Positions 1-64,000 of a stretch of DNA of 64,000 nt are shown piece after piece (position 1 is the stretch's first letter; every line of letters begins with the position of its first letter). The notes under the pieces were generated by a model. The model made no database searches. It worked only from the letters and a program-made list of their open reading frames with translations, and was not told the DNA's origin. Source of the DNA: Actinomycetota bacterium (GTDB taxonomy: Bacteria; Actinomycetota; Thermoleophilia; BMS3ABIN01); assembly GCA_016235065.1 (NCBI GenBank), contig JACRMB010000010.1, forward strand, positions 6,281-70,280, read 5' to 3'. Both the position numbers and the translations under genes were made by a program.

Positions 1-915
1 GCCGGCGATCGGAGCGGTGTTGCCAACGTTATCGGCGACCGAGCCACCGATCACATGTGAACCAAGGGCGAGACCTGTCACAGGACAGCTGGCACCGTTT
101 GTCGTAACGGTGCAACCCGAAAGCGGGGTGCCGTCAAGTGAGACAACGACGGAAGACGTGTTCACGTTCGTTCCGCTGTCGTTGTAGCTCACGCTGATCG
201 TGGTCGAACCCGTATTGATCGTTCCCGAAGGAGTCACGCTCGTGACTACCGGAGGAGCAGTGTCAGGTGCCGGAGGGACCAGCCACCCGCTGGCCGAAGT
301 CCAGGGCCTATTGTCACGGCCGCCGGTGAAGACGTAAGCGGCGTCGCAGACACCGTCGACGTTGACGTCGTTACATCCCTCGGCGGGAGTGTCGAACTTC
401 TCCCAGTAGTTGCCGCTCACCGGGCTCGCCTGGTCGAAGACGTTACCCGAACCTCCCGATGCGTACGCCGGGATGTTCGCGACCGTCGTGTTGTTGTTGA
501 AGATCTTGCTGTTGTTCGAGAAGAGGACGTAGAACCCGTAATTGAAATTGCTGACGGTAAGGTTCTTGACGGTGACGTTGTTCCGGACGGAAAGTGACAC
601 ACCCGTTGTGAATCCGCCGGAGCCTGTTACCGAGTGACCGTTACCGTCGAGAGTGATCCCGTCGGCGGTTATCTCGATACCGTTTTTACCGGCCGCGTTG
701 ATGTCGGCGGTAAGGGTACAAGTCTTGGTGGAGGCGTTCCATGTACCTACAGTGGAACAGTCACCACCAGTCGCACTGGCGCTGATTACCTTAGCGGCAG
801 CCGCCTGCGCATCCTGAGTAAATGCGAGGTTGAGAAGGAGTACTGCTAGAACCAAAAAACCAAGAACAAGAAAACCTTTCGATGACGCACTGAGTCCATG
901 CTGTTTTGCCTTCAC
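1..915 (-). CDS. Secreted protein with NosD/CASH-like right-handed beta-helix and Ig-like domain (3' end outside window)
   Basis: Hand translation from GTG at 915 (RBS AGGAAAGGA) is open to the window edge. It has a signal peptide (GFLVLGFLVLAVLLLNLAFTQDAQA), then GIEITADGITLDGNGH...VTVKNLTVSNFNYG...GNYWEKFD...NVDGVCD, then DTAPPVV and an Ig-like segment. Absent from the ORF track. Confidence 0.8.
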   Translation of the reverse strand, partial: MKAKQHGLSASSKGFLVLGFLVLAVLLLNLAFTQDAQAAAAKVISASATGGDCSTVGTWNASTKTCTLTADINAAGKNGIEITADGITLDGNGHSVTGSGGFTTGVSLSVRNNVTVKNLTVSNFNYGFYVLFSNNSKIFNNNTTVANIPAYASGGSGNVFDQASPVSGNYWEKFDTPAEGCNDVNVDGVCDAAYVFTGGRDNRPWTSASGWLVPPAPDTAPPVVTSVTPSGTINTGSTTISVSYNDSGTNVNTSSVVVSLDGTPLSGCTVTTNGASCPVTGLALGSHVIGGSVADNVGNTAPIAG

Positions 916-1661
916 CCGTGTTCCTTTCCTATTTTAAATGCTGGGGGGGGGTATAAAAATGTTCTTGATTTTAGCGTGTCATTCTTTTTATGTAAATACT
1001 TTCACAAAGAGCATCTGCCTGGTTTCCTTCCAGTTCTGGCGGTATATAAGCGATTCAGAGGCATGGTCATCCATTACGGCCAACTGGCAGAGGGTCCCGG
1101 CTTTATTCTGTAACCATGTCGGCCCCCTTTTGCCCGGCTGCCCGCAAACCCGCTTATTTGCAGCAATTCATATATGTGCATCTCAGTCCCATCCACTCGC
1201 AGGTCAAGCCCTGTTCGTTTCAGAAAACGACTCTTTTGATGAATCAAGGCCTGGTTTTTACCGATTTCAGTGGCTTTTGCAGCCCTGGAAAAAATAGGGG
1301 AATTCCCCTAGAAGGATTTCTGCCGTTTTTAGCCCCCGGAGCCTCCAATCACCTGAAATTGGAGGCGGCAGCCAAATCGCCCCAAGCTGGGCTAGTTTGT
1401 CATGAAGGCATATACCTGTCGCTATCAGTGTTCTCTTCTGTCAACGGTGCTCTGGTATCGCTGAAGGCATTTTCCACCTTACGGCGGCGCTTCTTGGAGG
1501 TGCTGTTCTTGGGGTATTTCTGCGAGGAGTTCCAGCTTGTCACGCCGACACTATCTTGTTATATCTACCAGATCTGTCCACCAGAGGCGGCGGCTCCAGA
1601 ATCGTATGGCCTTTGCGCTACTCTCTGCCGCGACGGTCCGCGACTAAGTGCTGCTGTGTTG

Positions 1662-2033
1662 CTACCCGCCACCACTGCGGGCAGCTTCGATCGCAGCCTT
1701 GAGATCGCGCGGCAGAGGCTTATCGGAGACCACAAAATCATAGAGCTTATCAGCAAGCTCCGGAGAGCGGTAGAGCTCCCGCTGGAGTCCGCGCTGGCGG
1801 AACTCGAAGAAGTGTTCGGGCTTTACCCGCAACGATCGGGCAATCGCCCGGATCACTTGATCCGCGGGCACAGGCCTGGTGCCGCAGGCGAGATGGTTGA
1901 GGTATCCGGCTGAGAGCTTCGTGCGGGTCGCAAGTCTTCGGTAACTAATTTTTCGGAGTTCCATCAGCTGGCGCAAAGTCTCGGGAAAGGGTCTGATCGA
2001 ATTCGGGATATCCTTCGATGCGTCAGTAATCAT
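1662..2033 (-). CDS. XRE-family helix-turn-helix transcriptional regulator
   Basis: LRQLMELRKISYRRLATRTKLSAGYLNHLACGTRPVP is an HTH_3-like pattern. ATGA overlap with the trpA stop. Confidence 0.8.
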   Translation of the reverse strand: MITDASKDIPNSIRPFPETLRQLMELRKISYRRLATRTKLSAGYLNHLACGTRPVPADQVIRAIARSLRVKPEHFFEFRQRGLQRELYRSPELADKLYDFVVSDKPLPRDLKAAIEAARSGGG

Positions 2034-2812
2034 TTAAGCACCTCATTGACCTCATTCAGAAAATTGGTAATAGCGCGGCCCGCGGTGTCAATGTCCGGCG
2101 CCTCGCTCACTATGTTGATAAGACGGCTGCCTATGATAACTCCGTCGGCGTATCTGGCAACCTCTGCGGCGTGCTCCGGAGTAGATACGCCGAAGCCGAT
2201 AGCAAGTGGCACGTCGGTCCGCGCGCGTACCCTGGCGATGAAACCAGGCAGCTGATCCGAGAGCGACGTGCGTGCTCCCGTAACACCTGCCACCGATACA
2301 CAATAGATAAACCCGGACGCCGCCTTCGCGATAAGCTCGATCCGCTCGTCGGGGCTGGTCGGCGCCACCAGGAGGATAGGATCGACTCCCCTCGCCCGGC
2401 AGGCATCGATAAAATCTGTGCCTTCGTCTACCGGCAGATCCGGGACTATCAGTCCGTCGACACCAGCGGCAGCGGCCGCTTCGATGAAGCGGTCCTGGCC
2501 GTAGGCGAAAACGCAATTGTAGTAGACCATGAGGACGACCGGTATCCGGGAGCTGAACTCAGAGGCCAGCTGCAGGACGTCATCGGGCGTGACGCCCTGT
2601 TCCAGCGCTTGCTGGGTCGACGCCTGCACGACCGGCCCGTCGGCCAGAGGGTCAGAGAATGGCACCCCCATCTCGATCATGTCGGCGCCGCCGGAGATAA
2701 AGGCTTCGAGCACATGGCGGCATTCGTGCATGGTCGGATAACCGCCTGTGGTATAGGGCATCAGCAACGCTTTTTTCCCGCTTCCGCGGAATATCTCTTC
2801 GAGCCGGCTCAT
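2030..2812 (-). CDS. trpA: Tryptophan synthase alpha chain
   Basis: [19 protein letters not shown] and IGFGVS motifs. Confidence 0.97.
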
Positions 2813-3987
2813 TCCATTATCCCCAGTGCCCGCGCCGCCTGGTGCACATCCTTGTCGCCGCGGCCGCTCAGATTGACGATCACCGCGTCATCCGCGCTGT
2901 AATCAGCCGCGTGCTTCGTGATCCAGGCAATCGCGTGGGAACTCTCCAGTGCCGGTATTATCCCCTCGGTTTCAGACAGCATAGTGAAGCAGGCCAGGGC
3001 CTCCGCGTCGGTGACAGAGTCGTAACGGACCCTGCCCTCGTCGTGCAGCCACGAGTGTTCCGGGCCCACTCCGGGGTAATCCAGGCCCGCCGAGATAGAG
3101 TGTGCTTCCAGGATCTGCCCATAAGCATCCTGAAGGATATAAGACATGGAACCGTGCAGGACTCCCCTATGGCCCCGTTCGATGGAAGCGCCGTGCTTGC
3201 CGCTGTCGAGTCCCTCCCCCGCCGCCTCGACTCCGACCATGGGCACATCGTCATCCAAAAATGCTGCAAACAGTCCCATTGCGTTGGAACCACCGCCGAC
3301 ACAGGCGATAAGCTCGGCCGGCAGCCTGCCCTCAGCCTCCAGGAACTGGGCGCGTGCCTCTCGGCCGATGACACTCTGGAAATCACGCACCAGCGCTGGA
3401 TACGGAGCCGGACCGGCCACCGAGCCGATGACATAATAAGTATTCTCCACGTTGGTGACCCAGTCGCGGATAGCCTCGTTCATGGCATCCTTGAGTGACT
3501 GGCTGCCGGAGCTGACCGGGATGACCTCTGCGCCCAGCAGCTTCATGCGCACAACGTTCAGCTCCTGCCTGGCGATATCCTTGATCCCCATGTAGATGGC
3601 GCAGGGGATGCCGAACAGCGCCGCAGCCGTGGCCGTCGCCACTCCGTGCTGGCCGGCTCCGGTCTCGGCGATGATCCGCTTCTTCCCCATCTCAGCCGCC
3701 AGCAGCAGCTGCCCTACAGTGTTGTTGATCTTGTGGGCGCCGGTATGGCAGAGGTCCTCACGCTTGAGATAGATGCGCGGGCCGCCCAGTTTTTCCGTCA
3801 GCCGCGACGCAAAATACAGCGGCGTCGGCCGCCCGACAAAGTCTTTTAGCAGCGATTCCAGTTCGGTCTTAAAGCCAGGATCGTCTTTGAGCCGCTCATA
3901 TGCGGCGGTTAGCTCGTCGAGAGCCGGAATCACCGTCTCGGGTACATAGCGGCCGCCGTAGGGGCCGAATCTGGCCTGTATGGTCAT
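2809..3987 (-). CDS. trpB: Tryptophan synthase beta chain
   Basis: [24 protein letters not shown] and [13 protein letters not shown] motifs. Confidence 0.98.
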
Positions 3988-4628
3988 GTAACCTCTTTCC
4001 TGATTCTTTCAAACAGAAGCCGAAGCTGTCCGTGATCCTTGATTCCAGGAGCCGACTCGACCCCGCTGGATACATCGACGGCGAAAGGCGCCGCAGCCCG
4101 AACTGCATCCATGATGTTCAGGGGATTCAGGCCGCCGGCCAGAATCAGCCTCGCGCCCCGGAAGTCTTCGTCGAGCGCGGCGGGCAGGCTCCAGTCGAAT
4201 GTCTCTCCGCTGCCGCCCCGGCGCTCAGGATGATAAGTATCCAGCAGAATGTAATCGGTGTCAAACTGGACAACGCGCTCCAGCGACTCCGGACCCGATA
4301 CCGCCAGCGCCTTGATCACCAGCACGCCGGTGTGCTCCCGAACCTCGCGGCATTCCTCCGGGCTCTCGTCGCCGTGCAGCTGAACCGCCGTCAGCCCGCA
4401 GGCCTCCACCGCTCCGGCTATCACATCCGCCCTGGCGTTGACGAAGACACCAACGCGGTCTACGCCTGCAGGCGCCGACGCCAGCACTTCAGATGCCCGC
4501 GCGATACTCACCTGGCGCGGACTTTCCGGAGCGAAGATCACACCGAGCGCCCAGGCTCCCAGTTCCACAGCAAGCGCCGCGTCCTCAGACCGGGTGAGCC
4601 CACAGATCTTGACCTTCACATCCGCCAT
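3984..4628 (-). CDS. trpF: Phosphoribosylanthranilate isomerase
   Basis: VKICGLT, QLHGDE, LAGGLNP and DVSSGVE motifs. Start moved to ATG 4628. Confidence 0.95.
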
Positions 4629-4633
4629 TGCCC

Positions 4634-5623
4634 TTACCTGTACTTCCGCGTCTGGAAGATGATTATCATGACAACAGAAACCACCGCCATGAACATGAGG
4701 CTCCCCCACATCCAGACACGGCTGCCCACGGGCAGTTCGGCGAAGTTCATCCCCCAGAAACCGGTGATGAAGGTGAGTGGCATGAAGATGGTGGCAACCA
4801 GGGTCAGCCGCTTCATTATCTCATTGAGCCGGTTGGAGACCGCTGAAAGATGCACGTCCAGGGAACCGGTAAGGATATCCCGGTAGGAATCGAGCATGTC
4901 TGACAACCGGATCAGGTGGTCGTAGACGTCGCGCAGATAAGGCAGTGTCTCACTGGTCACCAGCGGGAAGTCCCGGGATGTCATCTCGTTGATCGCCTCG
5001 CGCAGCGGGCCGGCTTTCTTGCGGAAATGGATCAGCTCGCGCTTGAAGTCGAAGATGCGGTGCACCGTCGTCTCGTCCGCCTTGGGATCCACCACCGCGT
5101 CCTCAAGGGCATCGAGCTCGTCCTCGACCCCGTCCACGGTCTCTATGTATCCGTCTACCACCGTGTCCATCAGGTAGTAGGCCAGCATGTCCGAGCCGCA
5201 ACTCATGATCCGGGACCGGCTGTCGGCGTCCTTCCAGACCCTCTGGATCGCGCGCGAGTCACCGCGATGTACCGACACCAGGAAATTACGGCCGACAAAG
5301 AGGTCGATCTCTTCCCACTTTAGAGACAGGCTGCCACCGCTGACGTCAGCGGTTACCGCGTGCATCACCAGGAAGAAGTGGTCATCGTAAGGTTCGACCT
5401 TGGATCGCTGTCCGTCGTCCTTGGAGGCGTCCTCCAGGGCCAGCTCGTGGAAATTGAAGGGCGGTGCTCCCAGAAGGTCGCGGTCTTCCTGGGTCAGGGG
5501 ACCGGCCATGTCGAGCCAGACCAGCCCGTCTCCCCTGCCAGCAAACTCGACCGCCTCGGCAACAGATACGGTTTTGACGCCCGCTTCTTTTGAGCCGCAC
5601 ACCTTGGCCTGCATGTCCGCCAC
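4634..5623 (-). CDS. corA: CorA-family Mg2+/Co2+ transporter
   Basis: WLDM, HELALED and C-terminal PLTFITGFWGMNF (GMN signature) with two TM helices. Confidence 0.93.
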   Translation of the reverse strand: MADMQAKVCGSKEAGVKTVSVAEAVEFAGRGDGLVWLDMAGPLTQEDRDLLGAPPFNFHELALEDASKDDGQRSKVEPYDDHFFLVMHAVTADVSGGSLSLKWEEIDLFVGRNFLVSVHRGDSRAIQRVWKDADSRSRIMSCGSDMLAYYLMDTVVDGYIETVDGVEDELDALEDAVVDPKADETTVHRIFDFKRELIHFRKKAGPLREAINEMTSRDFPLVTSETLPYLRDVYDHLIRLSDMLDSYRDILTGSLDVHLSAVSNRLNEIMKRLTLVATIFMPLTFITGFWGMNFAELPVGSRVWMWGSLMFMAVVSVVMIIIFQTRKYR

Positions 5624-5769
5624 CTGTCCGTCGGCTGGGGTTTACCGGAAACAAACAAGCCCGACTGACGCCGGGCTGAAATAAGTCGAACTTCCTGATC
5701 TGTCCTTCCAGACACAATAGCCGCTACACCTGATTGCCACAACGGCCACCGCAACCTGCCTGCTGCCAG

Positions 5770-7140
5770 CTACTCGTGAATATGCAGCGGTGTCCCGATC
5801 GGGGTCCAGTCATAGACATGCTTGGCTGTATCTACGGGCAGACCGACACAGCCATGGCTGGAACGTTGCCCGAAGGCGGTCGCCCAGTAATTTCCATGCA
5901 TCGTATAATCACCCTTGAAAACCATGACCCAGGGAACCTTCGGGGCGAAATATCCCGGGCCCCTCATGTCAATCGCGGACATCTTGGCGTAAATCGTGTA
6001 GTCACCCAACGGAGTGTCGGTGCCGGAATTGCCGGTCGAGCATAGGAAAGACTCCACTGCCACGCCATTTTCGTAAAGCGTCACAACCTGTTCTGAGATA
6101 TCCACGTCGATGGACTTGGCGGGAGCCGTCGTGAAAGTTGCTGTGGAATCTGCTTCCAGGAAACCTCCGGAGACTCCGCGCAGCGCCTGCGGACCGCTCT
6201 TGATGCTGATGGTAACGTCCTGCAGATGGTCCCAGGCGTTGGTCGGCTTGAACTCCAGACGGTTGGGAGCCGGCCAGGAGAAAGTCCCGTCGACCTTTGG
6301 CTCGACCGTGACCAGGGTGCGGGCGAGATCCTGGTTGGAAACAGGCTCGCTGAAGATTATCGCCGGATTCGCCTCAGTGCTGGCGCCCGAGGTCCCATCG
6401 GTAGGCTCGAAGACGAGTTGAAGCGCCGGCGCGGTCTTGACCGCGGATGCCAGTGGCGCCTTGAGCTCCCTGCCGTTGCTCGAAGTCGCACCGGTTATCT
6501 TCAGCGGGAATTCCTTGCCCTGTTCGAACTTGGCCAGGGCGATATGGGCAACACGGCCGCCCTCTTCAAGCCGTGAAGTACTCTGGATGCCTTCGAGCGT
6601 GTAATCGAAATCGCTGATCGGGATGTTCCATTCGAGGGTCACTTCTTCACCATACTTGACCTTGAGCCCATCCTTGGGAATTATCGGCATCGGAGTGGTC
6701 ACTGTCGTGAAGGTGACAGTCTGTTCCACCGGCGCATCGGCTACTCCGGACATCCCGAACTCCTTGACCGTGCCGGTGATAGTGATCGTATATTCAGCGT
6801 CGGCGACAAGGGGATTGGAGCCATCCTCAAGAACAAACCGGCCGTCAGTCAGGTGACCGCTCAGCAGGCGTTCGTTCTCACGAGTGCCGTCGGGGGCGAT
6901 CCGTGCTTCCTTGACCGCGACCGTCGCAAGGCTGGCGCCCCATCGGCTGGTCGAGATCTCCAGGCCGCTGTCGTCAGGGATTATCTCAGAGGAACCATCG
7001 CCGGGACTCACAGAGATCCGCGGAGGCAGGACGACCACGAGCAGCAGTGTCGCCACGACTGCAAGCGCCGCGACTCCACCGGCGATGATGACCGCGAGTT
7101 TTATGCGTGACGCCAGCTTGCCAACCTGCGGCGCCGTCAA
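5770..7140 (-). CDS. Membrane-anchored L,D-transpeptidase with Ig-like domains (start uncertain)
   Basis: N-terminal TM segment, Ig-like repeats, and a C-terminal YkuD motif MHGNYW...SHGCVGL. Confidence 0.88.
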   Translation of the reverse strand: MTAPQVGKLASRIKLAVIIAGGVAALAVVATLLLVVVLPPRISVSPGDGSSEIIPDDSGLEISTSRWGASLATVAVKEARIAPDGTRENERLLSGHLTDGRFVLEDGSNPLVADAEYTITITGTVKEFGMSGVADAPVEQTVTFTTVTTPMPIIPKDGLKVKYGEEVTLEWNIPISDFDYTLEGIQSTSRLEEGGRVAHIALAKFEQGKEFPLKITGATSSNGRELKAPLASAVKTAPALQLVFEPTDGTSGASTEANPAIIFSEPVSNQDLARTLVTVEPKVDGTFSWPAPNRLEFKPTNAWDHLQDVTISIKSGPQALRGVSGGFLEADSTATFTTAPAKSIDVDISEQVVTLYENGVAVESFLCSTGNSGTDTPLGDYTIYAKMSAIDMRGPGYFAPKVPWVMVFKGDYTMHGNYWATAFGQRSSHGCVGLPVDTAKHVYDWTPIGTPLHIHE

Positions 7141-7449
7141 TTCCTTGGTTGCTTCCCTGCCCAGCTTGACCGTCCCGTAGTCTGATTGAGATTGGCACTC
7201 TTCTTGTAACTCATATTTATCCCCAATAGCCGGCAGACTAACCTTAACCTGGGGATTCGCCTCCGTCCGATTCGATGCGGCGCAACCAGAACAGCGCCGA
7301 TTCGGGACGAATAGAGGGAGTATAGCAAAGAGTAGAAGTGTGTTTCCAGAGCAATTTCTCATATTTCTCATCCCCCTTGCTTATCTGCTATTTTGATTAA
7401 GCAATATCCTGGCCCGCCACGGGCCGGGAGACCCCGCGAAAAGATCCTG

Positions 7450-8487
7450 ATGCCAGTGAAACGAAAAGCCTTAGCCCTGCTCTCCGGCGGCCTCGACAGC
7501 CGCCTGGCGGTCAAGATGATGCTCGAACAGGGCATCGAGATAGAGGGACTCAACTTCGTGACCGTGTTCTGCACCTGCACCGCGAGGAGCAGCTGCAAAT
7601 CCGAAGCGAGGAAGGCCGCCGAGGAGTACGGCATCCCGCTCAAGGTCCTCAACGCCACCGACGAGATCCTCGAAGCCATCGGCAACCCCAAACACGGTTT
7701 CGGCCGCGGCCTCAACCCCTGCCTGGACTGCCGTATCAGCATGTTCCGCCGGGCCGGCAGGTACATGAAAGAGACCGGGGCTGATTTCCTGGTGACCGGT
7801 GAGGTCTGGGGTGAGCGGCCCATGTCCCAGAGGCCGGACGCGCTGGCGACCATCGAGAAGGAATCCGGCCTTGCCGGGCTTATCGTGCGCCCGCTGTCGG
7901 CTCACCTCTTCGAGCCCAGCATCCCCGAGCGCGAGGGCTGGATCGACCGGGAGAAAATGATGGCGATCAGCGGCCGTTCCCGCAAACCCCAGATGCAGCT
8001 GGCCCACGAGCTGGGCGTCAACGACTATCCCTGCCCTGCCGGCGGCTGTCTGCTCTGCGACAAGAATTTTGCGGCCCGCCTCAAGCACCTCCTCCAGGAA
8101 GATCCCAAGCCCGCGATCGCCGAGATCCAGGCTCTGAGACTCGGGCGGCTCATCTTTTCTTCCGGGGGGAAGCGGATCATGATCCCAAGGAACGAGGAAG
8201 AGACCCAGCGGCTCGTGGCGCTGGCCCGTCCCAGCGACCTGCTCATGAGCGCCGAAGATCACATGGGCCCCACCGCCGTCATCAAGGGCAGCGAGATCGA
8301 CGAGGCGACATTGCAGGAAGCGGCGGCGCTGACCGCCCGCTACGGGCAGGGACGCGACGAGGAGAAAGTGACCGTATCTTACTGGCCCGCCGGCCAGGAA
8401 GTGGACGGCGGTTCCCCGGATCGCCATGCCCTGACTGTCTCCCCCGCTGATGGCTGGCGGCTGGCGGACTCGCTCACCCGGGAATAG
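7450..8487 (+). CDS. PP-loop ATPase, ThiI/MnmA-like putative tRNA sulfurtransferase with DUF814-like C-terminus
   Basis: SGGLDS PP-loop, NPCLDCR, TGEVWGERPMSQ and YPCPAGGCLLC. Confidence 0.8.
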   Translation: MPVKRKALALLSGGLDSRLAVKMMLEQGIEIEGLNFVTVFCTCTARSSCKSEARKAAEEYGIPLKVLNATDEILEAIGNPKHGFGRGLNPCLDCRISMFRRAGRYMKETGADFLVTGEVWGERPMSQRPDALATIEKESGLAGLIVRPLSAHLFEPSIPEREGWIDREKMMAISGRSRKPQMQLAHELGVNDYPCPAGGCLLCDKNFAARLKHLLQEDPKPAIAEIQALRLGRLIFSSGGKRIMIPRNEEETQRLVALARPSDLLMSAEDHMGPTAVIKGSEIDEATLQEAAALTARYGQGRDEEKVTVSYWPAGQEVDGGSPDRHALTVSPADGWRLADSLTRE

Positions 8488-8628
8488 GGAACTGACGGGG
8501 CCGCGCTCCGGTCCAGCCTTCACATGCCTTCTTTCTTATGCCTGCCGTTCTACCTCGGGATGAATCCTTTCCCCATGCGAAACATCTAAGGTATTAAATA
8601 GCGCAATGAAGGGTCCAGTACGAGGAAC

Positions 8629-8684
8629 GATTGCACAGATAAAGTGCGAAGCTCCCGATTACACAGATAAAGTGCGAAGCTCCC
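8629..8684 (+). repeat. Tandem 28-bp direct repeat (2 copies) ending at the RBS of the putative selenoprotein gene
   Basis: GATT(G/A)CACAGATAAAGTGCGAAGCTCCC at 8629-8656 and 8657-8684 with one mismatch, followed by AGGAGG. Confidence 0.9.
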
Positions 8685-8696
8685 AGGAGGTAACAG

Positions 8697-9044
8697 ATGT
8701 CAGTGAATGACAAGGTTGAGATCCCGGTATTCGGGTCACGGTACCTGGACTCCTGCTCCGGCGGTTGAGGCCCCAGCTGGTCTCTGGAAGAGATCACGGA
8801 GCATATCAACAGGCAGCTTGACCAGGATTTTGGCGGGACCGCCCAAATCCGGTATGTGGATTTCGATTCGCCGGAACTCTCGGAATTCCCGGAAGTCTAT
8901 CAGCGGGTGGCTGTTGACCGCGACCTTGAACCCGGCACGATCCTGTTCAGGGGTGAACTGGTGCCGATATGGGATGTCCAGTACAACCGCCTGACCGAAG
9001 AGTTCGTGAAGATGGGCGCAGAGCCCGTCCGCAAGGCTTCGTAG
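8697..9044 (+). CDS. Putative selenoprotein, YuzD/DUF1462-like thioredoxin fold, CxxxU motif (115 aa)
   Basis: RBS AGGAGG 8685-8690, ATG 8697 and in-frame TGA 8766-8768 in DSCSGG*GPSW. The frame stays open to TAG 9044 (same frame as track ORF 8856..9044). A SECIS-like hairpin follows the TGA. Confidence 0.75.
8778..8796 (+). promoter_or_regulatory. Candidate bacterial SECIS hairpin
   Basis: TGGTCTCT-GGA-AGAGATCA stem-loop starting 10 nt after the UGA, with a loop G about 18 nt downstream. Confidence 0.6.
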
Positions 9045-9069
9045 TACCTGCTCCAGCAGAATGAATAAA

Positions 9070-9097
9070 GGACGGCCATGGCGCCGTCCTTTTTTTG
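9070..9097 (+). terminator. Intrinsic terminator after the putative selenoprotein gene
   Basis: GGACGGC...GCCGTCC stem followed by a T-run. Confidence 0.75.
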
Positions 9098-9163
9098 TCC
9101 GTTTCGAATGCATCCGCCGCCAGGCCAACAATCGGCCACCAGAGCGTCGCGCACCGGCCGCGG

Positions 9164-10138
9164 CTACTTCGCCAGCACTCCCAGCAGCTGCCACAGATCC
9201 AGGTCGAGCTGCTTGGTCTTCGCCGCGACTTCCTCCAGCGGGGTCAGGGCGATGCCGCCGTCGATCCAGCCTGCCAGCCGGCCGCTGCCGCCTCCAGCCA
9301 GGAACTCGACTGCCGCCGCTCCCAGCCGGCTCGCCAGTATCCGGTCGAAACTGGATGGCGCTCCACCGCGCTGTACGTGCCCAAGGATCGTGACCCTAAG
9401 TTCATAGCCGATCTCGTCCTCACGCGACCGGAAATATTCCATGCATCGCTGGGCGTTGTTACGGGCGCCGTCGGTGACGACAGCCAGCGCGTAGCGCTTG
9501 CCACGGGCGTGGGCCGCCGCCAGCTGCTGCTCCACCTCGGCGGGCTCGATATCGAACTCGGGCGTAACGATGACGTCGGCGCCCCCGGCCAGCCCCGCCG
9601 CCAGCGCCAGGTAGCCGCAGCTCTTCCCCATGACCTCGATGAGAAAAGCCCGGTGGTGCGACTCGGCGGTAGTGCGGATGCGGTCGATCGACTGGATTAT
9701 TATGTCGAGCGCCGTGTCGACGCCGATGGTGATGTCCGAGCCGTGGAGATCGTTGTCGACAGTGGAGGCGACCCCGGCCACAGCCAGTCCCATCCTGCCA
9801 AGCTCATGGGCGCCCGCCTGGGAGCCGTTGCCGCCGATGACGATCAGGCCATCGATGTTCTCGCGCCGCAGGTTCTCCACCGCCCGGCCCCTGGCAGCCT
9901 CGCTCTCGCGGAACTCCCGGCTGCGGGCCGTCCCCAGGAAGGTGCCGCCCAGGTGCAATATCTCGCTGACGTCACGGTTCCCCAGGGGGATGACGTCGCC
10001 TTCGATCAGGCCCTCGAAGCCGTTGCGGACCCCGAACATCTCCATGCCGATGTCGGTGCCCACCCGCACGATAGCCCGGACCGCCGCGTTCATCCCCGGC
10101 GCGTCGCCGCCACTGGTGACGACTGCTATGCGTTTCAT
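9164..10138 (-). CDS. pfkA: ATP-dependent 6-phosphofructokinase
   Basis: TSGGDAPGMN, GGNGS (Gly at the ATP-type position), TVDND, EVMG and LGHVQRGG. Confidence 0.92.
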   Translation of the reverse strand: MKRIAVVTSGGDAPGMNAAVRAIVRVGTDIGMEMFGVRNGFEGLIEGDVIPLGNRDVSEILHLGGTFLGTARSREFRESEAARGRAVENLRRENIDGLIVIGGNGSQAGAHELGRMGLAVAGVASTVDNDLHGSDITIGVDTALDIIIQSIDRIRTTAESHHRAFLIEVMGKSCGYLALAAGLAGGADVIVTPEFDIEPAEVEQQLAAAHARGKRYALAVVTDGARNNAQRCMEYFRSREDEIGYELRVTILGHVQRGGAPSSFDRILASRLGAAAVEFLAGGGSGRLAGWIDGGIALTPLEEVAAKTKQLDLDLWQLLGVLAK

Positions 10139-10186
10139 GAAAGGACCTCCAGGCTTACTGGCACGGACAGCCGGCGATCCGCCGGC

Positions 10187-10828
10187 CTAAAAACCATAAC
10201 TCGGCAGGAAGAGCTGGTAGATCGGCCGGATGACCGACGACAGCATATTGGTATTGAGCATCACGAGCAGCAGGAGCATAACGAACATCATCCCGTAGCG
10301 GTCGAGCTGCACCCATTTGATGTATGACTTCGGCGGCAGCAGCGCGCCGACGATGCGCGAGCCGTCAAGCGGCGGCACCGGGATCAGGTTGAACACCATA
10401 AGGATGACGTTCAGCTGGAAGATGCGGAAGATTGAGATCGGGATAAGCCCTTCCACCAGATCGGGATCCGGATAAAAGACGTTCAGCGCCAACGCCGCCA
10501 GCGCCGCCAGCAGCAGGTTGGCCGCGGGGCCGGCCATGCCGACCCACATCATCCCGTACTGATGCGACTTGAAGTATCCAGGATTGACCGGCACCGGCTT
10601 GGCCCAGCCGAAAAGCATGGCGCCATTCGAGAACAGGAATGTCACCGCCAGCATCAGTGTCCCCAGCGGATCGAGGTGCTGCAGGGGGTTGAGCGAGAGA
10701 CGCTTGAGGTTCTTCGCGGTCCTGTCGCCCAGCCGGTAGGCCATGTAGCCGTGCGATACCTCATGGAAGGTCATGGAAAAAAGCAGCACCGGCGCCGTGA
10801 CCGCCAGCTGCAAAAGCAGTTCACTCAT
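10187..10828 (-). CDS. Site-2 protease (M50 family)
   Basis: HEVSHG, AGPAAN and FNLIPVPPLDG. Confidence 0.93.
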   Translation of the reverse strand: MSELLLQLAVTAPVLLFSMTFHEVSHGYMAYRLGDRTAKNLKRLSLNPLQHLDPLGTLMLAVTFLFSNGAMLFGWAKPVPVNPGYFKSHQYGMMWVGMAGPAANLLLAALAALALNVFYPDPDLVEGLIPISIFRIFQLNVILMVFNLIPVPPLDGSRIVGALLPPKSYIKWVQLDRYGMMFVMLLLLVMLNTNMLSSVIRPIYQLFLPSYGF

Positions 10829-10896
10829 TCTTGTTCCCTCTCGCTACTTCGATTAATTCCCGGAACCGGCCTGCCCCGCGGGCTCGCCGCTCCCGG

Positions 10897-10948
10897 CTGA
10901 ATTCCTGTTCATCCGCCTGATTCTGAATTCCTGTTCATCCGCCTGATT
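10897..10948. repeat. Perfect 26-bp tandem duplication at the 3' end of the nucleotidyltransferase gene
   Basis: CTGAATTCCTGTTCATCCGCCTGATT at 10897-10922 and 10923-10948. Confidence 0.92.
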
Positions 10949-13581
10949 ATCTGTTCCGCCGCGCGCATCTCAGAGTCCCTGCCATCCACCTTGCCCTCGA
11001 GCTTGAGCAGCTTCACCTGGGTGAGGACCTCCCCCACCTCCGGCGATTCCTTGAGGCCCAGCTCCAGCAGATCCTTGCCGCTGATGCCTAGTGAAGTATA
11101 GCGGAGCTCCCTGAGAAATAGTTCGATGGCATCGCGGGCGCTGCCCTCGCCGGCCTCGGCCCAGGCAAGCAGCAGGCCTTCAGCAGGCAGTCTCGCCAGC
11201 AGGTCATAAAGGTCAGGCCTGCTCATCTCGGAGCCCGCCATCCGCTCCAGCACCCTGCGGGCGAGGACGACGCCGCCGGCAATCACCGTGGCGTCGGAGT
11301 TGCGCAATTTCAGCCGCTCGGTCCAGCTGGCAAGCTGCTCCGGATCCAGCCGGCGGGCCATGCAGACCAGCCGCAGCCGCCAGAGACGGATCTCCTCGCG
11401 CATCCTCAACTCTTTGACAGCGCGGTCCGCCTGTGTTACCAGCTCAGCCGTCTCCGCGTCAGCCGCCAGCGACGGATGGATCGAGGGCGCGATGCCCAGC
11501 TCGCCGATCCGCTGGATCGAATGGCCGACCTCGGGCTCGGACAGCAGCCAGATCAGCTCATCGCGCAACCTGGCTGAGGAAAGGTCGCCGACCAGGTTCA
11601 TCTCGACGCAACCACGCGCCAGACCCAAAGTATGCGAGTTCATCCGGAAGCCCAGCCGGTTCTCGTAGCGGATAGCCCGGAAGATCCGGGTCGGGTCTTC
11701 GATAAAACTCAGGTTGTGCAGCACCCGGATGACCTTGTTCTCGATGTCGCGCAGGCCCCCGAAGAAATCGAGCAGCCGCCCGAAGTCATGGGCCGTCAGC
11801 GACACCGCCATGGCGTTGATAGTGAAATCGCGCCGGTAAAGATCGTGTTTGATGGAAGAATGTTCAACCGTAGGCAACGCCGCCGGGTAATCGTAGAATT
11901 CTGTGCGGGTCGTTGCCACATCCACCCGCAGCTCGGGCTGCACCTGGTCGAGCACCACCACGGCCGTATTGAATTTCTGATGTGCCCTGACGCGGCCACC
12001 CAGCGCCTTCGCCAGGTGCTCCGCGAAATCGATCCCGTCGCCCTCCACAGCTATGTCGATATCGTAATTGGGCTGGTCGAGGATCATGTCGCGGACGAAG
12101 CCGCCAACCAGATAAACACCGCGATAATCGGTACTGAGTTTCTGTACCGCTTCGAAAACCGGGGCGATGCTCGGGAGCGCCGCCAGCCGGTCGCGGAAGT
12201 CGGCCTCACGCAGGACTGTCTCGCCGATCCCCTCCTCGACCTCGCTGCTGTGCAAAGTCCTCAGCACATCGGAGCGCGTGACGATCCCCGTCACCTGGTC
12301 GACCGGCACCTCCCGCCGTCCCTCCAGGCCCGACTGCACCACCGGCAGGCGGCCGACGGCACTCTCGGCCATCAGGCGCCGCAGCTCGTGCACGGTCGTG
12401 TTTTCCGAGACGGTCCTGACACCGCGTGACATTATGCCCTTCACTGGCGCGTGCTTCAGCTTATGGCCTACCGCCTTGTCCAGGTCCTTGCGCGAGACGA
12501 TGCCCACAAGCATTTCCTTATCCCTGACACAGACGCCGCTGTGGCCGTAGCGCTGGCAGATCAGCAGCGCCTCGCCTATGGTCGTATGAGCCTCGACGAA
12601 ATAGACCGGATGAGACATGATATCTCGCGCTCGCAGGGGCTCCTCGAGCACGCCAGGCAGGCTTTCGACCAGCAGCTGATGCGTCTCTTCAAGGCTCCTG
12701 CCTTTGACCATGGCCGATGACGCCTGGCTGTGTCCGCCGCCGCCAAGCGGCGCCAGCGCCTTCGCCACATCCAGCAGCCGGCTCTTGCTGCGGCCGACTA
12801 CGAAGATCCGGTCCTCCATCTCCACCATGATTATCAAGGCCTGGCAGTCGGTGACGTCCATCATCTTATGGGCGACAACACTGAGGCCTTCAACATAACG
12901 GGGGCTTTGGAAAGAGGCGATAAACACTTCCACATCGCCGATGGTCGTCTGCTCCAGCTCGTCGATCAGCTGCAGCATCAGCTCCCGCTGCTCGTCGCTC
13001 AATGGATTATGGAGATACTTGCCGATCAGGCCCTGGCTTGCCCCCAGCCGCATGCACAGCGCGAGCGCCTCGGCGTCCCTCGGGGTGGTCGTGGGGAAGG
13101 TCAGCGATCCGGTATCCTCGTGGATGCCCAGGGCGAAGATGGTCGCCTCCAGCGGCGAGACCTCCAGGTGGCGGTCATGGATTATCTTCAGCATGGTCGT
13201 GACCAGCGAACCGTCACGGGAGAGCACATAGTTCTCGTCGGCGACAAAGACCGGTTTCTGGGAAAGGGAGCCCAGCCGGTGGTGGTCGAAGACGATCACC
13301 TCGACCTCTGGCGATGGACATATAGGCTCGAACTCGCCCAGGCGGCCGCAATGGATGGTATCGACGATGATCAGCCGCCGCACCTTGCCGAAATCGACCA
13401 TGGAGACGTCGACCGTGTCGATCTCGTCAGCATGGAGGTTATAGAACTCGCGGACATTGCGGTTCAGCGAGCCGGGGAAACAGATCTTGGCCTCGGGATA
13501 CAGCTTCGCGGCCGCCACCGAGGCGGCAAAGCCGTCGAAGTCGGTATTGGCGTGCGTGACTATGACTTCCGGGATATTCAT
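10909..13581 (-). CDS. DHH-DHHA1-CBS-fused tRNA nucleotidyltransferase (CCA/A-adding type)
   Basis: THANTDFD, FDHH, GGGH, a CBS pair, VGGFVRD, DIDI, RRDFTINAM and EDPTRIFRAIR. Confidence 0.92.
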   Translation of the reverse strand: MNIPEVIVTHANTDFDGFAASVAAAKLYPEAKICFPGSLNRNVREFYNLHADEIDTVDVSMVDFGKVRRLIIVDTIHCGRLGEFEPICPSPEVEVIVFDHHRLGSLSQKPVFVADENYVLSRDGSLVTTMLKIIHDRHLEVSPLEATIFALGIHEDTGSLTFPTTTPRDAEALALCMRLGASQGLIGKYLHNPLSDEQRELMLQLIDELEQTTIGDVEVFIASFQSPRYVEGLSVVAHKMMDVTDCQALIIMVEMEDRIFVVGRSKSRLLDVAKALAPLGGGGHSQASSAMVKGRSLEETHQLLVESLPGVLEEPLRARDIMSHPVYFVEAHTTIGEALLICQRYGHSGVCVRDKEMLVGIVSRKDLDKAVGHKLKHAPVKGIMSRGVRTVSENTTVHELRRLMAESAVGRLPVVQSGLEGRREVPVDQVTGIVTRSDVLRTLHSSEVEEGIGETVLREADFRDRLAALPSIAPVFEAVQKLSTDYRGVYLVGGFVRDMILDQPNYDIDIAVEGDGIDFAEHLAKALGGRVRAHQKFNTAVVVLDQVQPELRVDVATTRTEFYDYPAALPTVEHSSIKHDLYRRDFTINAMAVSLTAHDFGRLLDFFGGLRDIENKVIRVLHNLSFIEDPTRIFRAIRYENRLGFRMNSHTLGLARGCVEMNLVGDLSSARLRDELIWLLSEPEVGHSIQRIGELGIAPSIHPSLAADAETAELVTQADRAVKELRMREEIRLWRLRLVCMARRLDPEQLASWTERLKLRNSDATVIAGGVVLARRVLERMAGSEMSRPDLYDLLARLPAEGLLLAWAEAGEGSARDAIELFLRELRYTSLGISGKDLLELGLKESPEVGEVLTQVKLLKLEGKVDGRDSEMRAAEQIIRRMNRNSESGG

Positions 13582-13692
13582 AAAACCTCGGGGGAAGTTG
13601 CCGGACTTTAGGAACTACCGCTCTAATTACCCATCCGCGGTCAAAATGTCACGGATTTAGTTCCTGAGGTTCAGCAACGTCCCCCGGATTAT

Positions 13693-14739
13693 TTACGCGA
13701 AGAACGTCTGCGCCAGGTCCCAGAACTCCTGCCTAACGACCTTGCGCTCGCCCACCGCGACCTCGAGCGGTACGGCCACTATCGCGTCGCCCTGCAGCGC
13801 AGCCATAAGGCCGAACTCCTCAGCCTGCACCATTTCGGCGGCCTTTGCCCCGTAGCGGGTCGCCAGGATGCGGTCGTGAGCAGTCGGAGTGCCGCCGCGC
13901 TGGATATGCCCCAGAACGGTCGCCCGGGTCTCGAAACCGGTTCGGCGCTCGATCTCCTTGGCCAGCAGGTTGGCGACGCCTCCCAGCTTGACGTTGCCGA
14001 ACGCGTCGACCTCGTCGGACTGGGTGACCATCTGCTCCTCGCCTTCCTTGGTGACCAGCTTCGCGCCTTCGCTGACAGCGACGATGCTGAAGTTCTTGCT
14101 GCCCGACTGGCGGCGGCGGATGATATCGCAGGCCTCCTCGACGGAGACATCATATTCAGGGATTAGGATGACATCGGCGCCGCCGGCGATACCGGCCATG
14201 ATCGTTATCCAGCCGGTGTGCCGGCCCATGATCTCCACGACGATGACGCGGTCGTGGGATTCCGCGGTCGTGTGCAGCCGGTCGATGTTCTCGGTCGCGA
14301 TCTGCACGGCGGTGTCGAAGCCGAAAGTGTAGTCGGTCCCGGAAAGGTCGTTGTCGATCGTCTTGGGCACGCCCACCATGTTGAGCGCGTATTTGCCATG
14401 GAGCTGGTTGGCCACGCCCAGGGTGTCGTCGCCGCCGATGGCGATGGTCGCCCAGATCTCATTCTGCCGCAGGTTGTCGACCAGCAGCTCGACGCCGCCT
14501 TCGGTCTTCATGGGATTGGTACGGGAGGTCCCCAGGATGGTGCCGCCGCGATGCAGGATACCTGAGATAGTATTTATGTCAAGAGTCATGTAATCGTTCT
14601 CGAGCAGGCCCCGCCAGCCGCCGTGGACGCCGACCATCTCGTAGCCGGCCCGGGTGAGCTTGAGGGTGGCCGCGCGGATGACCGCGTTGAGTCCAGGGCA
14701 GTCGCCGCCGCCGGTAAGGATCGCAACCTTCTTCGCCAT
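13693..14739 (-). CDS. Phosphofructokinase, group III, probably PPi-dependent
   Basis: TGGGDCPGLN, GGDDT and PKTIDND (Asp/Lys signature associated with PPi use). Start moved to ATG 14739. Confidence 0.88.
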   Translation of the reverse strand: MAKKVAILTGGGDCPGLNAVIRAATLKLTRAGYEMVGVHGGWRGLLENDYMTLDINTISGILHRGGTILGTSRTNPMKTEGGVELLVDNLRQNEIWATIAIGGDDTLGVANQLHGKYALNMVGVPKTIDNDLSGTDYTFGFDTAVQIATENIDRLHTTAESHDRVIVVEIMGRHTGWITIMAGIAGGADVILIPEYDVSVEEACDIIRRRQSGSKNFSIVAVSEGAKLVTKEGEEQMVTQSDEVDAFGNVKLGGVANLLAKEIERRTGFETRATVLGHIQRGGTPTAHDRILATRYGAKAAEMVQAEEFGLMAALQGDAIVAVPLEVAVGERKVVRQEFWDLAQTFFA

Positions 14740-14964
14740 CAGAAAACCTCCATTTTGCCGTGGGTTGATCTGCATGAGGTCAGGCCCCGCGGCGCGATGG
14801 CACCAGCCAACGGCGAGACGGAACCAACCAGTAATTGACAAGGGGAATAATATCTTGTGCGCGGAAGGAACGAAACCCGGGATCCTGATCGGGCGGCGAT
14901 CACCGGAACCGGTATATGGACAACCGGGTCCTGCCGGCATGGCCGACCGGATACTGCGGGAAGG

Positions 14965-15153
14965 CTAGCAGAGGGTTAGTTGCTCCGTGGTCATGTCGTT
15001 ACGCGCGGCGATCACTGCCCTGTCGAAAGTCTTCAGACAGTTGCTGCAGATAAAACCATTCCGTTTTTCTGACCAGGAAACGGTGGCCTTTTTATGGCAG
15101 CAATGACATGGGAAGCTGGCCGAGCTGTGTGTTTTTTCAAGTGAGTCGGTCAT
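14965..15153 (-). CDS. Small putative zinc-ribbon protein
   Basis: CHCC...CSNC pairs about 20 aa apart. TATAAT lies just upstream of the start. Confidence 0.5.
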   Translation of the reverse strand: MTDSLEKTHSSASFPCHCCHKKATVSWSEKRNGFICSNCLKTFDRAVIAARNDMTTEQLTLC

Positions 15154-15366
15154 GGCGATCATTATACATATTCCCCGGCGAGCCAGGCTTACCTGCGGAA
15201 TGGGGGCGGGTATCGAGACCCGGTCCTGCTAAAAACCCGCTACACCAGCGTAATCCGGTAGCCCGCAAATCTCATTGCACAAAAATCCGAGCATAATAGT
15301 CAGGTTTTATAAGCAAACCTGATAGCATCTGCCACACTCTCGCATAACCCGCATGGCTTCCATCTA

Positions 15367-15394
15367 TTGAAATGTATGCATATGTGCGTACAAT
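15367..15394 (+). promoter_or_regulatory. Sigma70-type promoter
   Basis: TTGAAA-N16-TACAAT upstream of the structured RNA candidate. Confidence 0.6.
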
Positions 15395-15400
15395 GGTTGT

Positions 15401-15633
15401 ATTAGCCTCACTGAAGGGTAAAGCTCACCTTCCTTGAGGACGATTCATTTTATGAAGCAGCAAACAGCCGAGAGCTGTTTCTGCTTCGTGATTTGCTCGC
15501 GCGGGTAAGAGAGACCAGCGCAGAACGACAGCCATGTGCCGTAAAATGTCTTCGTCTGTGAATCCCGCCCTCCACAGGTGGACGTGCGAGCAAGTATTTC
15601 AAGAGCCGCCCGCAAGGGCGGCTCTTTTCTTTT
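15401..15633 (+). ncRNA. Unassigned structured RNA candidate (about 230 nt)
   Basis: Bounded by a promoter and a terminator. It has consecutive stems 15406-15439, 15450-15491 and 15491-15595, no downstream gene on this strand and no long ORF. Confidence 0.6.
15601..15633 (+). terminator. Intrinsic terminator
   Basis: AAGAGCCGCCC-GCAA-GGGCGGCTCTT followed by TTCTTTTT. Confidence 0.85.
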
Positions 15634-15849
15634 TGGACTGCAGATAACGCCATATTCAATTCCATCAAAAGCTAGGCAAAGCCGTAGCTGTGTTGATTAC
15701 AAACAATACGCGAGACAGGCTGATTGACAAACACCTTTCTGCCCGCCGCCACGGATCCGTCAATACTGGAAAAAAAAGAACCGCCTCCTGGGCAGTTCTT
15801 TTAAGACACATCAATATTTAGATCAGGGGCAGCCGAGGGCTGCCAGGTC

Positions 15850-16029
15850 TTACTCCTCGAAGGCTATGACCTCACGGCCCTTATAAGTACCGCAGACCGG
15901 GCAGACCCGGTGCGGCTGCTTGGGGCTATGGCACTGGGGGCACGTGTTGATCGTCGGGGCGGTCAGACTGTCGTGCGCCCGGCGCTGGTCCCGCCTAGCT
16001 TTGGAAGTTTTTCTCTTGGGTACGGCCAT
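15850..16029 (-). CDS. rpmF: 50S ribosomal protein L32 (Zn-binding type, 59 aa)
   Basis: Hand translation [19 protein letters not shown]...CPQC...[16 protein letters not shown]. Below the ORF-track length cutoff. Confidence 0.96.
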
Positions 16030-16099
16030 TTGTGGTTACCTCTTTCTATTTACCAAGGATGTAGAATAGCGGAACCAGCCTGTAAAGTAAAACCAAAAG

Positions 16100-16648
16100 C
16101 TACTCCGGCTTCCAGTCCCTCAGCTTCTCCCACCTGAAATCCGCGGGCGGCTCGCAGCCGCATTCCACCAGGTTGCGGTTGCCGCCACAGTGCGGGCAAA
16201 GCCCCTTGCAGGCGAGTTCGCAAAGGATCTTCGGCGGCAGCAGCTCCGCGACCGCGTCATGAGCCCAGTGGGAAAGGTTGAGCACTCCGTCTTCCTTGTA
16301 CCAGAGGGTCGGTTCGTCCTCTTCGCCCATCTCCTCGATAGGCGGCAGCTCGGCCTCGAAGAAGTCCTCGACAGTCACATCCAGATCGAGGTCTGCCGGC
16401 TCCAGGCAGCGCCAGCAGGCGCCATCGAGCCGGCAGGTAAACGACATCTTCACGTTATAGCCCCGGCCGACGTCGATCACCTTGATGACCGCCGGCACGA
16501 CATCAGGGACAAATCCATAGTCCTGCCCCGCCAGATGCAGCGGCGGCAGCCTTACATCCATCTCGAAGATCAGAGGATCGCCCGGTTCGAGGGGAAGCGA
16601 GGAAAGATCAAGGGTGGTCAGGGTATTGTCAGTCAAGGGAAACTCCAT
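16100..16648 (-). CDS. yceD: DUF177/YceD family protein
   Basis: CWRCL and LCELACKGLCPHCG...D.RWEKL, directly upstream of rpmF. Confidence 0.9.
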   Translation of the reverse strand: MEFPLTDNTLTTLDLSSLPLEPGDPLIFEMDVRLPPLHLAGQDYGFVPDVVPAVIKVIDVGRGYNVKMSFTCRLDGACWRCLEPADLDLDVTVEDFFEAELPPIEEMGEEDEPTLWYKEDGVLNLSHWAHDAVAELLPPKILCELACKGLCPHCGGNRNLVECGCEPPADFRWEKLRDWKPE

Positions 16649-16753
16649 TGGATACCGGCCGGAGCCAGTCGGGATTACGGGGTCGAATCGAACAGGCGCT
16701 CATATCGGTCCGCAGCCGGAATCCTCCGGCCTGCGGGCACCGCTCTTGAACCT

Positions 16754-17278
16754 TCAGTCTTCGGTGCGGATCTCCTCAGCGCCCTCTTCCAGCTCACTCT
16801 TGCCCTGCAGCCGCTCGCGGCCTCGCTGTACCGCCGCCAGGAACTTGCCCAGGTTCGTCTCCAGCGTCTCCAGCACCTCGTCGGCGTAATCCTCGGCGCC
16901 CAGGCGGATCTCCCGCTCGCGGGCACGCGCGTCTTCCATGATCGAGGCGGCGTTACGCTCGGCCATCTTGACGACTTCCTGCTCGGATACCAGCCGTTCG
17001 GCCTGGTCATTGGCTTCCTTGATGATGCGGTCGCTCTCGGTCTTGGCCTCGGCGAGCATCTCCTGGCGCTCCTTGACGATCCAGCGCGCCTGCTTGATCT
17101 CTTCGGGGATCGTGGTCCGCATCTGGTCGAGGATGTCGTAGATCTCCTCACGATCGATCATGACCTTGTCGGTCATCGGCATCGGCCGGGCGTTGTTCAC
17201 TATCTCATCTAGTTTGTCTATCAGTACCAGTACGTCCACTTTTGCCTCCAGTGTTCCTGGTTTTTCGTTGTCGGTCAC
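16754..17278 (-). CDS. DivIVA-like coiled-coil protein (SepIVA-like)
   Basis: LIDKLDEIV...PEEIKQARWIVKERQ...GAEDYADEVL, in the conserved coaD-X-yceD context. Confidence 0.8.
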   Translation of the reverse strand: MTDNEKPGTLEAKVDVLVLIDKLDEIVNNARPMPMTDKVMIDREEIYDILDQMRTTIPEEIKQARWIVKERQEMLAEAKTESDRIIKEANDQAERLVSEQEVVKMAERNAASIMEDARAREREIRLGAEDYADEVLETLETNLGKFLAAVQRGRERLQGKSELEEGAEEIRTED

Positions 17279-17317
17279 CTGCGGCGCCGCTCCGCGCCTG
17301 CCGGCGCACCCGGGCGC

Positions 17318-17815
17318 TTACTTCAATAACTCGGCAAAGCGCCTGGCCACTACCGCGGGTACCAGGTCATCCACCTTGCCGCCGAATCTTGCCACTTCTT
17401 TTACGCCGCTGGAACTCAAAAAGCTGTACTCCGGCGACGCCATCAAGTAAACAGTTTCTAGGTCCGGGGCCAGTTTCCTGTTCAGCTGCGCCATCTGGAA
17501 CTCGTACTCGAAGTCACTGATGGCCCTGAGCCCCTTCACGAGCGCCTTGGCGCCATACTTGTGGGCAAAATCCACAAGCAGTGTATCAAAAAGCACGACC
17601 TCGATATTACCCGCTTGCCCGGAAAGCGAATCTTCGAGGAAGGAAACCCGCTCCTCGGCGCTGAACATCGTGTCCTTGCGGGGCGATGAAGCCACCACAC
17701 CCACGATCACGCGCTCGAACAGCTCCGAAGCCCTCCTGATGATATCAAGGTGCCCTTCAGTGACCGGGTCGTAGGTCCCGGGGCAGACAGCGGTGGTGTT
17801 GGTGTGATCAGTCAT
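17318..17815 (-). CDS. coaD: Phosphopantetheine adenylyltransferase
   Basis: PGTYDPVTEGH, GLRAISDFEYE and SSSGVKE. Confidence 0.97.
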   Translation of the reverse strand: MTDHTNTTAVCPGTYDPVTEGHLDIIRRASELFERVIVGVVASSPRKDTMFSAEERVSFLEDSLSGQAGNIEVVLFDTLLVDFAHKYGAKALVKGLRAISDFEYEFQMAQLNRKLAPDLETVYLMASPEYSFLSSSGVKEVARFGGKVDDLVPAVVARRFAELLK

Positions 17816-17873
17816 CCTTATTCAGGTGGAACTCTATCAAATCTTACATTAACAGGGATTATCTGACGGAGGA

Positions 17874-18419
17874 TCAAAGCAGCTCATCCGAGACAAAGAT
17901 GCGAATCCGCGTATCGCCGTATTTTTTATCGGTGACAAGTTCCAGCGGCAGGGAAACGTCTTCACGGGAATCACTCTCGACTACCACCCTCCCCCCGGGC
18001 GCCAGAATCCGCGGTAGCCATCGGCTGAGTTCCGGCTTGATAACGCGGTGCATTCTATAGGGGGGGTCTACGAAAATCAAATCATAACGCTCGCCCTTTT
18101 TGGCTGCTTGCTTGAGGATTAACAGGTAATCGCGGCGAACCGCGCGTACGCCCTCCAGCCTGAGTTTCGCCATGTTTTTATGGATAGCCGCCGCCGCGGC
18201 GACACCGCTGTCGGCCAACAGAGCCGCCGCCGCGCCGCGGCTCACCGCCTCCAGCCCCAGCGCCCCGCTGCCGGCAAAGAGATCCAGCACTTCGAGGCCG
18301 CTGACATCGCCGAGCATATTGAATATCGCCCCGCGGACCTTGTCCGCCGTCGGCCGGGTATGGCTGCCTTTCGGAGCCGCTATGATCGTGCCTTTGCATT
18401 TACCGGCGATTATCCGCAT
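17874..18419 (-). CDS. rsmD: 16S rRNA m2G966 methyltransferase
   Basis: MRIIAG, RPTADKVR, LDLFAGSGALGLEA and DPPY. Confidence 0.95.
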   Translation of the reverse strand: MRIIAGKCKGTIIAAPKGSHTRPTADKVRGAIFNMLGDVSGLEVLDLFAGSGALGLEAVSRGAAAALLADSGVAAAAAIHKNMAKLRLEGVRAVRRDYLLILKQAAKKGERYDLIFVDPPYRMHRVIKPELSRWLPRILAPGGRVVVESDSREDVSLPLELVTDKKYGDTRIRIFVSDELL

Positions 18420-18495
18420 GACCCCTGGGGGACGTTGATAGAATCGAGGAACCCGCGTTTCCTCCCTAATGCAATCTCCGGACGATTCACCGCTC

Positions 18496-20739
18496 TCACG
18501 CCCGGCGCAGCCATTCGATCGACTCCCCGAAGACACGCTCGACCTCATCCCGAAGCAGGGCATTCTCAGGCCGCTTCAGCTCCGGATCAGCCTCAACCAG
18601 CTCCGACGCCTTCTCACGCGCCAGCTTCAGGACCTCCTGGTCGCGGGAAAGCCGGGCCAGGCGCAGGTCCGGCAGCCCCGACTGCCTGGCGCCGAACAGC
18701 TGGCCCTCGCTGCGTATCTCCAGATCGATGTCAGCCAGAGCGAATCCATCCGCGGTGGAAGTCATGGCCCGCAGCCGCTGCTCCCCGGACTCGGTCTTCG
18801 GGTCGCCGAACAGCAGGCAGCAGGACTCGTGCTCGCCCCGCCCCACCCGCCCGCGGAGCTGGTGCAGCTGCGCCAGCCCGAACCGGTCGGCTTCCTCCAC
18901 CAGCATCACCGTGGCGTTGGGCACGTCCACACCGACCTCGATCACTGTCGTCGTGACCAGCACCTGGACCTCCCCGGCGGCGAATCGCCGCATAGTCTCC
19001 TGTTTGGCCTGCGAAGGCATCTGGCCATGAAGCACGGCCACACGGTAGCCGGCGAACTCGCCGGCGGCCAGGCGTTCGGCTTCGCTCTCAACCGCTTTGG
19101 CTTCCAGCGCCTCGGATTCCTCGATAAGCGGGCAGACAACAAAGCACTGCCTTCCCGCGTCCAGCTGTTCCCGGATGAACCCGTAGGCGCCAGACCGCTT
19201 CACCTCGGGCACCAGCCAGGTCCTGATCCGCTGCCGCCCCGCCGGCATCATGCTTATCGTGCTCACGTCCAGGTCTCCGTATAATGTCAGCGCCAGCGTC
19301 CTCGGGATCGGCGTCGCCGTCATGTGCAGCACGTGCGGCGTGACACCTTTCCTCGTCGCCTTGTCGACCAGCTCATCGCGCTGGCGGACACCGAAGCGGT
19401 GCTGCTCGTCGACGACGACGACCGCGAGCTGACGGAAACTGACGTCCTTCTGGATCAGGGCATGGGTTCCCACGGCGATATCGACCTCACCCGCGGCCAG
19501 CTGGCTGAGCAACGCCTTCCGTTCCGCCGGCCGCAACCGGCTGGACATGAATGCGACGCGCACGCCGAGCGCCCCCAGCATCCGCTCCAGACTGAAAAAA
19601 TGTTGTTCCGCCAGCACTTCGGTGGGAGCCATGAGCGCCGCCTGGCGCCCATCCTCGACCGCCCTCAACATCGTGTAGACGGCCACGACCGTCTTGCCCG
19701 AGCCCACGTCGCCCTGGAGCAGCCGCTGCATCGGCGCCTCGTTCCTCAGATCAGCGGAGATCTCCTTGCAGGCACGGAACTGGTGCTCAGTGAGCCTGAA
19801 CGGCAGCGAACGGACAAAATCCCTGGTAAGCCCGCCGACCTCGCCCAGCGCCACTCCCCGCCGCGCATTCCGGAACTGCTGGCGATGGCTCAGAAGCCCT
19901 ACCTGCATCAGATAAAGTTCCTCGAAGACAAGACGCGCCTCCGCGGTCTTGAAGTCAGCCGCCGACCGCGGGAAATGCATCGAGATCACGGCATCGGAGC
20001 GCCACGGCAGCATCAGCTCTGCTCTCAGCGCCGATGGCAGCGGATCCGACAGGCGCGCCGCCAGCGACCGCACCCGTCCGAGCCAGCCACGCAGCCGTTT
20101 TACCGATATCTTCTCAGTGGTGGGGTAGACGGGAACAAAACCGGTGGTGTGCAGACCCCCAAGGCCCTGATGAGCCCCGGCCGCAGGTAACCCCGCGGCC
20201 TCCGCCTGCGCGCCATCCTCGCCATGGGGCCGTGCATCCCGCTTCGCCAGCAGCTCGTGGCTTCGCACTTTATAGATACAGGCGCCGGCACCCTCGTAAG
20301 TGCCGCGCAACATCAGCTCGTCTCCCGGTGACAGCTGGTCCGCCAGATAATCCTGGTTGTACCAGACCGCTTCCATATAGCCGGTCTCATCCTTCACCAT
20401 CGCTTTGACCAGCCGCAGGCTGCGCCGACGAGTCCGCTGCAGGGCCACCTTCGCCACCATGCAGCGCACAGTAGCCTCCTCCCCCAGCTTCAGCTCGCTG
20501 ATCTGCTTCTGGCTGGTAAAATCCTCATGTCTGGAAGGAAAATGGAGCAGCAGGTCGCCCAGCGTCTCAAGACCGAGTTTGCTGGCGGCTGCAGCCAGGG
20601 ATGGTCCGACTCCCGGCAGCGTGGTCAGGGGTTCATCCAGCTCGGGAGGGTTCCGGGATGACTTGGAAGTGTGGGGAAGTCCAGTGCTCCGGAGTGGCTC
20701 AAGCCCGGCGAATTCGGTAAGGCACCGGGCTTTGTTCAT
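18496..20739 (-). CDS. recG: ATP-dependent DNA helicase RecG
   Basis: [24 protein letters not shown] and QLRGRVGR. Confidence 0.97.
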
Positions 20740-20853
20740 GGCCTCTCCTTCTTGCAATTCCGGAGCGGCTATAGCATAATGTCGCCTTGTGTAAAAAGCA
20801 AGGAGCGTCGGCCCCCGGAAACGGCTGCGGCGCCTGAAAAGCAAGGAATACCG

Positions 20854-21081
20854 ATGTCAAGAGTATGTACAGTCTGCGGCAAGAAGCCCGGCTACGGAAA
20901 CAACCGCAGCCACTCCAACAGAGCGACCCGTCGCCGGTTCAATCCGAACCTGCAGAAGATTCGCATCGTCCAGAACGGCACTCCGACCCGCGCCTATGTC
21001 TGCGCCAAGTGCATCAGCGCCGGCAAGGTACAGAAAGTCGCGGTAGGCAAATCCAGCGAAGCTGCAAAGGAAGCCGTTTAG
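20854..21081 (+). CDS. rpmB: 50S ribosomal protein L28
   Basis: [21 protein letters not shown]...RRFNPNLQ...CAKC. Confidence 0.96.
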
Positions 21082-21123
21082 AAGAAGCGTCTGGATAACA
21101 GGCGACATCTGATTCAGGCACCT

Positions 21124-21150
21124 AAGCCTCCTCCGGGAGGCTTTTTGTTT
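21124..21150 (+). terminator. Intrinsic terminator of rpmB
   Basis: AAGCCTCC-TCCG-GGAGGCTT followed by TTTGTTT. Confidence 0.75.
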
Positions 21151-21321
21151 TCCTCTGCCAGGCTCCTTGATTATGAACACACTGGCGTGCCGTCGCAATA
21201 AATAAGGACATTCCCCGAGCCGCATAAGCTACTTATTCGCATTTCCGGACCGAAACTTAAAATAGATTGCCTGTCATAGCTGGCTCCAAAGAGCCGGCAC
21301 GGTTCGAGAAAAGGGGTTGAG

Positions 21322-21708
21322 ATGGAATCAGAATTTTCGTTTACATTAGGTGTCGTACCAACTCTACTGATCAGTCTTGCGGTTTATGTGTACTACTCAT
21401 ACTCGTTGATGGTGATCGCCCACAAGACGGACACTGGTAGCGCCTGGATGGCGTGGGTGCCGATCCTCAACCTGCTGCTCATGTGCAGGGTCGCCGGAAG
21501 GCCCGGATGGTGGCTGGTGCTGATGTTAATACCCCTGGTTAACATTGTCATGATGCTTGTCGTCTGGATGGGCATCGCCGAGGCCAGAGGCTTCGCCAGC
21601 TGGTGGGGCATCATGATGATCGTCCCGTTCGTCAATGTCATCGTTCCGGGATACCTGGCTTTCGCTGAAGGGCATGGGGTGTCGCACGGAACCCCGATCC
21701 ATCACTGA
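21322..21708 (+). CDS. DUF5684-like small membrane protein (paralog 1)
   Basis: AWMAWVPILN...PGWW..L.LIP.VN...YLAF pattern. Confidence 0.8.
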   Translation: MESEFSFTLGVVPTLLISLAVYVYYSYSLMVIAHKTDTGSAWMAWVPILNLLLMCRVAGRPGWWLVLMLIPLVNIVMMLVVWMGIAEARGFASWWGIMMIVPFVNVIVPGYLAFAEGHGVSHGTPIHH

Positions 21709-22005
21709 AAACCGGGCGGTATCGCACTGGTTGCGGTTCGCTCATTGATACAGGAACGCAAACGAGCATCGCGAGAATCAGCATCAGGCAGCACGCGAGA
21801 CCCCCCATCCGGGGGGTTTCGCGCTGCCAGGCCCGCAAATCCCTGATGCCGGCTGGTGCCAATCGGGCGGCATCTTCGCCAGTCCAGCAGCATCATCGCC
21901 TGAAACGGCGACCTCCATGCAGGTTATTGAGCATCTACTGCGAAAAGAAGAATAGAAAAGCAGCAAAAGACTTGAATCAATTACAGAAAACGGAAAGGAG
22001 TGGTA

Positions 22006-22353
22006 ATGGAAGCTGAATTCTCTTTGGGCGGAGGACCGGTTCTTATCCTCTGGGCAGCGATCTACGTCTACATGGCGTTCTCGCTGATGACCATCGCCAA
22101 CAAGACCGGCACCGAGAATGCCTGGTTCGCGTGGGTGCCGATCCTTAATGTCATCCTTATGCTTCAGATCGCGGACAAACCGATATGGTGGATCATCCTC
22201 TTTCTGATCCCGATCGTGAACATCGTCATCGCCATCATGGTATGGATGGCGATCGCCGAGGCCAGGGGTTTTCCAAGCTGGTGGGGCATCCTGATGATCG
22301 TCCCGTTCGTCAACTTCATCGTGCCCGGATACCTGGCTTTCGCCGAACCCTAA
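22006..22353 (+). CDS. DUF5684-like small membrane protein (paralog 2)
   Basis: Strong similarity to paralog 1. RBS AAGGAG. Confidence 0.82.
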   Translation: MEAEFSLGGGPVLILWAAIYVYMAFSLMTIANKTGTENAWFAWVPILNVILMLQIADKPIWWIILFLIPIVNIVIAIMVWMAIAEARGFPSWWGILMIVPFVNFIVPGYLAFAEP

Positions 22354-22639
22354 GCCGGACAACCGTCACAACGACGCTGCCCATATAAACTACGTTTGAA
22401 CGGAAAAGCCGCCATCCGGGGGCTTTTCCGCTTTCTGCGTCAGTAGATCTCCACCAGCCAGCCGGCGTCCTGCCGGCAATAATCCAGTCATACGGACCAC
22501 CCGGTTATCGGATGAACTGAATCCCACAGTCCTGCTCAATTATCAGCCCACGATGCCGACAGAGGGTTAAGCCAGAACCAGCCGAAGAGTGGCATGCTCC
22601 ACGCTTCACAACAGATCAATAAAAAAAGGGGTGTTCTTT

Positions 22640-22981
22640 ATGAGGTCTTCAGGAGGATCCGATTTTATCATCATCGCCGGGCTGATTCTGTATGCCTGGC
22701 TTACTTGCTGCCTGTACCGGATAGCAGTGAAGGTAGGCATGCATAATGCCAGCCTTGCCTTCATCCCCTTAGTAAACATGATGCTGATCTGCGCCATGAT
22801 AGACAAGCCTGCGTGGTTTGCAATATTGTTTTTTATTCCGGTGGTTGGCTTTTTCTGGAGCATAATCGTGTGGATGAGACTCAGTGAGGCTGTCGGGCAC
22901 TCACAATGGTGGGGGCTGGCGATGTTGTTGCCTGTCTTCAACCTGGCCATACCCGGATACCTGGCGTTCTCCAGATCCTGA
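22640..22981 (+). CDS. DUF5684-like small membrane protein (paralog 3, diverged)
   Basis: LAFIPLVN...KPAW...QWWG...IPGYLAFS. Confidence 0.75.
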   Translation: MRSSGGSDFIIIAGLILYAWLTCCLYRIAVKVGMHNASLAFIPLVNMMLICAMIDKPAWFAILFFIPVVGFFWSIIVWMRLSEAVGHSQWWGLAMLLPVFNLAIPGYLAFSRS

Positions 22982-23079
22982 GCCGGACAGCCGTCACTAC
23001 GACGTCTGCCAAAATAGGGTTTCATCTTTTGTTCGAAGGGGAGAGTAACGCGAGACAACATCTGTCTGACGGGAGGAAT

Positions 23080-23568
23080 ATGAACTTCAGGCTACATAAG
23101 TCGGCTGCGTCAATGGTGCTTCCCATTTTGCTGGTGGCAGTCGCCATCACTATCGCTGGTTGCGGCAGCGAAGGCACAACATCAGTGGAAACGAAAACCG
23201 CTACGGCCAGAACCGTGCCTGTGCGGACTACCACGGTGAACACAGGGACGGTGACAGTCACGGAAGCAGACGAGGGATCTACGGTGAACCTGGCTGCAGG
23301 AGCTAAGCTTCAGGTCTTACTGAAAAGCAATCCAACAACCGGATATCACTGGGTCGCTTCGGCGGACCAGGGCTGTCTGCAGCAGGCGGGGGATGCCGTC
23401 TACACGCCTGATCCGAACCCTGAAGGCATGGTCGGCACCGGAGGGAAGGACACCTTCACATTCAATGCCGTCTCGCCGTGCCAGGCCTCCCTGTTGATGA
23501 ACTACCTGAGTCCGGCCAATCAGCCGTCGGAAACGACCTTCAGCATCACCGTCAATATCACGGCATAG
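23080..23568 (+). CDS. Lipoprotein, chagasin/I42 cysteine-protease-inhibitor family
   Basis: Lipobox IAGC, Thr-rich linker, LKSNPTTGYHW and GMVGTGG. RBS GGAGG. Confidence 0.87.
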   Translation: MNFRLHKSAASMVLPILLVAVAITIAGCGSEGTTSVETKTATARTVPVRTTTVNTGTVTVTEADEGSTVNLAAGAKLQVLLKSNPTTGYHWVASADQGCLQQAGDAVYTPDPNPEGMVGTGGKDTFTFNAVSPCQASLLMNYLSPANQPSETTFSITVNITA

Positions 23569-23598
23569 CATGTTGGCATGAAAGCCGGAAGCGCCACC

Positions 23599-23626
23599 AA
23601 AAAAGCCCCCGTGACGGGGGCTTTTT
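23599..23626. terminator. Bidirectional terminator between the chagasin-like gene and ribH
   Basis: AAAAAAGCCCCCG-TGA-CGGGGGCTTTTT. Confidence 0.88.
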
Positions 23627-23689
23627 CATTGCTATGAATTCCGTGCTTCTCGGCTGGCCGCATGACGCGTCCCGCCATCGCAGCCCTGC

Positions 23690-24166
23690 CTACTTCATTG
23701 TCTTTACCAGCTGGGCCATCTCGATGGCGCCGGCTGCTGCCTGCCAGCCCTTGTTGCCGGCCTTGGTGCCAGCCCGTTCGACGGCCTGCTCGATGGAATC
23801 GGTTGTGAGCACACCCATGGCTACGGGCACCTTGGTATCCATGGCGATCTTAGCGATGCCCTTGGATACCTCACCGGCCACATAATCGAAATGAGGCGTG
23901 CCGCCACGGATGACCGCGCCCAGGGCGATCACGGCGTCGTACTTGCCGCTCTCGGCCATCTTGGCCGCCACCAGCGGGATCTCGAAGGCACCGGGGACCC
24001 AGGCTACCTCGATAGCGCCCTTGCCGGCTCCGTGCCTGATGATGCAATCCACAGCGCCGTCCAGCAGGCGCAGAGAGATGAACTCGTTGAATCGGGCGAC
24101 GACGATGCCGAACTTCAGGCCCTTGGCATCGAGCATCCCTTCGTAACTCTTGTATTTTTCCGCCAT
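23690..24166 (-). CDS. ribH: 6,7-dimethyl-8-ribityllumazine synthase
   Basis: [13 protein letters not shown] and [12 protein letters not shown]. Confidence 0.97.
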
Positions 24167-24226
24167 CAGCTGATCCTTTCTGTCAGTTTTTCCGGTCCTG
24201 CGGCTGCGAGTGGCCTGCCGCCGGTT

Positions 24227-25516
24227 TTACTCGCTCGTCTTTTCCTCTTCCTCGCCCTCGAACCTGAGGTCCTGGTGATGGAGGATATGTCCCATCTTCG
24301 CCTTCTTGGTGGCGAGGTATGCCACGTTCTCACACTGGGGCGGCATCTCGATTGGCACTCTTTCCACGATCTTGAGCCCATATCCTTCCAGACCCTTGAT
24401 CTTTTTTGGGTTATTGGTCATCTGGCGGATAGTAGTCAGACCAAGGTCCACCAGTATCTGGGCGCCGATGCCATAATCGCGAAGGTCAGCGGGAAAGCCG
24501 AGCTCCTCGTTGGCCTGGACCGTGTCCATGCCCTGCTCCTGCAGTTCGTAAGCACGCAGCTTGTTGAGGATGCCGATGCCGCGTCCTTCCTGTGACATGT
24601 AAAGCAGAACGCCCTTGCCGTCCTCGTCGATCATGCGCAGCGCATGGTTGAGCTGCTCACCGCAGTCGCAGCGCATGGAGTGGAAGACATCGCCGGTCAG
24701 GCATTCCGAGTGCACCCGCACCAGCACGTTCTCCGCGCCGTCCACGTCACCCTTGACCAGAGCCACATGCTCCTCATTATCCAGCAGGCTGCGGAAACCG
24801 ATGGCGCGGAAGTCGCCATATCTCGTCGGGAGCCGCGCGTCGGCGACACGCTGCACCAGCTTCTCGTTCTTGCGCCGGTACTTGATCAGGTCGGCGACGG
24901 TTACCATCTTGAGGTTGTGCTTCTTGCAGTAGGGGATCAGGTCCGGCACTCTCGACATGGTGCCGTCCTCGTTCATGATCTCGCAGATGACGCCGGCGGG
25001 CTCCAGCCCGGCAAGACGCGCCAGGTCGACGCCGGCTTCGGTCTGGCCGGTGCGCTCAAGCACTCCGCCCGGTTTGGCCCTCAGTGGGAACACATGGCCG
25101 GGCTGCACCAGATCAGTGGGCTTGGCGCCTGGCTTGATGGCGGTCTGGATGGTGTGCGCCCGGTCGGCTGCCGAGATGCCGGTGGTGACGCCGTGGCGCG
25201 CTTCCACGGAAACCGTGAAGGCGGTACTGAAGGTGGCCTCGTTGTTCTGGACCATCTGGGGCAGGTCGAGTTCGATGCACTTCTCCGGGGTAAGGGTCAG
25301 GCAGATGAGCCCGCGCCCGTACATGGCCATGAAGTTGATGGCGTCCGGCGTGGCGAACTGGGCTGCCATGGTCAGGTCACCCTCATTCTCCCTGTCCTCA
25401 TCATCGCAGACGACGACTATCTTGCCGGCCTTGATGTCCTCGATTGCTTCTTCGATGCTGCTGAACGGCGAGTCCGCAGCTTTTGCTTCCTGGTTTTCCA
25501 TTTCCTTTTCTCCCAT
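24227..25516 (-). CDS. ribBA: DHBP synthase / GTP cyclohydrolase II
   Basis: [25 protein letters not shown] and QEGRGIG. Confidence 0.97.
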
Positions 25517-25642
25517 TTTTCCTTCCTGCTCCCTAAGTTGTTTGACACTTTGCAGTATTTCTATTGCTGACACTTTATATATTCATACAATCGCTATTCG
25601 AATCAGCGGACCCCTGAAGCGGTCCCGCCTGACAGCCAGAAT

Positions 25643-26296
25643 CTACAAAAATCCCCCCTCTGCCAGCTTTTCAAGGGTCAGGCCGCCTTCGCCATGGCCT
25701 CCGGGAAGACCGCCGCGCATGATCTTCTCAACATACTTGCCCAGCACGTCGGCCTCAAGGTTCACAAAGTAGCCGACTCCATGGTGGCCAAGGGTTGTGA
25801 CTTTGACCGTATGCGGGATCAGCGAGACGCTGAACTGCTCTCGCTCCAGCCTGGCGATCGTCAGGCTGATGCCGTCGATGCCGATCGAGCCCTGGGGCAG
25901 CAGGTAGCGCCGGATCTCTTCCGGAGCTGAAAATGTATAAAAGATAGCGTTGCCTTCAGGACGGATGGAGACGATCTTGCCGACGGCGTCAACGTGGCCC
26001 AGCATCAGATGCCCCCCGAGCCGCGCCGAAAGCGTCAGAGCTCTTTCCAGGTTGACGATGCTGCCACGCTTGAGATGTCCCAGGTTTGTCTTCCTCAGGG
26101 TCTCGGGCATCACGTCGGCTGAGAAAGTGCCGCTGCCAAAATCCCTGGCGGTCAGACAGACACCGTTGACCGCGATGGAATCGCCCAGCTGGCATCCCTC
26201 GAGGACCTTGTCCGCTTCCACTGTGATGACGCCCGAGTCGGAACCCATCTCCAGGCTGACGAGCTTGCCAAGTTCTTCAACGATACCGGTGAACAT
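25643..26296 (-). CDS. ribE: Riboflavin synthase
   Basis: MFTGIVEE and SIAVNGVCLT. Confidence 0.97.
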   Translation of the reverse strand: MFTGIVEELGKLVSLEMGSDSGVITVEADKVLEGCQLGDSIAVNGVCLTARDFGSGTFSADVMPETLRKTNLGHLKRGSIVNLERALTLSARLGGHLMLGHVDAVGKIVSIRPEGNAIFYTFSAPEEIRRYLLPQGSIGIDGISLTIARLEREQFSVSLIPHTVKVTTLGHHGVGYFVNLEADVLGKYVEKIMRGGLPGGHGEGGLTLEKLAEGGFL

Positions 26297-26332
26297 CTAG
26301 CGAACCTCCTCGCTGGGGAAAAGAAAGGCCAT

Positions 26333-27457
26333 CTACCATTCCTCCTGAGTGGTGTAAGCGGTTATCAGCACGTCATCGCCGACCGCCTTGTGTTTGACCC
26401 TGTAAAGCGGCGTCGCCTCGCCCACCAGCCGGAAACCGCGCCCTTCGACCGGAGTGCGCGCATCCTTGCCGCCGATGAATTTCGGCGCTACAAAAGTCAT
26501 GACCTTGTCGATAGCCCCGGACTCCACGAAAGAAGCCGCAAGCGTCGGTCCACCTTCAAGCAGGAGGCTGAGGGCAGCGGGCTCGCGGGAGCCAAGATGC
26601 AGCAGCGCTTCGCCTACGTTCACCTGGCTGTCCAGGGTCCCGGTCCGGACGACCTCGACTCCGGCGTCCTTGAGCGCCTTCACTTTTTCCTGGGTTGCGG
26701 CCTCGGTGACGAAGACCAGCGTCGCTACTTCACCGGCGGTCTTCACAAGCTGGCTCTCCAGGGACAGTCCAGCCTTCGAATCGAACACGACCCTTAGAGG
26801 TTGCTTGTAATCGCCGGGTATGCGGCAGGTGAGCATGGGATCGTCTATCTGGGCGGTGCCGCTGCCACAGGCGATGGCGTCGACCTCGCCCCGGAGCGCA
26901 TGTACCAGCGCCCGGCTTTCCTCGCCGGATATCCACTTGGAATCGCCAGTCGAGGTCGCTATCTTGCCATCCAGGCTCATGGCGCTCTTGAAGATGACAA
27001 AAGGCAGCCCGGTAACCGCATGCTTGCGGAAGGCTTCGTTCTGGGAACGCGCCCGGGCGGCCAGCAGACCGTCGAGCACTTCGACTTCGATGCCAGCCTC
27101 ACGCAGCTGCTCCAGGCCCTTGCCATTGACCTTCGATGACGGATCGAGAGAAGCGACGACGACCCGGGCGATGCCCGCATCGATCAGCGCGTTGCTGCAT
27201 GGGCCTGTGCGGCCATGATGGCAGCAGGGCTCGAGGGTCACGAAGATAGTGGCACCCCTGATGTCGCCGGTTGCCGATTTGATCGCGGCCACCTCGGCAT
27301 GATCGTCTCCGGCACGCTTGTGATAGCCCTCGCCGATGACTTCCTCGCCACGAGCGATCACAGCACCCACGGTAGGATTGGGGCTGGTCTTGCCCCTGGC
27401 CAGATCGGCCAGGTTGAGCGCCCTTTGCATGAAACTTATGTCGAGTCCGGTAACCAT
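26333..27457 (-). CDS. ribD: Riboflavin deaminase/reductase
   Basis: PNPTVG, HAE, TLEPCCH, SLDGKIA and EGG. Confidence 0.97.
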   Translation of the reverse strand: MVTGLDISFMQRALNLADLARGKTSPNPTVGAVIARGEEVIGEGYHKRAGDDHAEVAAIKSATGDIRGATIFVTLEPCCHHGRTGPCSNALIDAGIARVVVASLDPSSKVNGKGLEQLREAGIEVEVLDGLLAARARSQNEAFRKHAVTGLPFVIFKSAMSLDGKIATSTGDSKWISGEESRALVHALRGEVDAIACGSGTAQIDDPMLTCRIPGDYKQPLRVVFDSKAGLSLESQLVKTAGEVATLVFVTEAATQEKVKALKDAGVEVVRTGTLDSQVNVGEALLHLGSREPAALSLLLEGGPTLAASFVESGAIDKVMTFVAPKFIGGKDARTPVEGRGFRLVGEATPLYRVKHKAVGDDVLITAYTTQEEW

Positions 27458-27703
27458 GTATGATCGTCTTCCCTTATCGCCGCTCGCGGCTACTTCTTTA
27501 AACAGGCCGCTCCTGCTGTTTCCTGAGCAGGCCGCCCCATAGATACTGAGGCAATCTGCGATTCACGTCTGCGTTTTTATTCAGCGAAAGGCTTCGGGGG
27601 GATCATGAGGGGGATGAAGACGTCCAATTTCATCTGCTACCGGGAGGCCGCCCATAAAAAAATCCCGGGCAGCAACAACCCCGGGGGCAAACACGCGCTT
27701 AAA

Positions 27704-27816
<113 letters not shown>

Positions 27817-27957
27817 AATGCTGATAATCAGCTATTCAGTTTTTTAGGGCCGATAATGCAGGCCGCACAGAAAAATAATAACAGAAAAACGGGGGAAGAT
27901 TCCAGACCTGCCAGTTCAGAGCCGCCAGTCAGGATGACAGCCTAGGGAAACAGTCAG

Positions 27958-28647
27958 CTAACCGGCCGCGCGCGCGGCCATGGAAGCCATCAGGCTTCGC
28001 GCCGCGGCAGCCTGATCGCTGGCGCCAAATACGGCCGAGCCGGCAACGAACAGGTTGGCACCGGTGTCCAGAACGGCTTCGATGGTATCAGGAGCAACGC
28101 CGCCATCCACCTCGAGTCCTACATGGTCGGGCAGCAGCTGGCGCGCCCGGGCTATCTTTGGCAGCACCGAGGCGATGAACTTCTGGCCGCTGAAACCGGG
28201 ATTGACCGTCATCATCAGGGCGAAATCGATGTCGCCGGTGACCTCCTGCAGCACGTTTAGCGGCGTCGCCGGATTCAGTGAGACGCCCGCCTTGCAGCCG
28301 GCAGCGCGGATCTGCGAGAGGGTCATGTTCAGGTGGGTGCAGGCTTCGGCATGGACGCAGATCCAGTCCGAACCGGCCCTGGCGAAATCGTCGATGTACC
28401 GTTCGGGCGCGTCTATCATCAGGTGAACGTCGAGGACGCCGCCAGCGTCGTGCACAAGGTCGCGGATGCCCTCGATCACTACCGGCCCGATGGTGATGTT
28501 GGGGACGAACTGGCCGTCCATCACATCCACATGGATTACCCTGACTCCGGCATCCATCACCCGCCTGATGTCCTCGCCCAGGCACGAGAAATCGGCCGAG
28601 AGGATCGACGGGGCCAGCTGGTAGCTTGTGATCAGTTCGTCGTTCAC
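27958..28647 (-). CDS. rpe: Ribulose-phosphate 3-epimerase
   Basis: APSILSADF, HVDVMDGQFVPN, MTVNPGF and VDGG. Confidence 0.96.
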   Translation of the reverse strand: MNDELITSYQLAPSILSADFSCLGEDIRRVMDAGVRVIHVDVMDGQFVPNITIGPVVIEGIRDLVHDAGGVLDVHLMIDAPERYIDDFARAGSDWICVHAEACTHLNMTLSQIRAAGCKAGVSLNPATPLNVLQEVTGDIDFALMMTVNPGFSGQKFIASVLPKIARARQLLPDHVGLEVDGGVAPDTIEAVLDTGANLFVAGSAVFGASDQAAAARSLMASMAARAAG

Positions 28648-28689
28648 GGGGGTGATTCTAGCATAGATGCCACCGGCGTCGCAGCCTGT

Positions 28690-29106
28690 CTAGCGGCGGC
28701 TGGATGGTCCGAGCACACCAGTGATGAACAGGCTGATATAAAAGATCATGTATATCGCCAGCAAGGCGACGACGACTGCGCCGATGATGATCGCCCAGCG
28801 AGCGTACTTGCGCCCTTCTTCCGGAGATTCACCCCGGTCGATCTTCTTCAGTTCCATGACGCCGAGGATGATCCCCGCAAAAGCAGTCGCGCAGTTGGAA
28901 AAACCCACCAGAGACAGGATGAAGGCCAGGATAGCCATGTTGCCCGGACCGGTTTTCTTGACCCCGACGCCGGAGTTCGCGCACGTGCGGCAGTATAAGC
29001 TGCCATCAGGAGTCGTCATGGCGCAGCCGTAACAGAAGCTCCTGCCGCAACTGGCACACTGGCCGGCGGCAGGTTTATCCGGATGGTTTACGCAGGTCTC
29101 GCCCAT
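28690..29106 (-). CDS. B-box-like Zn finger plus DUF4190-like membrane protein
   Basis: CxxH...CxxC..CxxC...CxxC N-terminus, then two TM helices with GIILG...I...G...ARWAIIIG. Confidence 0.75.
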   Translation of the reverse strand: MGETCVNHPDKPAAGQCASCGRSFCYGCAMTTPDGSLYCRTCANSGVGVKKTGPGNMAILAFILSLVGFSNCATAFAGIILGVMELKKIDRGESPEEGRKYARWAIIIGAVVVALLAIYMIFYISLFITGVLGPSSRR

Positions 29107-29444
29107 CAGCTCCCCGTGTTGAATTCCCAGGAATAGTCACCCGTGGCTACCAGCACTATCGCCAGGATCAGATTGATCACCAGGGCGGCAATGCCGATGA
29201 TGACGCCCGCCTTGGCCATCGACTGGCCTTTGATGGAAGACTGGCCTTTCTTGATGTTGCCCAGCTCGACGATGCCGATCACGACGCCGGCCAGAGCCGG
29301 GACGCTGCAACAGAAGATCCCCAGGATCGACAGCACCAGTGAAGCAGTGGCAAGGCCGCTTGCTTTCTCAGGACGGGGCGGCATGCCTCCTGGCGTCACC
29401 GGTCCTGTCGCGGGCATTTGCGGTGGTGGTGTGCCTTCCATCAT
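29106..29444 (-). CDS. DUF4190-like membrane protein
   Basis: Pro-rich N-terminus and GLATASLVLSILG...G.SMAKAGVIIG. Confidence 0.8.
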   Translation of the reverse strand: MMEGTPPPQMPATGPVTPGGMPPRPEKASGLATASLVLSILGIFCCSVPALAGVVIGIVELGNIKKGQSSIKGQSMAKAGVIIGIAALVINLILAIVLVATGDYSWEFNTGS

Positions 29445-29457
29445 CAACCTCCTGGCA

Positions 29458-29874
29458 TCAGACTGGTTTGGCGGCAGACACGCCCGCAATAACGATGGCG
29501 AAGATGAATATGATCAGCCCGATGGCCATCATCGCCGTCACGATCGTGCCGATGATCGCCCCGATGAGCGCCAGGACCCTGCCCTCCTCGGGCGACTCAC
29601 CCTTCTTGATGTGGCTCAACTCCACAAAGCCGAGCACCATACCCGGCACCGCTGTGATGCAGAACATGAAACTGGCTATGGACAGGACCAGGGAAGCGAT
29701 GGCAAGGCCACCCGGGTCCTGTTTCCGCGGCCTGCAGGAACCCGTGGCTGCGCAGGACCGGCAGCAGAGCATGCCATCGGGCGTCTCCAGCAGGCATTCC
29801 TTGCAATAAGGCAGCTTGCAGCCCTGGCAGATACCGACCGCTTCACAGTCTTTATGGCTCGTACAGTCAGCCAT
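29458..29874 (-). CDS. B-box-like Zn finger plus DUF4190-like membrane protein
   Basis: CTSH...CQGC..CKEC...CCRSC followed by GLAIASLVLSI. Confidence 0.75.
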   Translation of the reverse strand: MADCTSHKDCEAVGICQGCKLPYCKECLLETPDGMLCCRSCAATGSCRPRKQDPGGLAIASLVLSIASFMFCITAVPGMVLGFVELSHIKKGESPEEGRVLALIGAIIGTIVTAMMAIGLIIFIFAIVIAGVSAAKPV

Positions 29875-29922
29875 GCGATCCTTCTCCTTCCGGTCGTGAT
29901 GCGGCCTTGGGCCGCACGCTCC

Positions 29923-30579
29923 CTAACCCTGTGACTGCAGCAGCGCCAGGACCTGGGCTTCCCAGGTGGCGTGATTGTCGAAGTGAAAGTTGGGATCGGT
30001 GATGATCGTATAGAGCCAATAGATGCCATAGATACCACAAGTGACAAAGGTCAGCAGGAGGAAGGTGATGAAATTCCTCTCGGGGATGACCATGGGCGTG
30101 ATGATCTGGTTCTCGGTCACCCCCACCTTGTTCATGACCTCGCTGGCCTTGAGCATGAAATCGTGCTCGTTGGCCTCGTGGGCACGGAAGTCGTCGTTGA
30201 GGAAGTAGTACACGTAGTAGACGATCGGGCTGACTACCAGGCAGAGCACCAGCCACAGGACCGGTGATTTGTCGCCGGCGCGATCGCGGTTGGTGGCATC
30301 CAGGTTCAGTCCCTCGAGCTGGGAGATATCCGCTTCTACCGAAGCAAGCCCGGCGGAAGAGGACTCCGCCTTCTCGCGCAGGACCTCGATCAGGTGGGTC
30401 CGGAACGATACCATGCGCTCGAAGTGCTGTTCGCGCCGTTCAAGCAGCTTGTAGATGACGTAGAACATGTAGATCCCGCAGGTGACGATCGACAGCAGGA
30501 ACGCTGTCCAGAATCCCGTCTGCCAGTCGGTGATGGTCCTTTGGCGTATGTCTGCTTCCAGATTGACCATGCTGTCCAC
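29923..30579 (-). CDS. Membrane protein with two DUF4234-like motifs
   Basis: LLSIVTCGIY and LLTFVTCGIYGIYW. Confidence 0.75.
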   Translation of the reverse strand: MDSMVNLEADIRQRTITDWQTGFWTAFLLSIVTCGIYMFYVIYKLLERREQHFERMVSFRTHLIEVLREKAESSSAGLASVEADISQLEGLNLDATNRDRAGDKSPVLWLVLCLVVSPIVYYVYYFLNDDFRAHEANEHDFMLKASEVMNKVGVTENQIITPMVIPERNFITFLLLTFVTCGIYGIYWLYTIITDPNFHFDNHATWEAQVLALLQSQG

Positions 30580-30718
30580 TTGTGCCTCCTTGTCCCCGGC
30601 TTCCGGATAAAAAGCCTTTAGTTAGATCCTGCCTGCCAATAAAACCCCTCTAGTCATATCCTGCCTGTCAGCAAAATCTGCCTTCAGTCAAATCATGCAA
30701 GCAATCCCTGATCAGCTT

Positions 30719-31162
30719 CTAGAGCAGACCGGTCTCGCGCCAGACGATCATCTTGATAATCCAGGCTCCCAGCAACAGCACGGCGCCACCGGCTACCAGG
30801 TGCCGGCGCAACGCCGGGCCGATCGAGAAATGAATACGATTGCGGGTGGCGACAGATACCGTTAAAACCATTGCAAGCCCCGCCGCGAGAATGAACAGCA
30901 CCGGCCCCAGAGGGTGATAGCTCAGAGACTGGCCAAGGTCAAAGCCACCCATGGCCAGGAACGAGCGTGTCATGCCACAAAACAGGCAGGGGATACCTGT
31001 CAGAGCGAAAAAGGGACAGGTGTAAAGCAGCGGCACGCTGGCCCCCGAAGCACGCAGCTCGAAATCCGGGCTTACCAGCGCCGAGATGGACAGGACCAGG
31101 AAGATCAGCGCCAGTAAGGGCAGCTCCACGACGGCAAGCTCCTGCCAGTTGACCTTCTGCAT
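30719..31162 (-). CDS. DUF2752-like membrane protein
   Basis: CPFFALTGIPCLFCGMTRS...HPLG. Confidence 0.85.
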   Translation of the reverse strand: MQKVNWQELAVVELPLLALIFLVLSISALVSPDFELRASGASVPLLYTCPFFALTGIPCLFCGMTRSFLAMGGFDLGQSLSYHPLGPVLFILAAGLAMVLTVSVATRNRIHFSIGPALRRHLVAGGAVLLLGAWIIKMIVWRETGLL

Positions 31163-31506
31163 GGATATGCCAAAGTCCCGGCCCTGATCCTGTGAGTCTT
31201 CTGCCGGGTGGTCCGCCAGCGTCAGCCGGGCAGCCTGATGTGCAGGCGCATGAAGCCTCGGCTTCGGGCGATATCTGCAATCTGAATCTATTTTTCCGAG
31301 ATTATCCGGTCCGCATGCCAAGTTGCCACCTAACCGATCTTCAAGTCTTTTGCCTCTGAATTCACAGGAAGCCTTGCATTGTCTGCTGCAGATGCATTGA
31401 AAACCGCGCAGTCAGCGTAAAACTGCGTGCTAAAGAATTAGCCGTTACGGGCTTTTATCCTGCCGGAGGGATTTTAAACTCGTGGGGGCATTTCAGGAGA
31501 TGACAA

Positions 31507-31534
31507 AGGGGCGCGGGCTTAAAGCCCGCGCCCC
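31507..31534 (-). terminator. Hairpin downstream of hup
   Basis: AGGGGCGCGGGCT-TAA-AGCCCGCGCCCCT inverted repeat. Confidence 0.7.
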
Positions 31535-31617
31535 TGCGCGTTCAAACGATAAGCGGTCTGCTATCTCAGCGACATTGCTGACTCATAGCAGCCCTGCATG
31601 CTACAGTTCCGCCCAGC

Positions 31618-31896
31618 TTACTTTACAGCGGCCTTGAGGGCGCTGCCGGCGCTGAACTTCGGCACCTTGCTGGCCTTGATCTGGATCTTCTCTTTAGTCT
31701 GCGGGTTGATACCCTCGCGGGCAGCACGATTCTGGACGCTGAACTTGCCGAATCCGGTGAACTGTACCTCTTCGCCCTTCTTCAGCGACTCGGTGACGAC
31801 GTCGATGAAAGCGTCTACGGCGGCGGCTGCCTGCGTCTTGTTAAGATCAGACTTCGTTGCGACTGCACTTACAAATTCAGATTTTCCCACTTCCAT
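31618..31896 (-). CDS. hup: DNA-binding protein HU
   Basis: GFGKF...R.GINPQT...VPKFSAGSALK. Confidence 0.96.
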   Translation of the reverse strand: MEVGKSEFVSAVATKSDLNKTQAAAAVDAFIDVVTESLKKGEEVQFTGFGKFSVQNRAAREGINPQTKEKIQIKASKVPKFSAGSALKAAVK

Positions 31897-31984
31897 ACCT
31901 CCTGGTTTTTAAGGGTTTCAGAAGCTGGCGGTTATGGACACTATCAGATGGAAATCCCCTTTACAAGGCAAAAAACGAGGTTTT

Positions 31985-33328
31985 TCATTTTCCGCTGACA
32001 GTCATCTCGCCGATAAGCAGCGAAGGTGCATGGATGCTGCCACCGAATGGAACCCACCGGTTGTCGTTACCGATGACGGTGATGTTCTTCAAAATCGCCA
32101 TCAGGTTTCCGGCGATTGTTACCTCCCGCACGGGTTCTGCCAACTGTCCTCCGCGTATCAACCGGCCGGAAGCTCCCACCGAGAAATCTCCCGACACGGG
32201 GTTGGTCCCCGAGTGGATGCCGCTCACTTCCATGACATAGAAACCGCTATCCACGCCGGCGATGATCTGGTCGAGTGACGCAGTGCCTCCGGCGAGCCTG
32301 AGGTTGGTGGCTCCCACATGGGGCTGCGACCGGTACGAGCCGCGGATGCCGTTTCCGGTGGAGGGCTTGCCGTCTTTCTTGCCGGTGTATGTGTCATACA
32401 ATAATCCCTGCAAAATGCCGTCTTTTATCAGTTCGGTCACCCCCATGGGCACACCTTCGCCATCGAACGGGGCGCTGGCCATGCCGTCGGGATGGATGCC
32501 GTCGTCGGTGATGCTGAAGATCCCAGCCGCTACTTTCTGCCCCTCAAGGCCGGCGAACATGGAACGCTGTTTCTGCACCGCCTCACCTGTGAGCGCCGAA
32601 CCGATGACTCCGATCAGGCTGGCGGACACGAAGGGATCCATGACAACCGGGCAGGTCATGCTCTCACACTGGGATCCGCCGAGTAGCGCCACCGCCCGGT
32701 CCGCGGCTTCGCGGCCGCAGGCCGCGGGTTCCAGTTGTCCTGGTTCCCTTCCCGTGGTAAAGGACATGCCGGTCTGCATCTGCCCGTCCTGCAAGGCTAT
32801 CGCCTGCAGGAATGCATAACAGGTATTTTCTTCATACTGGCGGGAAAATCCCTTGGAATTTGCCATTGCGACCAATCCCTCGCCCTCGGCATAGGTAGCA
32901 GAATCCACCTGGGAGATGCGGGAATCGCGCTCCAGAGCCGTCCGCTCGATCTCACGGGTGAGCTCGATCTTCTCGGCCAGCGGCACCTGCTGCAGCTTCT
33001 CGGAATACAGATCCAGCTCGGGGAACCCGGCAGCCGGCTCGGGAAGGCCCATGAACTGGTCCCCTGCTGTCACTTCAGCGTTATCCGCAGCCTCGCGCGC
33101 CGCCGCGGCCAGAGCATCGCCGGAAAGGTCACTGGTATAGGAGAAGCCCACCGAGTCACCGCGAAAGACGCGGATGCCGACGCCACTACCGGTGGAACTC
33201 GCCAGCTCCTCGACTTCCTGCTGATAGACCCTGATCCTGGTGGACCGGGTCCTCATGGCTAAGGCTTCCGCCTGCTCGACCCCGGTCGCCACTGCCAACT
33301 CCAGGGCTTTTCGCGCGATATCAAGCAT
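31985..33328 (-). CDS. pmbA: TldE/PmbA protein
   Basis: PFDGEG, SGDFS and TIAGNL. Lacks HExxxH and is paired with tldD. Confidence 0.93.
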   Translation of the reverse strand: MLDIARKALELAVATGVEQAEALAMRTRSTRIRVYQQEVEELASSTGSGVGIRVFRGDSVGFSYTSDLSGDALAAAAREAADNAEVTAGDQFMGLPEPAAGFPELDLYSEKLQQVPLAEKIELTREIERTALERDSRISQVDSATYAEGEGLVAMANSKGFSRQYEENTCYAFLQAIALQDGQMQTGMSFTTGREPGQLEPAACGREAADRAVALLGGSQCESMTCPVVMDPFVSASLIGVIGSALTGEAVQKQRSMFAGLEGQKVAAGIFSITDDGIHPDGMASAPFDGEGVPMGVTELIKDGILQGLLYDTYTGKKDGKPSTGNGIRGSYRSQPHVGATNLRLAGGTASLDQIIAGVDSGFYVMEVSGIHSGTNPVSGDFSVGASGRLIRGGQLAEPVREVTIAGNLMAILKNITVIGNDNRWVPFGGSIHAPSLLIGEMTVSGK

Positions 33329-33382
33329 TGATGATTCCTTTATCGTTATATGAACCATGGCCGGAAAGCCAAAAGACGCTCA

Positions 33383-34768
33383 TCAGATCTCCGTCCCGCC
33401 GACGGTCATGTCCAGTATCCTCAGGGTCGGCTGGCCGCTGCCCGCCGGCACACCCTGTCCGTCCTTACCGCAGACACCGATGTGCATCTCGAAATCATCA
33501 GCGACCATGTCGATGTTGTTGAGCGCGTTGAGCCCGTTGCCGATCAGGGTCGCACCGCGAAGGGGCGTGGTCACCCGGCCGCCCTCGATCGTGTAACCTT
33601 CCGAGACTCCAAAGACGAAATCGCCGGATGCCGGCTCCACCTGGCCTCCCGCAAGCGTTTTGGCGTAAAAACCCTTCTCCGTGGCCGCGATGATCTCTTC
33701 CGGCTTGCTCGTGCCTGCATGGATGAAGGTATTGGTCATGCGCGGGATCGGCGGATGGCGGAATGACTGGCGCCTGCCGTTGCCTGTGGAAACAGCCCCC
33801 AGATTCCTGGCCCTGAGCCCGTCATACATGAAACCGGCGAGCCTGCCTTCCTCGATCAGGACGGTACGCTGCGTCGGCGTGCCCTCGTCATCGAAGGTGC
33901 TGGAGCCCCACTCACCGGGGATGCTGCCGTCGTCCACCAGGGTGACCAGCCCGGAAGCGACCTGCTCGCCGATGCGGCCGGCGAAGACACTTGTGCCCTT
34001 CTCGATGGAATCCGCCTCAAGTCCGTGGCCGCAGGCTTCATGGAAAAGCACACCGCCGAAGCCGCGATGCAGTACGACAGTCATCTTGCCGCTTGGCGAA
34101 GGCTGTGAATCCAGCATTATCAATGCTTTCTGTGCGGCGACCAGACCGACGTCAGCAGGATCGCGGACCTCGAAGAGTTCCATCCCCCGATGAGCCCCCA
34201 TGCTGTCGGCTCCAGTCTGCATCATGCCGTCGCGAGCCCCGACGGCACGCACCGAAAAACGGACGCGGGTCCTCGAATCAGCAGCCAGCACTCCTTCGGA
34301 GTTAGCGATCATGATCTCGCTGACCTCATCCTGGTAACCGACGGAAGCCTGGACGATCTCACCGCCGGCGCCTCTTGCGGCTGCGTCCGCAGCCTGCAAC
34401 ATGGCTGCTTTTTCCCTGGCGGCGACGCTCGCTGGAGTCACCTCGATCACATGCGGTGAGGTCAGGGTGATGAGTTCGAGCTGCTTCATGCCGGCGCTGT
34501 CCCCGGCAAGGCCCTGGCCGGCCAGCCTTGCGGCCTCCACCAGGTCTCGCTCTTCCATGCTGTCCACGGAGACGAACGAGACGGCGCGGCCCCGGGTAAC
34601 CCGGATTGAGACCCCGGCATCAAGCCCGGTGGAACTGCGCTCCAGCCGGCTGTCTTCCAGGCTCATGGAGACCGTGTGGCGCCGCTCGGCGTAGAGCTCG
34701 GCGAAATCGCCGCCCTCCTTCAGGGCTTCCCCCAGCACCTTACTGACTAGATTCTCGCTTAACAGCAA
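33383..34768 (-). CDS. tldD: TldD metalloprotease
   Basis: HEACGHGLEAD, PRMTNT and CGKDGQ. Confidence 0.95.
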   Translation of the reverse strand: MLLSENLVSKVLGEALKEGGDFAELYAERRHTVSMSLEDSRLERSSTGLDAGVSIRVTRGRAVSFVSVDSMEERDLVEAARLAGQGLAGDSAGMKQLELITLTSPHVIEVTPASVAAREKAAMLQAADAAARGAGGEIVQASVGYQDEVSEIMIANSEGVLAADSRTRVRFSVRAVGARDGMMQTGADSMGAHRGMELFEVRDPADVGLVAAQKALIMLDSQPSPSGKMTVVLHRGFGGVLFHEACGHGLEADSIEKGTSVFAGRIGEQVASGLVTLVDDGSIPGEWGSSTFDDEGTPTQRTVLIEEGRLAGFMYDGLRARNLGAVSTGNGRRQSFRHPPIPRMTNTFIHAGTSKPEEIIAATEKGFYAKTLAGGQVEPASGDFVFGVSEGYTIEGGRVTTPLRGATLIGNGLNALNNIDMVADDFEMHIGVCGKDGQGVPAGSGQPTLRILDMTVGGTEI

Positions 34769-35011
34769 TTAGATCCTTTCGAGGTCAGACGGCCGCCCTT
34801 TCCGCGGCGCCGCGCTTACCTGTTTTCACCGGTAGCGGCTATCTTATAACAACTCCACCCGGGAAAGAGAGAGATCAGCGGGCGGAAAAGTCTGGTTCCT
34901 AATGCCTCCGGCCTCAGGTCCGATACAGTCTAAAGAGCTGCATAGTCGGGCATAATCCCTGCGTGCAAGCATATTTATTCGCTGTTGAACATTGACGAAC
35001 CTGGGGCGGTA

Positions 35012-36031
35012 ATGAAAGAAAACCAATGGGGGGACAACCTCGCGCGGGACCTTGTCCATGATTCCGGCACCTCTTCCCGGAACCGGCTGCGCTCTTTCGC
35101 GGAACTGACCGGCTCTTTCTCGCTGCTTCATAAGAACATAGGCAGGGTGATCGTCGGCAAGGACGACGTAATCACACTGGTGCTGGCCGCCCTGATCAGC
35201 CGGGGTCATGTGCTGCTCGAAGACATCCCCGGGGTCGGCAAGACCACTCTTGCCAAGAGCATCGCCCGCTCGATCGCGGCAAGCTACGCGCGCATCCAGT
35301 TCACCCCCGACCTGCTGCCCTCGGATATAACCGGCAGCACCATCTACTCGCCGAAAGACGAACGGTTCTACTGGTCGCCTGGTCCGTTATTCGCCAACAT
35401 CGTGCTGGCTGACGAGATCAACCGAACCAGCCCCAGGACCCAGGCGGCGCTGCTCGAAGCCATGGAGGAACAGCAGGTCACAGCGGACAGGACCACCTAT
35501 CCTTTGCCGAATCCCTTTTTTGTCATCGCGACCCAGAATCCGTATGAACTGCACGGCACCTTCCCGCTTCCGGAAGGTCAGACCGACCGTTTCCTGGTAT
35601 CTCTCTCACTTGGCCTGCCAGACCGGCAGAGTGAGAACAGGCTGGTGCGCGATCAGCTGGTGAAACATCCTCTGGAGAAGCTCGAACCGGTTGTGGACGC
35701 CTCACAGATACTGGAGCTCCAGGAGGCTGTCCGTGAGATCAACGTCGCCGAGAGCGTGCTCGGATACGTCCTCGATATCGTCGAGGCCACACGCAATCAT
35801 GCTGACATCGCCATGGGCGCTTCACCACGGGCCAGTGTGGCGCTGGTGCACATCTGCCAGGGACTGGCGTTCGCGCAGGGCCGCTCTTATGTCATCCCCG
35901 ACGACGTCCAGCAGGCGGCCGGACCGGCGCTGGCGCACCGCATAGTCCTCAAGCGCAGGTCTTCGCTCAAGGGCGAAGACGCCGCCGGCATCATCGCCGG
36001 GATCGTCGCCTCGCGCAGGGTCCCGGTCTAG
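35012..36031 (+). CDS. MoxR-family AAA+ ATPase
   Basis: EDIPGVGKT, RIQFTPDLLPSD, DEINR and ATQNP. Confidence 0.95.
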   Translation: MKENQWGDNLARDLVHDSGTSSRNRLRSFAELTGSFSLLHKNIGRVIVGKDDVITLVLAALISRGHVLLEDIPGVGKTTLAKSIARSIAASYARIQFTPDLLPSDITGSTIYSPKDERFYWSPGPLFANIVLADEINRTSPRTQAALLEAMEEQQVTADRTTYPLPNPFFVIATQNPYELHGTFPLPEGQTDRFLVSLSLGLPDRQSENRLVRDQLVKHPLEKLEPVVDASQILELQEAVREINVAESVLGYVLDIVEATRNHADIAMGASPRASVALVHICQGLAFAQGRSYVIPDDVQQAAGPALAHRIVLKRRSSLKGEDAAGIIAGIVASRRVPV

Positions 36032-36052
36032 AACACCGTCGGCCTCGCCGCC

Positions 36053-37255
36053 ATGCCGACACGAAAGACAATCTACTGGCTGATCGCCGCATCATCTCTT
36101 TACCTGATCGCCTGGAACGTGGGTTCGGGCTGGCTCTATGTGCTGACTACCCTGCTGCTGGCCTTCCCGCTGGTATCGATCCCCCTCAGCCGCGTGAACA
36201 CCCGGAAGATCTCGGTCGGCATCAAGGCACCACCGTCGATCACCAACGGAGAGACGCTGCCGGTCATGATGGAGATCAGGAACCTGTCATGGCTGCCCCG
36301 CTTCTTCCTGGATCTCGACTGTGCCTTTGGCGGTTCACACAGGCGGCTGTTCGTCTCGACCCTTGGACCCCGCGAATCGCGTGAGGTAAGGCTCGTTTTC
36401 GAGGGCGCCCGGCGCGGCTCTTATGCCGGAGCCCACATCCATCTCACCAGCGCCGCGCCGGCGGGGCTCGCCCGCAGCCGCCGCAACCTGGACGTCGCCG
36501 GGCCGCTTGTCGTCTACCCCCTATGGTACCGGCTTGCCACCGACTGGGATTCCGGCCAGAAGAACGCTGGCTACATGGTCTCCAGCGCCGTTCCCACCCG
36601 CCATACCGCCAGTGATTACCTCGGCGTCCGCGAATACCGTGCGGGCGACAGTCCCAGATCGATCCACTGGCGTTCCTCGGCGCGTACGGGAAAACTGACC
36701 TCGATCGAGTATTCCCGGCAGGCAGCCATCACCCCGGTGTTTCTGCTCGACACGTTCAGCGAGGCTGACCGGGGCGAGGGCGAAGCGTCGACTTTCGAGA
36801 CCGCGGTCTCCATCGCAGCCTCTCTTGTACAACGCGAGTCGGCCCACAACCGCCGCTTCGGACTGGGCAGCGGACCTGGCGACGCTGGCGTGAGGGAACT
36901 TGGCATGCCGGTAGAAGAAGCCATGTTCTGGCTGGCTCAGGTCGAGTCGCCTGCAGCGCAGCCAATGGATCTGGAGTCTTACAGCCTTCCCTGGCCGGAA
37001 GCCACTCCCGTACTCCTGCTGACCAGCCACAAAGCGTATGCCCGGCTCGACAGGTCGGCTTTCCTTCAGGATTTTCCCCACTCCATCATCATCATGATCG
37101 ATGGCCGGAGTTTTGAAAAAAGCGGACGGCACAGCTCGCCGCTCATGGATGCCGCTTCCCTGGATGGTCTTGCCGACAGGCTCGAATCCCTGGGGACAGA
37201 ATTCCTCCTGATCGCTTCACGAGAAGAGGTGCCGGCTTGCCTGGCAAACTTGTAA
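36053..37255 (+). CDS. DUF58 domain membrane protein
   Basis: GVREYRAGDSPRSIHWRSSAR, in the MoxR operon. Confidence 0.9.
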   Translation: MPTRKTIYWLIAASSLYLIAWNVGSGWLYVLTTLLLAFPLVSIPLSRVNTRKISVGIKAPPSITNGETLPVMMEIRNLSWLPRFFLDLDCAFGGSHRRLFVSTLGPRESREVRLVFEGARRGSYAGAHIHLTSAAPAGLARSRRNLDVAGPLVVYPLWYRLATDWDSGQKNAGYMVSSAVPTRHTASDYLGVREYRAGDSPRSIHWRSSARTGKLTSIEYSRQAAITPVFLLDTFSEADRGEGEASTFETAVSIAASLVQRESAHNRRFGLGSGPGDAGVRELGMPVEEAMFWLAQVESPAAQPMDLESYSLPWPEATPVLLLTSHKAYARLDRSAFLQDFPHSIIIMIDGRSFEKSGRHSSPLMDAASLDGLADRLESLGTEFLLIASREEVPACLANL

Positions 37256-39459
37256 AGGCTTACAGCAGGATCAATGCCAGGCATGTTCCGGAAGACAGCC
37301 TGGGCCTGCGGGTGAGCGTCCTCGCCGCAGTCATCATCGCCGAGGTGACCATCTTCTCGATGGGCTACTACAGCGCCGCCGAGAGCGTGGGTGTGCCGCT
37401 TCTCACCATCGCCGGTTTCGCCTGGAGCTGGAAGTTCCGGCGACGCCGCAACCTGCTCATGAAGTTCATCCTGTCGGTGCTGGTCATAGCTGTGGCCGTC
37501 CTCTTCGCCAGGGAGCTGACGACGAGCTTCTACGACACGCGCCTGCCGCTGATCAAGCTGCTGCTCTGGCTGCAGGTGCTCCATTCCTTCGACCTTCCCG
37601 CCCGGCGGGATCTCAAGTTCTCCCTGGCCAGCGGCCTGACCATGATCGCAGCCGGAGCAGTCCTATCCACTGGCATGGCTTATATCGTGGGGCTCGCGCT
37701 CTTCAGCGTCGCCGCGGTCGTGGCGCTCCTCTACTTCCAGATCGCCGAGACCTCCCAGAAAGCCGACCGGGTCCTGAGCGCGGGGCCGGCGCGGATCGTC
37801 GCCTACGGAGCGATCGCCTGGCTGGCGGGGGTAGCTGTGGCGGTGCCCCTGCTGCTCGCCATGCCCCAGAGCACTGAAGCCAAGCTGCACTCCCTGCCGA
37901 TCTCCAGCCTGCAGCAGATCTTTGGCGACTTCTCGCCGAAGGTGAGCAATCCCTATTATTCCAGCGATGGCAATCCGTTCGACCAGCCGCCCCGGTTCGA
38001 CCCGGATTCCTACTACGGCTTCAATCCCTATATGGACCTTCGGTCCCGCGGCAACCTCAGCGACGACGTCGTGCTCAAGGTGCGCTCCGACAGCTACGAT
38101 TTCTACCGGGGGGTCGTCTTCGACCATTACAACGGCAAGGGCTGGGAGATCAGTTCCGAGGAGTCCAGGGACGTCACCACAGACGAGCCTCCCCTCAACC
38201 TGGACATCCCCGGCGTCCCCGTAACTCGGGTCCGCACCAAGATACAGAGCTTTTTCGTCGAGAGGGAACTGCCTAACATCATCTTCGCCACCTGGAAGCC
38301 GGAGCAGCTCTTCTTCCCGGCCGACAGGATCAAGGTAGACGTTTACGGCAGCCTGCGCAGCCCCTACGAGCTTACCGAGGGTACTGTCTACTCGGTCATA
38401 ACCGAACAGCCGGTCTACACCGGCAGCACCCTGCGCAACTACCCGCGCGTCAGCGATACACAGGTGTCCTCAGAGTACACAGCGCTCCCGGCCAGCGACG
38501 AGATGCTCGACGTGGCCCGGATCTCCCAGGAGATCACCAGGGACTATTCCAGCCGCTACGACAAGGTGCTGGCGATCGAGAGGTATCTGAAGCAGAACTA
38601 CGCCTACGACCTGGAAGTGCCGCCGCAGTCCTCGGAAGGCGATGCGGTCACCTATTTCCTCTTCCAGGAAAAAAGGGGTTACTGCGAGCATTTTGCCTCA
38701 GCCATGGCAGTGATGGCGCGGAGCGCCGGGATCCCGGCCCGCGTGGTCACGGGCTATACGGGCGGCAGCTACAATCCGTTCACGGCTCTCTGGGAGGTCA
38801 GGCAGAGCGACGCCCATGCCTGGGTCGAGGTCAACTTCGGCTCCGCCGGCTGGGTGCCTTTCGACCCGACTCCCGGTTTCGACGTCCCGGAAGCCCAGGA
38901 TGAGGCCGGAAGCCCCTGGCTGGCGGGCAAGGTCTTCTCCTATCTGGAGGGTGTATTGGGAAGCGGTCCCCTGGGCGGCGCCATCGCCTCCGCCGGGGGA
39001 GCCCTGAAAAGCATGCTCACTTTCGCGCTCGGAATCCCGCTTACGCTTCTGGCGCTACTGGCGCTGGCCACGGCTGCCATGACCTGGGGTGGCAGGAATA
39101 CCCTTGGGCGGTTATGGGTCGAGCGACGCCGGCGTCAGAAAGTCAGGGGAAGCCTGGGGGCAGACTATTCCCGGGAAGAATTACTGAAGGATTACCTGGC
39201 GCTGGCGCTGAGGCTGCAGAAACGGGGGCTGGTGCGTCGTCCCGAGGAGACCTTGAGGGAGTTTGCCCGGCGCGTGTCAGGCTCGTTGGACGCGTGCGAG
39301 TTCGTCGAGCTGTCGGTATTCGTGGAAAGACTGCGCTACGACGGCACTCCCCTGCCGGAGCCGTCACGCCTGAGAGCGCGCGAACTCGCCAAAGGTTTAA
39401 GGGGGAAGCTCGACTCAGGGGAATTACGCCCCGGGAAACCGGCTACAGGGCTTTCCTGA
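37237..39459 (+). CDS. TgpA-like membrane transglutaminase-domain protein
   Basis: Multiple TM helices, GYCEHFASAM, HAWVE and WVPFDPT (Cys-His-Asp triad). Confidence 0.92.
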   Translation: MPGKLVKAYSRINARHVPEDSLGLRVSVLAAVIIAEVTIFSMGYYSAAESVGVPLLTIAGFAWSWKFRRRRNLLMKFILSVLVIAVAVLFARELTTSFYDTRLPLIKLLLWLQVLHSFDLPARRDLKFSLASGLTMIAAGAVLSTGMAYIVGLALFSVAAVVALLYFQIAETSQKADRVLSAGPARIVAYGAIAWLAGVAVAVPLLLAMPQSTEAKLHSLPISSLQQIFGDFSPKVSNPYYSSDGNPFDQPPRFDPDSYYGFNPYMDLRSRGNLSDDVVLKVRSDSYDFYRGVVFDHYNGKGWEISSEESRDVTTDEPPLNLDIPGVPVTRVRTKIQSFFVERELPNIIFATWKPEQLFFPADRIKVDVYGSLRSPYELTEGTVYSVITEQPVYTGSTLRNYPRVSDTQVSSEYTALPASDEMLDVARISQEITRDYSSRYDKVLAIERYLKQNYAYDLEVPPQSSEGDAVTYFLFQEKRGYCEHFASAMAVMARSAGIPARVVTGYTGGSYNPFTALWEVRQSDAHAWVEVNFGSAGWVPFDPTPGFDVPEAQDEAGSPWLAGKVFSYLEGVLGSGPLGGAIASAGGALKSMLTFALGIPLTLLALLALATAAMTWGGRNTLGRLWVERRRRQKVRGSLGADYSREELLKDYLALALRLQKRGLVRRPEETLREFARRVSGSLDACEFVELSVFVERLRYDGTPLPEPSRLRARELAKGLRGKLDSGELRPGKPATGLS

Positions 39460-39510
39460 CCGGTTCTGCAGGACTTTTATCTCCAGGCTGCAGAACTTTT
39501 CTGATCGGCT

Positions 39511-39717
39511 CTAAAGGGCTTTCTTGACCAGCTCATCGGCCATGGCGGTGAGCTTCTGTGAAAGCTGCGAGCTCTTGTTGTTCACAGCCAGCATCGAGCC
39601 ATCTTCGAAGTAAAGCTCAACCCGGGACTGGCGCCGGATGCGCCTCAGCAGCCAGGTTACGCCCAGCGCCGAACCCAGTGAAAGCAGGAAACCAAAGAAG
39701 AATCTTCCTCTCGCCAT
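39511..39717 (-). CDS. Small membrane-anchored hypothetical protein
   Basis: N-terminal hydrophobic helix and VELYFEDGSM. RBS GGAGA. Confidence 0.65.
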   Translation of the reverse strand: MARGRFFFGFLLSLGSALGVTWLLRRIRRQSRVELYFEDGSMLAVNNKSSQLSQKLTAMADELVKKAL

Positions 39718-39723
39718 CTCTCC

Positions 39724-40104
39724 CTACTTTCCGTAATCGCCCTCGTCGGCTTCGCCCTCGAGGGCGGTCCGCAGGGCGGTGTTGACGTCATAGAGAACCA
39801 GGCCAACCGTGGGGTCGGCTCCGGTCGATGCTGCAAGCCAGGTATCCTTCTCGCCGGTGACGATGAAGACGCATCCTGAGGGGGCCTCGATAAAGAGCTG
39901 GGTCAGCGGCGAGCGCTCCATCTCCTTGGCGGACATGCGGGCTTCTTCAAGCATCCTGCGGGCCATGGACACCATGGCAGCCTCCGACTGTCCGTTGGCG
40001 AACGTGCTCGCCAGGATCTCGTTCTCACCACGGACCAGTACGGCGTGGCGGATGCTGGCTGACATCTCCAGCAGTTCCTGTATGGCTTCCTTGGCAGTAG
40101 GCAA
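39724..40104 (-). CDS. Roadblock/LC7 (MglB-like) protein
   Basis: Size and helix/strand pattern, ending TVGLVLYDV. RBS AAGGAG with a TTG start. Confidence 0.65.
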   Translation of the reverse strand: MPTAKEAIQELLEMSASIRHAVLVRGENEILASTFANGQSEAAMVSMARRMLEEARMSAKEMERSPLTQLFIEAPSGCVFIVTGEKDTWLAASTGADPTVGLVLYDVNTALRTALEGEADEGDYGK

Positions 40105-40239
40105 CTGATCTCCTTAAAACGGATGCTCTTCAGTAAGAGGGGAAGCTATCATAACACGCGGCACGAGACAAGAAAGGCTGTCACTCCCGGCTGGATGTTC
40201 GACTCCCGGAGCCGGCGACAGGTTCGGCCTGGCAACCGA

Positions 40240-43200
40240 TCAGGCTGGCGAGCCCGCATGGATCTCTGCCGGAGAGCCGACAAAGACGTCCCTGACCCCG
40301 CCAAGGCCCTGCATGCGGTGGATGAACTCGTCGGCCGGATCCACCTGCTGCCCCAGTTTCAGGCGGCGGAGGCCGTCGTCGGTCATCATGCTGATGATCA
40401 CCGGGGAGCATCCCGGATAACTGTCGCAGAGATCCTTCATGTCAGTCAGGACATCCGGATCGATCTCACCATGGTCCACGGAAAGCTGCACGATCCCGGC
40501 GGCTGGTTCGGTGCCTTCTGTCTGAACGGAGTTCCCATCTCGAGCCTGGTTATTTCCTGCGATTTCCTGCTCTCCCGCCATCCCTGTGGCTGCATTGCCG
40601 CCTTCACTATCGCCATTCTTCTCATCCACTCGCGGCCGACTGCTGCTTTCATCCTTGCTCTTCCGCCTTGCGGCGCCACCGCTGCTCCCTTCCGGGCGTC
40701 GGACGAACTCGCTGATCGAGCTGGCGACTATCTTCACTTCACGCCTGCCGTCGTCGTCGATGCCCTTGAGGTCGACACGGCCTTTGACCACCAGCACCTC
40801 ATCCTCCTCAAGCAGTGCGTTGCACTTGTTATAAAGCTTGTTGAAGACCACGACCTCGGTGCTGTCTTCCAGATCCTCAAGGTTGAAGAAGGCCATGGGG
40901 TCGCCGCTCTTAGTCGTCAGCCGCTTGACCTTGCCGACCATCCCGATGACCTTGACACTGGTCTTGTCACGGACTTCCTGCAGCTGGGCGACGGTTATGG
41001 CGCCGGCCGCCGCGATCTCGTCCTCCAGTCCGACCAGTGGATGGCCGGATACGAAGATGCCCAGCGTCTCCTTCTCGAGCCGTGAGAGCTCCCTGGGGCC
41101 ATACTCATCAGCAGGGATCTCGGGATCGTGGACGTCGTGCGAAGCGCCGTCGTCCACCAGGTCGAAGATGGAACCCTGGCCCAGCAGACTGTCCTGCTGG
41201 CTCTGAGAGCCCATGCCGAGGGCCTGTTCCATAATCGCGATCATCCCCTTGCGGCTGGCGCCGGTCGAGTCGAGGGCGCCGCATTTTATCAGGCTTTCCA
41301 GGGCGTTCTTCTTCAGCTGCTGGGAGTCGACCCGGCGGCAGAAATCGAAAACGGAAGTGAATGGCCCATCCATTTCGCGGGCCGCGATTATGGACTCGAT
41401 CACCTTGCCGCCCACATTCTTGACCGCGGTCAGCCCGAAGCGTATCCGGTCACCGACGACCCTGAAATCGCTGCCACTCTCGTTCACGTCCGGCGGCATG
41501 ACCTCGATGCCCATGCGGTTGCAGACGCTGACGTAGAAAGGCACCTTGTCCTTGGTGCTCATGACACTGGATATCGTCGCTGCCATGTACTCAACCGGAT
41601 AGTTGGCCTTGAGCCAGGCGGTCTGGTAGGCAAGCAGTCCGTATGCCGCGGCATGGGATTTGTTGAAAGAATAATCGCCGGCGTCGTCCATCAGCTTCCA
41701 GAGGCCTTCGATCGCACCAGGATCGACCTCGTTTGCCTTGCAGCCGGCGACGAACTTGCTCTTGAGGCTTTCCATCAGGTCGCGTTTCTTCTTGGCGATC
41801 GCCTTGCGCAGGTCGTCGGCTTCGGCGGGCGAGAAACCAGCGAGCTTCTTGGCGATCTCCATCAGCTGTTCCTGATAGACCGCGACGCCATAAGTGGGCT
41901 CGAGTATCTCCTGAAGCCTGGGGTCTACATACTCGACTCCATCGGGGAATTTCTTGTTGCGGGCAAACTCGGGGATGTGCTCCATGGGGCCGGGGCGGTA
42001 AAGCGCGACGAGCGCGATGATATCCTCGAAGCAGGTCGGCCCGACGTTGCGGATGGCGTCCTTCATTCCAGAGCTCTCCAGCTGGAAGACGCCGTCGCTC
42101 TGCCCCAGGCGCAGCATCTCGAAAGTCTTTTCGTCATCCAGCGGCAGGCTGGATAGGTCGATATCCTCGCCCTTGCTGTCCTTGATGAGCCTGACCGCCG
42201 CCTTGAGGATGTCGAGGTTACGCAGGCCGAGGAAATCCATCTTCAGCAGCCCCAGCGCCTCCACATGTCCCATGGTGAACTGGGTTATGACTTCAGCATC
42301 CTCACCTTTCTGCTGCAGGGGGACATAGTCGGTAAGCGGACGGTCAGAGATAACCACACCCGCCGCATGGATGGAATCCTGCCTGATCAGCCCTTCAAGG
42401 GGCAGTGCCAGGTCGATGATCTTCTTCGTCAGCTCTTCATCGTCGTAGGCCTGCTTCAATTCCTGTCCGGGTTTGAGGCAGTCCGCAAGCTTGATGCCGG
42501 GGCCCTCGGGGATGAATTTCACGATCCGGTCGACGTCGCCGTAGGGGATGTTCATGACCCGGCCGGCATCCCTCGTCGCCTGCCGGGCGGCCATTGTGCC
42601 AAAAGTTATTATCTGGGCGACGTTCTCCCGGCCATAGCGCTCGGCTACGTAAGCCAGCACCTTCTCCCGGTCCACGGGCGAGAAATCGATGTCGATATCG
42701 GGCATGCTCTTGCGGCCCGGGTTGAGGAAGCGCTCGAACAGAAGATCGTATTTCAGAGGATCGATGTCGGTGATGCCGAGACAGAAAGCGACCAGGCTGC
42801 CCGCGGCCGAACCACGGCCGGGGCCGACGGCGATGTCGTTATCTTTGGAGAACTTGACAAAATCCCAGACTATGAGGAAGTAGGAGGCGAAGTCCATCTC
42901 GCCGATCGTCGCCAGTTCGAACTCCAGCCTCTCCCTGACCTCGGCTGAAACTCCCTCTGGATAACGCCGGGCGAGCCCTTCCTCGCACAGGCGCCGGAGA
43001 TAGGCGTTGCCATCGCTGCCATCCGCAGTCTCAAAACCCGGGATCAGCAGCTTGTCGAATTCCATGGTGACGTTGCAGCGGTCTGCGATCTCGATCGTGT
43101 TAGCCAGCGCTTCCGGCGCGATAGAAAAGCCGGCTGCCATCTCTTCAGCGCTTTTGAGGAAGAAATCATTGCTGGGCAGCGCCATCCCTTTTTCCTCCAG

Positions 43201-43926
43201 GGTGCTGCCGGTCTGCACGCAAAGCAGGGCCTCATGGGCGGAGAAATCTTCCTGGCTCAGATAATGGACGTCATTGGTGGCGATCAGAGGCCTCCCGGCT
43301 TCGGCGGCCACCTCGACCACCAGCGGATTGATTGCCGTCTGCTCTTCGATGCCGTGGTTCTGGATCTCGATAAATACGTTCTCCGAACCAAAGATATCCT
43401 GCAATTCCTGCACTTCCGCGACGGCGGCCTCTTTATCTCCCGCCTTCAGCAGTTTTGACATGCGTCCGCTCAGGCAGCCGGTGAGGGCGATAATGCCCTC
43501 TGAATGCTCCCTCAGCACCTGCTTGTCTACCCGCGGCTTGTAATAGAAGCCTTCGAGGAACCCCTTCGAACAGATGCGCACCAGGTTCTGGTAGCCGGTA
43601 TTGTTCTCCGCAAGAAGAGTCAGGTGGCTCCAGTCCATCGTCTTTTTCTCGAAGCGGTCAGGCGCCACGTAGGCTTCAAACCCGATGATCGGCTTGATCC
43701 CGCGCTTGGTGGCTTCCTTGTAGAACTCCACTGCGCTGGAAAGCACCCCGTGGTCGGTGATGGCCACCGCGGACATCCCCAATTCCTGGCAACGTACTAG
43801 CAGAGGAACGATACGGACAGCGCCGTCGAGAACGGAATATTCGCTGTGGACGTGAAGGTGGACGAATCCAGACGCCGGCGGGGGTGCCGGTGCTTCGCCA
43901 ACGGGCTTGGCGTATGACTCGCTCAA
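40240..43926 (-). CDS. dnaE: DNA polymerase III alpha subunit
   Basis: HLHVHSEYS, GRGSAAGS, PDIDIDF, KMDFLGL and FNKSH. Start tentatively TTG 43926. Confidence 0.97.
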   Translation of the reverse strand: MSESYAKPVGEAPAPPPASGFVHLHVHSEYSVLDGAVRIVPLLVRCQELGMSAVAITDHGVLSSAVEFYKEATKRGIKPIIGFEAYVAPDRFEKKTMDWSHLTLLAENNTGYQNLVRICSKGFLEGFYYKPRVDKQVLREHSEGIIALTGCLSGRMSKLLKAGDKEAAVAEVQELQDIFGSENVFIEIQNHGIEEQTAINPLVVEVAAEAGRPLIATNDVHYLSQEDFSAHEALLCVQTGSTLEEKGMALPSNDFFLKSAEEMAAGFSIAPEALANTIEIADRCNVTMEFDKLLIPGFETADGSDGNAYLRRLCEEGLARRYPEGVSAEVRERLEFELATIGEMDFASYFLIVWDFVKFSKDNDIAVGPGRGSAAGSLVAFCLGITDIDPLKYDLLFERFLNPGRKSMPDIDIDFSPVDREKVLAYVAERYGRENVAQIITFGTMAARQATRDAGRVMNIPYGDVDRIVKFIPEGPGIKLADCLKPGQELKQAYDDEELTKKIIDLALPLEGLIRQDSIHAAGVVISDRPLTDYVPLQQKGEDAEVITQFTMGHVEALGLLKMDFLGLRNLDILKAAVRLIKDSKGEDIDLSSLPLDDEKTFEMLRLGQSDGVFQLESSGMKDAIRNVGPTCFEDIIALVALYRPGPMEHIPEFARNKKFPDGVEYVDPRLQEILEPTYGVAVYQEQLMEIAKKLAGFSPAEADDLRKAIAKKKRDLMESLKSKFVAGCKANEVDPGAIEGLWKLMDDAGDYSFNKSHAAAYGLLAYQTAWLKANYPVEYMAATISSVMSTKDKVPFYVSVCNRMGIEVMPPDVNESGSDFRVVGDRIRFGLTAVKNVGGKVIESIIAAREMDGPFTSVFDFCRRVDSQQLKKNALESLIKCGALDSTGASRKGMIAIMEQALGMGSQSQQDSLLGQGSIFDLVDDGASHDVHDPEIPADEYGPRELSRLEKETLGIFVSGHPLVGLEDEIAAAGAITVAQLQEVRDKTSVKVIGMVGKVKRLTTKSGDPMAFFNLEDLEDSTEVVVFNKLYNKCNALLEEDEVLVVKGRVDLKGIDDDGRREVKIVASSISEFVRRPEGSSGGAARRKSKDESSSRPRVDEKNGDSEGGNAATGMAGEQEIAGNNQARDGNSVQTEGTEPAAGIVQLSVDHGEIDPDVLTDMKDLCDSYPGCSPVIISMMTDDGLRRLKLGQQVDPADEFIHRMQGLGGVRDVFVGSPAEIHAGSPA

Positions 43927-44019
43927 AAGTTCTCCCTTAACCTCACGACGAAAGATTCTACTCCCGCCGCCCTGCCGGTTCAACAGATTTACGTTATATC
44001 GCCATCTTTAACTGTATCC

Positions 44020-44058
44020 CGGGCGGGCGACGGCCGCGGAGCGGCCGTCGCCCGCCCG
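44020..44058. repeat. Perfect 18-bp GC-rich inverted repeat
   Basis: CGGGCGGGCGACGGCCGC-GGA-GCGGCCGTCGCCCGCCCG. Confidence 0.85.
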
Positions 44059-44086
44059 ACCAAACTTTAACCGGATTCGACCGCCG

Positions 44087-44422
44087 TCAGGCGCTCGAAT
44101 TCATGGGTTTTGTCATCGTCAGCATCATCGCAGCGATAACGAACACCACCACCGCCAGCCCGGTGCAGCCGATCTGCATGCCCACATGCTCCGAACGGGC
44201 GCCGAGGCCCACGTGGAGCGCTCCCACGAGCAGCATGGGGATGCCCATTACTTCAGATGTCGCCAGCCAGTAGATGCCGATGATGATCCCAGCCGCGCCA
44301 AGTGCGTAGCAGGTCGTCTTCATGGTTTCGTGCTGGCTCATCGTCAGGAACAGGCAGATATAACTGGCGGCGCCGTAAAGGGCAGCCAGCGTCCCGTTTA
44401 CCATTCCTCCCTTAAAACTCAT
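44087..44422 (-). CDS. Hypothetical 4-TM membrane protein
   Basis: Four hydrophobic segments. RBS GGAGG. Confidence 0.7.
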   Translation of the reverse strand: MSFKGGMVNGTLAALYGAASYICLFLTMSQHETMKTTCYALGAAGIIIGIYWLATSEVMGIPMLLVGALHVGLGARSEHVGMQIGCTGLAVVVFVIAAMMLTMTKPMNSSA

Positions 44423-44578
44423 ACAGTCCTCCCTCCTAGTATCCAGGCACGGTGCGAACCAGAACAATCACCGCGCTATATCAAAGGAAGATTCGACAGG
44501 GAGCACTGCCTTTCCTGTATGGACAGAACAGCCCGGCCACATAGGGTAGACCAGCCGGAATATCAACTTGGCTGCGGC

Positions 44579-46621
44579 TCAGCCGCTGTTGATAATGGCG
44601 AGGAATCCGGAGCCATACCGTTCGGCCCTCGAAGGCCCGATGCCGTGCGCCAGAAGCAGCTCTTCCTGGTTCGCCGGCCTGAGCCTGGCGATATCCCGCA
44701 GGGTGCGGTCGCTGGCTATTACATAAGGTGGTACCGCTTCTAAGCGGGCCAGCTCCAGGCGATGAAGCCTGAGCGCCTCGAACAGGGCTTGCGCCTCTTC
44801 ATCCAGCTCGAGATCGCCGTCGACAGACCTGCCCGACTTCCCGCCTGAACCCCGCCCCGCCTTTACGCTTATGTCTTGCCCTTCCCTCGCGGAAGCATTC
44901 CGCCCTTTACCGGCGAAGGGCTCCCTGACCCTCAGCGGCGGCAGAAGGATACGCACGGGCATGTCCCCCCGCATCACGGCTCTTCCCTCTTCAGTCATGA
45001 CCACCATCGGCCTGTCGCCGCCAGTGAAATCTATCCAGCCAGCCGTGACACAGCGGCGGAGCAGTCTCAATAACCAGTCCTGGGAGCGCCCGGACAATGC
45101 TCCGAATGTGGGTGACTGATCCAGCCCTGACCAGACCAGCCGTTCATCTGCCGCGTCCCCCCTCAAAAGAGCGGCGGCCGCCTGGATGCCGAAGCGGCCG
45201 TTCACCCGGGCCACCGCCGATAGCGCCTTGCGGACCGTGATACTCACCACCTCTTCATCCTGCTCGCTACCGGCGGACATCTCCTGGCAGACATCGCAAC
45301 GGCCACAGCCGGAAAGGGTCTCCTCCTCGTCCCCGAAATATCGCAGGATGGCGTCGTGACGGCAACTGCCGCCTTCCGCCCAGCGCATCAGTTCCAGAAA
45401 AAGATCCCATTTGTGCTGCAGGATCTCCGGGGCCGTGGCCATGCCATCAGCCGAATCCCTTTCGATCAGGCGCCGGCGCATGGGCATGTCACCCGGGGAG
45501 GTCAGCAAAAGGCACCAGGAATCAAGGCCGTCGCGTCCCGCCCGCCCGACCTCCTGGTAATAGGCTTCTATCGATCCCGGCGGCGCCAGATGTATCACCG
45601 CCCGAACATCCGGGCGGTCGATGCCCATCCCGAACGCGTTAGTGGCCACGACCACCTGGCAGGCGCCGTCCATGAATTCCTGCTGTATATCCTCCCGTAC
45701 CGCACCAGCCAGGCCTGCGTGATAAGCCCTGGCGTTCCATCCCTCACCAGCCAGCCGCCCCGCTTCTTCCTCAGTGGAACGGCGCGTAGGCGCATAGATG
45801 ATCGCCGTACCAGTCGAAACCTGGCTGCTGGCAGACCAAATCCCCGGGGATCTGAGCGCCTCAGCAAGAAGCGAATCGACCTGCCGGTCCCGCTGTTTGC
45901 GGCTGCTGACTTCCCTGGCTCTCAAGGCAAGGTTGGGCCGGGCGAAGCCGCTGACGATCTGAGGCGTATCCGAGCCCAGGCCGAGACGGGCGATTATCTC
46001 ATCACGCACGACCGGCGTGGCCGTCGCCGTGCAGGCGAGCACCCTGGCCTCCGGCATACTCGCCAGCAGCTCACCGATCTGCATGTACTCCGGCCGGAAA
46101 TCATGTCCCCACTCACTGATACAGTGAGCTTCATCGATAGCGATCAGGGGGCAGTCGACGGCTCCCAGCACACGCCGGAAACCAGGCAGCGACAAACGCT
46201 CCGGCGCCACGTAGACCAGACGGTACTCGCCAGCTTCCATACGCTTCAGACGGTCGCGCTGCTCTTCAGGATCGAGAGTGGAAGCCAGATAGGTCGCGGG
46301 GATCCCGCGGGCCTTCAGGGCTGTCACCTGGTCGTTCATCAGCGAGATAAGCGGAGAGATCACCAGTGTCGTCCCGTCGGTCATCACCGCGGGCAACTGG
46401 TAGATGAGGCTTTTGCCGCCGCCAGTGGGAGCCACGAGCAGCAGCCGGCCGGTCGCGAAAAGCGTATCAAGGGCTTCGCGCTGCCCGGGACGGAACGACT
46501 CATAGCCGAGCCGCTCCAGCGCCGCCTGGTGATCGCGACTCTGTTCGACACCGGCCGCATCCGCGCGTCCAGCGCCACAGCCTTCAGTCGCTTGCCCGGC
46601 GCTGCTATTCCCGGATGACAT
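44579..46621 (-). CDS. recQ: RecQ-family helicase (RQC and HRDC domains)
   Basis: PTGGGKS, DEAHCISEWGHDFRP, QEVGRAGRDG, CGRCDVC and PPYVIASDRTL. Confidence 0.95.
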   Translation of the reverse strand: MSSGNSSAGQATEGCGAGRADAAGVEQSRDHQAALERLGYESFRPGQREALDTLFATGRLLLVAPTGGGKSLIYQLPAVMTDGTTLVISPLISLMNDQVTALKARGIPATYLASTLDPEEQRDRLKRMEAGEYRLVYVAPERLSLPGFRRVLGAVDCPLIAIDEAHCISEWGHDFRPEYMQIGELLASMPEARVLACTATATPVVRDEIIARLGLGSDTPQIVSGFARPNLALRAREVSSRKQRDRQVDSLLAEALRSPGIWSASSQVSTGTAIIYAPTRRSTEEEAGRLAGEGWNARAYHAGLAGAVREDIQQEFMDGACQVVVATNAFGMGIDRPDVRAVIHLAPPGSIEAYYQEVGRAGRDGLDSWCLLLTSPGDMPMRRRLIERDSADGMATAPEILQHKWDLFLELMRWAEGGSCRHDAILRYFGDEEETLSGCGRCDVCQEMSAGSEQDEEVVSITVRKALSAVARVNGRFGIQAAAALLRGDAADERLVWSGLDQSPTFGALSGRSQDWLLRLLRRCVTAGWIDFTGGDRPMVVMTEEGRAVMRGDMPVRILLPPLRVREPFAGKGRNASAREGQDISVKAGRGSGGKSGRSVDGDLELDEEAQALFEALRLHRLELARLEAVPPYVIASDRTLRDIARLRPANQEELLLAHGIGPSRAERYGSGFLAIINSG

Positions 46622-47231
46622 TATTGACCAGCTCACCGATGCCGTCGATCCACACTGTGACTTCATCCCCGGCCTTGAGGCGGCCGACGCCCGGCGGAGT
46701 CCCGGTGAGGATGACATCGCCAGACTCGAGAGTCATCACCCGCGATATGAACACCACGAGTTCAAGCGGCGAGAAGATCATGTCCGAGACCGGAGCCGAC
46801 TGCCTGGCCTCCCCCTTGTGCACCAGCTCCACCCTGGCGTCCGGTTCCGGCGCCACCGTCTCCACCCAAGGCCCTAGAGGGCAGAAAGTGTCAAAGCTCT
46901 TGGCTCGGGTCCACTGGCCGTCTTTTTCCTGAAGGTCGCGAGCTGTGACATCGTTGGCGCAGGTATAACCGGCGACGAAGTCCACAGCTGACTCCAGGTC
47001 CAGACAGCGCGCGGTCTTACCGATAATCACTGCCAGTTCGGCTTCGAAGTCAACCCTCTGGGAAATGGATGGGATCACGATAGAGTCACCAGGGCCGATG
47101 ACGGCGGACGGCGGTTTCATGAAGAGGATCGGCTCATCCGGCACAGCCATACCCAGCTCGGCGGCATGGGAGCGGTAATTGAGGCCGACAGCGATGATCT
47201 TGCCGGGCTTCTTCAGCTCGAGTCTGGACAC
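46605..47231 (-). CDS. Fumarylacetoacetate hydrolase family protein
   Basis: GLNYRSH, FEAELA, NDVTARD, KSFDTF and TGTP. Confidence 0.93.
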   Translation of the reverse strand: MSRLELKKPGKIIAVGLNYRSHAAELGMAVPDEPILFMKPPSAVIGPGDSIVIPSISQRVDFEAELAVIIGKTARCLDLESAVDFVAGYTCANDVTARDLQEKDGQWTRAKSFDTFCPLGPWVETVAPEPDARVELVHKGEARQSAPVSDMIFSPLELVVFISRVMTLESGDVILTGTPPGVGRLKAGDEVTVWIDGIGELVNNVIRE

Positions 47232-47255
47232 TGATTGACCTGGCCCGGCTGTCCG

Positions 47256-48851
47256 CTACCGGCGCCGGCGGCGCTTGACCAGGCCGTATTCGATGCTGTC
47301 AACGAGTGCTTCCCAGCTCGCCTCGATGATATTCTCCGAGACGCCGATCGTGCCCCAGGTATCATGTCCGTCACTTGAGTCGAGCAGCACTCTTGTCACC
47401 GCGCCGGTCCCCTGATTCTCGTTGAGTATGCGCACCTTGTAGTTGACCAGATGTATGTGTGAAAGATCATCCACGAGCTTCGGATGGCTGGCCGGCAGCA
47501 GTTTCCTCAAGGCGACGTCAAGCGCATTGACCGGGCCGTTCCCCTCTGCGAAGGCGATAGGCAGCTCGCCGCCGCCATCCCCCTTGAGGATGATCTTTGC
47601 CTCGCTGATCACCGCGCTCTTGCGCTTCTGGACGATGACCCGGAAGTTGTCCAACTCGATGATGGGTTTGTGTAGCCCCAGCTCACGCCTCATGAAAAGT
47701 TCGAAGGAAGCATCGGCCACCTCGTAGTGATAACCCGCGTGTTCCTTGTCCTTCAGCCGTTTGAGCAGACGGTTCAATGTATCCTTGCGCTCGTCGCCGG
47801 CCAGGTCGATGCCCATTTCCGCCGCCTTCTTGAGTACAGTCGCCCGCCCGGCCAGCTCACTGACGAGGATGCGCTGTTTATTGCCGACCAGCGCCGGGTC
47901 CACATGCTCGAAAGTCCTGGCGTCGCGGAGCGCCGCGCTGACATGAAGGCCGCCCTTGTGGGCAAAGGCGTTCTCGCCAACATATGGCTGATGGGTCTCC
48001 GGGCTGACGTTGGCCACCTCGGCCACGAAATGGGAGGTCTCGGTCAGCTCGGCAAGCCGCCGGTCGCTGACGCAGTCCAGCCCCATCTTCAGCTTCAGAG
48101 CCGGGATGATAGATATCAGGTTGGCGTTGCCGCAGCGCTCGCCATAACCGTTGACGGTCCCCTGCACCTGAGTCGCCCCCGCTTCTACCGCCATCAGCGA
48201 GACCGCCACGGCGCAGTCAGCGTCGTTATGGGCATGGATGCCGACAGGGGCCCCGACCTCGGCCAAGACCCGTCTGACTATCTCAGCCGCCTGTGAAGGC
48301 AGGGTTGCACCATTGGTATCACAGAGGACCACCCGGCTCGCGCCGGCCTCCACCGCCGTCTGGAGCGTCCTGAGGGCGTATTCCGGATCATCCATGAATC
48401 CGTCGAAAAAATGTTCGGCGTCGTAGAAGACCTCGCGACCTTTCCTGCTGAGAAAGGCCACGCTGCCCTCTATCATCTTGAGGTTCTCCTCAAGCCCGAC
48501 CCGCAAAACCTTCTGGGTGTGCAGTTTCCAGCTCTTGCCGACGATGGTTACCACCGGCGTATCGACCTTCAGCAGTTGCTTCAGCAGCGGATCCTGATGG
48601 GGCTTCGCGCCGCGCTTGTGGGTCATCCCGAACGCTGCCAGCTTCGCCGTTCGCAGCTTATGGCCAGCCATCTTCTGGTAGAACTCCACATCCTTGGGAT
48701 TGGAACCGGGGAAGCCGCCCTCGATATAATGCACGCCGAGGCGGTCCAGCCGCAACGCGATCTGGACCTTCTCGTCCACGGAGACGCTCATGCCCTCCCG
48801 CTGCATGCCGTCCCGCAGGGTGGTGTCATATATCTCGATGCGCTTGCTCAA
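47256..48851 (-). CDS. cimA: Citramalate synthase
   Basis: YDTTLRDG, GGFPGSNPKD, YDAEHFFDG and AHKGGLH. Confidence 0.92.
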   Translation of the reverse strand: MSKRIEIYDTTLRDGMQREGMSVSVDEKVQIALRLDRLGVHYIEGGFPGSNPKDVEFYQKMAGHKLRTAKLAAFGMTHKRGAKPHQDPLLKQLLKVDTPVVTIVGKSWKLHTQKVLRVGLEENLKMIEGSVAFLSRKGREVFYDAEHFFDGFMDDPEYALRTLQTAVEAGASRVVLCDTNGATLPSQAAEIVRRVLAEVGAPVGIHAHNDADCAVAVSLMAVEAGATQVQGTVNGYGERCGNANLISIIPALKLKMGLDCVSDRRLAELTETSHFVAEVANVSPETHQPYVGENAFAHKGGLHVSAALRDARTFEHVDPALVGNKQRILVSELAGRATVLKKAAEMGIDLAGDERKDTLNRLLKRLKDKEHAGYHYEVADASFELFMRRELGLHKPIIELDNFRVIVQKRKSAVISEAKIILKGDGGGELPIAFAEGNGPVNALDVALRKLLPASHPKLVDDLSHIHLVNYKVRILNENQGTGAVTRVLLDSSDGHDTWGTIGVSENIIEASWEALVDSIEYGLVKRRRRR

Positions 48852-48922
48852 ATCAGCTCCCCATCATTCCGCTCCGGAAAAACTCCCCACCAGCACAACG
48901 GAAGGCACTTGCGCTAGCCTGC

Positions 48923-49837
48923 CTATACCCACTCCAGATAATCTGAATACTTCTCGTTCTCACCCTTGATGATCCCGTAGAAGATCTCCTGCACCTTCTT
49001 GGTGATCGGGCCCGGCTCGCCTATCTCCCGGTCGTCCACTTCGCGCAGCGGCACGATCTCGGCCGCGGTCCCGCTCAGAAATGCCTCGTCGGCCCCATAT
49101 AACTCTGACCGGACCATGACCCTCTCTGCCATGGGGATGCCCTCGTCCGCGGCGATGCGGAAGATCGCGTCCCGAGTGATTCCCTCTAGCACATCACATG
49201 AGATCGGCGGCGTATAGATGACACCGTTCTTGACCACGTAAAGATTCTCGCCGGAACCCTCGGAGAGGTTGCCGTTATGGTCGAGCAGCAGCGCCTCCTC
49301 GTAACCGGCCTTGACCGCTTCCACTTTCGCCAGGATCGAGTTGATGTACTGTCCGGTGGCCTTGGCCGCCGGCGGCAGGCTGTTGGGCCCGAAGCGGCAG
49401 AACGAAGAGATCTTCGCCCTGATGCCGTGCTCGATCCCATCGTCGCCGAGGTAAGTACCCCAGGGCCACACTGCGATAGCCACATCAACCGGTGCATGAA
49501 GGGGGAAGAGCCCCATCTCGCCATAGCCGCGATAGGCGATCGGCCTGATGTAACAGCTGTCCAGCTCGTTGACCTTCACGACATCCTTGGTGGCCTGTAC
49601 CAGCTCCTCGACGCTGAAGGGAAGTTCCATGTAATAGATCGCAGCGGAACGCTCCAGCCGCCGGATATGATCGGTCAGCCGAAAGACGTGGGTCCCCCTG
49701 TCAGTGCCGTAGGCACGTATGCCCTCGAACACACCCGAGCCATAATGAAGCGCATGGGTAAGCAGGTGCACCTTGGCTTCCGCCCAGTCCACAAGCTCCC
49801 CGTTCATCCATATTTTTGAGACCTCTGTTATCGGCAT
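48923..49837 (-). CDS. ilvE: Branched-chain amino acid aminotransferase
   Basis: HALHYGSGVFEG, EGSGEN, LEGITR and GTAAE. Confidence 0.96.
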   Translation of the reverse strand: MPITEVSKIWMNGELVDWAEAKVHLLTHALHYGSGVFEGIRAYGTDRGTHVFRLTDHIRRLERSAAIYYMELPFSVEELVQATKDVVKVNELDSCYIRPIAYRGYGEMGLFPLHAPVDVAIAVWPWGTYLGDDGIEHGIRAKISSFCRFGPNSLPPAAKATGQYINSILAKVEAVKAGYEEALLLDHNGNLSEGSGENLYVVKNGVIYTPPISCDVLEGITRDAIFRIAADEGIPMAERVMVRSELYGADEAFLSGTAAEIVPLREVDDREIGEPGPITKKVQEIFYGIIKGENEKYSDYLEWV

Positions 49838-49912
49838 GAGACTCCTTTCCAGTCTCCGAGCCGGCATAATACCCCGGCTGCAACTTCTATCAACTCCGCG
49901 CGCAGTTCCGTC

Positions 49913-50971
49913 TCAGCTATTGCTGACCCGCTCGGCCACCAGGTCGCCGATCTCGGTGGTGGAATATCCCGTCCTGCCCACGGCCAGGCTCTCGAGCTTG
50001 TTGGCGGTGACGTCCGAGATCGCTGCTTCCACGGCGGCACCGGCTTCGTTCTCGCCGAGGAACTCCAGCATCATCTGCACGGCGCCGATAGCGGCCAGCG
50101 GATTGATGACGTTCTGACCCGTATATTTCGGGGCCGACCCGCCGATGGGCTCGAACATGGAGACCCCGTCGGGGTTGATGTTTCCGCCAGCGGCGATACC
50201 CATCCCGCCCTGGATCATGGCGCCCAGGTCGGTGATGATGTCGCCGAAGATGTTATCGGTGACGATCACATCGAACCACTCGGGATTCTTGATGAACCAC
50301 ATGCAGATGGCGTCCACATGGGCATAATCGGTGGTTATTTCCGGATAGTCCTGAGCGGTCTCGGTAAAGGTCCGCTGCCACAGGTCCTGAGAATAGTTGA
50401 GCACGTTGGTCTTGCCGCACATGGTCAGCTTGTTCTCCTTGCCGCGCTTCTTGCAATAATCGAACGCATAGCGGATGCAGCGCTCGACGCCCTTACGGGT
50501 GTTGATGCTCTCCTGGATGGCCACCTCGTCCGGCTTCCCTTTTTTCAGGAAACCGCCGGCGCCCACATAGAGGCCCTCGGTGTTCTCACGCACCACCACG
50601 AAATCGATATCCTCGGGCCCCTTGTCCTTGACCGGCGTCTCCACTCCCGGGAACAGCTTGACCGGACGCAGGTTGATGTACTGGTCCAGCTCGAAGCGGG
50701 CCTTAAGCAGGATGCCCTGCTCGAGGATCCCAGGCTTCACATCGGGATGCCCGATGGCGCCCAGGAAGATCGCGTCGTGGCCCTTCAGTTCGTCGACCGC
50801 CGAATCCGGCAGCGTCTCTCCGGTCTTCAGATAGCGGTCGCCACCAAAATCATAATCCGTGGTCTCATACTCGAAGCCAAAGCGCCCGGCTGCGGCCTTG
50901 AGCACCTTCAATCCTTCCAGCACTACCTCCGGTCCCGTTCCATCGCCGGGCATGACAGCTATGTTATGCAT
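49913..50971 (-). CDS. leuB: 3-isopropylmalate dehydrogenase
   Basis: [24 protein letters not shown] and EPIGGSAP. Start moved to ATG 50971. Confidence 0.93.
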
Positions 50972-51473
50972 TGGTTTCTCCGCCTTGCGTTCGTTTTTTG
51001 ACATGTGCCATCAGGCCGCCCGCAGTGACTATCTCCTGCATGAAATCAGGGAAGCGGTCCGCCTGGTATACCTTGTCCCTTGTCAGGTTCGCGACCTCAC
51101 CCTTGTCCAGGTCGACTCGCAGCCGGTCGCCGGCCTGAACGTCGCCCGCCGCTTCCGGACATACCAGGATCGGCAGCCCGATGTTGATCGCGTTGCGATA
51201 GAAGATGCGCGCGAAAGACGCAGCCACCACGCAGGATACGCCAGCAGCCTTGATCGCCACCGGAGCCTGCTCCCTCGATGAACCGCAACCGAAGTTCTCC
51301 TCGGCTACGATGATGTCGCCCGGCTGCACGCGGTCGATGAAGTCCTTGTCGATGTCCTCCATGCAATGTGCGGCCAGCTCGTCCGGATCGTGCGTGTTCA
51401 GATAACGCGCCGGGATGATGACGTCGGTATCGACGTCGCGCCCATACTTGAAGGCTGTACCCTCGAAGATCAT
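50964..51473 (-). CDS. leuD: 3-isopropylmalate dehydratase small subunit
   Basis: DTDVIIP, NFGCGSSRE and FARIFYRN. Confidence 0.96.
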   Translation of the reverse strand: MIFEGTAFKYGRDVDTDVIIPARYLNTHDPDELAAHCMEDIDKDFIDRVQPGDIIVAEENFGCGSSREQAPVAIKAAGVSCVVAASFARIFYRNAINIGLPILVCPEAAGDVQAGDRLRVDLDKGEVANLTRDKVYQADRFPDFMQEIVTAGGLMAHVKKRTQGGETNA

Positions 51474-51541
51474 GCTGACACCTCCTCAACCATTCTGGCT
51501 ACCGTACCAGCACGTCTCCCGGCTCTGGCCTCATGGATCAT
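51470..51541 (-). CDS. 23-aa mini-ORF coupled between leuC and leuD
   Basis: [23 protein letters not shown], with ATGA overlaps at both ends and a GAGGAGG RBS. Confidence 0.5.
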
Positions 51542-52809
51542 GCCAGCACCTCCTCAGGGACCGCGACAGTTCCGGCGATCGCCGTAGCCGCGGCCACATA
51601 CGGCCCGGTCAGATACACTTCACTCTCCGTATGACCCATGCGGCCCACGAAGTTACGGTTCGTAGTGGAGACACACCGCTCACCGGCGGCCAGGATACCC
51701 ATATGCCCTCCCAGGCAGGGACCGCAGGTCGGCGTACTCACAGCGACCTCGGCCTCGATGAACGTATCGATCAGGCCTTCCTTCATGGCCTGCTGATAAA
51801 CCAGCTGGCTCCCCGGGAAGACCAGGGCGCGCACGTCCGGATGCACCTTGCGGCCCTTCAGCACCTCGGCCGCCATCCGCAGGTCCTCGATGCGCCCGTT
51901 GGTGCACGAACCGATCACGACCTGGTCGATCTTCAGCGCAGACAGCTCGGTCGCCGGTACCGTGTTTGACGGCAGATGCGGTTTGGCCACCTGCGGCTCG
52001 ATCGAACTCACATCTATATCGATCACGCGTGTATACTCCGCGTCCTCGTCGCTATTCATCATCACCGGCTCGCGCAGAGCGCGGCCGCGGCAGTATTCCT
52101 CAGTAGTCGCATCCGGCTCGACGATACCGTTCTTGCCGCCGGCCTCGATGGCCATGTTGCACATGGTGAAACGGCCATCCATCGACAGTGCTCTGATGGC
52201 GCCGCCGCCGAACTCCATGGCTTCATACAGGGCGCCATCGACTCCAGTCAGCCCGATCGTATACAGGATGTAATCCTTGCCGGTCACATAGCGGCCAGGC
52301 TCACCCTCGTAATTGAACCTGATCGTCTCCGGCACCCGCAGCCACACCTCGCCGGTAGCCATGCCAGCCGCCAGGTCGGTGCTGCCGACGCCGGTGGCGA
52401 AAGCCCCCAGAGCTCCATAGGTGCAGGTATGCGAGTCGGCGCCGATGACCACGTCACCGGGCACCACCAGCCCCTTCTCCGGCAGGATCACATGCTCGAT
52501 GCCCATGCGCCCCACGTCGAAGAAATTAGTCAGGCCCTGCCGCCGCGCGAACTCGCGCACCAGCTTCGCCTGCTCTGCCGACTTGATGTCCTTGTTAGGA
52601 ACGAAATGGTCGCAGACCAGCACGACCTTCTCCTGGTCCCAGACCTTCGTCATCCCCGCCGCCTCGAACTCCTTGATGGCCAGCGGCGCCGTGATGTCGT
52701 TAGCCAACGCCAGATCCAGCCGGGCGTTGACGAAATCGCCCGCCTGCACGCTTTCCTGGCCGCAGGCGCGAGCCAGTATTTTTTCCGTGATAGTCATTGG
52801 TCCTGCCAT
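51538..52809 (-). CDS. leuC: 3-isopropylmalate dehydratase large subunit
   Basis: DSHTCT, GSCTNGR, CGPCLG and NRNFVGRMG. Confidence 0.96.
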
Positions 52810-54330
52810 CTATTTCACCGCCCCGGCTCTGTATGCATTATTTAACGCCCGGACATATGCTTTTGCGCTTGCTTCCACCACGTCGATGGAGAGCGCCGTG
52901 CCCGCGTACGCCTTGCCTTCCACTTCCACAACCACGCGCACCTCTCCGAGGGAGTCCTTGCCCTCGGTGACGGAACGCACCTGGTAGTCTTTCAGCTTGC
53001 CCTTCGTGCCCACCGCGTCATCGATCGCCTTGAAGATGGACTCCATGGAACCACCGGAGAAGCTCTTGCCCAACAGCTCCTCCCCTTCCTTTTCGATGAT
53101 GACCTGGCAAGTGGGTACGAACTCCGAGCTTGAAGTCACTTCATACGATTTCAGCTCATATATATCCGTCTGCCCACGAACCTCTTCGCCGACCAGCGCT
53201 TCCAGGTCAGCCGCCGTGATCTGCTTCTTCTTGTCAGCCACTTTCTTGAAGTGGACGAACGCCTGATTCAGCTCTTCCTCGGAGAGCGACATCCCCAGCT
53301 CTTCCATCGCCGCCTTCAGCGCGTGCCGGCCTGAGTGCTTGCCCAGCACGATATCGCTGGAACCGCGGCCGACGCTCTCGGCGTTCATGATCTCGTAAGT
53401 CGTGCGTTCCTTGAGCACGCCGTCCTGGTGTATTCCCGACTCATGGGCGAAGGCATTCTTGCCCACGATCGCCTTGTTGGGCTGCACGTCATAGCCGGTC
53501 AGCTGGCTGACCAGGCGGCTGGTCCTGGAAATCTCACGGGTGTTCACACCCGTGACCCGGCCCAGGGAACCGCGCCGCGTCTCCAGGATCATCACGATCT
53601 CCTCCAGCGAGGCGTTACCCGCGCGCTCTCCCAGTCCGTTGATGGCGCACTCTACCTGCGAAGCGCCGGCTTCGACCGCCGCCAGCGAATTGGCTACTGC
53701 CAGTCCCAGGTCGTTGTGGCAGTGGACGCTTACGACTACATCCTTCAGGCCGGGGACACGATCGTACTGACCCCGGATGAAGTCGCCGAACTCGGACGGG
53801 ATAGCATAACCCACCGTATCGGGGATGTTAATCGTCTTCGCGCCCTCGTCGATGGCAGCCTGCAGCACCGCTGCCAGGTAGTCGGGGTCGCTGCGGGTGG
53901 CGTCCATGGCTGAGAACTCCACGTCATCGCAAAGGCTCACGGCCAGGGCTACCATCTTCCTGGCCGCCTCGAGCACCTCTTCACGCGACTTGCGCAACTG
54001 ATGCTCCAGGTGCACGTCACTGGTTGAGATGAAAGTATGGATGCGTGGCTGCTCAGCTTCCCTGATCGCATCCCACGCAGTGGTTATGTCTTTTTCGATG
54101 GCCCGCGCCAGGGCACAGACTGTGACTCCGGAAACACTCCGGGCGATCTTCTGCACGCCCTCGAAATCACCCGGCGACGATATGGGGAATCCGGCCTCGA
54201 TGACATCGACTCCCAGCCTCGCCAGCTGCTCGGCTATCTCCACTTTTTCGAAGGAATTGAGGCTGATACCCGGTGACTGCTCACCGTCACGCAGGGTGGT
54301 ATCGAATATGTATACACGTTGTTGGTCCAT
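52810..54330 (-). CDS. leuA: 2-isopropylmalate synthase
   Basis: [25 protein letters not shown] and HESGIHQDG. Confidence 0.97.
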
Positions 54331-54402
54331 AGCTTCTCCTAAAACCACTCAGGTTTTGAGTTCAGAAAAAAAAGGTGGCAGGTTTGCCGCACGGGCAAAC
54401 TA

Positions 54403-54531
54403 CTAGATAATCTCCCCCGCCAGGGGGAGGAGAAGCAAACTCAGGAGGGAAGTCGCGGGCAGCACAAAAAAGCCTCCCGCGGGGGAGGCCGGTTCCTGCG
54501 AGACAGGATTGTCCACAAAAACTGAGGCCAT
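54403..54531 (-). CDS. Putative leu operon leader peptide (42 aa)
   Basis: MASVFVDNPVSQEPASPAGGFFVLPATSLLSLLLLPLAGEII*, with 7 Leu in 9 codons. It lies just upstream of leuA and is followed by a stem and T-run. Confidence 0.7.
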   Translation of the reverse strand: MASVFVDNPVSQEPASPAGGFFVLPATSLLSLLLLPLAGEII

Positions 54532-54540
54532 TAGGAAAAC

Positions 54541-54569
54541 ATGATATTGGAGTTCGTGGGAGATTTCAA
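54541..54569 (-). promoter_or_regulatory. Sigma70-type promoter of the leu operon
   Basis: TTGAAA-N17-TATCAT, with the leader ATG 10 nt downstream. Confidence 0.7.
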
Positions 54570-54630
54570 CTGAAGAGCAGTATGAGTCATAACATAAGCA
54601 GGTGCCGGGGGCTTGCGGCCCGCCACTTGC

Positions 54631-56427
54631 TCAGACGGCCTCTCTCAGACTGCTCTTCCCCTCAGATCTTGCAAGGCTGACGAACATCTTCACAAGCCGC
54701 GGGTCAAACTGGGTGCCGGCGCCCTTTTCGAGCTCGGCCAGAGCATCATTCACAGAAAGCGCCTTGCGATAAGGCCTGTCTGAGCGCATGGCCCGGTACG
54801 CGTCCATGATACCGACGATTCGCGCCATCAGCGGGATCTGCTTGCCCTCTAGCCGTTCCGGATAACCCGTGCCATCCCAGCGCTCGTGGTGATATAGAAT
54901 GGCGCTGATCAGTTCCTGAAGCTGCCGGGCCTCCTCAAGGATATGCTGGCCGATCTCCGGATGCTGCTGCACCGCAGCCAGCTCCTGGGGAGAGAGTTTA
55001 TCCTTCTTTGAGAGGATCGCTCCGGGAACACCTATCTTGCCGATATCGTGCAGACGGGTCGCCAGGGCCAGCGCGTCCGCCTGCTCGTCTTCCATTCCCA
55101 GTTCCTTCGCCATCGCGTCGACGATAGCGTTGAGTGACATTGTGTCGCTGACGGAATAATTATCGCTTGCATCCACTGCCTCAGCCAGAGCACGGATAGT
55201 CTGCAGGCTGGCACCCTCCAGGCGACTGTTGAGCCGTTCGATATCGCCTTCCTCGAGCTCCGTCCCTGAGAGGTCCCGGAAATAAGCGACCCGGTTCCGT
55301 CCCCTGCGCTTGGCGAAAAGCAATGCCGAATCGGCTGCCGATATCAGGCTGTCGGCATCGCTGGCACAGTCGGGCATATCAGCGACCCCGAAGCTTGCGG
55401 CAACGATATTCTCCGGCAATTCCACGTCCCTGGCGACATCCTTCATCAGCCCCCTGAGCCTGTCGGCCGTCTCCATGGCTGTACTCGCAGCTGCCTCAGG
55501 CAACAGGACGATAAATTCTTCGCCACCGTATCGGGCCGTATAGCCACCCTCATGGACCTCATTGCGCAGCAGTTTTCCGACCCGCCGCAGCACTTCGTCA
55601 CCCTTCTGGTGACCGTACCGGTCGTTCACTGTCTTGAAATGGTCCAGATCCAGCATGATCATAGAGAGGGGTTTGTGACGGGACTCAGCTCGATCCGCTT
55701 CCCACCTCAGGTGATGCTGAAAATGGGCGTGGTTGCGAAGTCCCGTCAAAAGGTCGGTGTCAGCCATCTCCCGAGCCTGCCTGTGGAGCAGCTCCAGCTC
55801 GGCATACTGGTCCTTCAGTTCTTCGTTGGCGGCCGCCAGCAGTTCTTCTTTCTCACGAACGGCCAGCATCAGGCTGTTGAAGTTCTCGCCGATCTCATCG
55901 ATAGGATTCTGCCCTACCGCATACCGGTAGACTTCGCACTCAGAACAGCCACCCAGCTTCTGGGCGAACCGCCCCTGGACCTCTCCACCACAGTAAGTCC
56001 CCGCTACGAGCCAGCAGCGGACATGCTCCTTTCCGTATGCCGGGCACGATGTCTCACCACAGTCCTTGATCTGCCAGCAGGTCCCGATATTCTCATCTTC
56101 AAAACTGACGTCCCATACCTGTGCCTGCACCGCGTCGTGCGTCAGGCTGGAGAATCTCGATTTTGCCCCTTCGAGCTCTGCTTTTCGCTGCGCCAGCTCC
56201 ATGTTCCTCTGGTAAAGGGTGATCTTCACGAGGTAGTAGCAGAACGCGCCGACAAGAAAACCCGCAACCAGGCAGGCAAACCTGAAATACAGCTTGCGAT
56301 CCGGATCCCAGGTAACAAAGGGGCTTGCGATATATGGAAATACCAGGCCCATGGTCAAACCGAAAGCGATCATGACCATAAAAATACGCCTCATGGATGA
56401 AAGACGCTCCGCGAAAAATCGTATCAT
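54631..56427 (-). CDS. Membrane c-di-GMP enzyme: 2 TM, Cys-rich two-CW domain, GGDEF, HD-GYP
   Basis: CWQIKDC..CPAY..RCWLVAGTYC..CSEC, DLLTGL, RYGGEEF, LHDIGK and HHERWDGTGYP. Confidence 0.92.
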   Translation of the reverse strand: MIRFFAERLSSMRRIFMVMIAFGLTMGLVFPYIASPFVTWDPDRKLYFRFACLVAGFLVGAFCYYLVKITLYQRNMELAQRKAELEGAKSRFSSLTHDAVQAQVWDVSFEDENIGTCWQIKDCGETSCPAYGKEHVRCWLVAGTYCGGEVQGRFAQKLGGCSECEVYRYAVGQNPIDEIGENFNSLMLAVREKEELLAAANEELKDQYAELELLHRQAREMADTDLLTGLRNHAHFQHHLRWEADRAESRHKPLSMIMLDLDHFKTVNDRYGHQKGDEVLRRVGKLLRNEVHEGGYTARYGGEEFIVLLPEAAASTAMETADRLRGLMKDVARDVELPENIVAASFGVADMPDCASDADSLISAADSALLFAKRRGRNRVAYFRDLSGTELEEGDIERLNSRLEGASLQTIRALAEAVDASDNYSVSDTMSLNAIVDAMAKELGMEDEQADALALATRLHDIGKIGVPGAILSKKDKLSPQELAAVQQHPEIGQHILEEARQLQELISAILYHHERWDGTGYPERLEGKQIPLMARIVGIMDAYRAMRSDRPYRKALSVNDALAELEKGAGTQFDPRLVKMFVSLARSEGKSSLREAV

Positions 56428-56455
56428 CTTGCTGCCTCCGACCTTTTCCTGGAAC

Positions 56456-58252
56456 TTAGCCTGCCTGGCGTAATTCCTGATCTTCCCCGCTCTTTACCAG
56501 CTCCACGAATATCTCAACCAGCTGTGGATCGAACTGGGTACCTGCGCCCTTCCGCAACTCTTCCAGTGCGACTACAGGCTTCAAAGCTTTGCGATACGGC
56601 CTGTCGCACAACATAGCCCGGTATGCGTCCATGATTCCTACAATGCGAGCCATGACCGGGATCTGCTCACCTGCCAGCCGCTCCGGATAGCCATTGCCAT
56701 CCCAGCGCTCGTGGTGATAAAGGATCGCCTGGATCAGGTCCTGTATCTGCTCTGCCTCCTGGAGCAGCTTCTGGCCGATCTCGGGATGCAGCTGAACCTG
56801 GGAAAGCTCCTCGGGCGAAAGCTTCTCAGTCTTTCTGAGGATGGAACCCGGGATGCCCACCTTGCCGATATCATGCAGCCTCGTGGCTAGAGCCAGGGCG
56901 TCCGTCTGTTCCTGGTTCATGCCCAGCCGCTCCGCGATAGCTACAGCGACATGCGCCATCCTGGAAGTACTCGCTTCAGAGTAATCGTCGCAGGCATCCA
57001 CGGCTTCGGCTAGGGCTCTAATGGTCTGCAGGCTGGCGCCCTCGAGGCGGCTGTGCAACTTGTCGAGGTCACCATCGCGCAGCTCGGTGTCTGAAAGGTC
57101 ACAGAAATAGGCAACGCGGTTGCGGCCCTTCCTCTTGGCAAACAAAAGGGCAGAATCAGCGGCGGATATAAGACTCTCAGCGTTGCTGGCGCAGTGGGGC
57201 AGATCGGCGACCCCGAAGCTCCCGCCAACAAGGCCGGAAGGCAGATCGACCTCCGCCTCGACGCTACTCATCTCACGCCTCATGTTGTCAGCGATTTCCG
57301 TCGCCCTCTCAGCAGTCATATCTGGCAGCACTAACGCGAACTCCTCCCCGCCATAACGCGCCGAGTAGCCCGTCCCACGCACACTGTTACGGATGAGCTT
57401 TCCCACGCGCTGAAGGACTTCATCGCCCTTCTGATGGCCGAAATGATCATTGACGTCCTTGAAGTGGTCGAGGTCCAGCATGATCAATGAAAGCGGCCTG
57501 CTGTATCGCTGGGCCCGCTCCACTTCCCACTGGAGATGCCGCTGGAAGTGGGCGTGGTTTCTCAGACCTGTAAGCATATCCGTATCAGCCATCTCCCGAG
57601 CCTGCTTATGCATCAGCTCGAGCTCTGTATACTGCTTCTGCATCTCGGCATTGGTGTCGCTCAGAAGATCTTCCTTCTCGCGCAGCGCCCACATGAGGCT
57701 GTTGAAATTCTCACCTATCTCGTTGATCGGATCGCGGCTGACAGATACCTGGTATATCTCACATTTTGCGCAATCCCCGAGCTTCTGGGCAAAATGTCCC
57801 TGGACCTCTCCGCGGCAAAAAGTACCGGCGATCAGCCAGCAGCGTACGTGCTGCCTGCCATAGGACGGGCAGTCCTCGGATTTGCAGCCTTTGACCTCCC
57901 AGCAGGTGGGAATGGAAGGATCCTTGAAACTCACGTTCCAGTCTTTTTTGGTGATAGCGTCGTGGGTCAGCGTGGAGAACTTGGTCTTGGCTTCAAACAG
58001 CATGCTCGACTGGTGGTGGATTTGATCAGATTCCCGGCCGATGACAAAGGCTGCGGTCCCACCCAGAACAGGCGCTACGAGGATATGCATGGCTTCATAA
58101 TCCGCGCCATACCGCATTTCCACAATATATGCGAAAAGGGCATACACAAAGCCCGCAGCAGCCCCGGCGATGCCGTAGTTCAAGGCCTTTCGACTGTGGT
58201 TTGTTGCCCTCACGACCGCCCTGTCAGTGGAAGAAACAGCTAAAGCTCCCAT
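56456..58252 (-). CDS. Paralog: 2 TM, Cys-rich two-CW domain, GGDEF, HD-GYP
   Basis: CWEVKGC..CPSY..RCWLIAGTFC..CAKC, RYGGEEF, LHDIGK and HHERWDGNGYP. Start uncertain. Confidence 0.92.
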   Translation of the reverse strand: MGALAVSSTDRAVVRATNHSRKALNYGIAGAAAGFVYALFAYIVEMRYGADYEAMHILVAPVLGGTAAFVIGRESDQIHHQSSMLFEAKTKFSTLTHDAITKKDWNVSFKDPSIPTCWEVKGCKSEDCPSYGRQHVRCWLIAGTFCRGEVQGHFAQKLGDCAKCEIYQVSVSRDPINEIGENFNSLMWALREKEDLLSDTNAEMQKQYTELELMHKQAREMADTDMLTGLRNHAHFQRHLQWEVERAQRYSRPLSLIMLDLDHFKDVNDHFGHQKGDEVLQRVGKLIRNSVRGTGYSARYGGEEFALVLPDMTAERATEIADNMRREMSSVEAEVDLPSGLVGGSFGVADLPHCASNAESLISAADSALLFAKRKGRNRVAYFCDLSDTELRDGDLDKLHSRLEGASLQTIRALAEAVDACDDYSEASTSRMAHVAVAIAERLGMNQEQTDALALATRLHDIGKVGIPGSILRKTEKLSPEELSQVQLHPEIGQKLLQEAEQIQDLIQAILYHHERWDGNGYPERLAGEQIPVMARIVGIMDAYRAMLCDRPYRKALKPVVALEELRKGAGTQFDPQLVEIFVELVKSGEDQELRQAG

Positions 58253-58405
58253 CGGTCCCGGATGAACAAACTTTAAATAGCCCTTCTTTATTTGAAGGGG
58301 TTCCACGGAAAGGGTTGAAACAACTACCTGTGGGCTTTTTGAAGCCCGGTAAATACGGTGATTATCCATGATTCGAGCCTGGATAGCGGAAATGGAGTCT
58401 TACTG

Positions 58406-59530
58406 ATGTACAGACTTGTCTTTTCACGAAAAAGCATACAGATAACAGGCGTTGGCGGAAGGCTGGCAGCCTGTATGTTCCTGCTTGCCCTCTTCCTCGC
58501 CGGCAGTACTGCCCTGGCGCAATCAGATGTCGCTTCCCGACAGGCGGAAGTGGATCGCATCAGAGCCGAAGTCGCTTCCATAAACCAGGCTGCCGAGCAG
58601 GCTATAGAACGATACAACCAGGCCAACTCGGAGCTTGAGGAGACCCGCCGCCAGATAGCCGAGAATGAGAAAGCCCTGGCAGATGCGACGGTCAAGCTGA
58701 CCGAAGCCCAGCTGCGCCTGGACAAGCGCCTCGAGAACATCTACCGCCAGGGCTCGCTCAGCTTCATGGATGTGATGCTCAACACGAGTTCTTTCAACGA
58801 GTTTCTGTCGAGATTCGACCTGCTTGGCAAGATCGGGGCCCAGGACAAGACCGACGTCGAAGAGGTCCTGAGCCTGAAAGCAGTGACAGAGCAGGCGAGG
58901 GCCGATCTCGACCGCACCAGTCTGCGTCAGGAAGAGCTCCTGAACGCCGTCAACGGTGAGAAGTCCGAGATCGAAGCACAGCTCTCGGCGCGCCAGTCCG
59001 TTCTTTCCAGCGCTGAAGGGGAAGTAGCCCAGATGCTGGCCCAGCAGCAGGCTGCGGAACAACAGTCCCAGGCGGTCTACCAGCCCGCAGGTGGCGCTGT
59101 CGCAACAGATCCCGGCGCAGAAGACTCACCGTCAGGCGAACCTGCCCCCGTGGAAGATCCCGGATATTCCGATCCACCGCCGCCCACGAGCGGTGACGCG
59201 GCATCAATAGCCATGGGCTACCTTGGTGTCCCATATGTGTGGGGCGGCGCCTCACCTGCTGGCTTCGACTGTTCAGGACTGGTCATGTATGTATATGCCC
59301 AGCTCGGCATCTACCTGCCTCATTCGGCATCGGCACAGTACTATTCCGGAACGCCGATCAGCTACTCGGAACTGGCGCCTGGTGACCTCGTGTTCTTCGG
59401 CAGCCCCATAGGGCACGTGGGCATCTACATCGGCGGTGGCAGCATGATCCATGCCCCGTTCGAAGGCCAGGTTGTCTCTATTACTGGTGTCAGCGGCGGC
59501 GGCACTTATTCCGGAGCCTGCAGGCTTTAG
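58406..59530 (+). CDS. Secreted coiled-coil NlpC/P60 peptidoglycan endopeptidase
   Basis: Signal peptide, coiled coil, GVPYVWGG, FDCSGL and GHVGIY. Confidence 0.93.
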   Translation: MYRLVFSRKSIQITGVGGRLAACMFLLALFLAGSTALAQSDVASRQAEVDRIRAEVASINQAAEQAIERYNQANSELEETRRQIAENEKALADATVKLTEAQLRLDKRLENIYRQGSLSFMDVMLNTSSFNEFLSRFDLLGKIGAQDKTDVEEVLSLKAVTEQARADLDRTSLRQEELLNAVNGEKSEIEAQLSARQSVLSSAEGEVAQMLAQQQAAEQQSQAVYQPAGGAVATDPGAEDSPSGEPAPVEDPGYSDPPPPTSGDAASIAMGYLGVPYVWGGASPAGFDCSGLVMYVYAQLGIYLPHSASAQYYSGTPISYSELAPGDLVFFGSPIGHVGIYIGGGSMIHAPFEGQVVSITGVSGGGTYSGACRL

Positions 59531-59622
59531 CTTCCCTCTCCACCGTTCTCCTGATAACATTTGGCGTCGGCGTTCCACCAGGATGCCGACGCTGAAATTT
59601 CGGCCATGGGAGAAATCTGTCA

Positions 59623-60924
59623 ATGTCTGATCCCGCTGCAAAAAGAATATCCATCGGCCTGCTCGGTTACGGCACGGTCGGCTCCAGCGTATATAGTCTG
59701 ATAAACGATCAGGCACTGGAGATCGCCCGCACCACCGGAGCTACTGTTGCCGTCAAGAAGATCCTCGTACGCGATATATCTGTCCCGCGACAGGACGCAC
59801 CGGCTGAGATCTTCACCGATGATTACGAAGACATCATCAATGATCCTGAGATCAACACGATCGTGGAGCTTATCGGCGGCATCGAGCCGGCTTTCGACTA
59901 CATCACCAGCGCCCTCGAAAAGGGCAAGTCTGTCGTCACAGCTAACAAACAACTCCTCTCACAGAAGGGTTTCTATCTTTTCCGTCTGGCCCGGGAAAAA
60001 GGGACTCAAATAAGATTTGAAGCCAGTGTGGCCGGAGCCATACCCGTCATCAAGGTGCTGCGCGAATCTATGGTCGCCGCGGACCTGACCAGCGTCTACG
60101 GGATCGTCAATGGAACCACTAATTTTATCCTGACAGAGATGAGCCGCACCGGTGCCAAATATCAGGACGCCCTGGCGAATGCTCAGGAATGGGGTTACGC
60201 CGAATCTGATCCGACCGAGGATATAAGCGGCAAGGACGCCGCCGCCAAGATGGCGATCCTGGCTTCCATCGCTTTCCACACAGTCGTCGACCTCGACGAT
60301 GTGGCCTGCATCGGCATCGAGGGTATCAGTTCCCTCGACATCTCTTACGCCCGCAGCCTGGACATGTCCGTAAAACTCCTGGGAGTCGCGAAGCTATACG
60401 ATGACAGGATCAACGTGAGGGTTTATCCAGCACTGCTCAAGAAAGACCATCCGCTTGCCTCGGTCAGCGGCGCCTACAATGCCGTATTCCTCAAGGGCAA
60501 TTCGATCGATGAGATCATGCTTTCCGGTCCAGGAGCAGGCGGTATCGAGACCGCCTCCGCCGTCGTCGGCGACATCGTCTCCATAATCGCCAGGGAAAAG
60601 CCGGGTATGCTCGAGGAGATCTCCGCCTGGCGCGAGCTCGAGTTCTATCCCGACGACGAGGTCGTATCGAAATTCTACCTGCGCCTCGAGGTGAACGATG
60701 AACCTGGCGTCCTTGCCACAATCGCGCAGATCTTCGGCAAGCACGACGTCAGCGTGGAGAGCGTCATCCAGCAGGGGCGTGGAGACCACGCCGAACTGGT
60801 GATGGTGTTCCATCCAGTCAAGGAAGCTAGCTTCAGGAGTGCTCTCGAGCAGATTGCCGAGCTTCCCGAGGTCAAGTCACAGCCGAGGCCGATCAGGGTC
60901 GAAGGAGACGGCTATGAGCAGTGA
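59623..60924 (+). CDS. hom: Homoserine dehydrogenase with ACT domain
   Basis: GYGTVG, TANK, NGTTN, GPGAG and a C-terminal ACT domain. Confidence 0.96.
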
Positions 60925-61978
60925 TAGCCTGAGAGGCACCTATCTTATCGAACGCTACCGCCGTTTCCTGCCCGTCTCTGACAGTACGCCAGTGATCAGC
61001 CTCGCCGAAGGGTCTACCCCGCTCCTGCCAGCGCCAAGGCTGGGAGAGCGGCTGGGACTGGACCTGTATCTGAAACTCGAAGGCCTGAATCCGACCGGCA
61101 GCTTCAAGGACCGCGGCATGACCATGGCCGTATCCAAGGGCCTTGAGGAAGGCGCCGGCGCGGTTATCTGCGCTTCGACCGGAAACACCTCAGCCGCAGC
61201 CGCCGCTTATGCCGCCAGGGCCGGGATCCGCTGTATCGTGATCATCCCGGAGGGCAAGATCGCCGCGGGCAAGCTCGCCCAGGCGATCACTCACGGCGCC
61301 GAGGTGCTGTCAGTAGCCGGCAATTTCGACCAGGCCCTGGACCTGGTGCGGGCTATCGTGGAGGAATATCCGGTTCAGCTCGTCAACTCCATCAATCCGC
61401 ACCGGCTCGAAGGACAGAAGACCGGCGCGTTTGAAGTCGTTGACTCTCTTGGCGACGCCCCCGACTACCTCTCCATCCCTGTCGGTAACGCCGGCAACAT
61501 CACCGCATACTGGAAAGGCTTCAACGAGTACCTCGAAGCCGGCCTCTGCAACCACCTGCCGCGCATGATCGGTTTCCAGGCGGCCGGGGCGGCTCCGCTG
61601 GTGCTGGGACATCCGGTGGAGAATCCGGAGACTATCGCCACAGCGATCCGGATCGGAAATCCGGCCCGAGGCGACCAGGCCCTCCAGGCGGCATCAGACT
61701 CGGGAGGGCTGATCGATGCGGTCACTGACGAAGAGATCATTGATGCATACAAGCTGGTCGCTTCCACGGAGGGCACTTTCTGCGAACCCGCTTCCGCGGC
61801 CAGCCTGGCCGGTGTGATCAAGAAACAGAAGGAAGGCCTGTTCAGCGAAGGCGACAGGGTCGTCTGCGTTCTCACGGGTCACGGCCTCAAGGATCCCGAT
61901 ACAGCCATCAGCAACGGCCGCGAAGTAACCCGGGTTGAGGCAGACCTGAAGCAGGTTGTCAAAGTCTTGGGCCTTTAG
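60914..61978 (+). CDS. thrC: Threonine synthase
   Basis: [23 protein letters not shown] and TGHGLKD. Confidence 0.96.
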
Positions 61979-61987
61979 GAGCCAACC

Positions 61988-63211
61988 ATGAAGTATCTGG
62001 TGTTGATTCCCGACGGTTCCGCAGACGATCCCCGACAGGAACTGGGAGGGCTTACTCCCCTCCAGGCTGCCAGGACACCCAACTTCGACCGGCTGGCCCG
62101 GGAAGGCCTTGTCGGCCTCTCGAGAACGATCCCGGATGGTTTCGCTCCCGGCAGCGATGTCGCCAACCTCTGTGTCCTGGGATATGATCCTCATCTTTAT
62201 TACACCGGCAGGGCTCCCCTCGAAGCCGCCAGCCTCGGAATCGTTCTTCATGATGGCGATGTAGCATTCCGCTGTAACCTTGTCCATGTGGAGGAAGGCA
62301 TCATGAAGGATTTCTCCGCTGGACATATCGATACAGAGGCAGCGACCGAGATCATCTCATTCCTTCAGGAAAACCTCGGCTCTGGCGGCGCCACTTTTTA
62401 CCCGGGCCTCAGCTACCGTCATATAATGGTTTCCCGCGGAAAAGCACTTGAAGCACAATGTACGCCTCCTCACGATATCAGCGGCAAACCTTACGAAGCA
62501 CATCTGCCATCCGGGAACGGGGGCAGCTGGCTGCGCGGGCTGATGGAGGTCTCGGCCAGGCTGCTTGCTGACCATCCCGTGAACCTGAAGCGCATCTCTG
62601 AAGCGAAGGCTCCAGCGAACATGATCTGGCTCTGGGGCCAGGGCACCGCACCCAGGATGCCGACTCTGGAGGAACGATTCGGCCTCACCGGGTCAGTGAT
62701 CTCGGCGGTGGACCTGGTAAAAGGGCTCGGGAAAAATGCCGGTCTCAAGGTCGTCGAGGTCCCGGGCGCGACCGGCTGGCTCGATACCGACTACGAAGCC
62801 AAGGCTCGCTACGCACTGAAAGAGCTTGAATCACGGGATTTCGTCTATGTTCATGTAGAGGCGCCGGACGAAGCTTCTCACTCGGGGAACTCAGCCGCGA
62901 AGGTCGAGGCCATCGAGCGTTTCGATTCGCTGCTGCTCGGGACGCTCCTTGAGGGGCTGGCTGAATACCCGGAATTCCGCATTCTGATAATGCCCGACCA
63001 CGCCACGCCACTGGCGATCAAGACCCATAACATGGAACCGGTGCCGTTCCTTGTCTTCGATCCTTCGCGGCGGGGCGATAGAGACCAGGGTTTCAACGAA
63101 GCATCTGCGGCTGCGAGCCAGCTACGCTTTGAGAACGGCTGGGAACTCATGGAGTGGTTTTTGAGTGATCCGGCGGCCGATCCCGAATATAAGAAAACGG
63201 CGGAGACTTAA
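61988..63211 (+). CDS. Cofactor-independent phosphoglycerate mutase-like (ApgM family) protein, candidate homoserine kinase substitute
   Basis: PDGSAD, PGSDVAN, HVEAPDEASH, PDHATP and TH. Confidence 0.88.
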   Translation: MKYLVLIPDGSADDPRQELGGLTPLQAARTPNFDRLAREGLVGLSRTIPDGFAPGSDVANLCVLGYDPHLYYTGRAPLEAASLGIVLHDGDVAFRCNLVHVEEGIMKDFSAGHIDTEAATEIISFLQENLGSGGATFYPGLSYRHIMVSRGKALEAQCTPPHDISGKPYEAHLPSGNGGSWLRGLMEVSARLLADHPVNLKRISEAKAPANMIWLWGQGTAPRMPTLEERFGLTGSVISAVDLVKGLGKNAGLKVVEVPGATGWLDTDYEAKARYALKELESRDFVYVHVEAPDEASHSGNSAAKVEAIERFDSLLLGTLLEGLAEYPEFRILIMPDHATPLAIKTHNMEPVPFLVFDPSRRGDRDQGFNEASAAASQLRFENGWELMEWFLSDPAADPEYKKTAET

Positions 63212-63332
63212 GCCCTAGGTCAAATCCCCGCTGTGCCTCCCCACTTCTGCGGCTCCGCCCATCAGGAACAGGAAAAATCCCGTCCATCTGCCGCAGTTGT
63301 GAGTTCTAAAGTATAGTCTGTTCTTTTCTTCC

Positions 63333-64000
63333 TCATTCCCCGATTCCCTCCAATGAAACTCCGCCCTCGCCATCTGATGACACTCCATCAAAACTCCAAC
63401 CCAGGTTATAGACCACCATGCCGATGCGTGATGCCATTGCCGTTGCAAGTTCGGTGCTGGCAGAAATCCGCTCCCTGTCGAGCTCGAACTCGCGGCTGAA
63501 GTTCAGGACAAGCACGCCGATCGACCTCCCCGCCACACGGACTGGCACACATAAATACGGCTCTTCTGAAGTCTCGTGCCGGCACTTCATCCCGGTTTCA
63601 ACGCCCGCATAAAGATGGACCTGCCCGGACCTCAGAGACCAGCAGTCATCCGCACCGAAGTCCTTGCCCGGTGGCGGAGAGTGACCCCAGACAGCTGCGA
63701 CCTTGTACCGTCCGTCAGCCTGATCGAGCATATAGAGCGAACCGGAATCCTTTCCAGTCAATTCCCCGGCAAACCGGGAAAAAGCCGTATATGCCTCGTC
63801 TGCCAGCAGGCAGCTCTGCAACAGCTCGTCCATCTGGTTCAATATCGCTGTCTCGCGTCTGCGGCGATCGAGTTCAGCGGTCACGAGTTCGAGCTTTGCC
63901 ATGGTGACCACCAGCTCGGAATCCTTCACCTCGGCCTCTTCCTCCAGCTGACCCTTGACCTTCAGCAGCTGCTCTTCCCCGTGCTTGCGTGCCGTGATAT
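63333..64000 (-). CDS. PAS/PAC-GAF signalling protein (5' end outside window)
   Basis: Frame open to the window edge: ITARK (PAC end), a coiled coil, and a GAF with DDCWSLRSG..H...CRH...CVP. Confidence 0.75.
   Translation of the reverse strand, partial: ITARKHGEEQLLKVKGQLEEEAEVKDSELVVTMAKLELVTAELDRRRRETAILNQMDELLQSCLLADEAYTAFSRFAGELTGKDSGSLYMLDQADGRYKVAAVWGHSPPPGKDFGADDCWSLRSGQVHLYAGVETGMKCRHETSEEPYLCVPVRVAGRSIGVLVLNFSREFELDRERISASTELATAMASRIGMVVYNLGWSFDGVSSDGEGGVSLEGIGE

Follow-up and report, generated by a model that had tools for sequence, protein, structure and literature searches.

Does a TGA near the start of a short open frame end the protein made there, or is it read as selenocysteine (Sec), and if it is read through, what might the product do? 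The question is raised by a locus in the window, the whole stretch of 64,000 nucleotides analysed here, which comes from the genome of a bacterium of the class Thermoleophilia in the Actinomycetota. An earlier note on the letters of the window had proposed that a selenoprotein with a YuzD-like thioredoxin fold and a CxxxU motif lies hidden at this place. We refer to the gene in question as the Sec gene.

Results

A reading frame with an internal TGA

The elements that had been read in the letters, namely a ribosome-binding site, an ATG, an in-frame TGA with an open frame behind it and a closing TAG, are each found at the places given for them (Table 1). The TGA is codon 24, 91 open codons lie beyond it, and the frame ends with TAG at 9042-9044; the terminator claimed after the TAG, a stem with a T run, is also present. 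It had been expected that gene callers would give a 62-aa fragment only, and under table 11 the sole entry of the ORF list at the Sec gene is indeed a 62-aa ORF at 8856-9044. In the public protein collection, tails of the Sec gene occur as fragments of 62 aa and 65 aa (P0026 and P0003), and the tail fragments of the collection are mostly unnamed or "hypothetical". A sigma-70 promoter scan near the Sec gene found no promoter, no paralogue was found in its own genome, and a single-protein search with the product over genome contigs gave no match.

Table 1. Positions in the window of the Sec gene, its signals and its upstream neighbour.
Feature	Position	Strand	Details
ThiI/MnmA-like PP-loop protein with NFACT-R domain	7393-8487	+	Pfam ThiI E 4e-11, NFACT-R_2 E 9e-16
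ECF-sigma-type promoter motif, GAATCCTT-N14-ATCTAA	8562-8589	+	-35 box 8562-8569, -10 box 8584-8589; predicted function
Shine-Dalgarno AGGAGG	8685-8690	+	from sequence; relatives have similar sites
Sec gene: predicted selenoprotein, 115 residues, YuzD/ArsD-like thioredoxin fold	8697-9044	+	
ATG of the Sec gene	8697-8699	+	
Cys20-Ser-Gly-Gly-Sec24 motif	8754-8768	+	Cys20 codon 8754-8756, TGA 8766-8768
SECIS-type hairpin	8778-8796	+	TGGTCTCT-GGA-AGAGATCA; 8-bp stem, GGA loop 8786-8788
Intrinsic-terminator-like element	9067-9100	+	stem 9067-9092 plus T run

The leader just 5′ of the ribosome site contains a tandem duplication of 28 nt (window 8628-8683, 96% identical) that is not seen in four relatives checked. 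Contigs of a possible source sequencing run match without differences, and in the runs of a second study the TGA of relatives is unchanged among the matches listed; neither result is counted as evidence.

Conservation of the TGA in relatives

A search of the class (401 genomes) matched 61 genomes and had the TGA once in 59 of 63 places; at the fetched class loci it stands at the identical column in 30 out of 30. The earlier note had proposed to look for conservation upstream of the TGA, and on that side G13, S14, D18 and C20 are invariant in 31 rows. A search of the phylum brought 8 more distant genes, 7 with TGA at the same column; in the eighth, GG-U-GP sits ahead of C-x4-C. Homologues of the Sec gene thus far occur in three phyla: Actinomycetota (Thermoleophilia, Coriobacteriia and others), Bacillota and Chloroflexota. 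Further genes were collected by a DNA pattern with a free third base at the site (TGN), which gave at least 120 stretches; 74 passed the family profile, and L116 and L143 were removed from the pattern set as short chance matches. Because this pattern also fixes downstream codons it is biased towards hairpin-bearing genes; among the matches listed, 72 of 72 true homologues read TGA, and 43 of 46 non-homologues read TGG, TGC or TGT.

When codon 24 is followed through the homologues, as had been suggested, it is TGA or a Cys codon, with a Trp codon in one decayed copy. Cys occupies the Sec column in two proteins (P0002 and P0229), about 68% identical to the product of the Sec gene. In a tree, P0002 nests among the Sec forms of the close family of the window gene; the tree is a quick version of 115 columns with most forks open, and is used for neighbour pairs only, not for the number of Sec origins. 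P0229 as a query over metagenome contigs gave no match. The exceptional copy (G227) reads TGG at the site and has also lost its Cys, the YxD Tyr and the later Pro; we read it, from its sequence, as decay or an assembly error.

A SECIS-type hairpin and its covariation

The hairpin claimed 10 nt after the TGA is present with its GGA loop; the first base of the stem is the 10th after the TGA, and the loop lies 17 nt beyond the UGA. For a bacterial SECIS, the model described in PMC13188914 asks for a loop of 3-9 nt that has G in the first two places, a 4-16-bp stem, a distance of 16-37 nt from the UGA and an MFE of -7.5 kcal/mol or lower. The hairpin of the Sec gene falls within all four of these limits (GGA, 8 bp, 17 nt, -13.3 kcal/mol). 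The folding energy over 45 nt, taken by itself, is not unusual (z -1.09, 24 of 200 shuffles being as good). The real evidence is conservation across relatives. A comparable hairpin placement is rare, being found for 91 of 81,190 TGA triplets in the own genome, under limits (stem of at least 8 bp, G-first loop of 3-4 nt, 17-19 nt downstream) that were set after seeing the Sec gene, selD and fdhA.

For the comparison, 110 genes were reduced to 102 by the removal of 8 duplicates, and pairs were counted without L041 and L045-L048, in which the hairpin is absent or shifted by 3-4 nt. Of the 776 stem cells in the 97 in-register genes, 763 are paired; as a control, sliding the 3′ arm by 1-3 bases leaves 298-535. 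The 33 genes that the DNA pattern did not pick have 262 of 264 cells paired. Stem pairs 1, 6, 7 and 8 have undergone two-sided changes between lineages, together with changes of amino acid. The loop is GGA in 91 of the 97 genes. Codon +5 is TCT in 95 of 97, while TCT makes up 7.9% of the Ser codons of the genome and 15 of 196 Ser codons elsewhere in the same 97-gene set; as related sequences are not independent, these stem and codon figures are counts and not probabilities.

Selenocysteine machinery of the genome

The own genome (98.9% complete) contains selA, selB, selC and selD, all four of which had been named as genes to look for. Both selA and selB score above curated cut-offs and adjoin tRNA-Sec; selD is likewise above its curated cut-off, and itself has an in-frame TGA. 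One in-frame TGA each is found in SelD, FdhA and the large subunit of a NiFeSe hydrogenase. The hairpins of SelD and FdhA share the layout of that of the Sec gene, with a three-base G-first loop 17 and 19 nt past the UGA. In the class, selA is present in 52 of 58 genomes with the TGA form, the six misses being 66-90% complete, and it is present in 40 of 43 other genomes carrying the Sec gene; the class-wide background is 265 of 401 genomes.

A codon-bias scan for further selenoproteins was too noisy to define the selenoproteome and is a source of leads only. At C4:663295-663741 (+) of the own genome, a lipoprotein-like ORF contains EGCU; its TGA is at 663562, with a hairpin of 8 bp 19 nt further on. 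By eye this ORF resembles a listed DUF1573 selenoprotein type. On C8, a small ORF with a TGA at 86646 (-), HesB/IscA-like by eye, is a candidate selenoprotein with an AGGU motif and, 17 nt beyond the TGA, a hairpin of 7 bp. Another candidate is a thioredoxin-like ORF with UxxC (TUPAC) at C8:95041-95289 (+).

Protein family, fold and motif

No model of Pfam or NCBIfam release 20 names the product of the Sec gene or its 30 closest relatives; the best NCBIfam score is for UXX-star family 1, at E 0.15 in one of 31 members. The YuzD/DUF1462 assignment guessed in the earlier note holds at the level of the superfamily, where the family profile matches 1xg8 (S. aureus SA0798, the DUF1462 structure) at E 3.7e-6 over positions 7-108, with the CASC of 1xg8 aligned on the Cys/Sec motif. 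It does not hold for the product itself, which has no match to the DUF1462 model PF07315 (gathering cut-off 25 bits). Among 31 close relatives one reaches E 0.076, and it is more distant Sec relatives that arrive at the cut-off (L043 with 31.5, L042 with 25.0), while 37 of 104 wider relatives match at E 0.001. The wider family profile takes in 433 representative proteins at E 0.001. According to the available part of PMC3091736, 1xg8 is classed as thioredoxin-like, and this class together with the sequence homology supports a thioredoxin-like fold of the product.

Two AlphaFold models (pLDDT 84.1 and 88.5) begin with a strand and a loose loop that holds Cys20 and Sec24; a long helix starts at residue 30 and is followed by the YxD strand and two short helices, after which come a Pro and a hairpin and then the last helix. 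Sec24 is placed six residues before helix 1, in the least confident stretch of both models. In the structure comparison 1xg8 comes out on top (Z 6.7, rmsd 3.8, 96 aligned), in a tie with Trx2 (6.5) and ArsD (6.0); the top matches are thioredoxin-fold chains, every Z being below 8. Foldseek with the model of the product returned nothing at E 0.001.

The CxxxU motif described in the earlier note is present in the Sec gene, yet it proves to be a local variant. Over the 102 genes the spacing is C-x4-U in 74, C-x3-U in 25 and C-x5-U in 1, and 2 have no upstream Cys; the C-x3-U of the product also departs from the CxxC spacing of DUF1462. One Cys besides Sec is found in 96 of the 102 proteins. Immediately before the motif Cys, 75 of 100 genes have Ser or Ala, and none has Cys.

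A profile of 104 rows matches ArsD with a probability of 95.5% (E 1.6e-8, 92 columns), versus 1.1% for TrxA, and C-x3/4-U-G-P falls on C13-x4-C18-G-P of ArsD. With this TrxA probability, and with a motif six residues before the helix, the product does not agree with canonical thioredoxin (PF00085), in which helix 1 begins with the CxxC. It does not match the ArsD models NF033727 and PF06953 either, and 1 of 104 wider relatives matches PF06953 at E 3e-5. There are two chalcogen residues only, not the three metalloid ligands of ArsD (Cys12, Cys13 and Cys18). The motif fits the ArsD loop far better than the thioredoxin CxxC, so that a classical thioredoxin mechanism cannot be assumed. At the same time a single Cys besides Sec is too few for three-thiol binding of the ArsD type. 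By its sequence, the motif is an ArsD-type loop minus the third Cys of ArsD, and the family is predicted to belong in the YuzD/DUF1462-ArsD branch of the thioredoxin fold.

A promoter motif shared with an ECF sigma gene

The motif GAATCCTT-N14-ATCTAA lies upstream in 20 of 21 loci of the close family of the Sec gene. The exact motif has 79 matches in 24 of 24 close-family genomes, versus 3 for the reversed pattern; about 20 of the 79 are the sites from which it was derived. A weight matrix built on 19 relatives, with the site of the window left out, finds 14 sites above 17 bits in the own genome versus 3 in the reversed genome. Among the genes behind these sites are the Sec gene, an ECF sigma gene and its zinc-finger anti-sigma, an FmdB-ferredoxin-thioredoxin operon divergent from the sigma gene, hsp20-clpB and dnaK. 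Others are a YeeE pair, an SQR-like flavoprotein, DUF302, and a small gene that has a rhodanese after it; a few sites stand before unnamed or doubtful ORFs. The downstream genes were named by Pfam, dnaK by eye. Of 30 exact matches fetched, 11 belong to ECF sigma genes, 9 to the Sec gene, 4 to hsp20/clpB, 3 to the SQR-like flavoprotein and 1 to YeeE, with 2 unassigned.

The sigma and anti-sigma genes lie divergently from the genes for the FmdB zinc ribbon, a 7-Cys ferredoxin and TrxA (C8:45469-47352; L189:9470-11353). Of 11 relatives fetched, 10 share this arrangement, the motif lying on both strands, and a second site of at least 17 bits precedes FmdB in 11 of 11 loci. The motif is thus shared with the sigma gene itself, as is expected of a regulon member. 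It ends 3-4 nt before the ATG assigned to the sigma gene, and with so short a gap the start site or the start codon of that gene is uncertain. Outside the close family, none of 59 loci has the motif upstream of the Sec gene. From this motif analysis, the Sec gene is very likely a member of an ECF stress regulon.

The promoter motif also stands before two small unnamed acidic helical proteins, at C5:41079-41264 (-) and C4:105623-105778 (-). At L075:1207-1761 (Bacillota), directly after the Sec gene, a segment similar by eye is fused to DUF302.

Gene neighbourhood

The fixed neighbour in the close family is the ThiI-like gene, not a redox module: it lies directly upstream of the Sec gene in 20 of 21 loci, and in 5 relatives it is itself preceded by a DUF523/2-thiouracil desulfurase gene. 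The ThiI-like protein at 7393-8487 has several Cys motifs and is below all NCBIfam cut-offs. Since the promoter motif sits between the ThiI-like gene and the Sec gene, the two are probably not one unit. Outside the close family, 53 of 59 Sec loci have at least one of four genes on the same strand no more than 1.3 kb away, with homologue counts of 38 for ferredoxin, 14 for thioredoxin, 14 for FmdB and 1 for DUF302. For instance, at one Bacillota locus five genes stand in series: ArsR, ferredoxin, Trx, FmdB and the Sec gene. The ferredoxin of the module has seven invariant Cys. The promoter motif in the close family and the neighbours elsewhere therefore lead by two independent routes to the same FmdB-ferredoxin-thioredoxin module. 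In the own genome, trxB and three Trx genes are above cut-off.

Two phosphofructokinase-like genes lie within 5 kb, at window 9164-10138 (Pfam) and 13693-14940 (-) (by eye). In another genome (G460), L182:3215-7270 holds arsD-arsR-arsA-arsA, a Sec-containing relative with GG-U-GP before C-x4-C, and then acr3; the position of Sec differs in this relative, which is inside an arsenic-resistance cluster.

Discussion

The TGA of the Sec gene is, on the comparisons above, very likely decoded as Sec. Were it a true stop, a sequencing error or a Trp codon, a 62-residue fragment or nothing would be made. Besides the TGG of G227, such a reading has in its favour nine database proteins in which a similar GGW/GW motif contains Trp. 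Five of these entries were looked up, and they come from contigs of 546-1046 nt only; one cluster with a Trp entry also has truncated members of 63-68 aa, from longer contigs. For three Trp entries the nearest genome copies read TGA (L133, L050/L076 and L159), so that the entries appear to point to gene callers on code 4. Moreover, the own genome has tRNA-Trp(CCA) and tRNA-Sec(TCA), and the hairpin covaries. A stop, error or Trp codon is therefore very improbable. In four proteins (P0191, P0164, P0111 and P0186) Trp in GGW/GW occurs at other loop positions, twice in P0191; such sites may mark additional places for Sec, or a double selenoprotein.

The family appears to be a real selenoprotein family that is uncatalogued, although BSepDB, Haft and Tolstoy 2025 or Deng et al. 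2026 could list it. The selenoprotein families of Haft and Tolstoy 2025 reportedly appear in the review table and in NCBIfam, and Deng et al. 2026 is said to deal with groundwater MAGs and deep-Sep candidates. Literature searches for a selenoprotein with DUF1462 found nothing, those with Thermoleophilia or Coriobacteriia returned unrelated papers only, and the papers found for YuzD are, by title, not about selenium. The family is absent from the 2026 table of 119 selenoprotein families in the available part of PMC13188914, which also has 0 mentions of YuzD and DUF1462; YuzD, DUF1462 and ArsD have 0 mentions in the available parts of PMC13326102, PMC12013277 and PMC13745706. The thioredoxin-fold selenoproteins in Table 1 of PMC13188914, so far as that paper is available, are Trx, Grx, SaoT, UXX-star, Sec.1/Sec.2, HUIPC and VPGUxxT. 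The product resembles them in its UGA with a bacterial SECIS and in its small, predicted thioredoxin-type fold; it differs in that no motif listed there is C-x3-5-U-G-P. With YuzD/DUF1462 (PF07315; 1xg8) it has in common the size, the predicted fold order, the Cys motif past strand 1, the YxD strand and the later Pro. Unlike YuzD, it has Sec in place of the second Cys and a GG-U-GP context, and its family places three to five residues between Cys and Sec where YuzD has CxxC. Two relatives carry the JGI name 'disulfide oxidoreductase YuzD', and the literature search found no experimental function for YuzD.

The predicted regulon recalls that of SigH in M. tuberculosis, which, in the available part of PMC4803200, takes in heat-shock and thioredoxin genes besides the gene for SigH itself. 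Common to it and the SigH/RshA regulons described there are an ECF sigma beside a zinc-finger anti-sigma, a motif for self-regulation, and thioredoxin, dnaK and clpB among the targets. Nevertheless, the -10 box is TCTAA/TCAAA, whereas that of SigH is GTT in the same source; a box of the former kind is reported for sigma E of meningococci and E. coli in the available part of PMC2893595. The predicted targets also differ from the SigH regulon in including a selenoprotein, a 7-Cys ferredoxin, YeeE and an SQR-like flavoprotein.

The following pathway can be proposed. SelB on the hairpin 17 nt downstream would bring Sec-tRNA to the UGA, as in the known Sel pathway. The ECF sigma, held by its zinc-finger anti-sigma until thiol stress, would transcribe the Sec gene and drive its own gene, the FmdB-ferredoxin-thioredoxin operon, hsp20-clpB, dnaK and the sulfur-handling genes. 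Induction under thiol or heat stress is suggested by analogy with SigH (PMC4803200, in its available part). In the flexible Gly-rich loop before helix 1, the selenolate could then attack a disulfide or persulfide of a client, Cys20 would resolve the intermediate to a selenenylsulfide, and TrxA/TrxB would reduce the latter. The likeliest clients would be two Cys-ligated proteins whose genes accompany the Sec gene, namely the FmdB zinc ribbon and the 7-Cys ferredoxin. With trxB present, an FTR-like path from ferredoxin to thioredoxin, considered as well, need not be invoked. Redox thiol repair is the somewhat favoured chemistry of Cys20/Sec24. A 115-residue selenoprotein with the predicted fold of the YuzD/ArsD branch, repairing oxidised or sulfur-modified protein thiols in stress, has slightly better than even chances.

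Alternatively, the product may be an ArsD-like selenoprotein whose Cys/Sec loop binds a soft metal, a metalloid, a sulfur atom or an Fe-S unit and passes it to a partner, a doubtful reading though not a negligible one; that the partner would be the 7-Cys ferredoxin, the FmdB zinc ribbon or the ThiI-like enzyme is equally doubtful. The profile match to ArsD, an arsenic metallochaperone (NF033727; PDB 3kgk, 3ktb), and the fit of the two loops suggest it, and many Cys-only relatives (29 of 94 database proteins) have at least three loop Cys. Most of the neighbouring genes code for proteins with a Cys-ligated metal or Fe-S centre (ferredoxin, DUF362, FmdB and DUF523/2-thiouracil desulfurase), and one Sec relative lies within the arsD-arsR-arsA-arsA-X-acr3 cluster of L182. 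However, that cluster already has its own ArsD, and an ars operon is found at 1 of the 59 loci outside the close family. ArsD binds As(III) through Cys12, Cys13 and Cys18 (PMC12415280, in its available part), and the Sec family is without an equivalent of Cys12, so that the third ligand is missing from a loop with Ser or Ala as the usual residue before the Cys. Behind the 14 top motif sites of the own genome no metal efflux pump was recognised, three small ORFs there being unnamed. Thiol or persulfide reduction is favoured because there are two ligands only and because thiols, sulfur and damaged proteins are what the co-regulated genes deal with. In a narrower and still more tentative form, a selenium-based carrier of the ArsD type would take reactive sulfur, a soft metal or an Fe-S unit to ferredoxin or FmdB. 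If true, this carrier would be the fourth part of an FmdB-ferredoxin-thioredoxin-selenoprotein module in three phyla, switched on by a dedicated pair of ECF sigma and zinc anti-sigma, and would provide the first function for the YuzD family. A role in tRNA thiolation, in which the selenoprotein supplies or reduces sulfur for the adjacent ThiI-like enzyme of this lineage, is unlikely. The constant upstream position of the ThiI-like gene, and the desulfurase gene before it in 5 relatives, would suit such a role, but the Sec gene has its own conserved promoter motif between both genes and the ThiI-like neighbour is absent from the cluster lists of loci outside the close family.

New thioredoxin-fold selenoprotein families are reported regularly, and one more is therefore a moderate surprise; the added value lies in the link to a regulon and in the covariation of the hairpin. 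Public protein sets hold members of the family truncated or with Trp. With the Sec gene, the bacterial selenoproteome gains a family across Actinomycetota, Bacillota and Chloroflexota, and the uncharacterised YuzD family is tied to ArsD through the Cys loop. For the proposed thiol-repair selenoprotein, the shared promoter motif in one lineage and the shared neighbours in others provide a functional setting that is testable.

Follow-up and report, generated by a model that had tools for sequence, protein, structure and literature searches.

Closest described systems

The CsrB/RsmY sponges and the bacterial Y RNAs are multi-copy or tRNA-shaped RNAs that bind one protein, and in type III toxin-antitoxin systems the antitoxin is itself an RNA. 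6S RNA is a hairpin or rod with a central bubble. One paper reportedly treats the differing promoters of GlmY and GlmZ. These two RNAs share only a central stem-loop, which is bound by RapZ, and one of them alone pairs with mRNA, according to the accessible text of PMC4152352. The abstract of PMC9130861 describes 6S RNA as missing from Actinobacteria, and the accessible text of that paper gives Ms1 as syntenic with an HAD hydrolase gene.

Here we compare these systems with an RNA locus of an Actinomycetota bacterium (class Thermoleophilia; GCA_016235065.1), located in a window, that is, the whole analysed stretch, of 64,000 nucleotides. Like 6S (RF00013) and Ms1 (RF02566), the element appears to stand alone, as a structured RNA some 230 nt long that has a promoter and a terminator of its own. 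Like GlmY and GlmZ, it has siblings with only a central structured module in common, one of which is predicted to pair with mRNA. It resembles the CsrB/RsmY sponges and Y RNAs in being multi-copy or tRNA-shaped, and one of its classes (class E) recalls the type III RNA antitoxins in combining a structured RNA and a nuclease gene in a portable cassette.

The predicted transcription unit and its neighbors

The unit is flanked by pfk and a 65-aa ORF, both directed away from it, and by rpmF-yceD, directed towards it. Its parts are as follows.

15367..15394, + strand: sigmaA-type promoter TTGAAA-N16-TACAAT, 10/12 consensus
15401..15634, + strand: predicted class A RNA of about 234 nt, with its start placed from the -10 box and its end from the U tract
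15406..15439, + strand: 5' hairpin H1 (P1 of the first-pass annotation), from the minimum free energy (MFE) fold, class A-specific
15450..15491, + strand: 5' hairpin H2 (P2 of the first-pass annotation), from the MFE fold, class A-specific
15492..15594, + strand: four-way-junction core, common to all classes, from covariation
15492-15503/15583-15594, + strand: closing helix C1, 11/11 pairs changing on both sides (42 sequences)
15504..15516, + strand: hairpin C2, GGUA-N-GAGAGACC, 3 bp and a 7-nt loop, invariant columns
15518..15561, + strand: variable arm C3, 7/8 basal pairs changing on both sides
15531-15547, loop 15536-15545, + strand: apical part of C3, predicted from complementarity to be the seed for an Rrf2 leader
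15565..15581, + strand: hairpin C4, CCGYY-(YYCCRCA)-RRYGG, 5 bp and a 7-nt loop, 100% of cells paired, 2/5 pairs compensatory
15601..15634, + strand: intrinsic terminator (stem 15601-15626 and U tract), with compensatory changes across homologues
15452..15508, + strand: 18-codon ORF, judged incidental, not conserved

The first-pass annotation had proposed a stand-alone, trans-acting structured RNA with this promoter, P1, P2, a closing stem and a terminator. The promoter is present as described (two promoter sites occur in the region vs 0.6 in shuffles), and all four structural elements recur in the MFE fold of the whole unit (z = -5.43; 0/200 shuffles as good). The core folded alone gives z = -3.57. 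The two 5' hairpins are found in most of 18 class A copies in single-sequence folds, and H1 varies in sequence among these copies while keeping its shape. Together with the homologues and the covariation described below, the conserved promoter and terminator support the proposal as a whole.

The 18-codon ORF noted earlier does exist, and GAGG stands 12 nt upstream of its ATG, as would suit an mRNA for an 18-residue peptide, either a type I toxin or a dual-function RNA. The ORF is not conserved among class A copies, and the type I toxin idea fails because 13/21 class A sequences lack an ATG in the 75 nt ahead of the core, the rest having one at offsets from -16 to -61; moreover, the region is absent from classes B, C, and E. 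We regard a peptide-coding role as hardly credible.

Some neighbors deserve mention in their own right. The 65-aa ORF (14965-15162, - strand), divergent from the RNA, encodes a conserved, Cys-rich, zinc-ribbon-like protein of no known family. It is present in 12/17 class A loci and also in G012 and G016, two genomes without the RNA; it gave only sub-threshold matches to Cas12f zinc fingers, as RpmF also does, and no relative in viral contigs. Two phosphofructokinase genes (9164-10138 and 13693-14739, - strand) flank DHH-CBS-nucleotidyltransferase and M50 peptidase genes.

A covarying four-way junction

The core is a four-way junction formed by C1 (11 bp), C2, the long variable arm C3, and C4. 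In 37 distinct sequences, 90.2% of cells are paired and 19/27 pairs show double-sided changes; slid registers pair 35-45%, and the covariation score was reached by 0/500 shuffles, a count that is not a probability since the structure was derived from the same, related sequences. The first-pass annotation had called for such a covariation check on homologues, and its outcome is positive. The counts for C1, C3, and C4 in the list above come from 42 more diverse sequences, and the exchange of G-C, A-U, and C-G at one C1 position between classes is hard to get by chance.

The most invariant bases of the core sit in loops and junctions. Hairpin C2 is invariant, its columns showing no variation, so its pairing carries no covariation signal; and because the pattern scans demanded the C2 motif, the copies found in that way are no test of its invariance. 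Pairing between the C2 and C4 loops is possible in 93.7% of cells, with 0 double changes. By column the core is 86% identical, while the 5' hairpins change sequence and keep shape.

This fold corrects three details of the earlier description. The domain read there as stem-bubble-stem is, by covariation, a four-way junction. The TCCAC/GTGGA hairpin was placed in the wrong register: CCGCC/GGTGG with a 7-nt loop pairs in 100% of cells with compensatory changes, the TCCAC/GTGGA register itself being judged from single variants in the alignment. The alternative GCGGG/CCCGC pairing is disrupted in class B, as seen on inspection of the alignment by eye.

Comparison with known RNA families

Several Rfam scans gave no family at the element; the best match (23.1 bits vs a gathering score of 50) lay mostly on the terminator end. 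The statement that the RNA belongs to no known family thus holds by the gathering scores at this locus. Our search of published work, which covered titles and abstract openings, found no description of this RNA family, and a term search of the main text of PMC11109978 found no Thermoleophilia names.

The housekeeping RNAs are accounted for elsewhere. Canonical 6S lies on contig C8 (231355-231512, 80.3 bits), the only RF00013 match in the genome, and SRP RNA, RNase P RNA, and tmRNA all score above their cut-offs at other sites, while the Ms1 model RF02566 gave 0 matches at E <= 1 in the genome. From these results we conclude that the element is an additional RNA. The 6S match is also an observation of its own, as an Rfam 6S RNA in an actinobacterial genome despite the abstract of PMC9130861. 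The earlier suggestion of a loose likeness to 6S or Ms1 is not borne out, given the canonical 6S, the null Ms1 result, and the four-way junction in place of the 6S hairpin. Furthermore, the siblings described below are predicted to be shorter than known 6S RNAs, and the element is accompanied by pfk, the 65-aa ORF, rpmF, and yceD rather than by the HAD hydrolase gene given for Ms1 in the accessible text of PMC9130861.

Proteins typical of other small-RNA systems were sought in a sample of genomes. Hfq was found in 0/5 genomes tested and CsrA in 0/3 family genomes (1/5 among all tested), and the core holds a single GGA, inside stem C4, which sets the element apart from the CsrB/RsmY sponges. 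It also differs from the Y RNAs, TROVE/Ro60 being found in 0/5 genomes and YrlA giving no Rfam match at the element. The element differs from GlmY and GlmZ in lacking any sequence or Rfam match to them, in its setting without Hfq, in comprising three siblings and a nuclease-linked class, and in its predicted target, an Rrf2 leader paired away from the ribosome-binding site (RBS). By the tests run, it is not a member of the 6S, Ms1, CsrB, Y RNA, or GlmY/GlmZ families.

Homologues, paralogue classes and range

BLAST detected the element in 16/23 other genomes of the family, and each positive locus also has at least one of pfk, the 65-aa ORF, and rpmF. A search with models of the element (R1-R3) gave 38 matches of 61.8-93.9 bits in 18/24 family genomes, the next-best match scoring 21.6 bits. 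These copies split into three classes (17 A, 9 B, and 12 C), which occur together in six genomes, including the source genome. In a tree of the core, each class is set apart by a branch; support is firm for class E alone and moderate for class B.

The classes differ in setting and in their ends. Class A converges with the rpmF side and has divergent upstream genes; class C likewise faces a convergent gene, here a 1-phosphofructokinase-like gene; and class B sits just upstream of uvrC. The class A and C siblings both neighbor PFK-type genes. The B and C RNAs begin at C1, that is, without the 5' hairpins of class A, and promoter-terminator spacing predicts a length of about 130-150 nt for these paralogues. 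C-rich, anti-Shine-Dalgarno-like tails, which resemble the 3' end of the genome's own 16S rRNA, precede the terminator in 15/17 B and 17/17 C copies. In G012 (99% complete), the pfk-ORF-rpmF locus is intact and the RNA absent; in G023, the contig terminates within a class A-type terminator.

In wider searches, a sequence pattern found 36 stretches in 185,579 species genomes, 30 in metagenomes, and zero in viral contigs; one metagenome match (10.7 bits) is a chance match. Pattern matches are labelled as Thermoleophilia, Actinomycetes, Gaiellales, or Solirubrobacterales metagenome-assembled genomes. The pattern requires the invariant motifs, so more diverged relatives would escape it. Model searches, in which 24-26 candidates per genome were scored, gave 0 matches (model R1) and 1 weak match (model R2) in 127 non-family genomes of the class, and three weak matches only (<=24.7 bits) in 147 non-family genomes sampled from the phylum. 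These three were taken as chance: one is in a coding frame, one has no C2, and one, in L227, has no C4. In L227 (1501-1606; 23.6 bits, no Rfam match), which comes from a genome of a different family, a C2-like motif with one extra base lies before a PAS-like gene. What looked like a fourth paralogue on contig C4 was discarded as the antisense of the Rrf2 leader, with neither C1 closure nor C4, and plasmids gave only terminator-level DNA matches. Judged from sequence, this is a genuine, uncatalogued structured RNA family. Its range is narrow, one bacterial family and scattered cassettes, which limits the weight of the finding.

The same data bear on whether the element acts in cis, as a 3'-end stabilizer, ribozyme, or riboswitch, rather than in trans. 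Classes B and E do follow a gene on the same strand, and many junction bases are invariant. However, each of classes A, B, and C comes with a promoter and a terminator of its own, classes A and C lie between divergent upstream and convergent downstream genes, and no riboswitch or ribozyme model matches, so we hold a cis-acting role to be highly improbable.

The position of class B raises another alternative, a circuit of the GlmY/GlmZ type in which the core would bind the RNase adaptor RapZ, one sibling would pair with mRNA, and the others would titrate RapZ. In the source genome, class B is followed by uvrC, ogt, rapZ, yvcK, and whiA, and RapZ is indeed encoded (NF003828, 351 bits vs a cut-off of 244), three genes downstream of class B. 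On the other hand, uvrC-rapZ-yvcK-whiA is a common gene order. The proximity suggests GlmY/GlmZ-like logic by analogy but could simply reflect a usual arrangement of genes, and the class B RNA is cut off from the uvrC-rapZ genes by a terminator. With no Rfam match at the element, no glmS link seen, and seed-like tails on B and C that pure decoys would not need, we think such a circuit very unlikely. Upstream of class B (L074:3615-4277, - strand) lies a gene for a conserved protein that has homing-endonuclease-associated repeats (PF18780) and carries a lysine/alanine-rich tail.

Promoter types and sigma factors

Promoters were compared over 60 distinct copies (21 A, 17 B, 17 C, and 5 E). The sigmaA-type promoter TTG..TAnnAT occurs in 21/21 A, 1/17 B, and 0/17 C copies; a sigmaH-like motif, AGG-N17-19-(C/A)GAA(A/T), in 17/17 B copies and in no other class; and a TAAAG..GCCGATAA-type (WhiG/sigma28) motif in 16/17 C and 2/5 E copies. 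These patterns were written after the sequences had been seen, and their value lies in the absence of cross-class matches. The class B motif resembles what we take to be the Firmicute sigmaH consensus, and a sigmaH-like gene is present in 19/24 family genomes (235 bits, under the curated cut-off of 294.8). WhiG/FliA scores above cut-off in 23/24 family genomes, and the class C motif fits the WhiG consensus given in the accessible text of PMC8325347. The three classes are thus predicted from their sequences to be transcribed by three different sigma factors. On contig C4 of the source genome (L289:469-1740), yacP adjoins the sigmaH-like gene, a Firmicute-style yacP-sigH pair.

One paralogue per sigma type is also what would be expected of sigma-specific RNA polymerase decoys of a 6S/Ms1-like kind, each mimicking in C3 the -10 element of its own sigma factor and feeding back on that holoenzyme. 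Consistent with this, TAAAAT, TAGAAT, or TACAAT is found in the class A loop, the variation falling on the free -10 position, and the class C arms hold GYYGAWAC, near the WhiG -10 GCCGATAA (PMC8325347, accessible text). The class C motif, however, is half of a covarying stem, class B has no mimic of its own promoter, and two class A copies have lost a base, which breaks the hexamer. Canonical 6S is already present in the genome, the fold is a four-way junction and not a hairpin with a central bubble, and RNAs of <150 nt were excluded as 6S/Ms1 candidates according to the accessible text of PMC9130861. We consider polymerase decoys distinctly unlikely.

An Rrf2 leader as candidate target

The stretch on contig C4 that looked like a fourth copy is, read in reverse complement, the leader of an Rrf2-family gene (TIGR00738, 124.6 bits). 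With the class A RNA as query, this leader ranked first among 2275 crudely called leaders (93.5 vs 67.5 for the next), six shuffled queries reaching best scores of 61.5-74.5; it was also the best non-self match genome-wide (70 vs 47-52 for three shuffles), and third of 2275 when the loop alone was the query. What the pairings share is the apical part of C3, which is matched by the 5'-most ~20 nt of the predicted leader despite differences in leader length (75 and 135 nt). An 18/19 match to the complement of the class A C4 was seen on contig C4 (L076, 588771-588789), in the 3' region of a secreted-protein gene before its terminator; its score of 49 is inside the shuffle range of 47-52.

Across the family, complementarity was tested in 22 Rrf2 leaders with 300 shuffles each, and it beat 300/300 shuffles in 7/17 class A genomes, four of genus g1 and three of g9. 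Borderline values were obtained in G007 (3/300), G022 (11/300), and G003 (2/300), the last being 90% complete and a genome in which class A was not found, while three genomes without any copy of the RNA showed no complementarity in the Rrf2 leader. Clear complementarity was missing in 10/17 class A genomes (G007 and G022 included), in most of which the loop is conserved, indicating that the loop there has another target or another job. An exact seed-complement pattern hit the RNA gene 11 times, Rrf2 leaders 5 times, and controls 0 times in 24 genomes, where no second conserved target of the class A seed was found by this exact pattern. The class B and C cores had no outlying target among the 2275 leaders, and their tails as queries gave only a graded target list.

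Co-folding in seven genomes, chosen beforehand as complementarity-positive, gave a net binding after unfolding costs of -9.4 to -22.5 kcal/mol vs shuffle means of -0.5 to -4.6, with some shuffled leaders binding more strongly in G001 (minimum -12.3 vs -9.4). Accessibility of the RBS shifted by <=0.05 in 6/7 genomes and from 0.27 to 0.51 in G004; so small a change suggests that stability rather than initiation would be controlled. The genome encodes RNase III. The direction of the effect could also be the reverse, with the Rrf2 leader silencing the RNA. The Rrf2 promoter region (L084:3086-3151) carries an inverted repeat, GGGG-N4-5-CCCC, which occurs family-wide, also in genomes without the RNA, and is probably an operator or promoter element.

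Class E and PIN-nuclease cassettes

Class E comprises five copies (45-60 bits) in three non-family genomes and two metagenome contigs. All five lie 50-90 nt behind homologues of one protein of ~630 aa with a PIN domain and a C-terminal coiled coil, the two metagenome proteins being partial and matched by eye. The three genomes carry the cassette at sites unrelated to one another, and two of them have a distinct small gene ahead of the PIN gene. One homologue passes the Pfam PIN cut-offs, and one source names the protein a VapC-family toxin. The protein is rare (25 clusters of 1-4 members), and the ESM Atlas gave no clusters other than unnamed or VapC-named ones. A full-length match was found in none of 401 genomes of the class, the protein in none of the 24 family genomes that hold classes A-C, the source genome included, and relatives in neither viral contigs nor plasmids. 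Foldseek with a predicted model (pLDDT 59.6) gave no match at E <= 0.001; a weak row at E 0.27, the VapBC26 structure, is not counted as evidence.

The cassettes (L214:6156-8647, L215:4379-6687, L216:5246-7588) consist of a small, probably membrane-bound protein and the 630-aa PIN/coiled-coil protein. In L214 the cassette comes, by eye, after methylase-like and ATPase-like genes typical of defence islands, and in L216 the upstream part and the PIN part form one long open frame. Unlike type III RNA antitoxins, the class E RNA contains no repeats, and one copy, under a promoter of its own, lies downstream of the gene; the protein that accompanies it is large, with a PIN domain and a coiled coil, and most copies of the RNA family have no such partner. 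Complementarity of the class E RNAs to their own cassettes was not above shuffles in 4/5; the exception, in L216, scores 44 vs 33.4 +/- 3.6 and lies on the coding strand of the PIN gene.

These cassettes are an argument for a different role, in which the core itself would work as a tRNA- or rRNA-like decoy for a nuclease or translation factor. Class E would then be an RNA antitoxin against the PIN nuclease next to it, or its regulator; the siblings on the chromosome would be domesticated copies transcribed with three sigma factors; and the Rrf2 leader would serve as a sponge, particular to its lineage, by which the RNA is unfolded. The linkage of all five class E copies to the PIN gene, at unrelated insertion sites where the context is visible, fits this idea, as does the concentration of invariance in loops and junctions. 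C2 differs from the genome's own sarcin-ricin loop by the lack of one G and C4 is sized like an anticodon arm, and VapC nucleases cleave the sarcin-ricin loop or anticodon loops, according to the accessible text of PMC5737657. But the sarcin-ricin likeness is weak and post hoc: 289/20000 shuffles match that loop equally well, 218/400 match somewhere in the rRNA slice (23S and part of 16S), and the variable C2 base is A in 34/54 sequences where the rRNA has C. This PIN protein was found in neither the source genome nor the 23 family genomes searched, and the distribution of ordinary PIN genes does not follow that of the RNA (G021 carries the RNA without a PIN hit, G012 and G008 have PIN hits without the RNA). 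ARAGORN calls no tRNA, and the fold search was null at its threshold with a low-confidence model. On balance, we find a decoy function possible but rather unlikely. A second copy of the 23S sarcin-ricin region was seen on contig C8 (411634, - strand), 1.4 kb after the first and diverging ~13 nt past the motif; it reflects either a duplication or an assembly effect.

A proposed family of sibling small RNAs

We tentatively prefer, with somewhat less than even confidence, a reading from sequence comparison in which the classes are sibling small RNAs with a shared, probably protein-bound scaffold and exchangeable seeds, and in which the target of class A would be the Rrf2 leader in two or more genera. 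A genome holds as many as three sibling genes with the four-way-junction core in common, each predicted to be under a different sigma factor, and the conserved promoters and terminators suggest that the RNAs are made. The invariant loops C2 and C4 would form a compact scaffold bound by a protein; since Hfq and CsrA are missing, we propose another one, RapZ being one candidate. Pairing would begin at the loop 15536-15545 and zip up to a duplex of ~30-45 bp in the 5'-most ~55 nt of the leader. Because access to the RBS is predicted to change little, we propose that the duplex may be cut by RNase III, or may shield the 5' end of the Rrf2 mRNA, in either case altering mRNA stability. On other mRNAs, the seeds of classes B and C may be their single-stranded, anti-Shine-Dalgarno-like tails. 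Two further observations go against the sibling-RNA reading: formation of the complete duplex would open up the invariant scaffold, a consequence for which the model has no explanation, and the class E RNAs have neither complementarity to their own cassettes nor an anti-Shine-Dalgarno tail.

A broader version of this reading, which we hold to be unlikely, would be a programmable scaffold of a new kind. The invariant, tRNA-shaped core would load a protein, which would be a PIN nuclease for the mobile cassettes and a host factor for the chromosomal copies, the exchangeable loop would pick the target RNA, and one bacterial family would have domesticated three copies for its housekeeping, sigmaH, and WhiG programmes.

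To our knowledge, small-RNA regulation without Hfq is an open question in Actinomycetota. The family described here offers a conserved scaffold with class-specific seeds, one candidate target, three sigma inputs, and a candidate nuclease partner, and the same core is found in two settings, as a set of three on the chromosome and alongside the nuclease gene of a portable PIN cassette. Should the PIN link prove functional, it would show, as is seldom possible, a defence- or toxin-type RNA that has become a host regulator, or the reverse; and if the core guides a nuclease via its exchangeable loop, it would be a new RNA-guided system.
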